DNA from: a virus
Lineage: Duplodnaviria > Heunggongvirae > Uroviricota > Caudoviricetes
IMG/VR virus record: IMGVR_UViG_3300046820_000635
DNA length: 28,687 nt
Reading direction: 5' to 3' (one strand)
A program made the translations under genes and the position numbers. Below, one piece after another: positions 1 through 28,687 of the stretch; within the stretch, counting starts at the first letter, position 1, and each line of letters starts with the position of its first letter. The notes beneath the pieces are model-generated. The model was not told where the DNA came from and searched no databases. It was given only the letters and a program-made list of their open reading frames with translations.

Positions 1-177
1 TTCACGAGTATACCAAACCTGCTCCATACATTCTTTCACAATCAACTCGGCGAACTTTTCCAAACTATCGGGAGGGTCAAAAGTAATGTATGCTTCTGGA
101 TTGACAGTATCATTTTCCAGTCGTTGCCAGAACTCTCCCCCAGCTTTGATGGCAAGTTTTTTGATTTGTTCGTTCAT
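1..177 (-). CDS. Hypothetical phage protein, 3'-truncated by the window edge (MNEQIKKLAIKAG...EKFAELIVKEC)
   Basis: ATG at 177 overlaps the TGA of the upstream ORF (ATGA). The frame is open for 59 codons to the window edge. The EKFAELIVxEC motif resembles a common small phage protein family. Confidence 0.75.
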   Translation of the reverse strand, partial: MNEQIKKLAIKAGGEFWQRLENDTVNPEAYITFDPPDSLEKFAELIVKECMEQVWYTRE

Positions 178-413
178 CACTTGCCCCATATAAGAAGGAA
201 TCGCCAAATGACTAGTTCATAACAGGTCTGTCCCTTCATGTTTCGAACCTTGCCGATATGAAAATAGTTTGTCTTTTCGGTTTCTCGATCAGTAATCCAG
301 GTCCAGTTTTCGTTGGCCCAGTTGAATGAGAAAAGATAACCAAATATGCTTAGATATTTGGGTTGATTAGGACTTGGGTAAGTGTTAAAATACTTACGTG
401 CTCGTTCACTCAT
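177..413 (-). CDS. Hypothetical protein (78 aa)
   Basis: ORF track; AAAGG SD-like sequence upstream; directly downstream of a consensus sigma70 promoter. Confidence 0.75.
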   Translation of the reverse strand: MSERARKYFNTYPSPNQPKYLSIFGYLFSFNWANENWTWITDRETEKTNYFHIGKVRNMKGQTCYELVIWRFLLIWGK

Positions 414-440
414 AGTATACCTTTCTGTGTGTGTCTGTAT

Positions 441-469
441 ATTATACAGCCAAATATAACTTATGTCAA
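441..469 (-). promoter_or_regulatory. sigma70 promoter TTGACA-17-TATAAT
   Basis: Minus strand: -35 TTGACA at 469-464, 17-nt spacer, -10 TATAAT at 446-441. Perfect consensus. Confidence 0.9.
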
Positions 470-898
470 GATTGAGTCTACAAGAGCCTTAAGCTCGTCT
501 TTGGTAATACCATTAGATTGAGCTAGGTTCTTCATAGTTTCGATAGCTTGCTTACGCTGGCGTTCGGCAGCATTGGCAGCTCGAAGTTCTGCTTCAATAA
601 CTTTTCTAGCTTCGCGCTCTTTCTTGGCTTCTTCAGCAAGCCGAGCCTTCTCTAAGCGAGCAGCGAATTCGCTGTCTGTTTCAAGACGTTTAGCTACAGC
701 AACACATTCGCCGTAGCTGTCCATTGTAAGGGTAATTTTAGCACCGTACAAGAACTCTGCTTCGTTAAGTTTCAAACGATAGTCTTCCAATGCAGCAGCA
801 GCATCGCGGATTTCTTTACCGTGAAGCAGTTTACGCAAGGGAACACGCTTGCGGTCAACCTCTACCATTTTACGCTTTTGTTGATTTGCAGTAGTCAT
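461..898 (-). CDS. Hypothetical protein with a coiled-coil C-terminus (145 aa)
   Basis: ORF track; Ala/Glu/Lys/Arg-rich helical C-terminal half; tightly packed with neighbours. Confidence 0.8.
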   Translation of the reverse strand: MTTANQQKRKMVEVDRKRVPLRKLLHGKEIRDAAAALEDYRLKLNEAEFLYGAKITLTMDSYGECVAVAKRLETDSEFAARLEKARLAEEAKKEREARKVIEAELRAANAAERQRKQAIETMKNLAQSNGITKDELKALVDSILT

Positions 899-899
899 G

Positions 900-1121
900 T
901 TAGTTAACTATAACAGTGAATGGACTTATAGTATAAATCCAATACCAATAAAGAACAACTAAAAACCCTGCAATAGTTGCGGTTATTCTAACAGAAATAG
1001 AGTTATAAGCTCCACCGATAGTCCATTTACCCATTGACCCCACAACACCGAGTATAAGCCACACTACAGAAAGTTGTAATCCGATAATAACAAGGACTAG
1101 CCAACCGAAGATTTCGAGCAT
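900..1121 (-). CDS. Small membrane protein (73 aa, 2 predicted TM segments)
   Basis: Two hydrophobic stretches; start codon overlaps the upstream stop (TAATG). Confidence 0.75.
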   Translation of the reverse strand: MLEIFGWLVLVIIGLQLSVVWLILGVVGSMGKWTIGGAYNSISVRITATIAGFLVVLYWYWIYTISPFTVIVN

Positions 1122-1357
1122 TACTGACCTTTCAGCTCTTTCATCACCATTTCTTTAGCACGTCGATCTAATTCTGCTTCTTCAGCTTGAATCATTTTCC
1201 ATGCCATCAGTTCCATGTATTCGGCAACAGCCTGTTTACCTGCATCAGTAAAATGACTGTAGTCTCTGCCTACACTGCTTTTGTAGTACAAGTCGCGATT
1301 GTTAATCATTTCCATCAACCCGCCGTAGGTCAGATCTTTTACAGCCCTTTTATCCAT
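1121..1357 (-). CDS. Hypothetical protein (78 aa, MDKRAVKDLTYGG...)
   Basis: Start re-called at ATG 1357, just past the ligase TAA (1361-1359). The longer 1642 start would overlap the ligase by about 280 nt. Confidence 0.75.
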   Translation of the reverse strand: MDKRAVKDLTYGGLMEMINNRDLYYKSSVGRDYSHFTDAGKQAVAEYMELMAWKMIQAEEAELDRRAKEMVMKELKGQ

Positions 1358-1358
1358 C

Positions 1359-2699
1359 TTAGATTTTCTCACCTTTTGTAAAACCGCGGAATCGGAGGAA
1401 CCTGGGGAAACGTAGCGACCACTCATCCTCGCTATCCTGGCTCCGAGTCGCAGCGTCCGCGCGGACTTCGACCACTTGTCCGACCATACTTGTTGGATCA
1501 GTTTGATAGCTAGCCCAAAACTCTTTCCGCTGATCGTCTGTGAATCCGGAACCAACATTGACCACGATGCGTTTACCATCGTCTGTACCTTCGCATACAA
1601 GAGCACCAAGACGTCCTTCATTTTTACCTGTTCCTTCTTCAACTGCTGTTACTGTAAGACTTACTTCAATGAATGGCTTTTGTTTTAACCAGCTTGCACT
1701 ACGCTTACATTCATAAGGTGCATCGACATCTTTGATCATGATACCCTCGTAGCCTTCGGCAATCATTTTTTTATTGAAGTCCTGGAACTCGATCTTGCCA
1801 ACCATAGTATCCAGATCGACTTCAATCCAATCAACAAGTTCCATGCAGCCGCTGTCAGCAATAATGTTACCAAAGTTAGACTTTAGGAAGTTCAGTCGTC
1901 GACGTTGCCCCATAGAACTCTGTCCTTCTTTGAACTCTGCAAGTGGAATGATATCAAAGATATTGAGCACAGCATCGCCAGCAGCTACATTGTCTTTACG
2001 ATGTACCTGCTTCATAAGATCTTGAAAACTGTTACTTATAATCTCGCCGTCAATAACATAACTGCGACCCCAGTTATCCATTTGGGATTCGATGTAGTCT
2101 GTAACATGCTTAAAGTTTTCAAGCACCTTGCCATTGCGTGTGTACATGACAACAGTGCGTGACTCAAAGTCAACTACAGTGAGGCAACGTACACCGTCGA
2201 GTTTCTTTTGCAGAATCTTCTTTCCTGCAATCTTTTTCTCGTGATTGGCACCATCGTGTGCTAGCATACATTCAAAGACTGGTACACTGTATTTGTCCAG
2301 TTTAAGTTTCTTTGCAACCTTGTTGACTGTAGGTTCGCTAACTCCGCAACGCAGATCCTTAATAAGGATACGGCGATAAAAACCGTTCCACTGCGTGTCA
2401 GTGGCTACACTCATTGCTAATAAAATAGCATCACGAGCAGCATGACCAGTAAGCTCACGACGGTAAAGGCTCTCTGCCAGTTGTTTAAAGTTATCCCAAG
2501 TAAGTCCTTGTCCACCTTTTTCTTCCTTGATAGGAACCTGCTTAACGCCGAAGGTGTAGAGGTTATCTAAACACATGCGAACGCCTTCGAAAAACTCATC
2601 TAAGTTTTCCAACATTGCGGCTTCGATGATTTGTTCTTTGTTGATACGACTAGAGTGAATTTCTAGATCGCTGATAACTCGTTCTGGTTGTGTACGCAC
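1359..2699 (-). CDS. lig: ATP-dependent DNA ligase
   Basis: Motif I KLDGVR, motif III DGEI, motif IV EGIMIK, motif V WLKQKP, and an OB-fold C-terminus with LRFPRF. AAGGAG SD upstream of a GTG start. Confidence 0.95.
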   Translation of the reverse strand: MRTQPERVISDLEIHSSRINKEQIIEAAMLENLDEFFEGVRMCLDNLYTFGVKQVPIKEEKGGQGLTWDNFKQLAESLYRRELTGHAARDAILLAMSVATDTQWNGFYRRILIKDLRCGVSEPTVNKVAKKLKLDKYSVPVFECMLAHDGANHEKKIAGKKILQKKLDGVRCLTVVDFESRTVVMYTRNGKVLENFKHVTDYIESQMDNWGRSYVIDGEIISNSFQDLMKQVHRKDNVAAGDAVLNIFDIIPLAEFKEGQSSMGQRRRLNFLKSNFGNIIADSGCMELVDWIEVDLDTMVGKIEFQDFNKKMIAEGYEGIMIKDVDAPYECKRSASWLKQKPFIEVSLTVTAVEEGTGKNEGRLGALVCEGTDDGKRIVVNVGSGFTDDQRKEFWASYQTDPTSMVGQVVEVRADAATRSQDSEDEWSLRFPRFLRFRGFTKGEKI

Positions 2700-2727
2700 A
2701 AAGGCTCCTTTTGATTACTATATATAG

Positions 2728-2756
2728 ACTATAGCATCAAAAGGACCATTTGTCAA
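2728..2756 (-). promoter_or_regulatory. sigma70 promoter for the ligase: TTGACA-17-TATAGT with extended TG
   Basis: -35 TTGACA at 2756-2751, 17-nt spacer ending TGC, -10 TATAGT at 2733-2728. Confidence 0.85.
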
Positions 2757-3670
2757 CTTATATCTACAAACTTCGATAGATCTACACTAACGGGACTACA
2801 AGATGAGCTGTATAACAGTATCTCTTTAGCAGACTTTGCAGCCTTTTTACCCTGCTCGTCTGTTGATCTTCGTCCAGCTGTATAGGTAACATCATAGTAT
2901 TCTATTTCAAGCTGTGCTTTGTTTTTAGTATAGAAATCGTCACCTGCATCTCTATTACAATAAAAAGCAATGTGACCGTTAGTGTCCGCTAACTTACAGA
3001 AATCGATAAGTTCAAGATGTTTGGTGTCATCAAAGCTCTGTCCATATTGAGTGAAGCTGTCACGATAAGGAGGATCCATAAAGTAAAATGCTCTGCCTTC
3101 TATTTGATCACAACAGTCTTTCCAGTTACCGCAGTGTATGTCTACCTTTTGAAGGAATACATTCCACTCCAATACATTATCCTTGTCGTAGCATTTGGTA
3201 GTTTGATTCAACAGACCACTTGGTGTAGCAAATCTGCCATTACTGGTTTGATTAACCTGCCAAATACCATTAAAGCCAGTCTTCATTAAAAAATACAGTG
3301 TTGCTGACTCTTCAGTGGGAGACCATTGAGTCCAGTTTGTTGTGTACTCTGTTCTTAACTGATAATAAAAGGCTTTTCTATCTGCTTTTACCATTGGTAG
3401 GTATTGTGATTCTAGGCTGTTCATCCTGTTCATAAAAGTCTGTACATCATTCTTGATTGCATGATAAACACCCACAATCTCGGGATTGATGTCATTCATA
3501 ACAAACTTTTTGATATTAGGATTATTCAAATACATATGAACCATCATAGCACCACCACCGAAGAATGGTTCTACAAATGTATCATAGCCTGTATAGGGTA
3601 TTCCGGGGCTGTTTTGATACTTTGGTATCATCTTGCTTTTGCCGCCTGCCCAAATGTAAAGTGGTTTCAT
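2753..3670 (-). CDS. DNA adenine methyltransferase, Dam/D12 class (specificity unknown)
   Basis: WAGGKSK, FVEPFFGGGA SAM-binding motif, NDIN, and catalytic DPPY. Confidence 0.92.
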   Translation of the reverse strand: MKPLYIWAGGKSKMIPKYQNSPGIPYTGYDTFVEPFFGGGAMMVHMYLNNPNIKKFVMNDINPEIVGVYHAIKNDVQTFMNRMNSLESQYLPMVKADRKAFYYQLRTEYTTNWTQWSPTEESATLYFLMKTGFNGIWQVNQTSNGRFATPSGLLNQTTKCYDKDNVLEWNVFLQKVDIHCGNWKDCCDQIEGRAFYFMDPPYRDSFTQYGQSFDDTKHLELIDFCKLADTNGHIAFYCNRDAGDDFYTKNKAQLEIEYYDVTYTAGRRSTDEQGKKAAKSAKEILLYSSSCSPVSVDLSKFVDIS

Positions 3671-4557
3671 TCTGCCTTCTTTTTAGCTAATGATATATTT
3701 ACATAACCATCTGGCACAGCCTGCGTATCTCGGACTCTGTCCATTTTAGATTTAAACTTAACCCATGATTCGTCTATATTGTTTGTATCAAAAATATTCA
3801 TCATGTCTAGGCTAGTTGGATCAATAACAACGATACTATGCCATTGATCAATAGTCTTGTACCATTGAAGAACCTGCTTGCCTAAAGTCCAGTTAAAGTG
3901 ATTCAATGAACTATAGTCGCTAGCAATCTCTTCTGACAAGACTGTTACATTATTGCCCGGATATAGTTCAGTAAAGTAGTTTGCATAGATCTGCTTTACT
4001 TCATCGTTGCTGAACTGAGATAGATACGCTGCATGTTTATAATGAGATTTGGCGATTCCCGGTTTGTAACCTTGAAAGTATTTTTGATTCAGTTTATCAA
4101 TAATACCTTTTTCAGTAACGCCTGTTTCTACAGGCTTTAGACTTGCACCATTTTCTTTTACTTCTCTCTTACCACCTAGGCAGTATCCGTCACCGCTGGT
4201 AGCAAATGTCCAACCTTCGATGATCAAAGGCAATACCATTTCTCCTACGCCAATGCCCTTACCCTTACTCTGTACCAGCGTGGGCAGCATTGATGAAAAT
4301 GTTTGATTTTCTTTTAGTGCAGGAGAGATTAAGTCTTTGAGATTGCAGGTAAAGTTAGTATTCATTTTGGTGCTAGGCACCATGAGAGAATCATCGGATA
4401 GTATATTGAATAGCTCTTCAGGGTTACTCTCGGAATACCACCATGCATAGACCTTGAAGTCGTCACAGAATCTATTAGCTGCGATATGTTGTGAAGGGTA
4501 AAGCTGTCTTTTAGTCAGAAGCTCGTTGCATTTTTGTTCGAACTCATTTTTGTCCAT
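3667..4557 (-). CDS. Putative PD-(D/E)xK (restriction-like) endonuclease, 296 aa
   Basis: GKGIGVGEM...GDG(x7)EVK fits an E...D...ExK nuclease core. Its TGA overlaps the methyltransferase ATG (ATGA). Confidence 0.5.
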   Translation of the reverse strand: MDKNEFEQKCNELLTKRQLYPSQHIAANRFCDDFKVYAWWYSESNPEELFNILSDDSLMVPSTKMNTNFTCNLKDLISPALKENQTFSSMLPTLVQSKGKGIGVGEMVLPLIIEGWTFATSGDGYCLGGKREVKENGASLKPVETGVTEKGIIDKLNQKYFQGYKPGIAKSHYKHAAYLSQFSNDEVKQIYANYFTELYPGNNVTVLSEEIASDYSSLNHFNWTLGKQVLQWYKTIDQWHSIVVIDPTSLDMMNIFDTNNIDESWVKFKSKMDRVRDTQAVPDGYVNISLAKKKAE

Positions 4558-4562
4558 GTAAT

Positions 4563-4601
4563 AAAAAAACCTCTAATACAGTATTTTAGCATTAGAGGTT
4601 T
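4563..4601 (-). terminator. 11-bp inverted repeat plus U-tract; probable intrinsic terminator after the HNH gene, enclosing a promoter -10
   Basis: AAACCTCTAAT (4567-4577) pairs with ATTAGAGGTTT (4591-4601), 13-nt loop, followed on the minus strand by a T run. Confidence 0.6.
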
Positions 4602-4611
4602 CTTATTACAA
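4583..4611 (-). promoter_or_regulatory. sigma70 promoter TTGTAA-17-TAAAAT (extended TG) for the nuclease-methylase pair
   Basis: -35 at 4611-4606, -10 at 4588-4583. The context TGCTAAAATAC is identical to that of the promoter at 5185-5213. Confidence 0.7.
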
Positions 4612-4615
4612 TACC

Positions 4616-5125
4616 TTACTCGAGATAGTTCGCCCAACTTGGGTGTTGCAAGTGAAAACCTCGCTTCTTGCGCTTTTCAACAAGCTCCCAGAAATGAGGC
4701 TTGTATGGTGTACGTGATGGCTTCATCTTGGTAGATGCTGCCTTCTTGTAGTTGCAGGGCTTGCAGGCCGTAGCACTATTTTCCCAAGTGGTCTTACCTC
4801 CTTGTGAAACAGGATGTACATGGTCTAGTGTTGCAGTAGCATCATTAACTGTGGTGCCGCAATACTGACATACATACTCGTCTCGCAAGAATATATTACG
4901 CTTGCTTAGTCGCATGGTGCTCTTAGGCTTTTGATATTCCTTGAGCATGATAACCGCAGGCACGGGCGTAGACCAGTTGGCCGAATTAACGATCCAGTCT
5001 TCGTGCCACTCTAGTACCTCGATCTTATCTAGAACGAGATAGCGAATGGCTTCTTGCCAATCCACAATGGATAAAGGCAAAAGGCTTACAGGTGCCATGT
5101 CTGCGTTCAATAATAGTGTGCTCAT
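4616..5125 (-). CDS. HNH endonuclease family protein
   Basis: RNIFLRDEYVCQYCG, TLDHVHPVSQGG, CKPCNYKK: HNH motif with two CxxC Zn pairs. Confidence 0.92.
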   Translation of the reverse strand: MSTLLLNADMAPVSLLPLSIVDWQEAIRYLVLDKIEVLEWHEDWIVNSANWSTPVPAVIMLKEYQKPKSTMRLSKRNIFLRDEYVCQYCGTTVNDATATLDHVHPVSQGGKTTWENSATACKPCNYKKAASTKMKPSRTPYKPHFWELVEKRKKRGFHLQHPSWANYLE

Positions 5126-5150
5126 TTTAATCTACTTCTTCATAGATAAG

Positions 5151-5156
5151 TATTTA
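5151..5156 (-). promoter_or_regulatory. TAAATA late-type promoter box (HNH gene)
   Basis: One of many intergenic TAAATA boxes oriented toward a downstream gene. Confidence 0.6.
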
Positions 5157-5184
5157 ACAAAAATCCATTATATGATCACTTTAC

Positions 5185-5213
5185 TTGAAAAGCAAGAACA
5201 TTTTTGCTAAAAT
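5185..5213 (+). promoter_or_regulatory. sigma70 promoter TTGAAA-17-TAAAAT (extended TG); probably leaderless transcript
   Basis: -35 at 5185-5190, -10 at 5208-5213; ATG only 5 nt downstream, with no SD. Confidence 0.75.
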
Positions 5214-5218
5214 ACAAT

Positions 5219-6121
5219 ATGAAACGCATTCTGATAACAGGCATTGATGGATTTTTTGGAAGAAACCTAGTTGATGCATGGATAAACAAGTATGAACTGA
5301 TTGGTATAGATCTTCCTCCACAACTGTTTGATCAAGAAAATACAGCATGGCATCACAGTATCAATCATATTGATATTCGAGAAGATCCTAGATATTATAA
5401 AGAAATACTAGACGGGGTTGATACTGTAATACATTGTGCTGCAAAAACTAGAATAAATCCCAGTTGGAAAGACTATGCTGACTATTATTCTACCAATATT
5501 ACAGGCAGTCAGAATCTCTTAAAGATCTCTCAGGAGATGGGTGTACAGCGGTTTGTTCACTTTAGCAGCAGCAGTGTCTATGGCAACAGTCTAAAGCAAA
5601 TGTCGGAGAGTGATGCACTTGCTCCAACAAATCCCTATGCTATCAGTAAACTAGCAGCCGAAATGGCATTACGAACTCAGGCACAGATAGGTAATACTGA
5701 ATTACTAATAGTTAGACCCTTTACCATGTATGGGGAACACATGAACTTTGGCATGTACAGTTTAGCCATAGCCAAGTTCATCAAGGCCTGCATCAAAGAT
5801 GAGCCTATTCTATTAGAAGGTGGCGGAACACAGTACAGAGATTTTATACATGCATCGGATGCAATACAGGCTCTGGAGTTGATTTTGGAAAACGGACAAG
5901 CTGGAGAAACCTATAACATAGGCACTGGCAATCACATTACTATTAAAGAATTAGCAGACATAGCAACAAACAAGCAGATAGTAACAGATCATCGTTTGGG
6001 GCCAGTTTATGGCACATGGGCAGATATTTCAAAGATTACAGCTTTTGGATTCAAGCCTACCATAAAGGTAGAGCAATGGTTGACTGAACAGATTAAAAAC
6101 ATTAAACTGAATGCTTTATAA
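5219..6121 (+). CDS. NAD-dependent epimerase/dehydratase (extended SDR)
   Basis: GIDGFFG Rossmann motif, SSSSVYG, YAISK catalytic YxxxK, RDFIHASD, YNIGTG. Start re-called at ATG 5219. Confidence 0.92.
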   Translation: MKRILITGIDGFFGRNLVDAWINKYELIGIDLPPQLFDQENTAWHHSINHIDIREDPRYYKEILDGVDTVIHCAAKTRINPSWKDYADYYSTNITGSQNLLKISQEMGVQRFVHFSSSSVYGNSLKQMSESDALAPTNPYAISKLAAEMALRTQAQIGNTELLIVRPFTMYGEHMNFGMYSLAIAKFIKACIKDEPILLEGGGTQYRDFIHASDAIQALELILENGQAGETYNIGTGNHITIKELADIATNKQIVTDHRLGPVYGTWADISKITAFGFKPTIKVEQWLTEQIKNIKLNAL

Positions 6122-6136
6122 CCTAAAGGAAAGTTA

Positions 6137-6757
6137 ATGAGTTTGATTCCAATGGTGGTTGAATCCACAAGTAAAGGTGAGCGTGCCTATGATATCTACA
6201 GTCGTTTGTTGAAAGAACGCATTGTAATGTTAAATGGACCTGTGGAAGACATGATGGCTAATACTATCGTTGCTCAGCTATTGTTCCTTGAGTCAGAGAA
6301 TCCGGACAAAGACATCAGCCTGTTTATCAATAGTCTCGGGGGAGCAGTTACCGCAGGATTGGCTATCTACGATACGATGCAGTTTATTCGTCCCGATGTT
6401 GCAACCTATGTTATGGGTCAAGCCTGCTCGATGGGCAGTTTCCTAGCACAAGCAGGCGCCAAAGGCAAGCGATTTGTACTACCAGAAGCCCGTACGATGA
6501 TCCATCGTGTAAGTTCTGGTACCCCGGGCACACGCGGTAGTGTTCACGTACAGGATCTACAGTTTGAAGATGCTAAACGTGCGTTCGAAGAAAGCAAACG
6601 CATCAATGAACGTCTGACACAGCTTTATGTACGTCACAATACAGCAGGCAAGACCTATGAAGAACTGTTTGAAACTATGAAGTTTGATACATTCCTGTCA
6701 GCTGAAGAAGCAGTTAAATATGGACTAGCCGATAAAGTTATTGAGAATCGACCATAA
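6137..6757 (+). CDS. clpP: ATP-dependent Clp protease proteolytic subunit
   Basis: [22 protein letters not shown], catalytic Ser in ACSMGS, His in [13 protein letters not shown]. Confidence 0.95.
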
Positions 6758-7143
6758 TGGAATACGAAACAGGTAAGATTGACAAGGGCTGGGGATTTGA
6801 ACTGGCCTTTGCCAACAACGAAATGTACAGCGGCAAGCTATTGGTGTTTGAACGTGCGGGTGCAAAGACCAGTATGATGTTTCACAAGGAACGTTCTAAG
6901 ACTTGGTTCATTAACGAAGGTAAGTTTAAACTTACCTATATTGAGACAGTATCGGGTAAGGTATTAGAACATGTGCTTGAAGCAGGTGCAACAACTACTA
7001 TTTCTAAAATGAGTCCGCATCAAATAGAAGCACTGGAACCTAACTCAATCATCTTTGAAGTAGGCACAGGTGACGTTGGTAATACAGATCGTATTAGACT
7101 TGCACCTGGTGATACTCAAACGCAGACACTAGAGCAGCAATAA
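6757..7143 (+). CDS. Cupin-fold protein (mannose-6-phosphate-isomerase-like phage family)
   Basis: [17 protein letters not shown] pattern and a PHQIEALE second cupin motif; TAATG overlap with clpP. Confidence 0.7.
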
Positions 7144-8305
7144 GATCCTCGATCATTCCATCATCGTGTAACGGAGTAGGTACTAAACGTAACCGCTCCG
7201 TTCCCACATCAACTGTTGGAAAGTTTATCGCTTGGCAATAAATGTTATGTTCGTTCAATAGTGTATCGCTAATAGCCTTACACTTTTTAGCATCTCCTAC
7301 AAGCACTGGAACAATATGAGTAGTAGAACAATTCATTACGTGAATTCCATTCTTCTCTAATCTATGCTTTAACTTTCGAGCACGTTCTTGATGTTTCTCT
7401 CGTAGCTCGTTATGCTCTTTTAGATATTTGACAGCAGCAAGGGCGCCTGCACAGGTTACAGGGCTCATACTTGTTGTAAAAATGAATCCAGCAGCAACAC
7501 TGCGGATAGCATCTACAATATCTTTATCGGCAGCAATATAGCCACCTTGGACTCCGAAAGCTTTGCCTAGGGTACCATTGACTATGTCGACCCTATCTTG
7601 TAAGCCTAGCTCTTCTAGCTTACCACCGCCATGTTCTCCGTAGAGTCCTACTGCATGTACTTCGTCAATGTAGGTCATTGCTCCATACTTATCTGCTAGA
7701 TCGCATATCTCTTTGATGTGTCCTACATCACCGTCCATACTGTATACACTTTCAAAAACAATACACGGTACCTTGTTACACAGTTGAGCAGCTTTCAAAC
7801 AGTCTTCTAAGTTATCCATGTCGTTGTGTCTGAATACTTGTTTGCTTGCACGACTGTGACTCATACCAACAATTAAACTATTATGATTCTTACTGTCACT
7901 GATAAACTCAATATCTGGAATAATTTTAGCCAGTGAAATCAAAGTCCATTCATTCGCAACATAAGCACTGCTAAACAATAGAGAACCGCTCTTGCCATGC
8001 AACTGTGCAAGTTCGTATTCTAGGGCAACATGATAATGACTGGTACCTGCAATGTTACGTGTGCCACCTGATCCCGCCCCAGTCATGTCTAGGGCAGTAT
8101 GCATAGCATCTAGAACTACTTTGTTTTGGCCCATGCCTAGATAATCGTTTGAACACCAGTTTGTAATGTTCTTGATAGCGTAAGGCCCGTACCAAATGGC
8201 CTGAGGAAACTTACCATTTTCACGCAGAATATCGTTAAACACACGATATTTGCCTGTGTCTTTTAGATTTTTGATTAGGTCTGTAAAGGGTTTCTTGTTG
8301 ATCAT
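7094..8305 (-). CDS. hemA: 5-aminolevulinate synthase (PLP-dependent, Shemin/C4 pathway), 403 aa
   Basis: [51 protein letters not shown] (PLP lysine). Start re-called at ATG 8305. Confidence 0.92.
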
Positions 8306-8313
8306 AGTACGCA

Positions 8314-8329
8314 TATTTAAGCATAAATA
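8314..8329. promoter_or_regulatory. Back-to-back divergent TAAATA boxes (minus 8319-8314 for hemA; plus 8324-8329 for the 8349 operon)
   Basis: Sequence tatttaAGCAtaaata lies between divergent genes. Confidence 0.7.
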
Positions 8330-8348
8330 TTCAATCGGAGATTTTATT

Positions 8349-8753
8349 ATGGATATTGTACAGCTAGATGTACCGCTTTTTATTAGGCTTTTAGAACTAG
8401 CCCGCGAAGACATTAAACAAGATGCAGATATACACGATCTTGCGCAGAGAGTTATTGAGCTCAGCAAGAATGGTCCTGTAGACATGGCCAGCTACGATGA
8501 TCTAGTAGGATTTATGAACAAGCAGGGTAAGTCATCAATGAAAGATGAAGATTTTTATAATGATGATATTCGTAGATTCCGACAGATTGTTGATCTAGCA
8601 GACAAAGGTGAATACACCGAATACACAAATACTCCTAAAGAAGAGTATGCAGGTATTGAAAGTGTAACTACAGCAGCCGGTGGCGGCCCAAACGAGCCTA
8701 AACATGTAGATGATATTAGAGGCAGCAGTTTTAGAATACACGGGAGAAACTAA
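8349..8753 (+). CDS. Conserved phage hypothetical protein ([21 protein letters not shown]...), 134 aa
   Basis: GGAG SD at 8337-8340; start re-called at ATG 8349 so that it does not overlap hemA. Confidence 0.8.
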
Positions 8754-8959
8754 TGTCAGCTAACGGAATCTCAACACTAGCAACTAAAGAACTTAGACAA
8801 AAAGCCAAACTTGATTTAGCAGCAGCTGATCGTACAGCAGACGGAAATGCTAGACCTAACTATGATATTACGCAACTGCCAACTCAATACGACGACAACA
8901 GTCTAATAGATAATCCTAACTCGGGCGGATTGGTTTCCGGCCGTCCTTGGACAGCTTAA
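8753..8959 (+). CDS. Small hypothetical protein, possibly virion-associated (68 aa)
   Basis: TAATG coupling with the upstream gene; ends GLVSGRPW. Confidence 0.75.
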   Translation: MSANGISTLATKELRQKAKLDLAAADRTADGNARPNYDITQLPTQYDDNSLIDNPNSGGLVSGRPWTA

Positions 8960-8961
8960 TA

Positions 8962-10326
8962 ATGGCACAACAGTTAAACGCAGACGGCTCCCCGTATGAT
9001 CCACGACAGACTACCTCCGTCGGTGTTTCTGGGAATAACAGTACTAACTACGAGCATCCACAAGAAACTAATCTGCTGAACTTGCACAAGGCCATGGAGT
9101 ACAATGCTCTTGGTGAGCCACAACTTAGAGTCAAAACCAATCTCTACGAAAACTCCACAACCAGTAAACTGCGTCTCAAGATCAGCGACTACGAAACTGT
9201 GTTCTTCAATACCTTCCAATATGGCAAAGAAACTGACATCTGGGACGAACACACAGCCAACGGAGCATCCAGCACTTTTATGCCCAATATAAGTGCTGTG
9301 CAGATGACAGTCACCGGTCAAGTGGGCAGTGAGATCATTAGACAAACTCGCAATGCACAGAGATATATTCCCGGGCGTGAATCGGAACTGAGTTTTGCTG
9401 TGAACTTTGGCAATCACACCGCCGGTATACGACAGCGTATTGGTCTGTTTGATGAGCGTGATGGATTTTTCTTTGAACACGGTGCGGATGATGTCCTATA
9501 CTTTGTGATTAGATCTAGCACCACAGGATCACCGGTGGAAACTCGCGTGGCCCAGAGTCTGTGGAATGGTGATAGACTGGACGGCACTGGAGTCAGCGGC
9601 ATCACCCTAGATCTAACCAAACAACAGTTAATGGTCATAACCTACGAGTGGTACGGTGCCGGAGATGTAGAACTGGCCTTTGTTATCAACGGTGTCCGAA
9701 CCATTGCCCACACCTTTCGTAACAGCAACCTGCTTGCATCAGTATGGTGCACCACACCGTTCTTGCCCATTAGACTAGAGTTTACCAATGTTACAGGAGT
9801 TGCAGGCACACACACATTCAATCAAGGTAGCAACAGTCTAATCACAGAAGGCACCGCGGGCAAGTTGGGTATTGCACAGAACATCTCCACTCCCATCACA
9901 GGTAGAAGTGCGGGCTCGGCCAATACATTTATTCCTGCACTGAGTATTAGATTGAAAAGCACCAGCCTCAAAGGCATTGTGTTGCCCGCATTCTTTCAAG
10001 CAGCCACCCTGGACAACACCAATGTGCATTATCGGTTAGTGCGCAATGCCACACTCACAGGAGCCAGTTGGACAGATATGCCCGATGCTAACAGTTTCAC
10101 ACAGTATGATGTGTCTGCCACTGCATTATCGGGCGGCACTGATTTAGACAGCGGATTTGTGTCCAGCGGTGCACAGGGTCTAAAGATCACGTTAGACCAA
10201 AACACAGTGTATCAAATAGGCCGAGGCAGTATGGGCACAGTCAGCGACACACTAACATTGGCCATTGCCACTACCGTTGGTAATAAGAGCGTGGTTGGGT
10301 CAATGACCTGGATCGAACAGAGGTAA
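8962..10326 (+). CDS. Putative virion structural protein, beta-rich and Thr/Gly/Ser-rich (454 aa)
   Basis: Long ORF in a TAAATA-driven unit with a composition typical of beta-sandwich structural proteins; ATG 8962 follows the previous stop. Confidence 0.7.
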   Translation: MAQQLNADGSPYDPRQTTSVGVSGNNSTNYEHPQETNLLNLHKAMEYNALGEPQLRVKTNLYENSTTSKLRLKISDYETVFFNTFQYGKETDIWDEHTANGASSTFMPNISAVQMTVTGQVGSEIIRQTRNAQRYIPGRESELSFAVNFGNHTAGIRQRIGLFDERDGFFFEHGADDVLYFVIRSSTTGSPVETRVAQSLWNGDRLDGTGVSGITLDLTKQQLMVITYEWYGAGDVELAFVINGVRTIAHTFRNSNLLASVWCTTPFLPIRLEFTNVTGVAGTHTFNQGSNSLITEGTAGKLGIAQNISTPITGRSAGSANTFIPALSIRLKSTSLKGIVLPAFFQAATLDNTNVHYRLVRNATLTGASWTDMPDANSFTQYDVSATALSGGTDLDSGFVSSGAQGLKITLDQNTVYQIGRGSMGTVSDTLTLAIATTVGNKSVVGSMTWIEQR

Positions 10327-10330
10327 GATT

Positions 10331-10732
10331 ATGTATAGAAAATATATCAACATAGTAGAAGCAGCCAATAAGGGCTGTCCCATTGCCACACACGACTTGG
10401 AAGTAAATGTTAAAAATAGACAGGTTGGTATAGATAAACACCACTACGGACCTGCTAATCCAGACGAGCCGGGCGACTACTGGAAGGTAGCAGCCCGTCA
10501 ATGGGGCATTGATGAAAAGACTGCCAAGACTATGACCTGTGGTAACTGTTCTGCCTTTAACATCACGGACGAAATGTATAAGTGTATACATGATGGTATG
10601 GGAGAAGAAGCATATCAAGCGGAAAAGACTCGTGAAGCCGCTGACTTAGGTTACTGCAATCTATTGCATTTTAAATGTGCAGGCACACGTTCATGCGAAC
10701 TGTGGGTCACTGGCGGACCTATTGTAAAGTAA
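10331..10732 (+). CDS. Cys-rich protein with HiPIP-like cysteine spacing (133 aa)
   Basis: CGNCSAF ... GYC-x12-CELW resembles the HiPIP pattern CxNCxxF...GxC-x13-CxxW. The ORF is solid; the function is inferred. Confidence 0.6.
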   Translation: MYRKYINIVEAANKGCPIATHDLEVNVKNRQVGIDKHHYGPANPDEPGDYWKVAARQWGIDEKTAKTMTCGNCSAFNITDEMYKCIHDGMGEEAYQAEKTREAADLGYCNLLHFKCAGTRSCELWVTGGPIVK

Positions 10733-10742
10733 GGAGCAAACT

Positions 10743-10901
10743 ATGGATCAAGATGATAAAACATATCAAAGATTAAAACCTAAATGTCAGTGTTGGTGTA
10801 CAGGACACTGCGGATCAAGCTGTATGACAGATGACTGCGACTGCAACGAATGCAGTTGTTCCGATTGTTTAGATAAAAATGTCCAACGTGATCATAACTG
10901 A
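10743..10901 (+). CDS. Metallothionein-like peptide, 52 aa, 10 Cys (absent from the ORF track)
   Basis: Translation by hand gives MDQDDKTYQRLKPKCQCWCTGHCGSSCMTDDCDCNECSCSDCLDKNVQRDHN. AAGGAG SD at 10731-10736, 6 nt before the ATG. Confidence 0.8.
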   Translation: MDQDDKTYQRLKPKCQCWCTGHCGSSCMTDDCDCNECSCSDCLDKNVQRDHN

Positions 10902-11520
10902 CAGTAAGTTTGACGCCAACGGCTATTGGGACAAACCTGTAGAAAAAATAGTTTATCTGCCTACAGCAGAAGACGTTGCTCTATTTGATCAAAATGGCTA
11001 CGATCTAACTGATTTAGAAAAGCATTATGCCTATAGCAACTGGAACAAGCCCAAGAAACATAGAGAACATCGTACAGCGCTTAAACAGTCTTGGTTCGTA
11101 CAAGACTACACTGTAGAAGGTGCTGTTCTTAATCACAGTCTACTATTTGAACGTAAAGGGTACACAGGTGCTGCACTAGAAGAACTGCAATACTGGGCAC
11201 GATCTTTACCTTTAATACATAAAGTTATTGCACTTCGCCCTAAATGGGGATTGGACTTTAGCATGGACTGGGCCGATACCAACGGCAATGCTTTTGAAGT
11301 CCTACATTGGGAGTGGGATAGTTTCAACTACGAAGAAATATGCGCAGTTAAAGAAACTATTGAACCTATCTTGTTAGCTATGGATTGGCAGGATGCAGGA
11401 CAGAATATCCTGGCTAAGAAAGATCAATGGTACCATCTAGACTTCTTTGGACAGAGCCGATGGAAATGTGAATACTTTGGTATTCCAGAAGAAAGATTTA
11501 AAATGGTTGCTTGGAAATAA
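10879..11520 (+). CDS. Conserved phage hypothetical protein (213 aa)
   Basis: ORF track; globular, aromatic-rich sequence (FDQNGYDLT, WGLDFSMDW). The exact start is uncertain. Confidence 0.8.
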   Translation: MSNVIITDSKFDANGYWDKPVEKIVYLPTAEDVALFDQNGYDLTDLEKHYAYSNWNKPKKHREHRTALKQSWFVQDYTVEGAVLNHSLLFERKGYTGAALEELQYWARSLPLIHKVIALRPKWGLDFSMDWADTNGNAFEVLHWEWDSFNYEEICAVKETIEPILLAMDWQDAGQNILAKKDQWYHLDFFGQSRWKCEYFGIPEERFKMVAWK

Positions 11521-11523
11521 ATA
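11518..11523 (+). promoter_or_regulatory. TAAATA box 5 nt before the SNase ATG
   Basis: TAAATA-cacat-ATG, with no SD. Confidence 0.7.
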
Positions 11524-11528
11524 CACAT

Positions 11529-11963
11529 ATGAAAAAACTATTACTATTATTACTGGCAATACCTGCAATGGCATTTGCACAGAAAACACCTCAGGGCGTT
11601 ACTTATGATGCACAGATTTTAAAAGTCAGTGACGGCGACACAGTTGTGATTGCAGCACCTTTTCTACCTGCTCCGCTCAAGCCACAACTTGCTGTTAGAA
11701 TCTTCGGAGTTGATACTCCGGAAAAAGGATTTAGAGCCAAATGTGAAAGTGAAAATCAAAGAGGTCTTGCAGCCAGCGAGTTCACTAAAAATGCAGTTAA
11801 AGCTAGTACACAACGACAGGTCATCTTATATGATTGGGATAAGTTCGGTGGCCGCGTGTTGGGAGATATCATTTTAAATGGTCAAAGTCTTAGAGCTATG
11901 TTGATAGCTAACGGATTTGCTCGTGAGTATTACGGAGAAGCAAAAGGTAGCTGGTGTAACTAA
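11529..11963 (+). CDS. Secreted thermonuclease (SNase/micrococcal nuclease family)
   Basis: Signal peptide MKKLLLLLLAIPAMAFA; DGDT, VRIFGVDTPE, DKFGGRVLG motifs. Confidence 0.88.
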   Translation: MKKLLLLLLAIPAMAFAQKTPQGVTYDAQILKVSDGDTVVIAAPFLPAPLKPQLAVRIFGVDTPEKGFRAKCESENQRGLAASEFTKNAVKASTQRQVILYDWDKFGGRVLGDIILNGQSLRAMLIANGFAREYYGEAKGSWCN

Positions 11964-11964
11964 A

Positions 11965-12843
11965 ATGAATATTGTAGTATCTCAAGTATTTGCGCAACTA
12001 TGCGAAGGGCTGATTTCCGAAGCCAGTTCTTCGTTGTCTTTGGTAAAAACTATTCCCGGTGGCAAAGAAGTTATAAAGTATTTGCATACTAACAGCGATC
12101 TATCACATGATCAAGAATATCGTCCAATAATGAAGATTCAATGGAGCGAGTTAAAAGATGAGCGTTATGGTTCTTGGGTCATTATACAAGGTGACAGAGG
12201 TATAGGTGCTATTAGATCAAAGAATGGTTCTTATACTGCAATCGCAAGTACGGGCGGAGATGTACAGACTTTTAGAAATGATCGAGGTGGAAACATTATA
12301 GATTTTCTTAAAGGACAGGTCGGCCAGCTTCGTAAGTTTTATGTTGGCCCCGACAAAAACAGTGCTGCATTACTTAAGAAAGCAAGAGCCAAACAGCAAC
12401 AATCTCCTACAGCTCCTATAATCGATCAAGATTCGCTAGTTAGAAAGTTTAAACCGTTATGGTTAAAAGCAGTTCGTGCGGCACAGGCCGATATTAAAGG
12501 TATGGTTGCTAACATGATTAAGAATGATGCGTTTGATAAAGCCAAGCGTAAACTTAACATGTTAGAAGAACTAGAAGGCATTGCCAGTTCAATCGAAAGT
12601 GGCGACAATATAGACAACTATGCTCCTATTGTTCGTGCCGTAGGTAATGCACTTACACTGGCAGCAGGATATCACTATCCAGAACAGACAGGTGAAATAT
12701 CAAGAGGACGTTATGGTGACAATCATCTTACTTCAACAAATGGAGAGGGTCGTCGCTTGCTAATAAAAGATATTTCAAATGGAGATCAAGCAAAACTCAG
12801 CAGTGTTTTAGCTTTCTTTAAGAGGAACTTGATCACAGGATGA
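11965..12843 (+). CDS. Hypothetical protein, possibly virion-internal (292 aa)
   Basis: Start re-called at ATG 11965, just after the SNase stop; ATGA overlap with the next gene. Confidence 0.75.
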   Translation: MNIVVSQVFAQLCEGLISEASSSLSLVKTIPGGKEVIKYLHTNSDLSHDQEYRPIMKIQWSELKDERYGSWVIIQGDRGIGAIRSKNGSYTAIASTGGDVQTFRNDRGGNIIDFLKGQVGQLRKFYVGPDKNSAALLKKARAKQQQSPTAPIIDQDSLVRKFKPLWLKAVRAAQADIKGMVANMIKNDAFDKAKRKLNMLEELEGIASSIESGDNIDNYAPIVRAVGNALTLAAGYHYPEQTGEISRGRYGDNHLTSTNGEGRRLLIKDISNGDQAKLSSVLAFFKRNLITG

Positions 12844-14033
12844 AACTCAAACAACTAATAGTAGAAGCCAATGTAGCTTCAAAGGTCTTGAAAGACCCTA
12901 AGATGACTAAGATGTTAGCCATCGCATTTAGACATGACAATACATTACCCAAGTCTGCGATTGCTAAGTTAGGTCCACGCCCAACTGATCAAGAAGCTGT
13001 TACACTCTGGAGTGAGTTAATAGACGGTGTATTGAGTAATAACACCTATGGCGATCTCAGCAGAGATGGTAAGTTCGACGACTGGCTATTAAGACAGTAT
13101 GTCAACGGTATTGCAGACTATGAAGATATCAGCGGAGAAGGTGGAGATGCACTAGGTGCATGGAAAGCTCTAAGCACCCGCGGCAAACTAAAGCCTGCTG
13201 ATCAAGACTTTAATAAGTTTAAGAGCATAAAACAGTTGCAGCGTATTCGAAACGATAGACAGTATCGTCAAGAACTAGACCGTATCAAGGATCAAGAACA
13301 CATTGAAAGAATGAAACGTGAAGCCAAAGAAGTTGTTATTATTGACAACGACCGCTTCCGTGTTATTGTTCCTTTGAACTACGGTAGCTGCTATTCTACA
13401 GACAAGTCCGGCGGATACATTCCTAACTTCTGTACAGGATCTAGCAGTGGAGCGCAATGGTTTGGTCGTTATGCACCAGACGGTATGATCGTTAACGTTG
13501 TTGATAAGTCAAACATTGAAGATGTTGACGGTAAGTGGCAGTTCCATGCTGCAACCAATCAGCTTGTTCGTGGTGACCAAGAACGTAGACACGACATTCC
13601 CTATAACGATAGACGCTTTGCTGAGTTGTTCCCGGGCCTTATGAAAGATATCATTTCCGGAATACAGGCCAAAGGCGAAGAGATCAAAAGCGGTTCGACG
13701 GAGATTGTTCCGGGCGGATACGACATTGCCAAAGAGATTGATCTGATCAAAGGCAAGTATCCTTTATCAGTTGCATCCGGTGAAAAGGATGAAGATCCTG
13801 AACAGCAAGACGAGCCACAACAAGAGCCAGAGCAGGACCAGCCACAACAGCAAGACGAGCCACAACAAGAGCCAGAGCAGGAACAACCTGCAATGAGAAC
13901 TTTTAATGTAACTCAACTTGCTAGCGGCAGATCCGCTCGTATCGAAGCTAGAGACTTAGCACATGTTCAACAGCGTGTATTGCAACGCTACCCCAATTCT
14001 ACAATCGACGATTATACGTGGGAAGAGGTTTAA
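12840..14033 (+). CDS. Hypothetical protein with a Q/E/P repeat linker, possibly virion-internal (397 aa)
   Basis: ORF track; N-terminus MKLKQLIVEA; acidic repeat linker before a short C-terminal domain. Confidence 0.85.
   Translation: MKLKQLIVEANVASKVLKDPKMTKMLAIAFRHDNTLPKSAIAKLGPRPTDQEAVTLWSELIDGVLSNNTYGDLSRDGKFDDWLLRQYVNGIADYEDISGEGGDALGAWKALSTRGKLKPADQDFNKFKSIKQLQRIRNDRQYRQELDRIKDQEHIERMKREAKEVVIIDNDRFRVIVPLNYGSCYSTDKSGGYIPNFCTGSSSGAQWFGRYAPDGMIVNVVDKSNIEDVDGKWQFHAATNQLVRGDQERRHDIPYNDRRFAELFPGLMKDIISGIQAKGEEIKSGSTEIVPGGYDIAKEIDLIKGKYPLSVASGEKDEDPEQQDEPQQEPEQDQPQQQDEPQQEPEQEQPAMRTFNVTQLASGRSARIEARDLAHVQQRVLQRYPNSTIDDYTWEEV
13801..13882 (+). repeat. In-frame tandem duplication: 37-nt exact repeat with 45-nt period (QQDEPQQEPEQ x2)
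   Basis: aacagcaagacgagccacaacaagagccagagcagga occurs at 13801-13837 and 13846-13882. Confidence 0.95.
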
Positions 14034-14036
14034 AGA

Positions 14037-14133
14037 TCACACTACCTTAGGAACGCTTTGCGTTACAAGTGTGGCCCGGCTGCTGGGCAGAGGATTATAG
14101 GAGTCGTGCCCTGGAATGATCCTCTAAGTGAGC
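14037..14133 (+). ncRNA. Candidate structured non-coding RNA (three stem domains); family not identified, strand uncertain
   Basis: CACACU/AGUGUG enclosing an AACGC/GCGUU hairpin; a GCCCGG/CUGGGC hairpin; an AGAGGAUUAU/AUGAUCCUCU stem. GC-richer than typical intergenic DNA here, with no ORF. Confidence 0.55.
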
Positions 14134-14141
14134 ACTAATAC

Positions 14142-14166
14142 AAAAAGCCCCTTTCGGGGCTTTTTT
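14142..14166. terminator. Bidirectional intrinsic terminator
   Basis: AAAAAGCCCC-TTTC-GGGGCTTTTT between convergent transcription units. Confidence 0.92.
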
Positions 14167-14854
14167 ATGACTTGAACAAGTACTTCTTATGTAAATGTAA
14201 TCTTGCTTGATTGTACTGAACAGCAGTGATAACTAACGCTGCGGCCCAAGGTACTACAGCAGCAGCCCAAGATGCTAGTCCTGCCCACCAAGCAACTAAC
14301 AGGGGTTCTTTCATTAACATTAAGAACGCAACAGCAAATAATACAAACGATCCAACAAACACAGTATCTGGCCAACGTTGTAAAATCTTGCTGACTAATG
14401 TAGCACCAAACAGGATGATTGGTACACTGATCAATAGACCGGCAATGATTAGTACAAAGTTTCCATTAGCGGCAGCGGCAATACCTAGTGCGTTATCGAT
14501 CCCCATAACAGCATCAGCAACAACAATAGTACCTATAGCACCCCAGAACGTATCTTTGGCTTCGATATTATGTTCGCCTGAATCAAACACAAGTTTCCAA
14601 CCAATCCACACAAGTGCTGCCGCACCAATAGCACGTAGGCCCGGAATCATTAACAAGTAGGTTAGCGCCGCAACTGATACAAAGCGTATAGCAATGGCAC
14701 CAAAGGTACCCCAGAAGATTGCCTTCTTACGTAAGTGATCCGGTAGTTTATTAGCCGCCATTCCGATAACAAGAGCATTATCACCAGCTAATACAATGTC
14801 TATCAATATGATAGCAAGAAATGCCCAGAGGGCTTGAATCGAAAATAACTCCAT
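14165..14854 (-). CDS. terC: TerC/Alx-family (YjbE-like) membrane protein, probable Mn2+ homeostasis (229 aa)
   Basis: IILIDIVLAGDNALVI and ADAVMGIDNALGIAAAA (the paired TerC metal motifs), multiple TM helices; AAGGAG SD at 14866-14861. Start re-called at ATG 14854. Confidence 0.92.
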   Translation of the reverse strand: MELFSIQALWAFLAIILIDIVLAGDNALVIGMAANKLPDHLRKKAIFWGTFGAIAIRFVSVAALTYLLMIPGLRAIGAAALVWIGWKLVFDSGEHNIEAKDTFWGAIGTIVVADAVMGIDNALGIAAAANGNFVLIIAGLLISVPIILFGATLVSKILQRWPDTVFVGSFVLFAVAFLMLMKEPLLVAWWAGLASWAAAVVPWAAALVITAVQYNQARLHLHKKYLFKS

Positions 14855-14870
14855 GAGAGTCTCCTTAAGA

Positions 14871-14976
14871 ACTGGTCTTGCCAAGGACCTATTCCCCTGA
14901 TACACCGGACACTGTTTGCTCAATGTCGTGTTGACGATGTAAAAGACCTACAGTGTAGGCAGGCTACTCCCCATAA
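14871..14976 (-). ncRNA. yybP-ykoY manganese riboswitch
   Basis: Minus strand reads UAUGGGGAGUAGC-[CCUAC/GUAGG]-UACAUCG-UCAACACG-[ACAUUG/CAGUGU]-CCGGUGUA-...-UUGGCAAGACCA. This contains the GGGGAGUAGC, CGUCAA and GCAAGACC hallmarks and sits directly upstream of a TerC gene. Confidence 0.92.
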
Positions 14977-14978
14977 AA

Positions 14979-14984
14979 TATTTA
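14979..14984 (-). promoter_or_regulatory. TAAATA box immediately 5' of the riboswitch
   Basis: Overlaps the TAA of the HAD gene; the aptamer starts a few nt downstream. Confidence 0.7.
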
Positions 14985-15566
14985 GTTGGTTGTTATGATG
15001 TCGTAAATCTCTTTCCAGTTCTTTGCGATATTATAGTTACAGGCATGATGCATATTATGTCCGTGCTCTACTAGAATACTGCGTAGACCCAATCGATGTC
15101 CTAAATCGGCATTCTCAGGCTTATCCTCAATCCAAAAAAGTCCGCTATCTTCGTACGGTTCGAGGGCATCGTCTTTGTCTGCACCTGTATCCAAACATAT
15201 AACACTTTCGATAGCATTGCCGAACAGTTTGCGTAGATTCATTTTACGTAGTTTGCCTGCATTTACATCTAGGCTAAGACTGGTAATCACACGGAACTGA
15301 TATCCATATTCTTCATGTAGTCGTTTGACATAGTGAACACTATCTCTCAATGCAGGTAAGAAACCAATGGCAGCTGATTCATTAAAAATCTTAACTAGCT
15401 TTTTAATATCGTCTTTGGTAGTACCAAGATAGTGATGATGTAGGCTGTATTGATCTTTGCCCTCATCGTTGAAAATATGACCGTGTTCTAGCATCCATAC
15501 ACGGAATGCCCATTCCCAGTCTAAGAGTACACCGTCTGCGTCTGTGAGTATAAGTTTGTTGCTCAT
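14982..15566 (-). CDS. HAD-superfamily phosphatase, 5'(3')-deoxyribonucleotidase-like
   Basis: Motif I TDADGVLLDW, motif II VITS, motif IV WIEDKPEN. Confidence 0.85.
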   Translation of the reverse strand: MSNKLILTDADGVLLDWEWAFRVWMLEHGHIFNDEGKDQYSLHHHYLGTTKDDIKKLVKIFNESAAIGFLPALRDSVHYVKRLHEEYGYQFRVITSLSLDVNAGKLRKMNLRKLFGNAIESVICLDTGADKDDALEPYEDSGLFWIEDKPENADLGHRLGLRSILVEHGHNMHHACNYNIAKNWKEIYDIITTN

Positions 15567-15793
15567 GTAAAAGCCTTGTAAAGTCCAAATAATCCTATCA
15601 GCAACGAAACAATATTAACTACGGCTTGCGGTTTATTAGATACCCGTACAGCCCATGTTAAAAACAATATAGTACCGATAGCAAATACAACAATATTCCA
15701 TGGGTATGTTGCAGGACCTATGCTGTTAAAGATGTGGCCCAAAATAATGAAACCTGCACCTAGCCACTGTAGTGCGTCGTTAAGTTTTGTCAT
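15563..15793 (-). CDS. Small 3-TM membrane protein (76 aa)
   Basis: Three hydrophobic segments; ATGA coupling to the HAD gene. Confidence 0.75.
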   Translation of the reverse strand: MTKLNDALQWLGAGFIILGHIFNSIGPATYPWNIVVFAIGTILFLTWAVRVSNKPQAVVNIVSLLIGLFGLYKAFT

Positions 15794-15801
15794 AGTTGCT
15801 T

Positions 15802-15830
15802 ATTGTAACATAGATCAAATAAGTTGTAAA
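15802..15830 (-). promoter_or_regulatory. sigma70 promoter TTTACA-17-TACAAT
   Basis: -35 at 15830-15825, -10 at 15807-15802; ATG 8 nt downstream. Confidence 0.7.
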
Positions 15831-15832
15831 TA
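15827..15832 (+). promoter_or_regulatory. TAAATA box 4 nt before the desaturase ATG
   Basis: TAAATA-cttg-ATG, with no SD. Confidence 0.65.
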
Positions 15833-15836
15833 CTTG

Positions 15837-16541
15837 ATGAATACAATATTAGCAACTCTAGTAATGACGCACATTACTATTATCTGCGTGACCCTGTTTT
15901 TACATAGATCACAAACACATAAAGGTGTGACCTTTCACCCAATAGTCAATCACTTTTTTAGATTATGGTTATGGCTCACAACAGGTATGGTTACCAAACA
16001 ATGGGTAGCAATACATCGTAAGCATCATAGGTACAGTGATAATCCCGGTGATCCTCACAGTCCTAGCGTCTACGGAATATTTAGAGTCCTGTTCAAAGGG
16101 GCAGGTTTGTATCACGCTGCCAGCAAAGACACTGAGATGATAAAACAGTACGGAGTAGGTACTCCGGACGATTGGCTAGAGCGCCGAGTTTATACTCCAC
16201 ATAGTCGGTTAGGGATCATAATCATGTTGATCATAGACCTTGTTCTTTTTGGCCCGATAGGTTTAATAGTGTGGGGTATACAAATGTTATGGATACCCTT
16301 TTGGGCAGCAGGAGTAATAAATGGAGTCGGACACTGGACAGGTTATATTAATGGTAATTCAAAAGATAATAGTCGCAATATTAGTCCTATTGGTATTATT
16401 ATTGGTGGCGAAGAACTTCATAACAATCATCACTTAGATCCTGCAAGTCCTAAGTTAAGCAGACGTTGGTTTGAGTTTGACATTGGCTGGTTCTATATTA
16501 AACTTCTAGAACGATTTAAGTTAGCAACTATTCGACCATAA
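15837..16541 (+). CDS. Membrane fatty-acid (acyl-CoA delta-9-like) desaturase, 234 aa
   Basis: Three His boxes HRSQTH, HRKHH and HNNHH, plus GEELHNNHH and WFEFDIGW. Start re-called at ATG 15837. Confidence 0.92.
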   Translation: MNTILATLVMTHITIICVTLFLHRSQTHKGVTFHPIVNHFFRLWLWLTTGMVTKQWVAIHRKHHRYSDNPGDPHSPSVYGIFRVLFKGAGLYHAASKDTEMIKQYGVGTPDDWLERRVYTPHSRLGIIIMLIIDLVLFGPIGLIVWGIQMLWIPFWAAGVINGVGHWTGYINGNSKDNSRNISPIGIIIGGEELHNNHHLDPASPKLSRRWFEFDIGWFYIKLLERFKLATIRP

Positions 16542-16566
16542 AAAAGGACTCCGGAGAGTCCTTTTT
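16541..16566. terminator. Bidirectional intrinsic terminator
   Basis: AAAAAGGACTC-CGGA-GAGTCCTTTTT. Confidence 0.92.
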
Positions 16567-16629
16567 ACTTTACTATAATATTTGAGCTATGCTCGGATAT
16601 ATTTGCATCATCCCTTACGGGAGCGAGTA

Positions 16630-16896
16630 TTATTTTTTAGCACCAGTGTTAACAAATGCATACATCTTCTCAGCAGATTCCAAGATCTTATCCATGCCTG
16701 GAAATTCTGGCATACCTACTTGAGTAACGATCTGCCCAGTCTTTTCATCTTTTGCAGCAGACATCTGCCATCCTGCAAACTTGACTTGGTAGTCTTGCAT
16801 AACAACATCCTTGGCCATAGCTAGAATGTCTGTACGGATTTCGTATCCGTTCTTGTTAAATTTAACTTCTGGTAGTTTCATTTCTGGTTGTGTCAT
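16630..16896 (-). CDS. Conserved phage hypothetical protein (88 aa)
   Basis: ORF track; AGGA SD; NKNGYEIRTDILAMAK motif. Confidence 0.8.
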   Translation of the reverse strand: MTQPEMKLPEVKFNKNGYEIRTDILAMAKDVVMQDYQVKFAGWQMSAAKDEKTGQIVTQVGMPEFPGMDKILESAEKMYAFVNTGAKK

Positions 16897-16917
16897 GATA
16901 TTAAATCCTGTGTGTGT

Positions 16918-17142
16918 TTATTTTGTATAAGCAGGTACACATGCTTTGAATGTGTCAGTTGCTTGCTTAGTAAGTGCTTGAGCAATAGCTAGACTTGCTT
17001 CGACAGATGTCTTGGCAGCGGCTGCTTGAGCATCGATAAGTTTGTTTAGTTCTTCTTTGAACTTAGCGTCGGTAACAAATGTGTTAACGAGTTGCTTTTT
17101 TGCACCTTGAACGGTGTCGATGATTGTGTTGTGTGTAAACAT
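16918..17142 (-). CDS. Phasin-like amphipathic helical protein (74 aa)
   Basis: AAGGAG SD; Ala/Thr/Lys-rich all-helical sequence resembling PHA-granule phasins. Function inferred. Confidence 0.55.
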   Translation of the reverse strand: MFTHNTIIDTVQGAKKQLVNTFVTDAKFKEELNKLIDAQAAAAKTSVEASLAIAQALTKQATDTFKACVPAYTK

Positions 17143-17213
17143 ATTTTTCTCCTTGTGTGTATGTGTTACGATCTACTGCACCTTTGCAGCTGATGTATTA
17201 GTATATATCTTTA

Positions 17214-17786
17214 TTATTTAAATAGCAACGGATATGTGAGCATTCTGGCAAACCTTCTTTGAAGTTTTCCTAGATGATCTATCTTTGCCATGTTACTTTC
17301 AACAACTTCGTGTATGACACTAGACGCAGTAGCATCTGGAATCTTAATGTCCGCAAGTGTTTCACCACCTTCGTTGATCAGTATGCCGTGCTTGCTGGCC
17401 AGCTTCTTAATGGCTGTGTTAGAGGTCAAGCATACCATACAGCCGCCTTTGATGTTGCGGTTTTGACACCATTCAACACAGCGACTCATTAAGCTACTGC
17501 CCATGCCCTGCTTTCTATAAGGCGTTAGTACACTAAATGCCAGTTCAGTTTCTCCGCCCACTAGACTGATATGCCCGGCGGCAACAACTTCTAGTTCTTC
17601 GTTTTCGATTACAAAGATCTTGTGTTCTTTAGGATTGTTTTCAAATGTAGTACAGAGCTGCTCGATAACCTCGTCTTTGACATGAAAGCCAAAGCGAGTG
17701 TATCTGCTTTCTTCGTCTAAGGCCAACAGATGCTTGCGGTACCTTGGGTACTCGTGAGGCTGTAGGCGATATACTAAGTGAGACAT
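17214..17786 (-). CDS. GNAT-family N-acetyltransferase
   Basis: ELAFSVLTPYRKQGMGSSLM (acetyl-CoA motif A) and NTAIKKLASKHG. Confidence 0.88.
   Translation of the reverse strand: MSHLVYRLQPHEYPRYRKHLLALDEESRYTRFGFHVKDEVIEQLCTTFENNPKEHKIFVIENEELEVVAAGHISLVGGETELAFSVLTPYRKQGMGSSLMSRCVEWCQNRNIKGGCMVCLTSNTAIKKLASKHGILINEGGETLADIKIPDATASSVIHEVVESNMAKIDHLGKLQRRFARMLTYPLLFK
17215..17220 (-). promoter_or_regulatory. TAAATA box upstream of the phasin-like gene
   Basis: Overlaps the GNAT stop region. Confidence 0.55.
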
Positions 17787-17787
17787 T

Positions 17788-17910
17788 TTACTTGCCTGTC
17801 ATTATGTGTTTAGCTGATTCGTAGTCGCCCATGCGAGCCAATGCGCTGGCCGCTTTAGCTTTACCCATCGATACGAAGAACTCGTATAGTACGTTCATGA
17901 TTGTTTTCAT
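17788..17910 (-). CDS. Small protein, 40 aa (MKTIMNVLYEFFVSMGKAKAASALARMGDYESAKHIMTGK), absent from the ORF track
   Basis: ATGA overlap with the upstream ORF; its TAA ends 1 nt before the GNAT ATG, filling the gap exactly. Confidence 0.8.
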   Translation of the reverse strand: MKTIMNVLYEFFVSMGKAKAASALARMGDYESAKHIMTGK

Positions 17911-18089
17911 AGTGGCCATCCTTTAGTTGTTTGGTTGCGATCAAACTGGCGAGTCCAGTGATCGATTTCTGCTGCGGTAGTTGGGTTTTTGGAAACGATG
18001 TATCGCTCCAGCTCACTACCGTAGGTTGCAGGTTTTTCTACCTGTTTGAGTTGCCTAGTAATATAGGCTATCATCGAGTTTAGTAACAT
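17907..18089 (-). CDS. Small hypothetical protein, DUF3563-like (60 aa)
   Basis: AAGGA SD; ELERYIVSKNPTTAAEIDHWTRQFD. The family resemblance is from memory only. Confidence 0.7.
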   Translation of the reverse strand: MLLNSMIAYITRQLKQVEKPATYGSELERYIVSKNPTTAAEIDHWTRQFDRNQTTKGWPL

Positions 18090-18134
18090 TGTGTGTCCTT
18101 AATCTGTTAGTAGAGACTCATGGTTTCTACTGAG

Positions 18135-18140
18135 TATTTA
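18135..18140 (-). promoter_or_regulatory. TAAATA box for the small-protein/GNAT operon
   Basis: Intergenic and oriented toward ORF 18089. Confidence 0.65.
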
Positions 18141-18224
18141 TTCCAGTATATGCTGCAACCGCACAAAAGTAAAGCCATTGATTTCACCAAAAAAATACTG
18201 TAAAATAAAACGAATAGATTGGAT

Positions 18225-18230
18225 TAAATA
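18225..18230 (+). promoter_or_regulatory. TAAATA box heading the plus-strand virion block
   Basis: 21 nt upstream of ATG 18252. Confidence 0.65.
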
Positions 18231-18251
18231 CACTATCACGCTAGGATAAAA

Positions 18252-18545
18252 ATGAAACTTAAAACTAGATCCATTTTGCAAGAGCTGAATGAAATCGCAG
18301 AAGTGCGCAATACCGACTCGCTCGTAGAAAGCAGAGCAGTTAACATCATCAACTCTGCAATAAACCTCATCGAAAGCATTCACAAGCATTACGGTCCGGA
18401 GCAGGCAGATGAGCTCGAGCGCAGATTGATCAATGCTATCAAAGGATCAGATCCAGCGAAGTTTACTAGGGGTGTACGCAAAATCGCCGAGTCCCGCAAA
18501 GAAAAACGTAGATTAGACGAATCAAATGAAGACAAAACTACTTGA
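18252..18545 (+). CDS. Conserved phage hypothetical protein (97 aa)
   Basis: ORF track; helical; AGGA SD. Confidence 0.8.
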   Translation: MKLKTRSILQELNEIAEVRNTDSLVESRAVNIINSAINLIESIHKHYGPEQADELERRLINAIKGSDPAKFTRGVRKIAESRKEKRRLDESNEDKTT

Positions 18546-19296
18546 AGGCGGCGGCGTATTTAAAGACGATGCAGGCAGCATACTTACACTAAGCATCAGC
18601 AAGGCTGATGTTTTACCTACAGTCCAATGGTTGGAAACTGTTACAGGACTAGAACTAACAGACTACATGCTAGGTACTACAGGCAAGAAAGAAATGTCTG
18701 GTGATTTGGACCTAGCTATCGATTCCAATAAAGTAAGCAAGGATGAGTTTGTAACAAACCTATCTGCTTACATTACCAAGAAAGGTGGAAATCCTAAGGA
18801 TTGGATCCGCAAGAGTGGCATCAGCGTTCACTTTAAGACTCCCATCAAAGGAGACGAGGACAACGGCTATGTACAAGCAGACTTTATGTTTGGAGAGCCT
18901 AACTGGTTAAAATGGTCAATGACAGGCGGCAGAGAAGGCAGCGATCTAAAAGGTAGCCATAGACACATCATCCTAGCCAGCATTGCTAAAACTAAAGGAC
19001 TCAAGTGGAGTTTTCAAAACGGGTTAGTCAACAGAGAAACTAACGACGTTATTACAAAAGATCCAAACGAAATAGCCAAAAAACTATTAGGTCTTTCAGC
19101 TACTTCTAAGAACATTGAAGATCCCGAAGCAATCATTGATTATATTATTAAGCTGCCTAACTATGAAGAGCTAGTAGCTGATGCTAGAAGTACACTGTCC
19201 AAAGACGGAGTTGAACTGCCAACAGCAAACAAACTAGAGAGCTATACACCGGGAACAAATGCTTGGTTCCGTAAGATGATTGAAGTGGTGAAATGA
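18526..19296 (+). CDS. Pol-beta-superfamily nucleotidyltransferase-like protein
   Basis: LGTTGKKEMSGDLDLAID fits hG[S/T]x(9)DhD, with a third acidic residue in VQADFMF. Confidence 0.65.
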   Translation: MKTKLLEGGGVFKDDAGSILTLSISKADVLPTVQWLETVTGLELTDYMLGTTGKKEMSGDLDLAIDSNKVSKDEFVTNLSAYITKKGGNPKDWIRKSGISVHFKTPIKGDEDNGYVQADFMFGEPNWLKWSMTGGREGSDLKGSHRHIILASIAKTKGLKWSFQNGLVNRETNDVITKDPNEIAKKLLGLSATSKNIEDPEAIIDYIIKLPNYEELVADARSTLSKDGVELPTANKLESYTPGTNAWFRKMIEVVK

Positions 19297-20483
19297 GAGC
19301 ATTTGAAATCGTAACTGAGAAGTGGAGCAAAAAGTACAAAAGCTCAATCAACTGCTCAAACCCTAAAGGCTTTAGTCAGAAAGCTCATTGTGCTGGGCGT
19401 AAGAAAACCAACGAAGATGTAGCCGCTCCTAAGAAAGTAGGGCGTGAGTTCAATCATCTTGAAGACCTAGTGTTCACAGAGCAGAACGGTGCTGCTCGTG
19501 CTGTTAAACTGCTGATGAGTATGTCTCAAGACGCTAGGGACATTACGGTCAAGTGGGATGGGAGTCCTACGGTCTATTGGGGACGAGAGCCCAACGGACA
19601 GTTTCGAATGGTAGGGAAGAATAACTGGGGTCGTGAGGAAGGAGCTAGCAATAGTCCTAAAGAATTAGAAGACTTTATCAACAGCAGAGGCAAGGGCGAA
19701 GAGTGGCGCCCTAAGTTTGCCAGTGATATGGCTGCTATGTGGCCTATCTTTGAAGCAGCAACTCCTGAAAAGTTTAGAGGATATGTCTACGGAGATATCT
19801 TGTTTCATCCTGGTAAGCCTTACGAGGGTGCTGATGGACGCATTACTTTTACTCCTAATCAAACTACCTACAGTGTTAGGGGTGTAAGCGATTACGGTAG
19901 ATTAATTGCCGGCAAGAAAGTTGCTGTAGTTGCACACAAGAAACTAGAATACTTTGGCGACAAAGAAGGCGAACCGATAGAAGATGTTACTGAGTTCCGC
20001 GGCGCTGATCTTGTAGTATTTGGACAGACCTATGTCGATCACCGACCGGCTGTGGATGCTGACAATCTAACAAGAATACAGCAGATCATAAACAAAAATG
20101 CTTCAAATATCAATCAGTTTTTAGATCCTGTAGCAGGTATGGGATATCTTAGAGACACGCTTTATACTTTTGTTAACACAAAGAGCAAGGCCAAGCAGTT
20201 AGATGATATCAACACAGAATCTTTCTTCAGTTGGCTAGCTGCAACTCCTGCAAAGTTAAAGAAAATATCAGAACACAACTCTAAGTTTAGCAATATATTA
20301 GACATTGTATTTGAACTGGTAACTGAACTTATGAAAGCCAAAAACGAAGTTATTGCTGAACTAGATCAAGCACAGGGTGATATTGTTGCACATACAGCAG
20401 GGCAACCCGGCGGCGAAGGGTATGTTTATCAAGATGTTAAACTAGTTCCAAGGCATCGTTGGACTCCATTTCGAGCCGATTAA
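19293..20483 (+). CDS. RNA-ligase-like (covalent nucleotidyltransferase) protein
   Basis: Motif I VKWDGSP, motif III YGDIL, motif IV GEGYV, motif V VKLV; no OB-fold C-terminus. Confidence 0.55.
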   Translation: MRAFEIVTEKWSKKYKSSINCSNPKGFSQKAHCAGRKKTNEDVAAPKKVGREFNHLEDLVFTEQNGAARAVKLLMSMSQDARDITVKWDGSPTVYWGREPNGQFRMVGKNNWGREEGASNSPKELEDFINSRGKGEEWRPKFASDMAAMWPIFEAATPEKFRGYVYGDILFHPGKPYEGADGRITFTPNQTTYSVRGVSDYGRLIAGKKVAVVAHKKLEYFGDKEGEPIEDVTEFRGADLVVFGQTYVDHRPAVDADNLTRIQQIINKNASNINQFLDPVAGMGYLRDTLYTFVNTKSKAKQLDDINTESFFSWLAATPAKLKKISEHNSKFSNILDIVFELVTELMKAKNEVIAELDQAQGDIVAHTAGQPGGEGYVYQDVKLVPRHRWTPFRAD

Positions 20484-20513
20484 GACCGTAAATCGCCGAT
20501 TTTTTATCTCCAA

Positions 20514-20521
20514 TATAAATA
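20514..20521 (+). promoter_or_regulatory. TATAAATA (exact T4 late promoter consensus)
   Basis: Followed by a GTCCC/GGGAC leader hairpin and an AAGGAG SD. Confidence 0.8.
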
Positions 20522-20566
20522 CTATGCCGGTCCCGGAGCGGGACTATTGATTAAGGAGAAAATATC

Positions 20567-20989
20567 ATGGCTACATTTACAAGAGTAAACCCAAATCCAA
20601 CTACTACAGTTGACGTATTGTACGATACACTACAACTTCGTGCATTTAGAATCGAAGCACCGGGCGTAGACTTAGAGTCTGGCACAATCGGTGGCAAAAT
20701 GGAGCGTCTAGCTCAAGAGTTCGGTACAACTGGCGCAATCGTTGAGTTCGACGCTGACACAATGCTTATCATTGGTGATGCACACGCACTTAACAGCAAC
20801 ATTGTTGCTCGCCGTGCTGACAAAGTACTAGGTGGTACAGGCGCATTGGTAAACTACATGGCTGAAAACGGTAACCTAGGAACTGTTGGTTCTGGTTCTG
20901 CTGTTGCAGGTACTGTTGCTGCTCCAGTTACAACTGCTATTGTTGAAGTTGGATCTGTAACAACTCTATTCGGTCTATCATCAACCTAA
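20567..20989 (+). CDS. Probable abundant virion structural protein (140 aa)
   Basis: Stand-alone unit with its own late box, strong SD and terminator; Ala/Gly/Thr/Val-rich. Confidence 0.75.
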   Translation: MATFTRVNPNPTTTVDVLYDTLQLRAFRIEAPGVDLESGTIGGKMERLAQEFGTTGAIVEFDADTMLIIGDAHALNSNIVARRADKVLGGTGALVNYMAENGNLGTVGSGSAVAGTVAAPVTTAIVEVGSVTTLFGLSST

Positions 20990-21018
20990 TAGTTAGATTT
21001 CCTCGGGATGGGAAGACT

Positions 21019-21042
21019 AAGCCTACTCCGGTAGGCTTTTTT
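21019..21042 (+). terminator. Intrinsic terminator
   Basis: AAGCCTAC-TCCG-GTAGGCTT followed by TTTT. Confidence 0.88.
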
Positions 21043-21079
21043 ACGGCTGTACCTTATAATATGTAAATATTATCAGGAT

Positions 21080-21484
21080 ATGCAACAGTTCAAAATAATC
21101 ACGCTAGTAGATATCACTAGAACAAACTGCTCAAGAGCAGAAACAGATAAAATAAAAGTTGGTCAACAGGCAAACTTTAACACTCTTCTACAGGCTATTG
21201 GTATACGTAGTAACGTAGAATGGCACGCCGATCCGGAGATGCACACTGGCCGATTACCTAACGGCGACGGCAAGGCTAATCATTGGGTATGGGATTTTTT
21301 TGTTGAGCGTGACTTTGTCTTTACCAAAGATAACAATCCAGTAGGACTACTACTAGAAGACCTCGACGGAGTTCCTATTGTGGCAGATCTCTTAAACAAT
21401 GTGGACATATCTCCGGCAGCATTTCGCACTATAGGCGATCAACAAAACATATGGATAACCATAATATCTAAGCATAATTCTTGA
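21080..21484 (+). CDS. Hypothetical protein (134 aa)
   Basis: TAAATA at 21064-21069 and AGGA SD. Confidence 0.8.
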   Translation: MQQFKIITLVDITRTNCSRAETDKIKVGQQANFNTLLQAIGIRSNVEWHADPEMHTGRLPNGDGKANHWVWDFFVERDFVFTKDNNPVGLLLEDLDGVPIVADLLNNVDISPAAFRTIGDQQNIWITIISKHNS

Positions 21485-21506
21485 CCGATACACATTAAAT
21501 AAGTGT

Positions 21507-21830
21507 ATGAAAGGATTTACAGATTTTAGAGAAAAGACATTAAGACAAATAAGACTGTGGGCCTGGGCCGCGGCGGTACTTCCGATATCAGCACTAGCCG
21601 GCATTTTCTTTGTATGGAGATTTGGAACTGACAACTGGGTTTCAATATCTATGATTATCGGAGAAACGACCATGTTTGCTGTAGCAGTAGTATGGTGGTG
21701 GTGGGCAATGTATACGATGAAAAGATTAGTCAAACAATGGGATGTTACCAAAGAAAGTGTTGTCGAAGTCCTCACTGATTTAAAAGAAATAAAAAATATG
21801 GTTCAGGAAACAACTTCAAGAGATAAATAA
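21507..21830 (+). CDS. Membrane protein, 2 TM plus coiled coil (107 aa)
   Basis: TAAATA (21496-21501)-agtgt-ATG; two hydrophobic helices. Confidence 0.8.
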   Translation: MKGFTDFREKTLRQIRLWAWAAAVLPISALAGIFFVWRFGTDNWVSISMIIGETTMFAVAVVWWWWAMYTMKRLVKQWDVTKESVVEVLTDLKEIKNMVQETTSRDK

Positions 21831-21889
21831 CTCTAGTAAAGGCACTTTAAGGCATAGTATTTGTTTTTATACCCCATTGGAGATTTATT

Positions 21890-22132
21890 ATGTCGACACA
21901 GCCGACCACAAGTTTAGAAAAGCAGAGTTTAGAAGCGCACGTTGATTTATGTGCTCTACGTTATCAGCAGCTAGATACACGCCTTTCTTCGTTAGAAGAT
22001 AAGGTAGCCACTGTACACACTGATATTGTAGAAGGCCAAAAAAGTCTAACCAAAGTTATCATTGGCACAGCAGGAACCGTTATTGCAGGAGTTCTAGCCA
22101 TTGTAGTTACAATCTTAATGAAGATGGGTTGA
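21890..22132 (+). CDS. Coiled-coil protein with a C-terminal TM anchor (XhlA/holin-like architecture), 80 aa
   Basis: TAAATA at 21824-21829, GGAG SD; heptad segment then a hydrophobic tail. Function inferred. Confidence 0.7.
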   Translation: MSTQPTTSLEKQSLEAHVDLCALRYQQLDTRLSSLEDKVATVHTDIVEGQKSLTKVIIGTAGTVIAGVLAIVVTILMKMG

Positions 22133-22150
22133 TTAACTACCCAGTTAAAT

Positions 22151-22173
22151 AAAGGACCTTAGGGTCCTTTTTT
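22151..22173 (+). terminator. Intrinsic terminator overlapped by a TAAATA box (22146-22151)
   Basis: AAAGGACC-TTAG-GGTCCTTT-TTT; the next ATG is at 22175. Confidence 0.8.
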
Positions 22174-22174
22174 A

Positions 22175-22600
22175 ATGACTAGAATTTATCAAACACTGGA
22201 CAGTCTAGTATCCAATGAACTGTCTAAGAATATCATTCCGGTAAAAACTCCGGACGGTATTCTAGTGGGCGATGTTATAATAATCAGCGAAGGAACTATT
22301 AAACATCTTAAACAACGCAATGTCCTAGTCTATAAAGAAATCAGCTTAAATGCAGTGGCCATTTCACTGGCAAATCAGCTGGCATTACACAGAAGAACTG
22401 TGGAAATGGACAAATTATGGGCTGCTGATCAAGAGTACGGCCGCTGGTATATAGACAGCCAGATGCTACGATCGCAGTATCAGCGATCTGTAAATAACAA
22501 AGACTTCGATCGTGCAGATATGTTATGGTCCAGATACTGCGAAAGCCGAGATCGTGCAATGATAGCCAAAACCCATACAGAACGTTTAGTAAGATTCTGA
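22175..22600 (+). CDS. Hypothetical protein (141 aa)
   Basis: ORF track; fits the packing of the block. Confidence 0.8.
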   Translation: MTRIYQTLDSLVSNELSKNIIPVKTPDGILVGDVIIISEGTIKHLKQRNVLVYKEISLNAVAISLANQLALHRRTVEMDKLWAADQEYGRWYIDSQMLRSQYQRSVNNKDFDRADMLWSRYCESRDRAMIAKTHTERLVRF

Positions 22601-22630
22601 ATAAATATTACATCAATCTGGACTCCCAAT

Positions 22631-23620
22631 ATGAAAACAAGTGACCTATTCAAAACTAGCGCAAAACAGCTTAATGAAACTATCGAAAAAACCTTTGGTC
22701 GTAAATTAAATTTAGAAACATTTAACGTTGAGCAGTTAGAAGACGCTAGAAACAAACTACGCACACAAATCCATACAGCTCGTACAGAAAGTAGTTTTAA
22801 CGAAACTATCGAGAATGACACTTTAACACAAGCACAATGGATGCACGATGCTATTGTTGCGGAACTAATGGATCGCAATGAAAATATTGTTGACAATACA
22901 GAAGTTGAAGAAGAGATTGATCAAACAGACGACGAGTTATCAAACGAAAGCGCCCCACCAACAGCCAAAGGTGAGCGCATGGTCAAGCATATTAAGAAAG
23001 GATATGCAGGTGACGGCAAGTTAACAGATAAAGAAAAATCGATTGCTTATGCAACAGCATGGAAGCAACACAACAAAGAAAAAAACGAATCTATCGAAAC
23101 AGGAGAAGATATGACTAGATTACAAGAAGGTGAAATCCAGCAAGCGTCTGCGATTGTCACAGCAAAGACAATGGTTGACAGAGTTGGCCGTTGGATTGAA
23201 GAACTTTCTGGTATGGAGAACGACACTCTATTACAGTTAGGCGATTCTATCCGTGACGAAATGAGTCAACAACAAGCTAAGAGTTTTATTAGCACAGTAG
23301 CTCCAGCTATTCAGCAAGCTCTACAAAACCTAAAAGACACACGCGAAACATTGGCAACTGGAGTTCGTCAACTAACAGGCGAAGAGCAAGGTGCCGAAAT
23401 GCTAGGTGCAGAGCCAGGCATGGGCGGCGAGCCGGATCTAACTGCTGAGCCAGATATGACTGCTGAGCCAGATACAATGAACGCAGGCGAAGGTGATCTA
23501 GCCCCCATTGATGACTTTGCAGCAGCAGAGCCAGCAGTAGGCGGAGCCGAAGCAGCTGGTCGCGAACAACGTGAAAGCATTGATCGCAGCAATCGTTTAT
23601 TAAAAGTTCTAGCAGGATGA
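22631..23620 (+). CDS. Acidic coiled-coil protein, possible prohead core/scaffold-like (329 aa)
   Basis: TAAATA at 22602-22607; Glu-rich with several (L/I/F)xE sites and a low-complexity tail. Confidence 0.7.
   Translation: MKTSDLFKTSAKQLNETIEKTFGRKLNLETFNVEQLEDARNKLRTQIHTARTESSFNETIENDTLTQAQWMHDAIVAELMDRNENIVDNTEVEEEIDQTDDELSNESAPPTAKGERMVKHIKKGYAGDGKLTDKEKSIAYATAWKQHNKEKNESIETGEDMTRLQEGEIQQASAIVTAKTMVDRVGRWIEELSGMENDTLLQLGDSIRDEMSQQQAKSFISTVAPAIQQALQNLKDTRETLATGVRQLTGEEQGAEMLGAEPGMGGEPDLTAEPDMTAEPDTMNAGEGDLAPIDDFAAAEPAVGGAEAAGREQRESIDRSNRLLKVLAG
23429..23479 (+). repeat. Imperfect 18-nt tandem repeat x3 (EPDLTA/EPDMTA/EPDTM)
   Basis: gagccggatctaactgct, gagccagatatgactgct, gagccagatacaatg. 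Confidence 0.85.
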
Positions 23621-23892
23621 AATTTTTCGATATTACCAACGAAAGTGATTTTCTAAAAATCAGAGAGTTGGCTCCTGCTATGGCTCCCGCTGGTCCGGGA
23701 GTTGCTCCAACAGCCCCTGGTGCAGCACCTGCACCCGGAGTACAACCCGTCGTTGATCCGGCAGCACAGGCTAAGATGGCAGCAGCACAGGCCAAGGATC
23801 TAATGGATAGAAAGAAACAGGTACAAGATCAGATCAAACAAACTGAACAACAGTTGCAAGATCTAAGAAAACAACTGGCAGAACTAGGATGA
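23617..23892 (+). CDS. Pro/Ala-rich protein with a C-terminal coiled coil (91 aa)
   Basis: ATGA overlaps at both ends. Confidence 0.8.
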   Translation: MKFFDITNESDFLKIRELAPAMAPAGPGVAPTAPGAAPAPGVQPVVDPAAQAKMAAAQAKDLMDRKKQVQDQIKQTEQQLQDLRKQLAELG

Positions 23893-24272
23893 GAATATTT
23901 GAGTTTGCAGATAGAGGCGTTGAGAAATATATTATTGTTCTCAGAAACCTTATTGGCCGTGCTTCTAGTAGAAAAGCTCCAGCTAAATTAAACTGGGGCG
24001 GTCTTAATAGACTTGTTGGATCTACCGGTAATGAAGTTACAGCTGACTATGAAACATTCAAAGCCATGTACGACTCAACACCTGCATTACAAACTCTTGT
24101 AAAAGATTTTAATCAAAACGGTATTGAACTCAACGTGCCCGGAGCTCCGGAAGAAGCTCCAAAAGCTAGCGGTACAGCACAACCTCAAGACAGTCAAGCA
24201 GCAGTTGATCAAACAGCAGCATCGGCAGCAGCCGGACAGTTAGCACAAAGCCAAACTACTCCCCAGGTTTGA
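23889..24272 (+). CDS. Hypothetical protein (127 aa)
   Basis: ATGA overlap with the upstream gene; Ala/Gln-rich tail. Confidence 0.8.
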   Translation: MRIFEFADRGVEKYIIVLRNLIGRASSRKAPAKLNWGGLNRLVGSTGNEVTADYETFKAMYDSTPALQTLVKDFNQNGIELNVPGAPEEAPKASGTAQPQDSQAAVDQTAASAAAGQLAQSQTTPQV

Positions 24273-24297
24273 CTATTAGTTTGTTATCCTGTAATAT
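24269..24297 (+). promoter_or_regulatory. sigma70 promoter TTGACT-17-TAATAT for the exonuclease
   Basis: -35 at 24269-24274, -10 at 24292-24297; ATG 7 nt downstream. Confidence 0.75.
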
Positions 24298-24304
24298 ATA
24301 CAGG

Positions 24305-25009
24305 ATGACAACAACTATTTTAACTCCTCCACCATTTATAGAAAAGTTTCAGTACAAAGGCTGTAAACAAATCAACGATCCTGTAACACGCAAACGTGTA
24401 TATCAAACTCCAGACGGAGAATGTTTACCTAGCGTTACAACTATCCTTTCAGCAACAAAGGATATGACGCATCTAAATGAATGGAAGAAGCGAGTAGGCG
24501 AACAAAAAGCACAACAAATCACAACGGAAGCCGCAGGCATAGGTACCGCAATGCACGGCAATCTAGAGCGGTTTTGTGCAGGATTAGAGCGCCTTCCAGG
24601 ACAACATCCTGTTCAGGTACAAGCACATAAGATGGCTGATGTTATTATCGATAACGGACTCAGCAAGGTAAATGAAATCTGGGCAATGGAACAGAGTCTT
24701 TACTTTCCCGGTTTGTTCTCGGGTACAACTGACTTGGTTGGTGTACACGAAGGCGAACCGGCTGTAATGGATTATAAGCAGACAAACAAGCCAAAAAAAT
24801 CAGAGTGGGTGGAAGATTACTACCTACAGCTTATGGCCTATATATTAGCACATAATGAAGTCTACGGTACAGACATTCGTAAAGGTGTTATTTTTATGTG
24901 CAGTAGAGATTTTCAATACCAACAGTTTACACTAGAGCCAAAAGACTTTAATAAATGGCAGGATGCATGGCTCAACAAAGTAGAGGAATACTACAGTCAA
25001 GCTAGATAA
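24305..25009 (+). CDS. PD-(D/E)xK exonuclease (RecB/Cas4-like phage family), 234 aa
   Basis: LPSVTTIL, GTAMHGNLE, GTTDLV, DYKQT, YYLQLMAY. Start re-called at ATG 24305. Confidence 0.88.
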   Translation: MTTTILTPPPFIEKFQYKGCKQINDPVTRKRVYQTPDGECLPSVTTILSATKDMTHLNEWKKRVGEQKAQQITTEAAGIGTAMHGNLERFCAGLERLPGQHPVQVQAHKMADVIIDNGLSKVNEIWAMEQSLYFPGLFSGTTDLVGVHEGEPAVMDYKQTNKPKKSEWVEDYYLQLMAYILAHNEVYGTDIRKGVIFMCSRDFQYQQFTLEPKDFNKWQDAWLNKVEEYYSQAR

Positions 25010-25032
25010 ATATCCTATAACAGGAAAAATAT

Positions 25033-26637
25033 ATGGCTGTCGTACAGATAAGTAAAATCCAGATCCGTAGAGGTCTAAAAAACTCGGGAATAGGTGTCCC
25101 TCAGCTAAGTTCTGCTGAAATGGCATGGGCTATTGATAGTCAAGAACTATACATCGGAAATGGCAGTATTGCAGAAGGCGCTCCCTATGTTGGTAACACA
25201 AAGATACTGACAGAAAACGATAATCTGTTGAGCCTAGCATCTAGTTATACTTTTGGTTATACTGATCCTTCTATCAACTTAGCCTTACCTCGTAGTATTC
25301 AAAGCAAACTAGACGAGATACAGGTCAGTGTTGCTGATTACGGTGCAATAGGCGACGGTTCTACAGACTGTGTAGAAGCATTTACAAACGCAGTGACCGA
25401 GTTATTTAGAAACACAAATCCTGATTATAAAAAAGTTTTACTGGTACCCAACGGTGAATACTTGTTCTTGTCCGACCTAAAGATTCCTAGCGGAACTATC
25501 GTTAGAGGCGAGACTAAGTTAAACACTGTATTGCTAATCAATGACAATAACATTCTATTTGTCACAAGCGAAGGACTAGAAGTTGCAGACTTTAACAGTA
25601 GCAATCGTCCTACTAATATCGAGATTTCAAACTTAACTGTACAACGACAAGCTGGCGAAACAGTGTTCACTGGAGTTTCTGATTCTAAAATAGAGAATGT
25701 GAGATTTGTTGGAGAGTATTCGTTGGGTAACACTATCGGATCCTTAGTATCTCAGGCCAGTGCAGTATTTTGGGAAAACAGTCTAGCAGGAACTAGAACA
25801 ACAGGACTGAAGTTTATCAACTGTGAGTTTGACAGCAATGCTGTAGCAGTTAGATGCGACAACTACGTTGTAGATTCAACTAGCCCTCCTGTGTTTAGAA
25901 CAGACATACTGTTTGATTCCTGCACCTTTGCAGCCGTTGACACGGCGGTATTCGTTACTACAGATGCTCTATTAATCAGTCAAGGCAATGATTGGAAGTT
26001 TAACGACTGTCTATTTGAAGAAGTTGCAAATCGTGCAATCTATACAACTGGCCCAGGAAGAGGCACTCTAGTAAATCGTTGTACGTTTAAAAACTGCGGT
26101 AACGGTATTGGGTCTGCTGGTAACCCAACAGTTGAAATCATAGCCTTTGGAGACCAGTTAGGTAACGTAGTAACTGACTGCTCGTTCAACAGACATCAAA
26201 ATGCTTCTGTAGTTTCTCTTAATACTATCAAAGCAATATCCGAAGTAGTTAATGCAGCCAATGTTTCTATTGTTGATAAGAACTCTTCAGATATCTATCT
26301 ATCGGACAGCTTAAGAACTTTAGCAGTATTTTCTGCTCATAATAAGTTTACCACGATTGACTATACATTGAGATTGAGTTCTCATGTTAGACACGGACAG
26401 ATTAACATAACCATCGACGATGACTATTCGTCAGCATCCCTATCTGATAACTATCAGTATTCGGCATCAACTATTACAGCACCAGGAGGAGCACTAATGA
26501 CTAACTTTGAATTTGCAGTGGAACTCAGAGATAACGACGCAGACAGCGGCGTTGAAACACTAGTGCTTTATTATAAGAACCCACTAGCGACAGGAGCCAC
26601 TGGAACTATTTCCTATAGTGTGGCTTACGGTGTTTGA
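25033..26637 (+). CDS. Tail fibre/tailspike-like protein with a pectate-lyase-3-type beta-helix (534 aa)
   Basis: N-terminal QISKIQIRRG...AEMAWAIDSQELYIGNG module; VSVADYGAIGDGSTD...LLVPNGEY beta-helix start; TAAATA at 25007-25012. Confidence 0.75.
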   Translation: MAVVQISKIQIRRGLKNSGIGVPQLSSAEMAWAIDSQELYIGNGSIAEGAPYVGNTKILTENDNLLSLASSYTFGYTDPSINLALPRSIQSKLDEIQVSVADYGAIGDGSTDCVEAFTNAVTELFRNTNPDYKKVLLVPNGEYLFLSDLKIPSGTIVRGETKLNTVLLINDNNILFVTSEGLEVADFNSSNRPTNIEISNLTVQRQAGETVFTGVSDSKIENVRFVGEYSLGNTIGSLVSQASAVFWENSLAGTRTTGLKFINCEFDSNAVAVRCDNYVVDSTSPPVFRTDILFDSCTFAAVDTAVFVTTDALLISQGNDWKFNDCLFEEVANRAIYTTGPGRGTLVNRCTFKNCGNGIGSAGNPTVEIIAFGDQLGNVVTDCSFNRHQNASVVSLNTIKAISEVVNAANVSIVDKNSSDIYLSDSLRTLAVFSAHNKFTTIDYTLRLSSHVRHGQINITIDDDYSSASLSDNYQYSASTITAPGGALMTNFEFAVELRDNDADSGVETLVLYYKNPLATGATGTISYSVAYGV

Positions 26638-27055
26638 TCTATACGGACACAATAGACTAACAACTTGGAAAGAATTTAGGGACAGCTTAGAAGTAAGTGA
26701 CACTCCGTTAGAAGATGTTGTTTTACTTTGGAGCCGCGCCCCATTTGTTAGTCCATATCTCAACCCGGAAAACGCTTCCGAATGGCCCGATCCATGGCAT
26801 TTAGTACTTGATAATAAGTACGACGACCTTGCTATTGCTCTCGGAATGTTATACACTATTAAATTAACACAGCGGTTTATGACCAGCGTTTGTGAGATAC
26901 ATACGTCTATGCTTTCTGATGAAAAGCAACCTAGATATTTTCTAGTTGTTGATCATAAGCATGTTTTAAACTTTGAATATAAAACGGTACTTGACATTAA
27001 AGACTTGGATAATATCCAAGCCAGGCTGATATGGTCAAAAACTGATGCGTTATAA
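26630..27055 (+). CDS. Hypothetical protein (about 141 aa)
   Basis: ORF track gives 26618; GTG 26630, overlapping the upstream stop, is a plausible start. Confidence 0.75.
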   Translation: MFDLYGHNRLTTWKEFRDSLEVSDTPLEDVVLLWSRAPFVSPYLNPENASEWPDPWHLVLDNKYDDLAIALGMLYTIKLTQRFMTSVCEIHTSMLSDEKQPRYFLVVDHKHVLNFEYKTVLDIKDLDNIQARLIWSKTDAL

Positions 27056-27058
27056 ATA
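27051..27058 (+). promoter_or_regulatory. TATAAATA box upstream of nrdA
   Basis: Exact T4 late consensus 33 nt before the ATG; GAGG SD at 27083-27086. Confidence 0.7.
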
Positions 27059-27091
27059 TCAGTCTAGAAGAAATATAACATTGAGGCGTAG

Positions 27092-28687
27092 ATGGAAATC
27101 ACAGTCATTAAGAGAAATGGAAATAAAGAGCCGCTGGCAGTCGAAAAGTGGCAAGCGCAGATTGCAAAAGTCTGTAAGGGTATAGCAGATGTAAGTCAGT
27201 CGATGATTGAAATCAAAAGTCAACCGCACTTTTATGATGGGATTACAACCAAAGAAATAGATGAAATCACACTAAGAGCGATTGTCAATCTTATTGATGT
27301 GGAATCAAACCCAGACATCTGTAATACCAACTATCAATACGTAGCAGGCAAACAACGCCTTAGCATGTTGCGTAAAGACGTGTACGGAGATTATAAACCT
27401 CCTCACTTATACGATATTGTAAAGAAAAATGTAGAGATTGGTCTGTACACTCCGGAACTACTTGAGTGGTACACAGAGGACGATTGGAACCGCATGAATG
27501 AAATGCTGGACCATGAGAAAGACGAAGAGTATTCTTATGCAGCGATTGAACAACTGATTGAAAAATATTTGGTTAAAAACCGTGCTACAAAGGAAATCTA
27601 TGAAACTCCGCAGATTAGATATATGGTCGCGGCCGCTACTGTATTTCACAAAGAAGAACCGAACTCAGCGAGAATGCGCTACATCAAAGAGTACTACAAT
27701 GCGGCTAGTGATGGCCTGTTTACTCTTGCTACACCTGTGCTTGCTGGCTTGGGGACTCCTACAAAACAGTTTAGTTCTTGCGTTCTTATCCGCAGTGACG
27801 ATGATTTGGACAGTATATTTGCTAGTGGTGAAATGATGGCCAAGTATGCTAGTAAACGTGCTGGCATTGGTTTGGAGATTGGACGTCTACGCTCATTAGG
27901 ATCTCCCATCAGAGGTGGAGAGATTCAACACACAGGTATGATACCATTCCTGAAAAAATGGTTCGGTGATTTAAGGAGTTGTTCACAAGGTGGAATTCGC
28001 AACGCATCTGCTACTGTCTTTTATCCCATTTGGCATCATCAGTTTGATGATCTCATTGTTCTCAAGAACAACCAAGGTACAGAAGAGACACGAGTACGAC
28101 ACATGGACTACGGGGTTGTGCTCTCGGCGTTCTTCTGGCGTAGATTTAAAAACAAAGAGAACATAACGTTCTTCGATCCTAACGAAGTACCGGATTTATA
28201 CGAAGCATTCTATAAAGACACTGCTAAGTTTGAAGAGCTATATGTTAAGTATGAAAAGCAATCAGGTCTGCGTAAAAAGACTATGAGCGCAGAAGAAGTG
28301 TTCAAGGGTGGTATTCTAAAAGAACGCACGGACACAGGTCGAATATATCTTGTATTCATTGATAATGTAATGAACCAAGGACCTTTTGATCCAGAGTATC
28401 ACACGATTTATCAAAGTAACTTGTGCTGTGAGATCTTATTACCCACACGTCCATTCAAACGATTAGACGACGATGCTGGACGCATAGCGTTATGTACACT
28501 GGGATCTATCAACTGGGGTGCGTTCCGAAACCCAGAGGATATGCGTAGAGCCTGTAGGATTCTACACCGTAGCCTGAATAACATCCTTGACTATCAAGAC
28601 TTCTTGAGCATTCAGAGCAAGTTGTCAAACGATGAAATCCGTCCGTTGGGTATCGGTGTTACTAACCTAGCCTATTGGCATGCCAAA
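27092..28687 (+). CDS. nrdA: Ribonucleoside-diphosphate reductase class Ia alpha subunit, partial (runs off the window; absent from the ORF track)
   Basis: N-terminal ATP cone (VIKRNG), TPTKQFSSCVL, SQGGIRNASA, YQSNLCCEI (thiyl-radical Cys), LCTLGSINW. Open for 532 codons to the window edge. Confidence 0.96.
   Translation, partial: MEITVIKRNGNKEPLAVEKWQAQIAKVCKGIADVSQSMIEIKSQPHFYDGITTKEIDEITLRAIVNLIDVESNPDICNTNYQYVAGKQRLSMLRKDVYGDYKPPHLYDIVKKNVEIGLYTPELLEWYTEDDWNRMNEMLDHEKDEEYSYAAIEQLIEKYLVKNRATKEIYETPQIRYMVAAATVFHKEEPNSARMRYIKEYYNAASDGLFTLATPVLAGLGTPTKQFSSCVLIRSDDDLDSIFASGEMMAKYASKRAGIGLEIGRLRSLGSPIRGGEIQHTGMIPFLKKWFGDLRSCSQGGIRNASATVFYPIWHHQFDDLIVLKNNQGTEETRVRHMDYGVVLSAFFWRRFKNKENITFFDPNEVPDLYEAFYKDTAKFEELYVKYEKQSGLRKKTMSAEEVFKGGILKERTDTGRIYLVFIDNVMNQGPFDPEYHTIYQSNLCCEILLPTRPFKRLDDDAGRIALCTLGSINWGAFRNPEDMRRACRILHRSLNNILDYQDFLSIQSKLSNDEIRPLGIGVTNLAYWHAK

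Follow-up and report, generated by a model that had tools for sequence, protein, structure and literature searches.

A 52-amino-acid cysteine-rich phage protein, probably a phage-specific zinc-storage protein of a new metallothionein-like kind

The DNA analyzed here, a 28,687-nucleotide stretch (referred to below as the window) from IMG/VR record IMGVR_UViG_3300046820_000635, is part of a large phage carrying genes for a ligase, ClpP, ribonucleotide reductase, 5-aminolevulinate (ALA) synthase, a desaturase, a nuclease, and virion proteins (some of these names come from reading the sequences). At positions 10743 to 10901 on the plus strand lies an ATG-to-TGA frame encoding a micro-protein of 52 amino acids (aa). 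A Shine-Dalgarno (SD) sequence, TAAGGAG (10730 to 10736, plus strand), overlaps the TAA that ends the upstream gene and stands 6 nt 5' of the ATG, in agreement with the small frame and strong SD given in a preliminary description of this DNA. The upstream gene (10331 to 10732, plus strand) encodes a 133-aa HiPIP-like protein with four Cys, and the 3' end of the micro-gene shares 23 nt (10879 to 10901, plus strand) with the start of a gene for a conserved 213-aa protein (10879 to 11520, plus strand). Other genes in the window encode an aminotransferase resembling ALA synthase, for which 240 viral relatives were found (7094 to 8308, minus strand), a putative metal transporter of the YjbE/TerC family (14165 to 14851, minus strand), and a DesA-family desaturase (15843 to 16541, plus strand). 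The products of the genes at 10331, 12840, 18252, 19293, 23617, and 23889 (all plus strand) have short N termini that we take to resemble T4 capsid-targeting sequences; that of the micro-gene has none.

T4 late promoters have the hexamer TAAATA at their core. In 17 of 24 cases it lay no more than 70 nt from the start of a gene (P of about 3e-17, using a hand-made list of starts). The copy nearest upstream of the micro-gene, a predicted T4-type late promoter at 8324 to 8329 on the plus strand, heads a run of genes from 8349 to 11520 comprising two small genes, a virion protein gene (phrog_1645), the HiPIP-like gene, the micro-gene, and the 213-aa gene. At 8319 to 8329, TAAATA motifs on opposite strands stand back to back, one heading the ALA synthase gene (minus strand) and the other this island operon (plus strand). 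Seven of 55 relatives have TAAATA less than 80 nt from the micro-gene itself. From these motifs we infer that the micro-gene is expressed late; it does not follow that its product is packaged, as auxiliary genes such as that for ALA synthase carry the same TAAATA.

The ten Cys and one His within 28 residues described previously were all located in the translation, with Cys at positions 15, 17, 19, 23, 27, 32, 34, 37, 39, and 42 and His at position 22. These eleven candidate metal ligands (codons 15 to 42; 10785 to 10868, plus strand) are arranged as C-x-C-x-[C/H]-x2-H-C-x3-C-x4-C-x-C-x2-C-x-C-x2-C. Cys makes up 19% of the whole micro-protein and 36% of this core, in which Trp18 and Met28 are the only bulky hydrophobic residues and the net charge is -5.

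Ten Cys in 28 residues did not arise in any of 200 dinucleotide-shuffled versions of the window. The real window, however, holds three minus-strand shadow frames (13604 to 13912, 23656 to 23799, and 24090 to 24239), one with 12 and two with 9 Cys in 28 residues, lying opposite Gln/Pro/Ala-rich genes (a Gln/Pro repeat in the case of 13604 to 13912). These frames are probably false metallothionein look-alikes; thus, Cys density is insufficient as evidence for a gene, and their presence in the same window favors the alternative that the micro-ORF is itself noncoding, either a shadow frame or a product of chance. It is conservation among relatives that shows it to be a real gene. Using the single sequence as the query, 25 viral loci were matched, and 87 were matched with an alignment, while 1.84 billion representatives searched with a profile gave 38 clusters at 50% identity. 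The family collected comprises 151 different motif-bearing proteins of 47 to 76 aa with 9 to 12 Cys, so that the conservation in related phages proposed earlier as a check was seen in about 150 different relatives, with the Cys kept. Those relatives whose DNA contexts were inspected are large T4-like phages, and the best-matching source data sets are freshwater metagenomes. No RNA data set was among the matching ones listed, and the DNA contigs spanning the micro-ORF in one sample, possibly that of origin, add no independent support.

Across 56 distinct DNA sequences the ten Cys and His22 were invariant, and the Cys codons at every position were a mixture of TGT and TGC. Over codons 8 to 44, pN/pS was 0.015 relative to the nearest relative and 0.20 when pooled, with pS near saturation in the latter case. 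The micro-gene is under purifying selection. An SD-like element is kept 5 to 9 nt ahead of the start in most relatives, and ATG, GTG, and TTG interchange as start codons at an unchanged position. Together with the prevalence of synonymous changes in this frame and the relocation of the gene as a unit, these observations speak against a noncoding origin, which the pN/pS analysis effectively refutes and to which we attach a negligible probability. Judged from these comparisons, the micro-ORF is a real gene. The conserved C-terminal tail of its product is probably a consequence of the 23 nt shared with the beginning of the 213-aa gene; as a relic, it persists in relatives where that gene has moved or is gone.

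To describe the ligand pattern across the family, a set of 95 distinct proteins was used, for which the search had placed no constraint on position 19 or on the last three Cys. All eleven ligand positions were kept in 94 of the 95 (as ten Cys and one His or nine Cys and two His), the only exception being P0009, which is apparently frameshifted. Ligand spacing was identical in 84 of these proteins, and the core of the family as a whole can be written C-x(1-2)-C-x-[C/H]-x2-H-C-x3-C-x(2-7)-C-x(1-2)-C-x2-C-x-C-x2-C. Position 19 was Cys in 84 of the 95 and His in 11, with no other residue found. On a tree of 138 cores, which is poorly resolved as it has only 50 columns, the state at this position changed about five times (4 to 6 in bootstrap replicates), and at least two of the changes are forced by well-supported branches. 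An odd count of nine Cys was found in 36 of the 151 members. Four proteins with His at position 19 (P0025, P0100, P0101, and P0102) form a subfamily whose C terminus is extended by a conserved acidic stretch of about 16 residues. P0005 and P0069 are single fusions on short contigs, one with an N-terminal extension resembling a capsid-targeting sequence and the other with an M23 peptidase-like domain, and may be assembly chimeras.

The exchange of Cys for His bears directly on whether the thiols bind metal or pair with each other. The even count of ten Cys in the commonest form and the small size of the protein would suit a disulfide-bonded peptide of the toxin or bacteriocin type. However, replacing a Cys with His keeps a ligand but breaks a disulfide, leaving nine Cys, and for this reason metal ligation is favored over disulfides. 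Furthermore, no signal-peptide-like N terminus was found among the 151 members, the core is acidic (mean charge of -3.7), and CxC and adjacent His-Cys motifs are present, all of which make a disulfide-bonded peptide very improbable. From its ligand pattern, the micro-protein is very likely a metal-cluster protein of some kind.

Outside the ligands the family varies considerably. Non-ligand residues and both termini diverge widely, with a mean column identity of 32%; the core contains about 2.6 bulky hydrophobic residues on average, and its longest ligand-free gap is at most 4 residues in 148 of 151 cases. A Tyr-x-Arg motif ahead of the core is partly conserved (Tyr in 28 and Arg in 24 of 41 members), and Tyr8, Arg10, Gly24, and Ser26 are partly conserved in the profile-found set. 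The apparent invariance of Ser26, Met28, Thr29, and Asp30 in the first set was an artifact of the search pattern, as these positions vary in the profile-found set. An AlphaFold (AF2) model of low confidence (pLDDT of 63, pTM of 0.30) has nearly no secondary structure, with one short helix, which would fit the metal-dependent folding expected of metallothioneins (PMC3323870).

Many small phage effectors act by binding a host or phage protein. The micro-protein could likewise be a compact multi-zinc structural mini-domain, in which the cluster holds the fold and an N-terminal Tyr-x-Arg-(Leu/Tyr) motif and an acidic surface bind a host or phage partner. The partly conserved positions named above, a ligand spacing more rigid than in most metallothioneins, a single copy per genome (as seen in records of 212 kb and 280 kb), and an apparent lack of metal regulation are consistent with this alternative, and the Tyr-x-Arg motif could mark a partner-binding surface. 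Against it stand the lack of a hydrophobic core or of a gap of zinc-finger length, the drift of the non-ligand residues and termini, and the fact that conservation at the C terminus is accounted for by gene overlap. The acidic core is also unlike that of a DNA binder, and the published consensus of CXC domains, CX[C/H]X2-13CX4-7CXCX5-60CX2-4CX1-2CX2-15CXN (PMC3447885), was matched by none of the 151 members. A structural mini-domain is therefore considered unlikely, and a metallothionein-like protein is preferred.

To identify whether the micro-gene has fixed partners, its neighbors were compared across loci. The HiPIP-like gene and the 213-aa gene each adjoin it in 21 of 56 loci. The HiPIP-like protein has no export signal and is 44% identical to a protein of phage DSL-LC01 annotated as "high potential iron-sulfur protein," the gene for which adjoins capsid maturation protease genes; a true HiPIP identity found no support in Pfam or the PDB. 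The 213-aa protein is strongly conserved, with many invariant polar and aromatic residues and a confident model (pLDDT of 87), and has a distant relative (27% identity) in Ralstonia phage RsoM2USA; no family was assigned to it, and a fold search of the PDB gave no match (best Z of 3.3). When islands were defined by an independent anchor, ALA synthase, 10 of 15 clusters contained the micro-gene. An obligate partnership was rejected in this small sample of 15 islands for the 213-aa gene (Fisher P of 0.25), the HiPIP-like gene (P of 0.61), and family F16 (P of 0.56).

Distant members occupy quite different sites. On a 232-kb contig, a member with the second His lies between genes for Cu/Zn-superoxide dismutase (SOD) and IscA/HesB (L141:4374-5463); radical SAM, cytochrome c-like, and IF-1-like genes are also found near this locus. 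Another distant member follows nrdA and precedes a sulfotransferase-like gene, IscU, and IscA, a third lies between nrdA and a thioredoxin-family gene, and that at L133 has IscA genes on both flanks. A further member is located among T4-like neck genes (gp13 to gp15) with no metal gene beside it, and several other sites likewise have no metal-gene neighbors. As these sites are unrelated and have no fixed partner, the micro-gene acts as a stand-alone accessory gene that can move. Metal- and redox-related neighbors at some of these sites are no more than suggestive. No metal-sensing regulator was recognized among the clustered neighbors, which are only partly annotated.

Such surroundings could point to a Cu(I) sink, a thiol redox shield, or a holder of iron or Fe-S, by which iron-sulfur biogenesis and ribonucleotide reduction would be protected or fed during infection, rather than to a zinc store. 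IscA or IscU genes lie beside the micro-gene at three unrelated sites, nrdA at two, and Cu/Zn-SOD at one, in addition to the frequently adjoining HiPIP-like gene, and thiolate clusters have a higher affinity for soft ions such as Cu(I) than for Zn (PMC3323870). However, the HiPIP-like gene and the micro-gene do not co-occur significantly, and accessory genes cluster in the same regions of these phages anyway. The invariant His and the repeated gain of a second His favor tetrahedral Zn, and His ligands raise the relative affinity for Zn (PMC3323870). A copper, redox, or Fe-S role thus appears improbable, and zinc remains the preferred metal.

No family model in Pfam, PHROGs, or NCBIfam matched the micro-protein. 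A weak match to PF12749 in 2 of 41 members (best E of 0.007) was not accepted. A sequence profile search of the PDB gave no match at an E of ≤10, searches for similar folds, in which the low-confidence model was used, yielded nothing or weak matches and gave no evidence for a new fold, and feature matches in the ESM Atlas (0.80 to 0.82) were to unnamed clusters and serve as leads only. No cellular homolog was found in GTDB by peptide pattern, and a DNA pattern scan for such homologs produced shadow-frame noise among the 120 matches listed. GenBank phages gave no match (a low-complexity filter may mask the query), and phages RsoM2USA, BUDD, and DSL-LC01 contained no member by profile. On the evidence of these searches, the family is apparently phage restricted.

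The closest parallels are to be sought among small metal-cluster proteins. SmtA, which binds metal as Zn4Cys9His2 (PMC10119931), and its relatives in the SmtA/BmtA family (PF02069) are of about 50 to 56 aa, have eleven mixed Cys and His ligands, and are encoded by small ORFs that are easily missed. The phage proteins with a second His have exactly nine Cys and two His, a likeness in count only. However, no sequence match exists: PF02069 matched 0 of 41 members at an E of ≤1, in line with the earlier remark that the spacing is unlike that of SmtA. The phage ligands, packed into 28 residues, stand too close together to accommodate the zinc-finger site of SmtA with its hairpin and helix (residues 7 to 38, with a long ligand-free segment; PMC3323870). 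SmtB/Zur control was not recognized for the micro-gene, which is phage encoded and predicted to be late. By sequence, then, the micro-protein is not a BmtA/SmtA member.

The alpha-domain of vertebrate metallothioneins (M4Cys11 in mammals; PMC3447885) likewise places eleven ligands within about 30 residues and uses CxC and CxxC motifs, and it has little secondary structure, as does the low-confidence model of the phage protein; the phage protein differs in its His and Trp/Tyr residues, its acidity, its single domain, and the lack of a match to PF00131. The Zn3Cys9 domains of the CXC and pre-SET types (MSL2, tesmin, and EZH2) are also small, with many invariant Cys, an occasional His ligand, and fixed spacing. 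Compared with these, the phage protein is stand-alone, acidic, and shorter, has no terminal CxN, and matches no Pfam CXC/TCR model. MymT, the mycobacterial Cu(I) metallothionein, is encoded by a tiny Cys/His-rich ORF that was long missed by annotation; it apparently differs in having fewer Cys and another spacing, and the phage protein gave no match to its family. The phage micro-proteins apparently constitute an undescribed metallothionein-like family with a distinctive eleven-ligand motif.

Weighing the sequence evidence, we put the probability that the micro-protein is a metallothionein-like zinc buffer or donor at about 0.55; it is probably a phage-specific zinc-storage protein, a metallothionein of a new kind. 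The anatomical part of the metallothionein-like assignment in the preliminary description stands, as the protein is small and Cys rich, with CxC and CxxC motifs, eleven constant ligands, and repeated Cys/His exchange; its functional part is a matter of this probability. One criterion by which a protein is counted as a functional metallothionein is that metal induces it (PMC3323870), and the fact that no metal-responsive regulator was recognized among the neighbors counts against this reading.

A zinc buffer or donor of this type would be a stand-alone cytoplasmic micro-protein, synthesized in the late phase of infection and under no metal control of its own, whose 28-residue core would fold around a cluster of divalent metal, likeliest Zn(II). 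Ten thiolates and one His would bind three to four such ions, with nine thiolates and two His doing so in the variants. Four tetrahedral ions have 16 sites to be filled by 11 ligands, which would call for five bridging thiolates; alternatively, three ions would need one bridge. The count of eleven is the same as that in SmtA (Zn4Cys9His2) and in the vertebrate alpha-domain (Zn4Cys11/M4Cys11). Zn, and Cd or Cu if present, would be taken up and then released on demand or on oxidation, so that free metal would be kept low and phage metalloenzymes supplied or shielded. Tentatively, and with less confidence than for a zinc buffer or donor as such, the family could be a class of metallothionein that evolved in phages and is confined to viruses, in which a minimal cluster of 28 residues (Cys10His or Cys9His2) would hold four metal ions, having converged with SmtA and the vertebrate alpha-domain. 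Large freshwater phages might express it late to take over the zinc and copper pools of the host, supplying or protecting SOD, Fe-S, and ribonucleotide reductase enzymes of their own.

Few prokaryotic metallothioneins have been characterized; a 2022 count of UniProt gave six prokaryotic entries, representing three species (PMC11705764). Subscription journals aside, no paper on a "viral metallothionein" was found, and metallothioneins as phage auxiliary genes appeared only in passing, in annotation-level mentions. If the family is instead a structural zinc domain, it would be one more small phage effector family. A 28-residue cluster that can be synthesized, with natural Cys-to-His variants, lends itself to studies of metal selectivity. 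If the metallothionein reading is true, this phage-specific family would mean that viruses manipulate host metal pools with chelators of their own.

Follow-up and report, generated by a model that had tools for sequence, protein, structure and literature searches.

A widespread phage RNA with a 3′ pseudoknot and conserved loop bases complementary to the H69–H71 region of 23S rRNA

The window analyzed here, i.e., the whole stretch of 28,687 nt, is, by gene content, part of the genome of a large tailed phage, and its relatives are IMG/VR contigs of sizes up to 355 kb. It carries genes for a DNA ligase, a methyltransferase, virion proteins, a ribonucleotide reductase, TerC and a desaturase, and its auxiliary genes include those for a nucleotide-sugar epimerase (5204-6121), a class I/II aminotransferase (7094-8485), an SNase-like nuclease (11511-11963) and a fatty-acid desaturase (15720-16541). 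The RNA element described below follows an ORF whose 397-aa product has no Pfam or PHROG match; in this protein, a 45-nt direct repeat (13786-13875, 84% identical) encodes a Q/E/P-rich linker of variable length. On the other side lies the convergent TerC gene (14165-14990, minus strand), the leader of which displays yybP-ykoY-like motifs and gives no Rfam match at gathering score. The named organisms nearest to this TerC are mostly Polynucleobacter, which is only a hint as to the host. The features of the locus are the following:

12840..14033, plus strand: upstream ORF of 397 aa (stop codon 14031-33), whose 3′ UTR carries the RNA
14034..14037, plus strand: short, purine-rich linker from the stop codon to P1, putative processing site
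14038..14073, plus strand: stem P1 (14038-43/14068-73), around the L1 guide and the optional hairpin P1a (14052-64)
14042..14052, plus strand: L1 guide, 11 nt, perfect complement of 23S rRNA 1923-1933 (3′ strand of H69 and H69/H70 junction)
14052-56 with 14060-64, plus strand: inner hairpin P1a
14074..14088, plus strand: stem P2, 4 bp (14074-77/14085-88), with the 7-nt loop L2 (14078-84)
14089..14125, plus strand: stem P3 (14089-98/14116-25), long and variable, with a bulge on its 3′ side
14099-101/14110-12, plus strand: inner stem of P3, presenting loop L3 (14102-09)
14126..14133, plus strand: 3′ tail, paired with L2 in a pseudoknot (14079-84/14127-33, G14130 bulged)
14142..14165, both directions: intrinsic terminator, from sequence and fold, common to the side of the RNA element and to the convergent TerC gene

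All the strands that a preliminary description of this DNA had named, among them those of P1, the inner hairpin and P3, are found at their positions, and so are the upstream stop codon and the separate terminator that it placed after the element. It had drawn P2 with 6 bp and a 3-nt loop, in which case P1 and P2 both use G14074; the stem has instead 4 bp and a 7-nt loop that pairs with the tail. The hairpin enclosed by P1 is indeed present in the window, and is an optional part that is missing from many copies of the element, while a long-range pairing of CUUAG (14046-50) with CUAAG (14124-28) is not conserved, CUAAG being there in only 13 of 181 copies. The stability of the fold in the window is marginal (z of -1.77, with 11 of 200 shuffles folding equally well), and for the minus strand stability does not exceed that of shuffles (z of -0.6). 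That the element is more than chance is thus indicated by its conservation and covariation in homologues, rather than by fold stability alone.

Pattern scans of viral and metagenome contigs, once parsed, gave at least 181 distinct copies in uncultured phages, so that the element, previously called an orphan, belongs to a large phage family. Relatives of the 397-aa upstream protein mostly carry a recognizable copy right after their stop codon or after a short extra ORF. A covariance model found the copy of the window once, with a score of 78 bits, and the window contains no second copy or repeat of it. In five large phage records the same model found one strong copy in most and a second, degenerate copy in one, and in five bacterial records it found no convincing copy; complete genomes of 300-355 kb hold about one copy each. 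Some copies are reduced or altered: G004 carries, at 76939-77019 (L544:240-320), a copy that keeps P2, the pseudoknot and L3 and has lost the anti-H69 loop, together with a complete copy 190 kb away; L140 keeps P2 and the pseudoknot, with the anti-H69 loop lost and L3 degenerate; and in L067:3092-3190 and L443 the P3 loop is replaced by a sequence without an obvious 23S match.

The absence of a match to known ribozyme and riboswitch classes, reported in the preliminary description, extends to Rfam, the comparison it had proposed: no Rfam model matches the window at gathering score, none covers the element at E ≤ 10, the weak matches in the window fall on the terminator, and divergent members are likewise without a match. 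BLAST of the element and of two IMG/VR homologues against GenBank phages returned only terminator or chance matches. We found no description of the RNA family in the openly accessible literature, and the large catalogues of candidate phage RNAs may list it unnamed. The element is a widespread, real phage RNA that belongs to no catalogued family.

Comparison of the homologues, which had also been proposed and for which copies proved abundant, supports the fold. In the pairing check, 99.3% of cells are paired and 75 cells carry changes on both sides, compared with 29-46% paired in slid controls. Three of the four P2 pairs covary freely, both sides having changed in 18-35 of 72 sequences. The pseudoknot between L2 and the tail shows compensatory changes in close relatives (L026, L037, L434, L526), and distant relatives use entirely different L2-tail pairs, such that L2 and the tail vary freely while the pairing is kept. 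Given that alignment A1 contains just two two-sided changes in the pseudoknot, the distant members carry most of the evidence for it. P1 and P3 vary in length and sequence with their pairing maintained. Because of this variation in length, RNAalifold recovered P2 alone from a MAFFT alignment, and the support for P1 and P3 comes from per-sequence folds (median z of about -1.3) and visible swaps rather than from column counts. The family therefore has a conserved three-stem fold with a 3′ pseudoknot. Regarding the strand of the RNA, the mismatch pattern favors the plus strand in P2 (G-U over A-C, 10:0) and at internal positions of P3 (15:2). This evidence is not uniform, given that the internal mismatches of P1 oppose it (A-C over G-U, 15:4) and that the folding energy of the whole element favors plus in only 103:78. 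The wobble pairs of P2 and P3 and the gene orientation given below favor an RNA read on the plus strand, the P1 mismatches do not.

The genomic surroundings of the copies point to the 3′ end of genes. Among the 119 copies having an upstream stop codon, 99 have it 3-13 nt before the L1 core, so that P1 begins almost at the stop codon. The upstream gene lies on the plus strand in 119 of 156 copies, and the upstream proteins of the copies listed belong to 40 unrelated clusters. A downstream gene on the same strand is found in 92 of 156 copies and in none of the other 64, and a convergent one in only 20; the downstream proteins of the copies listed fall into 36 clusters, at 1-121 nt. A TAAAT(A/T) box stands directly after the element in 58 of 156 copies, against a background of 4%, suggesting that the downstream genes have promoters of their own. 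In the window, there is no downstream gene for the element to regulate. The terminator at 14142-14165, which would halt minus-strand transcription ahead of the element, is not a conserved part of the family, being missing in copies L001 and L003; a regular-expression search counted terminators after 7 of 156 homologues, a crude figure that underestimates them, and a consensus terminator scan overlooked the hairpin visible at 14142-65. Such surroundings speak for a small processed RNA or an element of the 3′ UTR and against a leader, a riboswitch or a read-through signal, and of the possibilities raised in the preliminary description it is the small RNA or processed 3′ element that agrees with a conserved, covarying, plus-strand RNA located just after the stop codons of unrelated genes and having no conserved downstream gene. 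Stop-codon read-through or frameshifting was rejected, because the distance from stop to core keeps no fixed frame (36/51/32). The SNase gene is immediately 5′ of the RNA in seven homologous loci, and a very short ORF with a conserved PY(S/G)P-like motif at its end lies upstream of copies L020, L024, L038, L054, L064 and L217.

We compared the element and its copies with the rRNAs of E. coli and Polynucleobacter (positions follow the standard E. coli numbering, from which the 23S copy used is offset by 3). The target sequence of L1 is identical in Polynucleobacter. The longest antisense match to 16S and 23S rRNA is 10-17 nt in 143 of 143 copies and at least 12 nt in 94 of them, a length attained by 53 of 3,000 shuffles, while sense-strand matches to rRNA in the same 143 copies never exceed 11 nt. 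Given that this set had been partly selected on the rRNA-matching motifs, the test was repeated on 95 copies for whose collection only the P2 loop and the tail had been used: the L1 core is found in 94 of these, its first 7 nt being exact in 89, and the commonest change in its first nine positions is A>G, which gives a G-U wobble against the rRNA, tied with C>A. A wobble test of near-matches to 17-mers comprised few cases and was uninformative. Across all 5426 E. coli genomes, the 5′ module of one homologue matches 23S rRNA only, and the extended L1 guides, of 17-23 nt, as well as L3, follow the rRNA. Opening L1 is computed to cost about 3.4 kcal/mol against -17.6 for the duplex, the cost of opening H69 and the 50S proteins being left aside. 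The family thus has conserved, unpaired bases complementary to the H69/H70/H71 region of 23S rRNA and, since these exposed bases complement helix 69-70, the RNA probably serves the phage in binding the large ribosomal subunit of its host.

A second guide appears to lie in L3, which consists of one of three unrelated sequences, matching 23S 1929-37, 1964-69 or about 1969-78. The L3 of the window is of the second type, its positions 14104-09 complementing 23S 1964-1969 over 6 nt only, a match that is weak alone: for types 1 and 3 only 1 of 78 windows of rRNA, the target itself, matches, for the 6-nt type 4 of 78 match equally, and the best computed duplex of this L3 lies elsewhere than the predicted target. 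Relative to rDNA, the L1 and L3 guides are in swapped order, indicating that the element is not a leftover rDNA fragment. Mixed polarity occurs in only one unrelated match and the rDNA order in only three. At the sequence level, the swapped order and the near-absence of mixed polarity point to selection for pairing rather than to a captured scrap of rDNA. Positions 14077-86 are in addition an exact complement of 16S 518-527 (530 loop), a match that is kept, as counted by eye, in about 42 of the 47 copies of the family that had been selected without L2, and is lost in divergent scaffolds. Because of this loss and of its sequestration in the pseudoknot, we treat the 16S match as an optional contact, and a pairing there seems doubtful. 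A match of the tail to 23S at about 1096-1103, of 7-8 nt only, was discarded, as it does not survive the covariation of the pseudoknot.

The anti-H69 segment also sits in several unrelated phage scaffolds, and none of its 76 matches is flanked by rRNA. These include a guide followed by a terminator hairpin, a terminator with an anti-H70 guide loop and a continuous guide by a tRNA cluster (L310:1724, L311, L314, L319, L354; L316, L352; L329, L356; L353; L309, L412). Some of the guide-plus-terminator forms have an AT-rich, -10-like hexamer 6-8 nt upstream, with no clear -35.

On the basis of this complementarity, we consider it likely that the RNA binds 23S rRNA by one route or another, and we lean towards an action in trans on the 50S subunit. 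The reading that we prefer, by a modest degree of confidence, is that of a phage 3′-UTR-derived antisense RNA directed against H69/H70 of host 23S rRNA, which would act on free or assembling 50S subunits and block subunit joining. The element would be made as part of a phage mRNA, at its 3′ terminus, and an endonuclease cutting the linker that follows the stop codon would then release it, with P1 and the pseudoknot protecting its ends. The scaffold would present L1 and L3 for pairing with neighboring stretches of 23S domain IV, in the manner of kissing loops. The H69/H70 site is buried in 70S ribosomes (bridge B2a), hence the choice of free or assembling 50S as the target, on which pairing would start at the loops. 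In E. coli, translation is reported to be blocked by a PNA directed at H69 (Kulik 2017, cited in PMC12828698), so that, as far as this secondary account goes, binding at H69 should hinder subunit joining, and idle host 50S subunits might then be set aside. Their turnover would be favored and could provide nucleotides and phosphate to a phage that has its own ribonucleotide reductase. This specific outcome of block and turnover is rather doubtful. Besides the mixed strand evidence given above, the following points speak against the preferred reading: the guide of the window has only 11 nt and its L3 match only 6 nt; a lytic phage needs ribosomes, so that global inhibition would be costly; and the second copy of G004 (L544) and L140 keep the scaffold without L1.

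Other explanations share part of this evidence. If the element stayed on its mRNA as a 3′-UTR tether, it could catch the 50S subunit released at the nearby stop codon and keep it near phage transcripts, much as plant-virus 3′ elements bind ribosomal subunits. The rRNA complementarity counts equally for such an action in cis, and the tight spacing of 3-13 nt across 40 unrelated upstream clusters speaks for it, except that such spacing is usual in compact phage genomes; moreover, about one copy per 300-355-kb genome, behind changing genes, would serve one transcript only, and guide-plus-terminator forms, which may or may not follow a stop codon, exist. We regard this tether as unlikely. Somewhat more unlikely in our view is a protective shield, in which pairing with 23S would mask or remodel H69-H71 against nucleases of host abortive infection or starvation. 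The complementarity is identical for this explanation, a phage gains from intact ribosomes, and in the absence of protective factors the decay of rRNA takes place at the subunit interface, as described for 16S (PMC7913689). Against it, pairing over H69 would by itself be expected to hamper the joining of subunits, judging from the cited PNA result, and we found no literature on an anti-phage nuclease that cuts H69. It could also be that the minus strand is the functional one, the sense H69/H70 and 530-loop sequences borne by the reverse complement soaking up an rRNA-binding toxin or factor. The P1 mismatches, which favor A-C on the plus strand, agree with such a decoy. The wobbles of P2 and P3 favor plus, however, as do the upstream genes (119 of 156), with only 20 copies having a convergent downstream gene; in the window, the TerC terminator stands between the minus-strand gene and the element, and the minus strand lacks a better-than-shuffled fold, which makes the decoy very unlikely.

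The remaining explanations are weaker still. The preliminary description had also proposed a self-cleaving ribozyme, and the element, a compact pseudoknot of several stems with invariant bases in its loops and varied genes in front of it, could be a new one acting in the processing of the phage transcript. This found no support and is very improbable: no Rfam ribozyme model matches, the complementarity to 23S accounts for the invariant bases, the same guide is found in scaffolds too simple for catalysis, and L2 and the tail change freely so long as they pair. The pistol-like pairing of the P1 loop with a downstream CCUAA-type strand is not conserved, as is apparent from the rarity of CUAAG in the family, and there is no Rfam match to pistol. 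Nor is there one to twister or twister-sister, whose L4 loop and cleavage-site internal loop are not seen, the twister-like UUACAAG varying or missing. The nested double pseudoknot (P1-P4, P1.1) of HDV-like RNAs and the tRNA-adjacent position of theta are likewise not seen, the order being P1, P2, P3 with a single loop-tail pseudoknot and the window having no tRNA. An antisense RNA against host cold-shock (csp) mRNAs was considered because L1 and the tail also match the cspA codons for Gly-Pro-Lys and Ala-His-Phe, the top weak matches of the model in the Polynucleobacter genomes examined are the antisense strand of cspA, and csp-like genes are among the non-family matches of a homologue search. 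With E-values of just 0.02-0.09 for the model matches, a tail that is engaged in the pseudoknot and whose covariation departs from the csp match, and 17-23-nt L1 guides and an L3 that do not follow csp, this explanation is barely credible. In Polynucleobacter cspA (L547, L548), the antisense strand contains matches to the L1 core and to the tail whose order is the same and whose spacing is similar, a resemblance that is probably a coincidence. Equally hard to credit is a 5′ cis-regulator of the riboswitch type, or a site acting at the DNA level (homing-endonuclease target, att site or rDNA remnant). The same-strand downstream gene of 92 of 156 copies would suit the former, and the rDNA region concerned is the target of I-CeuI and R2, which would suit the latter. 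The 36 downstream clusters at 1-121 nt, the promoter-like box after the element and the lack of a downstream gene in the window argue against a cis-regulator, for which neither a consistent position upstream of related genes nor an expression platform was seen; the split and swapped rDNA halves, and stems that covary with G-U pairs, argue against a DNA-level site.

In its proposed mode of working, the RNA most resembles kissing-loop antisense RNAs and ribosome-associated noncoding RNAs. The conserved complementarity of unpaired regions to a defined target is that of a base-pairing antisense RNA. Kissing-loop RNAs (CopA/CopT of R1, RNA I/RNA II of ColE1, OxyS-fhlA) likewise have short, stem-closed recognition loops, and make two loop contacts on one target, as we propose for the phage RNA, which differs from them in being trans-encoded, in its complementarity of 6-23 nt, in its target, which is host rRNA where theirs are mRNAs or primer RNAs, and in its 3′ pseudoknot. 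Small RNAs derived from 3′ UTRs, of the CpxQ type, also start right after a stop codon, and the RNA of the window can share the mRNA terminator; in contrast to them, the phage RNA has no single parent gene or conserved terminator, its 3′ end is closed by a pseudoknot and its target is rRNA. The box C/D and H/ACA guides (snoRNAs and archaeal sRNAs) are similar in their short two-arm guides to conserved rRNA, whereas the two arms of the phage RNA have overlapping targets and do not flank a base; the consensus has no C/D, H/ACA or kink-turn motif, and the neighborhoods contain no conserved enzyme gene. Pistol, twister, twister-sister, hatchet, hammerhead and HDV-like ribozymes are also compact, pseudoknotted intergenic RNAs, often of phages, from which the element differs in topology and invariant bases and in the lack of a model match. 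With tmRNA, SRP RNA, SprF1 of S. aureus, which binds at the subunit interface, and Val-tRF of H. volcanii (PMC8938821), it would share the action of a small RNA on the ribosome itself, with no sequence or structural match to them in Rfam; the review cited contains neither “phage” nor “base pair.” The synthetic anti-H69 PNA (Kulik 2017, through its citation in PMC12828698) has the same target helix and there inhibits translation as an antisense agent; it is synthetic and linear, whereas the phage RNA is natural and structured and also covers the H69/H70 junction.

Chances seem evenly balanced that large phages of freshwater, marine and other habitats repeatedly evolved structured small RNAs that pair with 23S H69-H71 at the subunit interface, the subfamily of the window reaching also the 16S 530 loop through its pseudoknot loop, and hence both subunits. 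To our knowledge, antisense RNAs target mRNAs, primers and other small RNAs, and phages control ribosomes by proteins and tRNAs. If pairing of this kind is real, the RNA would regulate the ribosome as a natural antisense agent, determining whether host subunits are joined, set aside or degraded. A viral RNA pairing with the interface helix that is most conserved in bacterial ribosomes would give phages a new way of taking over the host and offer a natural template for antisense agents against the ribosome. Direct tests are feasible, given that E. coli and Polynucleobacter share the target sequence and that cultured Vibrio phages have the architecture.

These Vibrio members were found by querying GenBank phages with the 23S segment itself. 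PWH3a-P1, qdvp001, R16F, VnaP and 11895-B1 have the full architecture in unannotated intergenic gaps (qdvp001, L540:1489-1604; PWH3a-P1, L542:1489-1604; R16F, L549:302-416; VnaP, L550:291-404; 11895-B1, L551:282-396): the guide measures about 23 nt, the P2 loop pairs with the tail and the P3 loop is complementary to 23S 1929-36. The covariance model finds these copies at E-values of 8e-5 to 0.02. The two departures from rRNA complementarity in the guides of PWH3a-P1, qdvp001 and R16F are both compatible with G-U pairing. PWH3a-P1 and VnaP grow on V. natriegens, a laboratory host that is harmless. A degenerate-looking version in vB_VmeM-32 (L552) was missed by the covariance model, and borderline anti-H69 matches of 17-20 nt (E of about 8) are found in Staphylococcus phage SpP (L541:1501-1517, intergenic) and in an unannotated human-faecal phage record (L543:1501-1520).

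Follow-up and report, generated by a model that had tools for sequence, protein, structure and literature searches.

Does a virus carry its own RNA sensor for a metal ion next to the gene that this sensor would control? The question is raised by the leader of a TerC-family gene in a 28,687-nucleotide stretch of viral DNA from a metagenome, called the window here. We conclude, with a probability of roughly three in four, that a large freshwater phage carries at this locus a complete manganese riboswitch of the yybP-ykoY class together with TerC, as a cassette captured from a host, driven by a TAAATA box and acting as a translational ON switch. We base this reading on the anatomy of the leader, its homology to validated Mn2+ riboswitches, its covariation in phages, its host-related origin and the TAAATA signal, each documented below; from these we infer the ligand, the start and timing of transcription and the benefit to the phage. 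With such a cassette the virus would probably adjust TerC to how much manganese the infected cell contains. The features described in the original prediction lie where it had placed them, on the minus strand, and the locus is laid out as follows.

14142-14160, minus strand: intrinsic-terminator-like hairpin GCCCC-GAAA-GGGGC followed by UUUUU, read from the sequence
14854 (ATG) to 14165 (stop), minus strand: TerC-family membrane protein of the YjbE subfamily, 229 aa, assigned by Pfam and NCBIfam profiles
14872-14852, minus strand: expression platform (linker, SD, ACUCUC and AUG), read from the sequence
14854-14852, minus strand: start codon AUG
14860-14855, minus strand: ACUCUC
14866-14861, minus strand: SD, AAGGAG
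14867-14862, minus strand: UAAGGA
14887-14882, minus strand: UCCUUG
14973-14873, minus strand: yybP-ykoY-type aptamer with a four-way junction, supported by sequence, covariation and a model built from phage leaders alone (60.4 bits)
14984-14979, minus strand: TAAATA box, putative phage (gp55-type late) promoter core, 6 nt 5' of GGGG
14982-15566: upstream NT5C-like open reading frame, whose TAA stop overlaps the TAAATA box
15802-15830, minus strand: sigma-70-like promoter match (TTTACA, 17 nt, TACAAT, with TG upstream), 10/12 in a consensus scan

The product of the gene matches the TerC profile PF03741 with 136.9 bits (cut-off 27.8, E = 7.8e-40, profile positions 2-177 of 178) and the NCBIfam profile TIGR03717, R_switched_YjbE, with 192.1 bits (cut-off 134.8, profile positions 2-176 of 176); it also matches PHROG phrog_7180. 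The gene behind the leader had been described as TerC/Alx-family, and the profiles bear out TerC while placing it in the riboswitch-associated YjbE subfamily, not in the Alx subfamily. A TTG start at 14923, proposed by a mechanical list of open reading frames, was rejected: it falls inside the aptamer, and all homologues start at the ATG-GA(A/G) equivalent to 14854. TerC and the two genes upstream of it are co-oriented and separated by short gaps. The terminator hairpin that follows TerC is visible in the sequence though absent from the output of a simple consensus terminator scan; given the A-run on its 5' side, it could work both ways between convergent genes.

The genome itself is, on its gene content, that of a phage, as had been claimed. 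The window encodes a ligase, a ClpP-type head protease, virion proteins and an exonuclease, and its genes have homologues in a complete viral genome of 356,865 bp; the ligase is 53% identical to those in the genomes of relatives. The window comes from a metagenome, and its TerC and leader have close relatives in Polynucleobacter, so the cassette might be host DNA misjoined to a phage contig, or part of a host genomic island. We consider this extremely improbable. A 1,864-nt unitig from the probable source run covers 14150-16013 with zero differences, and a contig about 91% identical, from another study's run, spans 14783-15934, a stretch that takes in the beginning of TerC, its leader and the gene upstream. 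The integrity of the contig, for which read mapping had been advised, is thus supported by unitigs of two studies that bridge both junctions or the upstream one. The same cassette recurs among phage genes in 61 viral contigs, some of them genomes of 191-357 kb, its promoter context is the phage-type TAAATA and not the host TATAGAAT, and its TerC is just 63-67% identical to the host genes.

The yybP-ykoY class is defined by a four-way junction with P1/P2 and P3/P4 stacks (PMC11087558). Its members stand in the 5' leaders of genes for Mn2+ homeostasis, such as those of TerC, MntP and P-type ATPases, and the phage element likewise immediately precedes a TerC gene. The window has every one of the helices P1.1, P1.2, P2, P3.1, P3.2 and P4, and its aptamer has this four-way junction:

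14972-14964, minus strand: GGGGAGUAG, L1-5'
14936-14928, minus strand: CGUCAACAC
14882-14874, minus strand: GGCAAGACC
14973-14971 with 14875-14873, minus strand: P1.1, UGG with CCA
14964-14962 with 14882-14880, minus strand: P1.2, GCC with GGC
14959-14955 with 14951-14947, minus strand: P2
14945-14938 with 14904-14897, minus strand: P3.1, with a 2x2 internal mismatch
14937-14928 and 14907-14905, minus strand: L3, UCGUCAACAC and CGG
14927-14921 with 14914-14908, minus strand: P3.2
14896-14894 with 14887-14885, minus strand: P4, GGG with UCC
14879-14876, minus strand: L1-3', AAGA

The original prediction had named a search with the Rfam yybP-ykoY model as its check and the lack of a significant score as its refutation, and on this check it failed. 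No match to RF00080 at the gathering score was found in the window by the Rfam scan, and in a permissive scan the leader scored 13.3 bits (E = 0.09), the threshold being 45, and its 3' half was aligned wrongly. No related phage leader reached the gathering score either, the 20 viral loci scanned yielding just a tRNA. The same model was calibrated on sequences other than phage leaders. Nothing was returned for 20 bacterial TerC loci in the gathering-threshold scan, homologous Polynucleobacter leaders scored 26-32 bits (E 4e-5 to 2e-3), below the threshold, and the five control genomes with matches to the family cleared the cut-off in just two cases. The Rfam 15 model of RF00080 has 177 positions, the last 80 or so of which describe a terminator-type platform that is absent from the phage leader. 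On the strength of the Polynucleobacter leaders and the control genomes, Rfam was rejected as a test of absence: its failure here reflects the low sensitivity of the Rfam 15 model, not a missing aptamer. The terC RNA motif (RF03067) did not appear, even with E values as high as 10 allowed, when positions 14780-15080 were searched against all 4227 families.

Comparison among phages places the element well outside what chance would produce. A survey of relatives, which had been suggested, found the aptamer at 61 of 80 related viral TerC loci or contigs, in 44 distinct leaders. In these leaders pairing is kept in 86.7% of cells, and both partners have changed in 21 of the 30 pairs; the covariation score reaches 0.398, compared with 0.104 or less in slid registers, and none of 500 shuffles attained it. 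The main helices are 93-97% paired, with compensatory changes, and RNAalifold independently recovers P1.1, P1.2, P2, P3.1 and P3.2. We then asked what a covariance model built from the phage leaders alone (R1) would recognize in Escherichia coli. The mntP leader is recovered with 37.9 bits (E = 2.6e-7) and that of alx with 20.8 bits (E 0.001-0.008), both on the correct strand and just upstream of the gene, and the alignments bring together the motifs GGGGAGUA, CGUCA..ACG/CCGG and GAGACC, so that the L1/L3 motifs of the phage leaders fall on the same motifs of mntP and alx. The complete yybP-ykoY aptamer that had been predicted in front of TerC is, by the standards of comparative sequence analysis, genuine.

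Individual elements of the aptamer were examined in the same set. The P1.1 switch helix of L. lactis is nucleated by two G:C pairs, G5 and G6 with C95 and C96 (PMC11087558). The corresponding pairs of the phage leaders, formed by GG of GGGGAG with CC of GACC, are G:C in 43/44 and 44/44 leaders, and the window gains just one further pair (U:A), giving a P1.1 of about 3 bp. A longer P1.1, in which the bases that lie between TAAATA and GGGG would pair with those after GACC, was rejected, with 59% of cells paired and the outer five pairs looking random; the outer columns 5' of GG being paired no better than chance fits an RNA that starts beside GGGG. The L1/L3 metal-pocket motifs GGGGAGUA, CGUCA and AGAC are invariant columns, at the sequence level, across the 44 leaders. 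In L. lactis the L3 adenine mutation A41U abolishes Mn2+ binding; L1 and L3 were compared here by sequence. P4 is present in type A leaders, to which the window belongs, and in type C leaders, and absent from the majority type B. The idea that the P4-less form is specific to phages was rejected, as Burkholderiaceae genomes have similar linker-only aptamers before an outer-membrane efflux gene.

These data bear on whether the aptamer could be a mere passenger that arrived with TerC and was kept by inertia, with phage promoters driving constitutive expression of TerC. In several viral TerC lineages the aptamer is gone and the gene remains (L026, L027, L030 and a clade of 13 members), so regulation appears dispensable for some phages, and R1 found no match upstream of TerC in the six isolated GenBank phages tested. 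But the leader exists in 44 variants with compensatory changes and invariant L1/L3 motifs, while the viral TerC proteins of the same set diverge to about 70% identity. This combination points to purifying selection on structure within phages rather than drift, and makes the passenger explanation very unlikely.

What the aptamer senses is best discussed against its two E. coli counterparts. The leaders of both mntP and alx have been studied by experiment as Mn2+ riboswitches, that of mntP acting at the level of translation (PMC9603457, PMC11647493). The phage leader resembles that of mntP over all 98 positions of the R1 alignment, with GGGGAGUAGCC, the P2, P3 and P4 positions and GGCGAGACCA in register; the two would also share a translational mode of control, without a terminator, by which a membrane protein handling Mn2+ is switched on, as predicted on the phage side. 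They differ in the gene, which is a TerC of YjbE type in the phage and not MntP, in the distance from aptamer to AUG (about 20 nt versus about 115 nt in mntP) and in the promoter, the phage leader standing behind a TAAATA box and mntP behind host-regulated promoters. With alx, the phage locus shares a yybP-ykoY aptamer preceding a TerC-family gene, and the majority of phage leaders share with it the P1.2 pair GUAAC...GUGAGACC; unlike the phage locus, alx has a long P4 insert, a long leader and a pH response, and the phage TerC belongs to YjbE, not to the Alx subfamily.

The likeness to alx gives some weight to an aptamer that is real but senses a signal other than, or besides, Mn2+, such as alkaline pH or another divalent metal, or that acts through mRNA stability or Rho. 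The TerC of the window resembles alx-type TerC proteins more closely than it does MntP. In E. coli, alx is reported to respond to alkaline pH as well as to Mn2+ (PMC9603457), and mntP to be also under Rho-dependent control (PMC9603457, PMC11647493); given the pH response of alx, Mn2+ need not be the sole signal. On the other hand, the metal-pocket motifs do not vary in the phage leaders, the leader has no space for a terminator, and the alternative pairing takes in the SD. We therefore regard a different signal or mode of action as unlikely, and favour a Mn2+-responsive leader that controls translation.

The mode of control was examined by folding the leader. With just 20 nt between aptamer and AUG, and no terminator between aptamer and start codon in the window sequence, control must act on translation. 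In the free fold, GGGAGU...CCU of the 5' side of the aptamer pairs with AGG...ACUCUC over the ribosome binding site, and when the aptamer fold is imposed the SD is unpaired. The ribosome binding site is unpaired with a probability of 0.24 in the free window leader; imposing the aptamer raises this to 0.46, a shuffled head gives 0.41, and 0 of 20 shuffled heads gave an accessibility as low as the native one; the corresponding values for type B are 0.34, 0.61 and 0.49. The imposed aptamer fold has an energy of -24.1 kcal/mol against -44.0 kcal/mol for the free fold, in a nearest-neighbour calculation that leaves out tertiary and metal energies. Given so large a gap and terms that lie outside the model, the aptamer has to prevail kinetically or by its docking energy. 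In type-B relatives the 3' strand of P1.1 co-varies with the region of the start codon (CCAUAA/UUAUGG, CCAUUUUAA/UUAAAAUGG, CUGUAAU/AUUAUGG). Folding thus supports the translational ON switch of the original prediction, whose ON direction we infer from these models, but does not favour the pairing that had been proposed for it. That pairing, UCCUUG with UAAGGA over the SD, can form and is kept in the majority of Polynucleobacter leaders, one of its variants (UUCUU/AAGAG) being co-varying, but it is absent from the free minimum-energy fold of the window and broken in two leaders (L084 and L085). It was rejected as the main switch and is possibly a secondary contact. Since the occluding pairing differs by leader type and among the Polynucleobacter homologues, just four related sequences inform the platform of the window.

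On this model, the 5' strand of the aptamer (GGGAGU...CCU) and neighbouring segments would pair with AGG...ACUCUC when Mn2+ is absent, burying the SD and the bases as far as the AUG. Mn2+ binding between L1 and L3 would lock the strands into the docked four-way junction and the GG:CC pairs of P1.1, which would free the ribosome binding site and allow TerC to be made. TerC may then export Mn2+, or load it onto exported proteins, and so keep the metal balance of the infected cell compatible with phage production.

A TAAATA box had been noticed a few nucleotides 5' of the aptamer, and proved to be part of a wider pattern. It is nearly invariant in the 44 leaders whatever the upstream gene, 5-9 nt before GGGG, and appears in mirror image, as TATTTA, at loci with a divergent neighbouring gene. 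When the TerC leaders are excluded from the count, no hexamer is more enriched than TAAATA within 60 nt upstream of the genes of the window (11 of 40 regions, 12-fold); it occurs 11 times in sense and once in antisense; the genes behind these boxes are structural as well as non-structural. TAAATA is thus a genome-wide, orientation-specific upstream signal. The late promoters of T4 type consist of a gp55-dependent -10 element, TATAAATA, without a -35 element, and the TAAATA core accounts for 6/8 of its positions. The window sites have no conserved -35, and just two of them carry the full TATAAATA. Matches to the gp55-family late sigma factor phrog_234 (E 6e-23 to 3e-27) occur in three of five large related contigs, one of them the complete genome of 356,865 bp; the 28.7-kb window itself has none, and the carriers are only relatives of the window's phage. 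The box is probably a T4 gp55-type promoter, and presumably a late one; an RNA initiated from it would begin almost precisely where the aptamer itself begins.

TerC could instead be transcribed by read-through from the sigma-70-like match at 15830-15802, TAAATA being a processing or regulatory site or the AT-rich context of a stop codon. The box does overlap the stop of the upstream gene, the sigma-70-like match precedes the three closely spaced, co-oriented genes, and at 22146 a TAAATA adjoins a terminator hairpin. However, the spacing of 5-9 nt from GGGG behind different or divergent genes, the sense-specific enrichment in the window and the sigma factor of the lineage all speak for a promoter, and the 15802-15830 match is weak, since sigma-70-like matches in the region are no commoner than in shuffles. 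We judge this alternative to be on the improbable side, though less so than a change of signal, and retain TAAATA as the probable TerC promoter, with the upstream match as a possible second source of transcript by read-through.

The nearest cellular relatives of the phage TerC are those of Polynucleobacter, at 63-67% identity, and the two form sister groups within one joint clade with 100/100 support. The Polynucleobacter genes have a near-superimposable leader, which R1 recognizes with 63-76 bits. The chromosomal cassette has the same four-way junction as that of the phage, including the P4 sequence GGGGAAU(A/G)GGUCCUUGGCAAGACCA, and likewise misses the Rfam threshold; it differs by its sigma-70-type TATAGAAT -10 box, a longer 5' lead-in and another sequence between aptamer and start. 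Aptamer and YjbE-type TerC were apparently captured together from a Polynucleobacter-like betaproteobacterial host, whose sigma-70-type promoter would have been replaced in the phage by its own TAAATA box.

Known phage systems offer partial parallels. TerC-family membrane proteins assigned to phrog_7180 are also encoded by isolated phages (Pseudomonas Otagovirus, Acinetobacter, Bacillus Siminovitchvirus and Rhizobium), but with at most 39% identity, in ter-type clusters (vWA-TerC-TerD/TerE) and with 3-78 nt upstream; no match to the cassette was found among GenBank phages at the DNA level. Riboswitches have been called 'a rare feature in phages', and the examples so far sense glutamine (PMC9004378). 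The glutamine (glnA-type) riboswitches of cyanophages and pelagiphages are likewise host-type riboswitches on T4-like aquatic phages, presumed to control a phage-borne gene; they differ in aptamer class, in their amino-acid ligand and in their targets, and here riboswitch and cognate gene apparently moved together as a single host cassette. Our full-text literature searches found no report of a metal-sensing riboswitch class on a phage.

A broader proposal, to which we give slightly less than an even chance, is that an RNA metal sensor of the virus's own is at work in giant freshwater phages whose host is probably Polynucleobacter. A captured Mn2+ riboswitch, coupled to a phage late promoter that starts the transcript exactly at the aptamer, would have diversified among phages into at least three platform designs. 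The designs would be a host-like four-way junction, a P4-less three-way junction and a uORF-coupled form. If true, this would be the first metal-ion riboswitch shown operating in a virus, and intracellular Mn2+ would limit phage production in humic and freshwater systems; Mn2+ can mis-metallate iron enzymes, such as those that the phage encodes nearby.

Several consequences attach to the cassette itself. It documents a blind spot of the current RF00080 model and provides a natural series of variants (four-way, P4-less and uORF-coupled) for studies of riboswitch mechanism. As a marker of host linkage, it may tie uncultured freshwater phages of about 350 kb to Polynucleobacter-like hosts. A whole cassette of sensor and effector appears to have passed from host to virus, to have come under structural selection in dozens of phage lineages and to have acquired phage transcription signals. 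It offers a concrete, testable case for a virus that would read the metal status of the infected cell directly.

The original prediction placed a complete aptamer in front of a TerC-family gene, with a TAAATA box a few nucleotides 5' of the aptamer, and all of these features were found at sequence level on the minus strand.

Features of the TAAATA-aptamer-TerC cassette, 5' to 3', read from the sequence
14984-14979, minus: TAAATA box; its TAA also terminates the NT5C-like ORF that lies upstream
from 14972, minus: GGGGAGUAGCC, six bases 3' of TAAATA
3' of GGGGAGUAGCC, before the P3 hairpin, minus: P2 hairpin
after P2, minus: P3.1/L3/P3.2, a long interrupted hairpin with UCGUCAACAC...CGG
after the P3 hairpin, minus: P4, short hairpin GGG-AAUAGG-UCC
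3' of P4, ending at 14873, minus: GGCAAGACCA
14866-14861, minus: Shine-Dalgarno (SD) sequence AAGGAG, between aptamer and ATG
ATG at 14854, 20 bases past the aptamer, minus: TerC ORF, 229 codons
3' of the TerC stop codon, minus: terminator-like hairpin GCCCC-GAAA-GGGGC-UUUUU

The ORF encodes a full-length TerC domain (Pfam, 7.8e-40) of NCBIfam subfamily TIGR03717 'R_switched_YjbE' (192.1 bits; cut-off 134.8). A longer ORF in the mechanical list, starting at TTG 14923, was rejected because it crosses the aptamer and the homologues all start at the equivalent ATG-GA(A/G). Its gene content shows the window to be phage DNA, with an ATP-dependent ligase, a DNA methyltransferase, a ClpP-type head maturation protease, virion structural proteins, an exonuclease and an HNH endonuclease. 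The contig proved sound around the cassette: a 1,864-nt unitig of the probable source run is identical across 14150-16013, and a contig of about 91% identity, from a run of another study, bridges TerC, leader and upstream gene. A 356,865-bp viral genome (complete per CheckV) has counterparts of the window's ligase (53% identity) and of one of its virion proteins, and the contig closest to the window, that of locus L001 (TerC 98% identical), measures 60 kb and has a completeness rating of 17%; on these grounds the window is probably part of a phage of about 350 kb of this broad group. Near the Mn2+ cassette the phage also encodes a haem-precursor enzyme, 5-aminolevulinate synthase (7094-8485, minus; NCBIfam TIGR01821, 572.7 bits, cut-off 338.6), for which a PHROG search gave no match. 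Two genes from TerC and divergent from its operon lies a DesA-family fatty-acid desaturase, a di-iron enzyme (15720-16541, plus; NF049918, 413.2 bits, cut-off 400).

The expected Rfam match was not obtained. In Rfam 15 nothing in the window reached its gathering score; RF00080, the yybP-ykoY (manganese riboswitch) family, was the best cis-regulatory match of a permissive scan, but its score of 13.3 bits fell short of the threshold of 45 (E = 0.09), and the 3' half of the alignment was misaligned. None of 20 related viral loci reached the threshold. Chromosomal TerC leaders of Polynucleobacter scored 26-32 bits (E 4e-5 to 2e-3), significant but sub-threshold, and RF00080 gave matches in 5 of 14 named control genomes, over the cut-off in only 2. 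The window aptamer thus lies below the Rfam cut-off, yet this cannot carry the verdict, since homologous Polynucleobacter leaders and most matching control genomes fall below it too. The release 15 model has 177 positions, of which the last 80 or so correspond to a GC-rich stem and U-run, a terminator platform that the translation-acting leaders lack in the alignments. Applied to loci L082-L092 (bacterial, including Polynucleobacter), L158, L159 and the control genomes, it missed every Polynucleobacter TerC leader.

In this class P1 stacks on P2 and P3 on P4 around a four-way junction, L1 and L3 make the Mg2+ and Mn2+ pockets, P1.1 is the switch helix, nucleated by two G:C pairs, and mutation of an L3 adenine abolishes Mn2+ binding (PMC11087558). 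All these hallmarks (junction, L1/L3, P1.1 G:C pairs, L3 adenine) are present in the window sequence. R1, a covariance model built from phage leaders alone, matched the E. coli leaders of mntP (37.9 bits, E 2.6e-7) and alx (20.8 bits, E 0.008), both on the correct strand and immediately upstream of the gene, as well as other Burkholderiales leaders and a Paenibacillus TerC leader (24-38 bits) and Polynucleobacter leaders (63-76 bits), with the L1, L3 and P1.1 motifs in register across the alignments of bacterial leaders. Both mntP and alx are experimentally studied E. coli Mn2+ riboswitches, mntP being described as translational (PMC9603457, PMC11647493). Because the hallmarks are present and R1 finds the mntP and alx leaders, we assign the window RNA, sub-threshold in Rfam, to the yybP-ykoY class as a predicted Mn2+ binder.

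The cassette recurs in related phages, for which a survey had been suggested. Searching IMG/VR with the TerC protein gave 80 viral loci (61-98% identity, contigs up to 357 kb), 61 of which carry the leader, in 44 distinct sequences. GGGGAGUA, CGUCA and AGAC are invariant in their alignment, from which unguided RNAalifold recovered P1.1, P1.2, P2, P3.1 and P3.2; 17 of 25 pairs carry compensatory changes. With an explicit six-helix structure, 86.7% of cells were paired and 21 of 30 pairs changed on both sides; the covariation score was 0.398, against at most 0.104 when the register was shifted by 1-3 columns, and the observed values were not attained in any of 500 shuffles. At P1.2, for example, most leaders read GUA-AC...GU-GAGACC, three read GUA-GU...AC-GAGACC, and the window type reads GUA-GCC...GGC-AAGACC. 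At L026, L027 and L030 (upstream of position 3001) the aptamer is deleted and TerC retained (88-89% identity), a 3' remnant (...GACAAAACTGTGATACCATAAC...) alone being left behind the TAAATA box. L081, a 2.7-kb contig (CAZUUI010000291.1) of a binned Chitinophagaceae MAG, has a TerC 85% identical to the window's behind TAAATA and a type-B phage leader (R1 90.9 bits), and is probably a mis-binned phage fragment rather than a Chitinophagaceae gene. Among the TerC genes of isolated GenBank phages tested, none had an aptamer; these proteins are at most 39% identical, and their genes belong to vWA-TerC-TerD/TerE clusters, where the upstream gap measures 3-78 nt.

Among cellular TerC proteins, those of freshwater Polynucleobacter come nearest (63-67% identity), and every one of their genes has a leader near-superimposable on the window's, P4 sequence included; in these bacteria a sigma-70-type TATAGAAT box takes the place of TAAATA. 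A maximum-likelihood tree, rooted by midpoint only, unites phage and Polynucleobacter TerC in one clade (100/100), which a long branch separates from other bacteria, with the 60 viral rows all to one side of it (89/55). These relationships fit one ancient acquisition of the entire cassette from a Polynucleobacter-like host, after which it diversified in phages; we infer the host-to-phage direction from the exchanged promoter and from how widely the cassette occurs in bacteria. Type A leaders are host-like, with P4 (window, L001, L063, L065), and type B, the majority, has a linker ACAAAG in its place. As the basal viral branches are type A (L065, L063) and the window and L001 nest within type B (99/94), either P4 would have been lost more than once or leaders recombined. 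The P4-less aptamer is not a phage peculiarity: in three Burkholderiaceae genomes (L176:1500-1700, L177 and L178, in G101, G050 and G128) yybP-ykoY-like aptamers (R1 55-69 bits) in which P4 is replaced by a 7-14-nt linker precede an OEP/TolC-type outer-membrane efflux gene, with a CCAUUUAC...UAAAUGG hairpin over the start of a tiny ORF. Type C leaders (L033-L038, L049, L055, L057, L059; e.g. L033:147-343) are 60-90 nt longer and combine P4 with an upstream ORF of 17-19 codons, whose AUGG start is sequestered by the P1.1 3' strand (CCAUAAUAU/AUAUUAUGG) and whose end is at or adjoining the TerC SD, which suggests that the riboswitch controls an upstream ORF translationally coupled to TerC.

A near-invariant TAAATA stands in all 44 leaders, 5-9 nt 5' of GGGG, irrespective of the upstream gene, and a divergent neighbour is served by a mirrored TATTTA. 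When TerC is left out, TAAATA tops the hexamer enrichment in the 60-nt stretches that precede window genes (12-fold, in 11 of 40 regions; 11 sense, 1 antisense); across the window and 30 related loci it ranks second, behind AAGGAG alone. No -35 element accompanies the window sites, and a T4 gp55-family late sigma is encoded in 3 of 5 large related contigs (E 6e-23 to 3e-27), including the 356,865-bp genome. Taken together, these observations make a putative gp55-type late promoter a reasonable reading of TAAATA; we infer late timing and start site. T4 late promoters start transcription 6-7 nt downstream of the box, and the predicted +1 would fall at about 14973-14972, in agreement with the absence of covariation (44 leaders) for a P1.1 extension upstream of GG. 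Read-through from a sigma-70-like match at 15830-15802 could feed TerC as well. The gp55-family genes (L172-L174; G003:C1:279134-279451, G004:C1:176378-176806, G006:C1:179287-179685), in viral genomes of about 215-357 kb, sit in open frames roughly 300 aa long, against 185 aa for T4 gp55, and the proteins may carry an extra domain. Boxes occur at many window genes (e.g. 18225, 20516, 21064, 21496, 22602, 25007; minus 18135, 5151, 3696), some at a distance of just 5-25 nt from the start codon as called. Another upstream hexamer, ACACAC/CACACA, likewise shows strong, sense-specific enrichment (6-9-fold).

Since the aptamer lies only 20 nt from the AUG with no terminator between, regulation must work through translation or the fate of the mRNA. 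In the unconstrained fold the L1/P1.2 5' strand (GGGAGU, CCU) pairs with ACUCUC and AGG, hiding the SD and the bases to the AUG; imposing the aptamer helices leaves the SD single-stranded. Mean unpaired probability of the ribosome-binding site was 0.24 free, 0.46 with the aptamer imposed and 0.41 with the upstream RNA shuffled, none of 20 shuffles giving accessibility as low as native; for type B leaders (n=36) the values were 0.34, 0.61 and 0.49. There the occluder is the P1.1 3' strand itself, paired to and co-varying with the start codon (CCAUAA/UUAUGG in 20 leaders, CCAUUUUAA/UUAAAAUGG, CUGUAAU/AUUAUGG, CCAUUUU/GAAAUGG). Accessibility, explicit folds and this covariation point to an ON switch, as in E. 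coli mntP, in agreement with the original prediction: in the metal-free state the L1/P1.2 5' strand would cover the SD up to the AUG, and aptamer formation would free the SD and turn translation on. The anti-SD pairing first put forward, UCCUUG:UAAGGA, can form and is kept in most Polynucleobacter leaders, where one variant co-varies and others break it, but in the window folding favours another pairing. Nearest-neighbour energies were -44.0 kcal/mol for the free fold and -24.1 for the imposed one, docking and metal energies lying outside the model; given this large gap, the switch is probably kinetic.

Riboswitches are known in phages, where they are termed rare, and the described examples sense glutamine (PMC9004378). 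We found no report of a phage-borne Mn2+ riboswitch in the full-text library searched, in line with the expectation that metal riboswitches are rarely described in phages. E. coli annotation and published work (PMC12096827, PMC13598126) describe TerC-family proteins as exporters of Mn2+ or as metalation factors that serve Mn2+-requiring exported enzymes; what the phage might gain from the cassette is speculative. Riboswitch class, gene family and the combination of the two were all known already; the viral carrier, the promoter swap and the within-phage diversification are new.

Follow-up and report, generated by a model that had tools for sequence, protein, structure and literature searches.

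A mini Pol X-like nucleotidyltransferase coupled to an OB-less, ligase-like DUF6267 protein: a candidate end-repair pair of bacterial viruses

Introduction

Several viruses bring a small family X DNA polymerase (Pol X) or a related nucleotidyltransferase together with a ligase. African swine fever virus (ASFV) virions package Pol X, a ligase and an AP endonuclease (PMC12172490), and in Phaeocystis globosa virus 16T a Pol X core is fused to an NAD+-dependent ligase domain (PgVPolX), an arrangement for which gap-filling followed by sealing has been demonstrated (PMC5537341). For jumbo phages and bacteria, a review (PMC7824862) summarizes the concept, due to Burroughs and Aravind, of pairs formed by RlaP (PF10127), a Pol-beta nucleotidyltransferase, and an RNA ligase, with the prediction that lost nucleotides are restored before a cleaved tRNA is ligated. 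A route by which phage proteins enter the capsid is known from T4, where internal proteins carry a short N-terminal capsid-targeting sequence, shared by IPII and IPIII, that the gp21 prohead protease cuts off (PMC9958956).

Here we analyse two adjoining genes, P0001 and P0002, in a 28,687-nt stretch of DNA from an uncultured jumbo phage (the whole of which we call the window), together with their homologue families, P1 and P2 respectively. Until now P2 had the status of a Pfam domain of unknown function (DUF6267) and P1 belonged to no family at all; a full-text literature search returned no paper on DUF6267, and none was found on the P1 family either. We give about an even chance to the reading, drawn from sequence and structural models, that these two genes and the 97-aa gene before them constitute a late-expressed, two-step kit for broken polynucleotides that is probably loaded into the capsid.

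The locus resembles the described systems in layout and differs from them in its parts. There is no detectable sequence similarity to ASFV Pol X (O174L) or ligase (NP419L); P0001 has N- and C-terminal segments that ASFV Pol X lacks, the OB domain of the ASFV ligase has no counterpart in P0002, which is not recognizable as a DNA ligase, no AP endonuclease lies near the pair, and the host is bacterial. As in PgVPolX, a Pol X-type polymerase and a ligase occur in one polypeptide in about a third of P1 representatives, but the window pair is split over two genes, and PgVPolX, with its full Pol-beta-like core endowed with lyase activity and its LigA-type ligase, is unrelated in sequence to P1 and P2. 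RlaP pairs, as that review describes them, share with ours a Pol-beta-fold nucleotidyltransferase genomically tied to a ligase and have jumbo phages as a main home; the PF10127 profile nevertheless misses P0001 and its relatives, P0002 is neither Rnl1 nor Rnl2 by Pfam, and the searched text of PMC7824862 describes no leader or virion association for RlaP. The ligase association of P1 is a functional analogy to RlaP and not membership.

Results and discussion

Gene organization

The two genes form, with the 97-aa gene upstream, a conserved three-gene unit (Table 1). The sequence-only reading had placed an ATGA-overlapped pair inside a virion block; both open reading frames (ORFs) and their overlap are as it described, and the placement is reasonable, given that the flanking ORFs starting at 18252 and 22631 match PHROG 'virion structural protein' families (for the 97-aa gene phrog_11854, E 9e-19) and that TAAATA boxes accompany the block. 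In 70 of 80 viral loci the 97-aa gene directly precedes the P1 homologue; the phages PA5oct (EST35_0225) and Phosso have homologues of it. TAAATA stands ahead of almost all + strand genes from 18225 to 27058, nine of the ten copies being 11-66 nt 5' of a gene start, and none occurs on the + strand inside 18252-20483; its total count shows no excess over chance, so only the positions of the boxes are suggestive. The window also encodes a canonical ATP-dependent DNA ligase (1359-2699; phrog_114, E 1.5e-89). A nucleotide search with positions 17000-22000 against 50,697 phage records gave no match, and that collection therefore holds no cultured close relative.

Table 1. Coordinates and reading of the features discussed in the text
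Feature	Position	Strand	Description
TAAATA box	18225..18230	+	22-27 nt upstream of the unit's first gene; candidate T4-type late promoter core
97-aa gene	18252..18545	+	first of the conserved three-gene unit; 20-nt overlap with P0001
P0001	18526..19296	+	256 aa; mini family-X-polymerase-like nucleotidyltransferase: palm, thumb and C-terminal helices
G50-T-T-G-K-K-E-M-S-G-D60-L-D62	18673..18711	+	predicted triphosphate-binding loop and two catalytic Asp
D119	18880..18882	+	predicted third catalytic carboxylate, on the VQxDFMF strand; invariant
ATGA start/stop overlap of P0001 and P0002	19293..19296	+	direct sequence reading
P0002	19293..20483	+	396 aa; DUF6267, predicted OB-less ligase-type (lysine) nucleotidyltransferase
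Leader MRAFEIVTE	19293..19319	+	P0002 residues 1-9; candidate capsid-targeting / protease-site peptide
Optional basic cassette KWSKKYKSSINCSNPKGFSQKAHCAGRKK	19320..19406	+	P0002 residues 10-38
Motif I, K87-W-D-G	19551..19562	+	predicted nucleotidyl-lysine site
Helical insert	20067..20372	+	about 100 residues (~259-360) between putative motifs IIIa and IV; contains invariant K350
Motifs IV (GGEGYV) and V (VKLVPR)	20409..20453	+	putative assignment; conserved E375, G376, V378

P0001 resembles a minimal family X polymerase

The structural model of P0001 (pLDDT 92) shows the palm and thumb of a family X polymerase in a layout nearest to that of ASFV Pol X, and the Foldseek search gave E 3e-5 with probability 1.0. 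Its palm superposes on those of Pol beta, lambda, mu and TdT, and in VIA alignments, which place model residues 12-201 onto Pol beta 142-335 and also cover all of ASFV Pol X, the thumb follows directly after the palm; 155-176 residues are aligned in the Pol X matches. Other Pol-beta-superfamily enzymes align over 73-104 residues only (one row reaches 146, at rmsd 9.3), and the CD-NTase/OAS matches among them, of 84-104 residues apart from a 146-residue row at rmsd 9.3, take in essentially the palm alone and rank under every Pol X match, whereas the Pol X matches cover the thumb too. Because of this thumb we rejected, as the less likely readings, both the MNT and the CD-NTase/cGAS-like identities that had been proposed as targets for structure searches.

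The motif G[T]...DxD...D reported from the sequence is borne out as G50-T51-x8-D60-L-D62 with D119. Among 50 aligned homologues (30-80% identity) the three aspartates are the sole invariant columns, and G50, G53, S58 and G59 are conserved in at least 90%. P0001 thus appears, from alignment and model, to carry an intact nucleotidyl-transfer site, and we predict polymerase-type catalysis. The helix-hairpin-helix (HhH) fingers and the 8-kDa dRP-lyase domain, which hold the DNA in cellular Pol X enzymes, are both missing, with only about 25 residues before the palm helix and no structural match reaching either domain; this counts against a polymerase model, although ASFV Pol X lacks the same two parts.

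Profile searches recognize the family poorly. P0001 had no Pfam match at E<=1, including PF14792 and PF14791, and the only recurring Pfam match in the P1 family was DNA_pol_B_palm, sub-threshold in 3 of 50 members (best 0.0018) and at 1e-5 in one long relative; DNA_pol_B_thumb gave a sub-threshold match in one relative. The RlaP profile (PF10127) matched neither P0001, nor its 50 relatives (E<=0.1), nor five related contigs, while controls were positive, and phmmer and profile searches of PDB sequences with the P1 and P2 families yielded no meaningful match, a result that weighs against the proposed functions.

P0002 is a ligase-like protein with a helical insert

P0002 and 42 relatives match DUF6267 and nothing else in Pfam. 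The KWDG/GD/EGYV/K series noticed in the sequence is present as K87-W-D-G, G167-D168, E375-G-Y-V and K383; K87, D89 and G90 never vary across 42 homologues (21-69% identity), and conservation reaches at least 90% at E375, G376 and V378. From the order of the conserved motifs, YxxG167-D-L-L, F186-x-P-N-x3-Y193, G-E375-G-Y-V and K383-L-V-x-R, and from the modelled fold, we assign them to ligase motifs III, IIIa, IV and V. The fold is of the ligase/capping type, split by an insert that is helical in the AF2 model (pLDDT ~90 there). Ligase alignments run across model residues ~50-390, yet only 133-181 residues are aligned, and the helical stretch 259-355 taken on its own matches unrelated helical proteins. 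As the sequence-only reading held, there is no OB domain: the model has none, and the ~10 residues that follow motif V leave no room for one.

In an exhaustive VIA search, which gave a coherent ligase list, RNA ligases came out as the nearest structures, with modest Z; Foldseek returned nothing for this model at E<=0.001. Relative to the nick-sealing RNA ligases T4 Rnl2, Naegleria NgrRnl (Rnl5) and T. brucei REL1, P0002 has the ~100-residue insert between motifs IIIa and IV, just 8 residues between motifs IV and V, neither an Rnl2-type C-terminal nor an NgrRnl-type N-terminal domain, and no significant sequence match. The Rnl1 and Rnl2 (PF09414) Pfam profiles did not match it. Its counterparts in the cultured phages Atu_ph07 and Phosso showed sub-threshold PF09414 matches (E 0.002 and 0.085, the former an almost full-length RNA_ligase alignment of the Atu_ph07 KxDG protein). 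When the DUF6267 profile was compared by hhalign with the neighbour genes of Atu_ph07 and Phosso and with the window's DNA ligase, all probabilities were <1%; the low-score alignments fell on motif I or motifs IV-V for the two phages and on nothing sensible for the DNA ligase. Conservation and model together suggest that P0002 too carries an intact nucleotidyl-transfer site, with a predicted chemistry other than that of P0001, in line with the two chemistries claimed from the sequence.

The two families are coupled

Across 80 IMG/VR loci, P2 lies downstream of P1 on the same strand in 72, as separate genes in 67 and as a single stop-free ORF in five. Both domains share one chain in 51 of 150 P1 representatives at 50% identity, in both orders, and among 39 long P1 fusions DUF6267 is the partner in 28, against 12 for the next commonest. 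A KxDG protein adjoins or is near the P1 homologue in three cultured jumbo phages, Atu_ph07, Phosso and PA5oct, and in distant cultured phages the pairing recurs with the order reversed. (The sizes of PA5oct EST35_0226 and 0227 suggested a second P1/P2 pair there, and we rejected it for want of similarity.) We conclude that P1 and P2 are functionally coupled, more strongly than the sequence-only reading had claimed. Both families are large, with 637 clusters at 50% identity for P1 and >4,000 at 90% for P2, and essentially viral (in the nearest ESM Atlas clusters, 84-100% of the members with a known taxon are viral). Complex prediction with P0001 and the P0002 core gave no support for an interaction and is neutral on binding.

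Long polyvalent-type proteins, too, contain P1 domains, together with Tad3, ART-PolyVal, NT5C, Amidoligase_2 and HIGH-type adenylyltransferase domains, so that fusion could partly reflect shared delivery and not a shared pathway. The P1-P2 slot itself takes unrelated leader-bearing genes in relatives (a PG_binding_1 protein and a 205-aa protein that is kinase-like by eye), and in some relatives a CCA-adding enzyme with a P0002-type leader sits between P1 and P2.

Leader, basic cassette and virion association

Packaging-type N-termini had been proposed for both proteins, and the proposal holds for P0002, while the signs for P0001 are mixed. The leader MRAFE[FI]xxE is kept in ~119 of 120 close P0002 homologues and also heads unrelated genes in L087, L005 and L022 and at window ORF 23889, its bearers including g131, a second Pol X-like paralogue, the CCA-adding enzyme and a 127-aa family (that of the window ORF); its 42 occurrences in 609 kb all lie on the coding strand. 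The gp21 cleavage rule is a hydrophobic-x-Glu end. Like the T4 capsid-targeting sequence, the P0002 leader is short, N-terminal, carried by unrelated proteins and ended by hydrophobic-x-Glu, although the sequences differ (MRAFE[FI]xxE and MKTYQEFIAE in T4) and, unlike in T4, a movable basic cassette can follow. This cassette is missing in nine close P0002 homologues and replaced in another (P0124); in L005 another protein carries it and P2 there does not, and it is 62-82% identical to short stretches in cyanomyophage proteins. One related contig, of 115 kb, has a Peptidase_S77 gene (the T4 gp21 family; 92 bits). Since the leader is common to unrelated neighbouring genes, loading of P0002 into the capsid through it is plausible by analogy with T4.

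P0001 begins with just a short h-x-E followed by a conserved GGN. This element is kept where the P1 domain is internal to a fusion and is missing in some homologues, among them the PA5oct protein EST35_0231, which is annotated 'structural protein, ESI-MS/MS' (PMC7318152); that a virion-proven homologue has no leader counts against leader-based loading. In the fused forms h-x-E precedes each domain; we considered a polyprotein cleavage site, and the Glu could equally be part of the fold.

Proposed function and alternatives

Found side by side in hundreds of phages, frequently as one fused protein, and probably capsid-borne, the pair looks like an add-nucleotide-then-seal repair kit. With D60, D62 and D119, P0001 would supply the missing nucleotide(s) at a 3'-OH end or gap; K87 of P0002 would then be charged with AMP from ATP, or possibly NAD+, and the AMP moved to the 5'-phosphate so that the break is sealed, with the helical insert perhaps taking the place that an OB or another accessory domain has in known ligases. 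In the window's lineage both proteins would be loaded into the prohead, P0002 addressed by its leader, which a T4 gp21-type protease would trim, and the two would accompany the DNA into the cell and act before phage gene expression. We infer the catalysis, the order of the steps, the packaging in the window's phage and the substrate alike. As substrate, RNA and DNA stand nearly level: the RNA-ligase-like half suits RNA or ribo-terminated nicks, such as tRNA cut by host nucleases, and the DNA-polymerase-like half suits nicks and gaps in the incoming genome. No kinase, phosphatase or AP endonuclease that could heal ends was found in the P0001/P0002 unit, which counts against a repair kit. Among the functions offered by the sequence-only reading, end repair and sealing with capsid delivery is the most plausible, and its RNA-repair version matches the RlaP-plus-RNA-ligase concept summarized in PMC7824862 and draws some support from the leader-bearing CCA-adding enzyme between the genes; protein NMPylation found no support.

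The two proteins might instead be independent injected effectors, each nucleotidylating its own host targets (proteins, small molecules or nucleic-acid ends), with the linkage reflecting the clustering and fusion of cargo genes in the manner of polyvalent proteins. The varied company of P1 in long chains and the unrelated leader-bearing genes admitted to the P1-P2 slot speak for this, but no other combination comes near the regularity of the P1-P2 pairing, which is met again, with the order inverted, in distant cultured phages, and both folds are typical of enzymes working on polynucleotide ends; we consider independent effectors unlikely. Late action inside the cell, for example processing or sealing of nicks and gaps in replicated DNA ahead of packaging or in its course, with virion presence incidental and no injected role, has in its favour the stand-alone, leaderless DUF6267 proteins that T4-like cyanophages carry amid replication genes (S-CRM01 g132, at 134 bits against the DUF6267 family profile, adjoins gp41 and MazG) and the P1 homologues without a leader. 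Yet the window already has its canonical DNA ligase, the homologue in PA5oct was found in its purified virions, and in the window's lineage P2 has gained a conserved leader common to other genes of the block, all of which make such late action, too, unlikely in our view.

Two further readings have little in their favour. A role in making or breaking down nucleotide second messengers was among the suggestions of the sequence-only reading; P0001 would then be a CD-NTase/OAS-like synthase, with P0002 as its nucleotide-handling partner. The palm-limited, low-ranking CD-NTase/OAS matches speak against it; moreover, no ligase-type enzyme is known in nucleotide second-messenger pathways, and we regard this role as very improbable. 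Least credible of all is that the proteins are structural virion components which kept enzyme-like folds and lost catalysis. The PA5oct homologue is indeed annotated as a plain structural protein, but the columns that stay invariant over hundreds of divergent homologues coincide exactly with the catalytic residues (D60, D62 and D119; K87, D89 and G90), which decayed enzymes would not be expected to retain.

The repair kit may also have a wider meaning, which we put forward tentatively and think doubtful as it stands: many uncultured T4-related jumbo phages might load and inject such a kit as a pre-emptive counter-defence. It would consist of the mini Pol X-like enzyme and the OB-less ligase, sometimes with the CCA-adding enzyme or second Pol X-like paralogue, under an N-terminal address MRAFEF...E with or without the movable basic cassette, and, ahead of any phage gene expression, would reverse the damage that host nucleases inflict on tRNA or on the incoming genome. 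Provided that packaging and injection are borne out, phages would have in this kit a counterpart of the repair enzymes that ASFV carries in its virions, and injected counter-defences would gain a new class, enzyme-based and pre-emptive, for which phages have so far offered no demonstrated example; the MRAFEF leader would then let injected cargo be read from sequence. As modelled, DUF6267 gains a concrete hypothesis, that of a new ligase type in which a helical insert replaces the OB domain, and P1 would add a new branch, from bacterial viruses, to the minimal Pol X-like enzymes; a ligase with an insert and no OB domain would be of interest to enzymology in its own right, as would a polymerase of 25 kDa. 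Purely as speculation, the HIGH-type adenylyltransferase found with P1 in long chains, for which NCBIfam gives just sub-threshold NMNAT/PPAT-like matches, might supply NAD+ to the ligase.

The gene pair and its setting

The sequence-only reading placed two overlapping genes in this part of the window, and both ORFs were recovered on the plus strand with their shared ATGA (see table). The window is phage DNA, with genes for a DNA ligase, a methyltransferase and RNR and with several matches to the PHROG class 'virion structural protein'. It has no nucleotide-level relative among 50,697 deposited phages; the contigs that carry close relatives of its proteins are metagenomic and reach 367 kb, and the source is thus an uncultured jumbo phage. 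Since a canonical DNA ligase is also present in the window, the DUF6267 protein P0002 (second gene of the pair) is not the only ligase-type enzyme of the phage.

Features of the gene pair, its surroundings and related loci (window coordinates unless a contig of a relative, L, is named)
Feature	Position	Strand	Remarks
P0001 ORF	18526-19296	+	256 aa
P0002 ORF	19293-20483	+	396 aa
ATGA overlap, P0001/P0002	19293-19296
97-aa ORF	18252-18545	+	20-nt overlap with P0001 start; PHROG 'virion structural protein' match
ORF 22631	22631		PHROG 'virion structural protein' match
ATP-dependent DNA ligase, canonical	1359-2699	-	446 aa; phrog_114, E 1.5e-89
Basic cassette KWSKKYKSSINCSNPKGFSQKAHCAGRKK	19320-19406		29 residues; residues 10-38 of P0002
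127-aa ORF	23889-24272		starts MRIFEFADRG, P0002 leader type; no Pfam match
T4 late-promoter octamer TATAAATA, full	20514 and 27051	+	two copies
Second Pol X-like paralogue	L087:11157-12173, L005:5148-6269		338-373 aa; 'EGGWDTT...YVQIDFMW'; between P1 and P2
MRAFEF CCA-adding enzyme	L022:4917-6059		also L023, L025 by gene spacing
S-CRM01 g132 (Synechococcus phage)	L085:3016-4209		full-length DUF6267, 134 bits, all motifs, no P1 partner

P0001, a Pol X-like enzyme

No Pfam, PHROG or NCBIfam model detects P0001, and a profile search of its family (P1) against PDB sequences returned nothing, although clustering at 90% gives 963 relatives, and at 50% identity 637 clusters. D60, D62 and D119 alone are invariant among 50 aligned members (30-80% identity), and G50, G53, S58 and G59 reach at least 90% conservation; on this pattern the LG[ST]TGxKxxSGDxD loop is a Pol-beta-type active site. 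The AlphaFold2 model built from the same alignment (pLDDT 92.3) matched 201 PDB chains at E<=1e-3 in Foldseek, the top chains all being Pol lambda, mu, beta, TdT or bacterial PolX (best match E 3e-5, probability 1.0, ~200 columns). DNA_pol_B_palm is the only Pfam family to recur among the relatives, below threshold in 3 of the 50 members and at 1e-5 in one long relative, and DNA_pol_B_thumb matched once. Together, the model, the structural matches and the palm and thumb hits identify P0001 as a predicted Pol X-like enzyme of minimal form, in which palm and thumb are accompanied by extra terminal segments and the fingers and 8-kDa domain are absent. The nucleotidyltransferase active site proposed from the sequence therefore stands, in the more specific form of a Pol X-like one. 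By profile, P0001 falls outside RlaP.

P0002, a ligase-type enzyme

P0002 belongs to DUF6267 (Pfam, 5.5e-20), a family with more than 4,000 relatives found, and a profile search of it against PDB sequences gave nothing. Residues without variation across 42 diverse homologues (21-69% identity) include those of KxDG (K87, D89, G90), the Glu and Asp of an HxED motif (E57, D58) and K350, and the segments G167-D, F186-x-P-N-x3-Y, G-E375-G-Y-V and K383-L-V-x-R are conserved, in this order. We assign KxDG and these four segments to motifs I, III, IIIa, IV and V of ligases. The AlphaFold2 model is moderate (pLDDT 75); its best Foldseek matches are ligases, at non-significant scores. In an exhaustive structure search (VIA) the five closest matches are RNA ligases; the ligase alignments cover model residues 50-390, and a helical block at ~259-360 separately matches unrelated helical proteins. 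Because only ~10 residues follow motif V, P0002 lacks an OB domain, which separates it from DNA ligases and capping enzymes and places it typologically with RNA ligases.

Association of the two families across phages

The proposed coupling of the genes held up widely. When 80 IMG/VR loci carrying a P1 homologue (45-79% identity) were searched with profiles for DUF6267 (P2), 72 had such an ORF on the same strand, as a separate downstream gene in 67 and inside one stop-free ORF in five (four P1-P2, one P2-P1); eight loci had P1 without P2, and the 97-aa gene preceded P1 in 70 of the 80. Both domains occur in one chain in 51 of the 150 best representatives at 50% identity, mostly as P1-P2 and at least four times as P2-P1. 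In three very distant cultured jumbo phages, a P1 homologue adjoins, or lies two genes from, a KxDG protein, in reversed order. These proteins carry EKLDGS in Atu_ph07 (PF09414 RNA_ligase, E 0.002, almost the entire model aligned) and in Phosso (PF09414, E 0.085), and KIDG in PA5oct EST35_0228; this last protein matches the DUF6267 profile too, over the profile's C-terminal third. Prediction of a complex of P0001 with P0002 gave no verdict.

DUF6267 is wider than the pair and not always tied to virion genes, since g132 of S-CRM01, leaderless, 397 aa long and annotated 'hypothetical cyanophage protein, T4-like', sits beside gp41 and MazG. P1 in turn has other partners: among 39 long, polyvalent-like P1 chains DUF6267 is by far the commonest (28), followed by the HIGH-type adenylyltransferase CTP_transf_like (12; NMNAT/PPAT-like matches sub-threshold only), with DUF5661, NT5C, Amidoligase_2, ART-PolyVal and Tad3 also found. 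Part of the fusion signal may for this reason reflect shared delivery. P1 and P1+P2 domains lie within polyvalent-type proteins of 800-1300 residues (P0247, P0273, P0279, P0283, P0315 and other long relatives); the Tad3 found in such proteins is a Thoeris inhibitor, and one P1 domain weakly matches crAss_CARGO2.

Leader, cassette and candidate capsid cargo

Packaging-type N-termini had been claimed for both proteins, and the claim is borne out in part, for P0002. The P0002 N-terminus is modular: an MRAFE[FI]xxE leader, shared by ~119 of 120 close homologues, comes first and may be followed by a basic cassette, and the enzyme core begins at ~residue 46. The P0001 'leader' is only an h-x-E before a conserved GGN; the motif also occurs where the domain is internal, and some homologues lack it, among them the PA5oct protein detected in virions, whose sequence begins MSGNAF. 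We therefore do not count it as evidence. That protein, EST35_0231 (the P1 homologue, 31% identity), is annotated 'structural protein, ESI-MS/MS', in a phage for which 93 proteins were linked to virion particles (PMC7318152). In T4 a capsid-targeting sequence of roughly 10 residues is removed by gp21 (PMC9958956), and one related contig encodes a gp21-family protease (Peptidase_S77, 92 bits).

The leader is not confined to P0002. In 609 kb, the pattern M-R-x-[FWY]-E-[FIL] was found 42 times at the head of an ORF (minimum 60 aa), on the coding strand in every case. On L087, a relative of 367 kb, P1 is followed directly by three successive genes that begin MRAFEF; their products are proteins of 131 aa and 338 aa and the DUF6267 protein. 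The product of 338 aa is a divergent paralogue, the second of Pol X-like type (hhalign E 1e-4 on the VQxDFM strand; it falls in the same Atlas clusters as P0001). It corresponds to the middle domain (residues 386-714) of a triple fusion, P0250, and is absent from the window. In L022 the same leader and position belong to an enzyme of the class II CCA-adding/poly(A) polymerase family (PF01743 2e-36, PF12627 1e-12), possibly a capsid-borne enzyme for the repair of tRNA 3' ends. The slot between P1 and P2 can hold other genes: one (L059:4085-5008) encodes a 307-aa protein that combines an MKLFELI leader with a peptidoglycan-binding domain (PF01471, 8.6e-07), and another (L055:4719-5336) a 205-aa protein with no Pfam match, which starts with an MKANEIIRE leader and has a GxGxxS-like motif that looks, by eye, like that of a kinase. 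The 127-aa ORF of the window, which begins with the M-R-x-[FWY]-E-[FIL] pattern as well, belongs to a small, conserved family (L011 8494, L087 16510) with an ...LRNL[IV]GRASSxKAPAKLNW motif.

The cassette (consensus KWSxKYKxSINCSNPKGFSQKAHCAGRKK) behaves as a movable module. Of 120 close P2 homologues, nine lack it and a tenth, P0124, has another, Cys-rich module in its place. On L005 the second Pol X-like paralogue carries the cassette and P2 does not, which argues that it belongs to the address and not to the enzyme; it may bind DNA or a metal. Many cyanomyophages encode hypothetical proteins with short stretches 62-82% identical to it, e.g. at the C-terminus of S-SM2 SSM2_108, between gp16 and gp17.

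Proposed function and substrate

We found no published description of the P0001 family or of DUF6267, while the concept of a polymerase and ligase that fill and seal has known analogues. Eukaryotic Pol beta/lambda/mu with Lig III/IV form such a system, and trypanosome TUTase with REL1 one on the RNA side. A Pol X-type with a ligase-type enzyme repeats this layout, and on our reading the two proteins are an extend-then-seal kit that would mend broken polynucleotides, probably as capsid cargo. The same enzyme pairing occurs in ASFV, whose Pol X and ligase are both packaged in the virion (PMC12172490); PgVPolX is a polymerase-ligase fusion with demonstrated gap repair (PMC5537341), and the RlaP and RNA ligase pairs of jumbo phages are predicted to restore nucleotides before ligating cleaved tRNA (PMC7824862).

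Such a kit would act, at near even odds, either on RNA or ribo-terminated nicks or on DNA. RNA or ribo-terminated nicks are favoured by the OB-less ligase, by its five closest structural matches, all RNA ligases, by the PF09414 hits below threshold, by the CCA-adding enzyme that occupies the same slot and by the separate canonical DNA ligase in the window. DNA is favoured by the palm and thumb fold of Pol X type, by the precedents among viruses and by the probable presence of the pair beside the genome in the capsid. Of the earlier interpretation, the coupling, the active sites and the repair idea are retained; the second-messenger and NMPylation readings are weak.

Putative late promoters

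The total count of TAAATA is not above chance, so that only the positions of the boxes hint at late promoters. A box stands 22-27 nt ahead of the 97-aa ORF; the plus strand carries none inside that ORF, P0001 or P0002, and the next, within the full octamer at 20514-20521, precedes the gene after P0002. Nine of the ten plus-strand copies in 18225-27058 sit 11-66 nt upstream of a gene start, a placement that suggests T4-style late promoters; over this interval the box stands regularly before nine successive gene starts.
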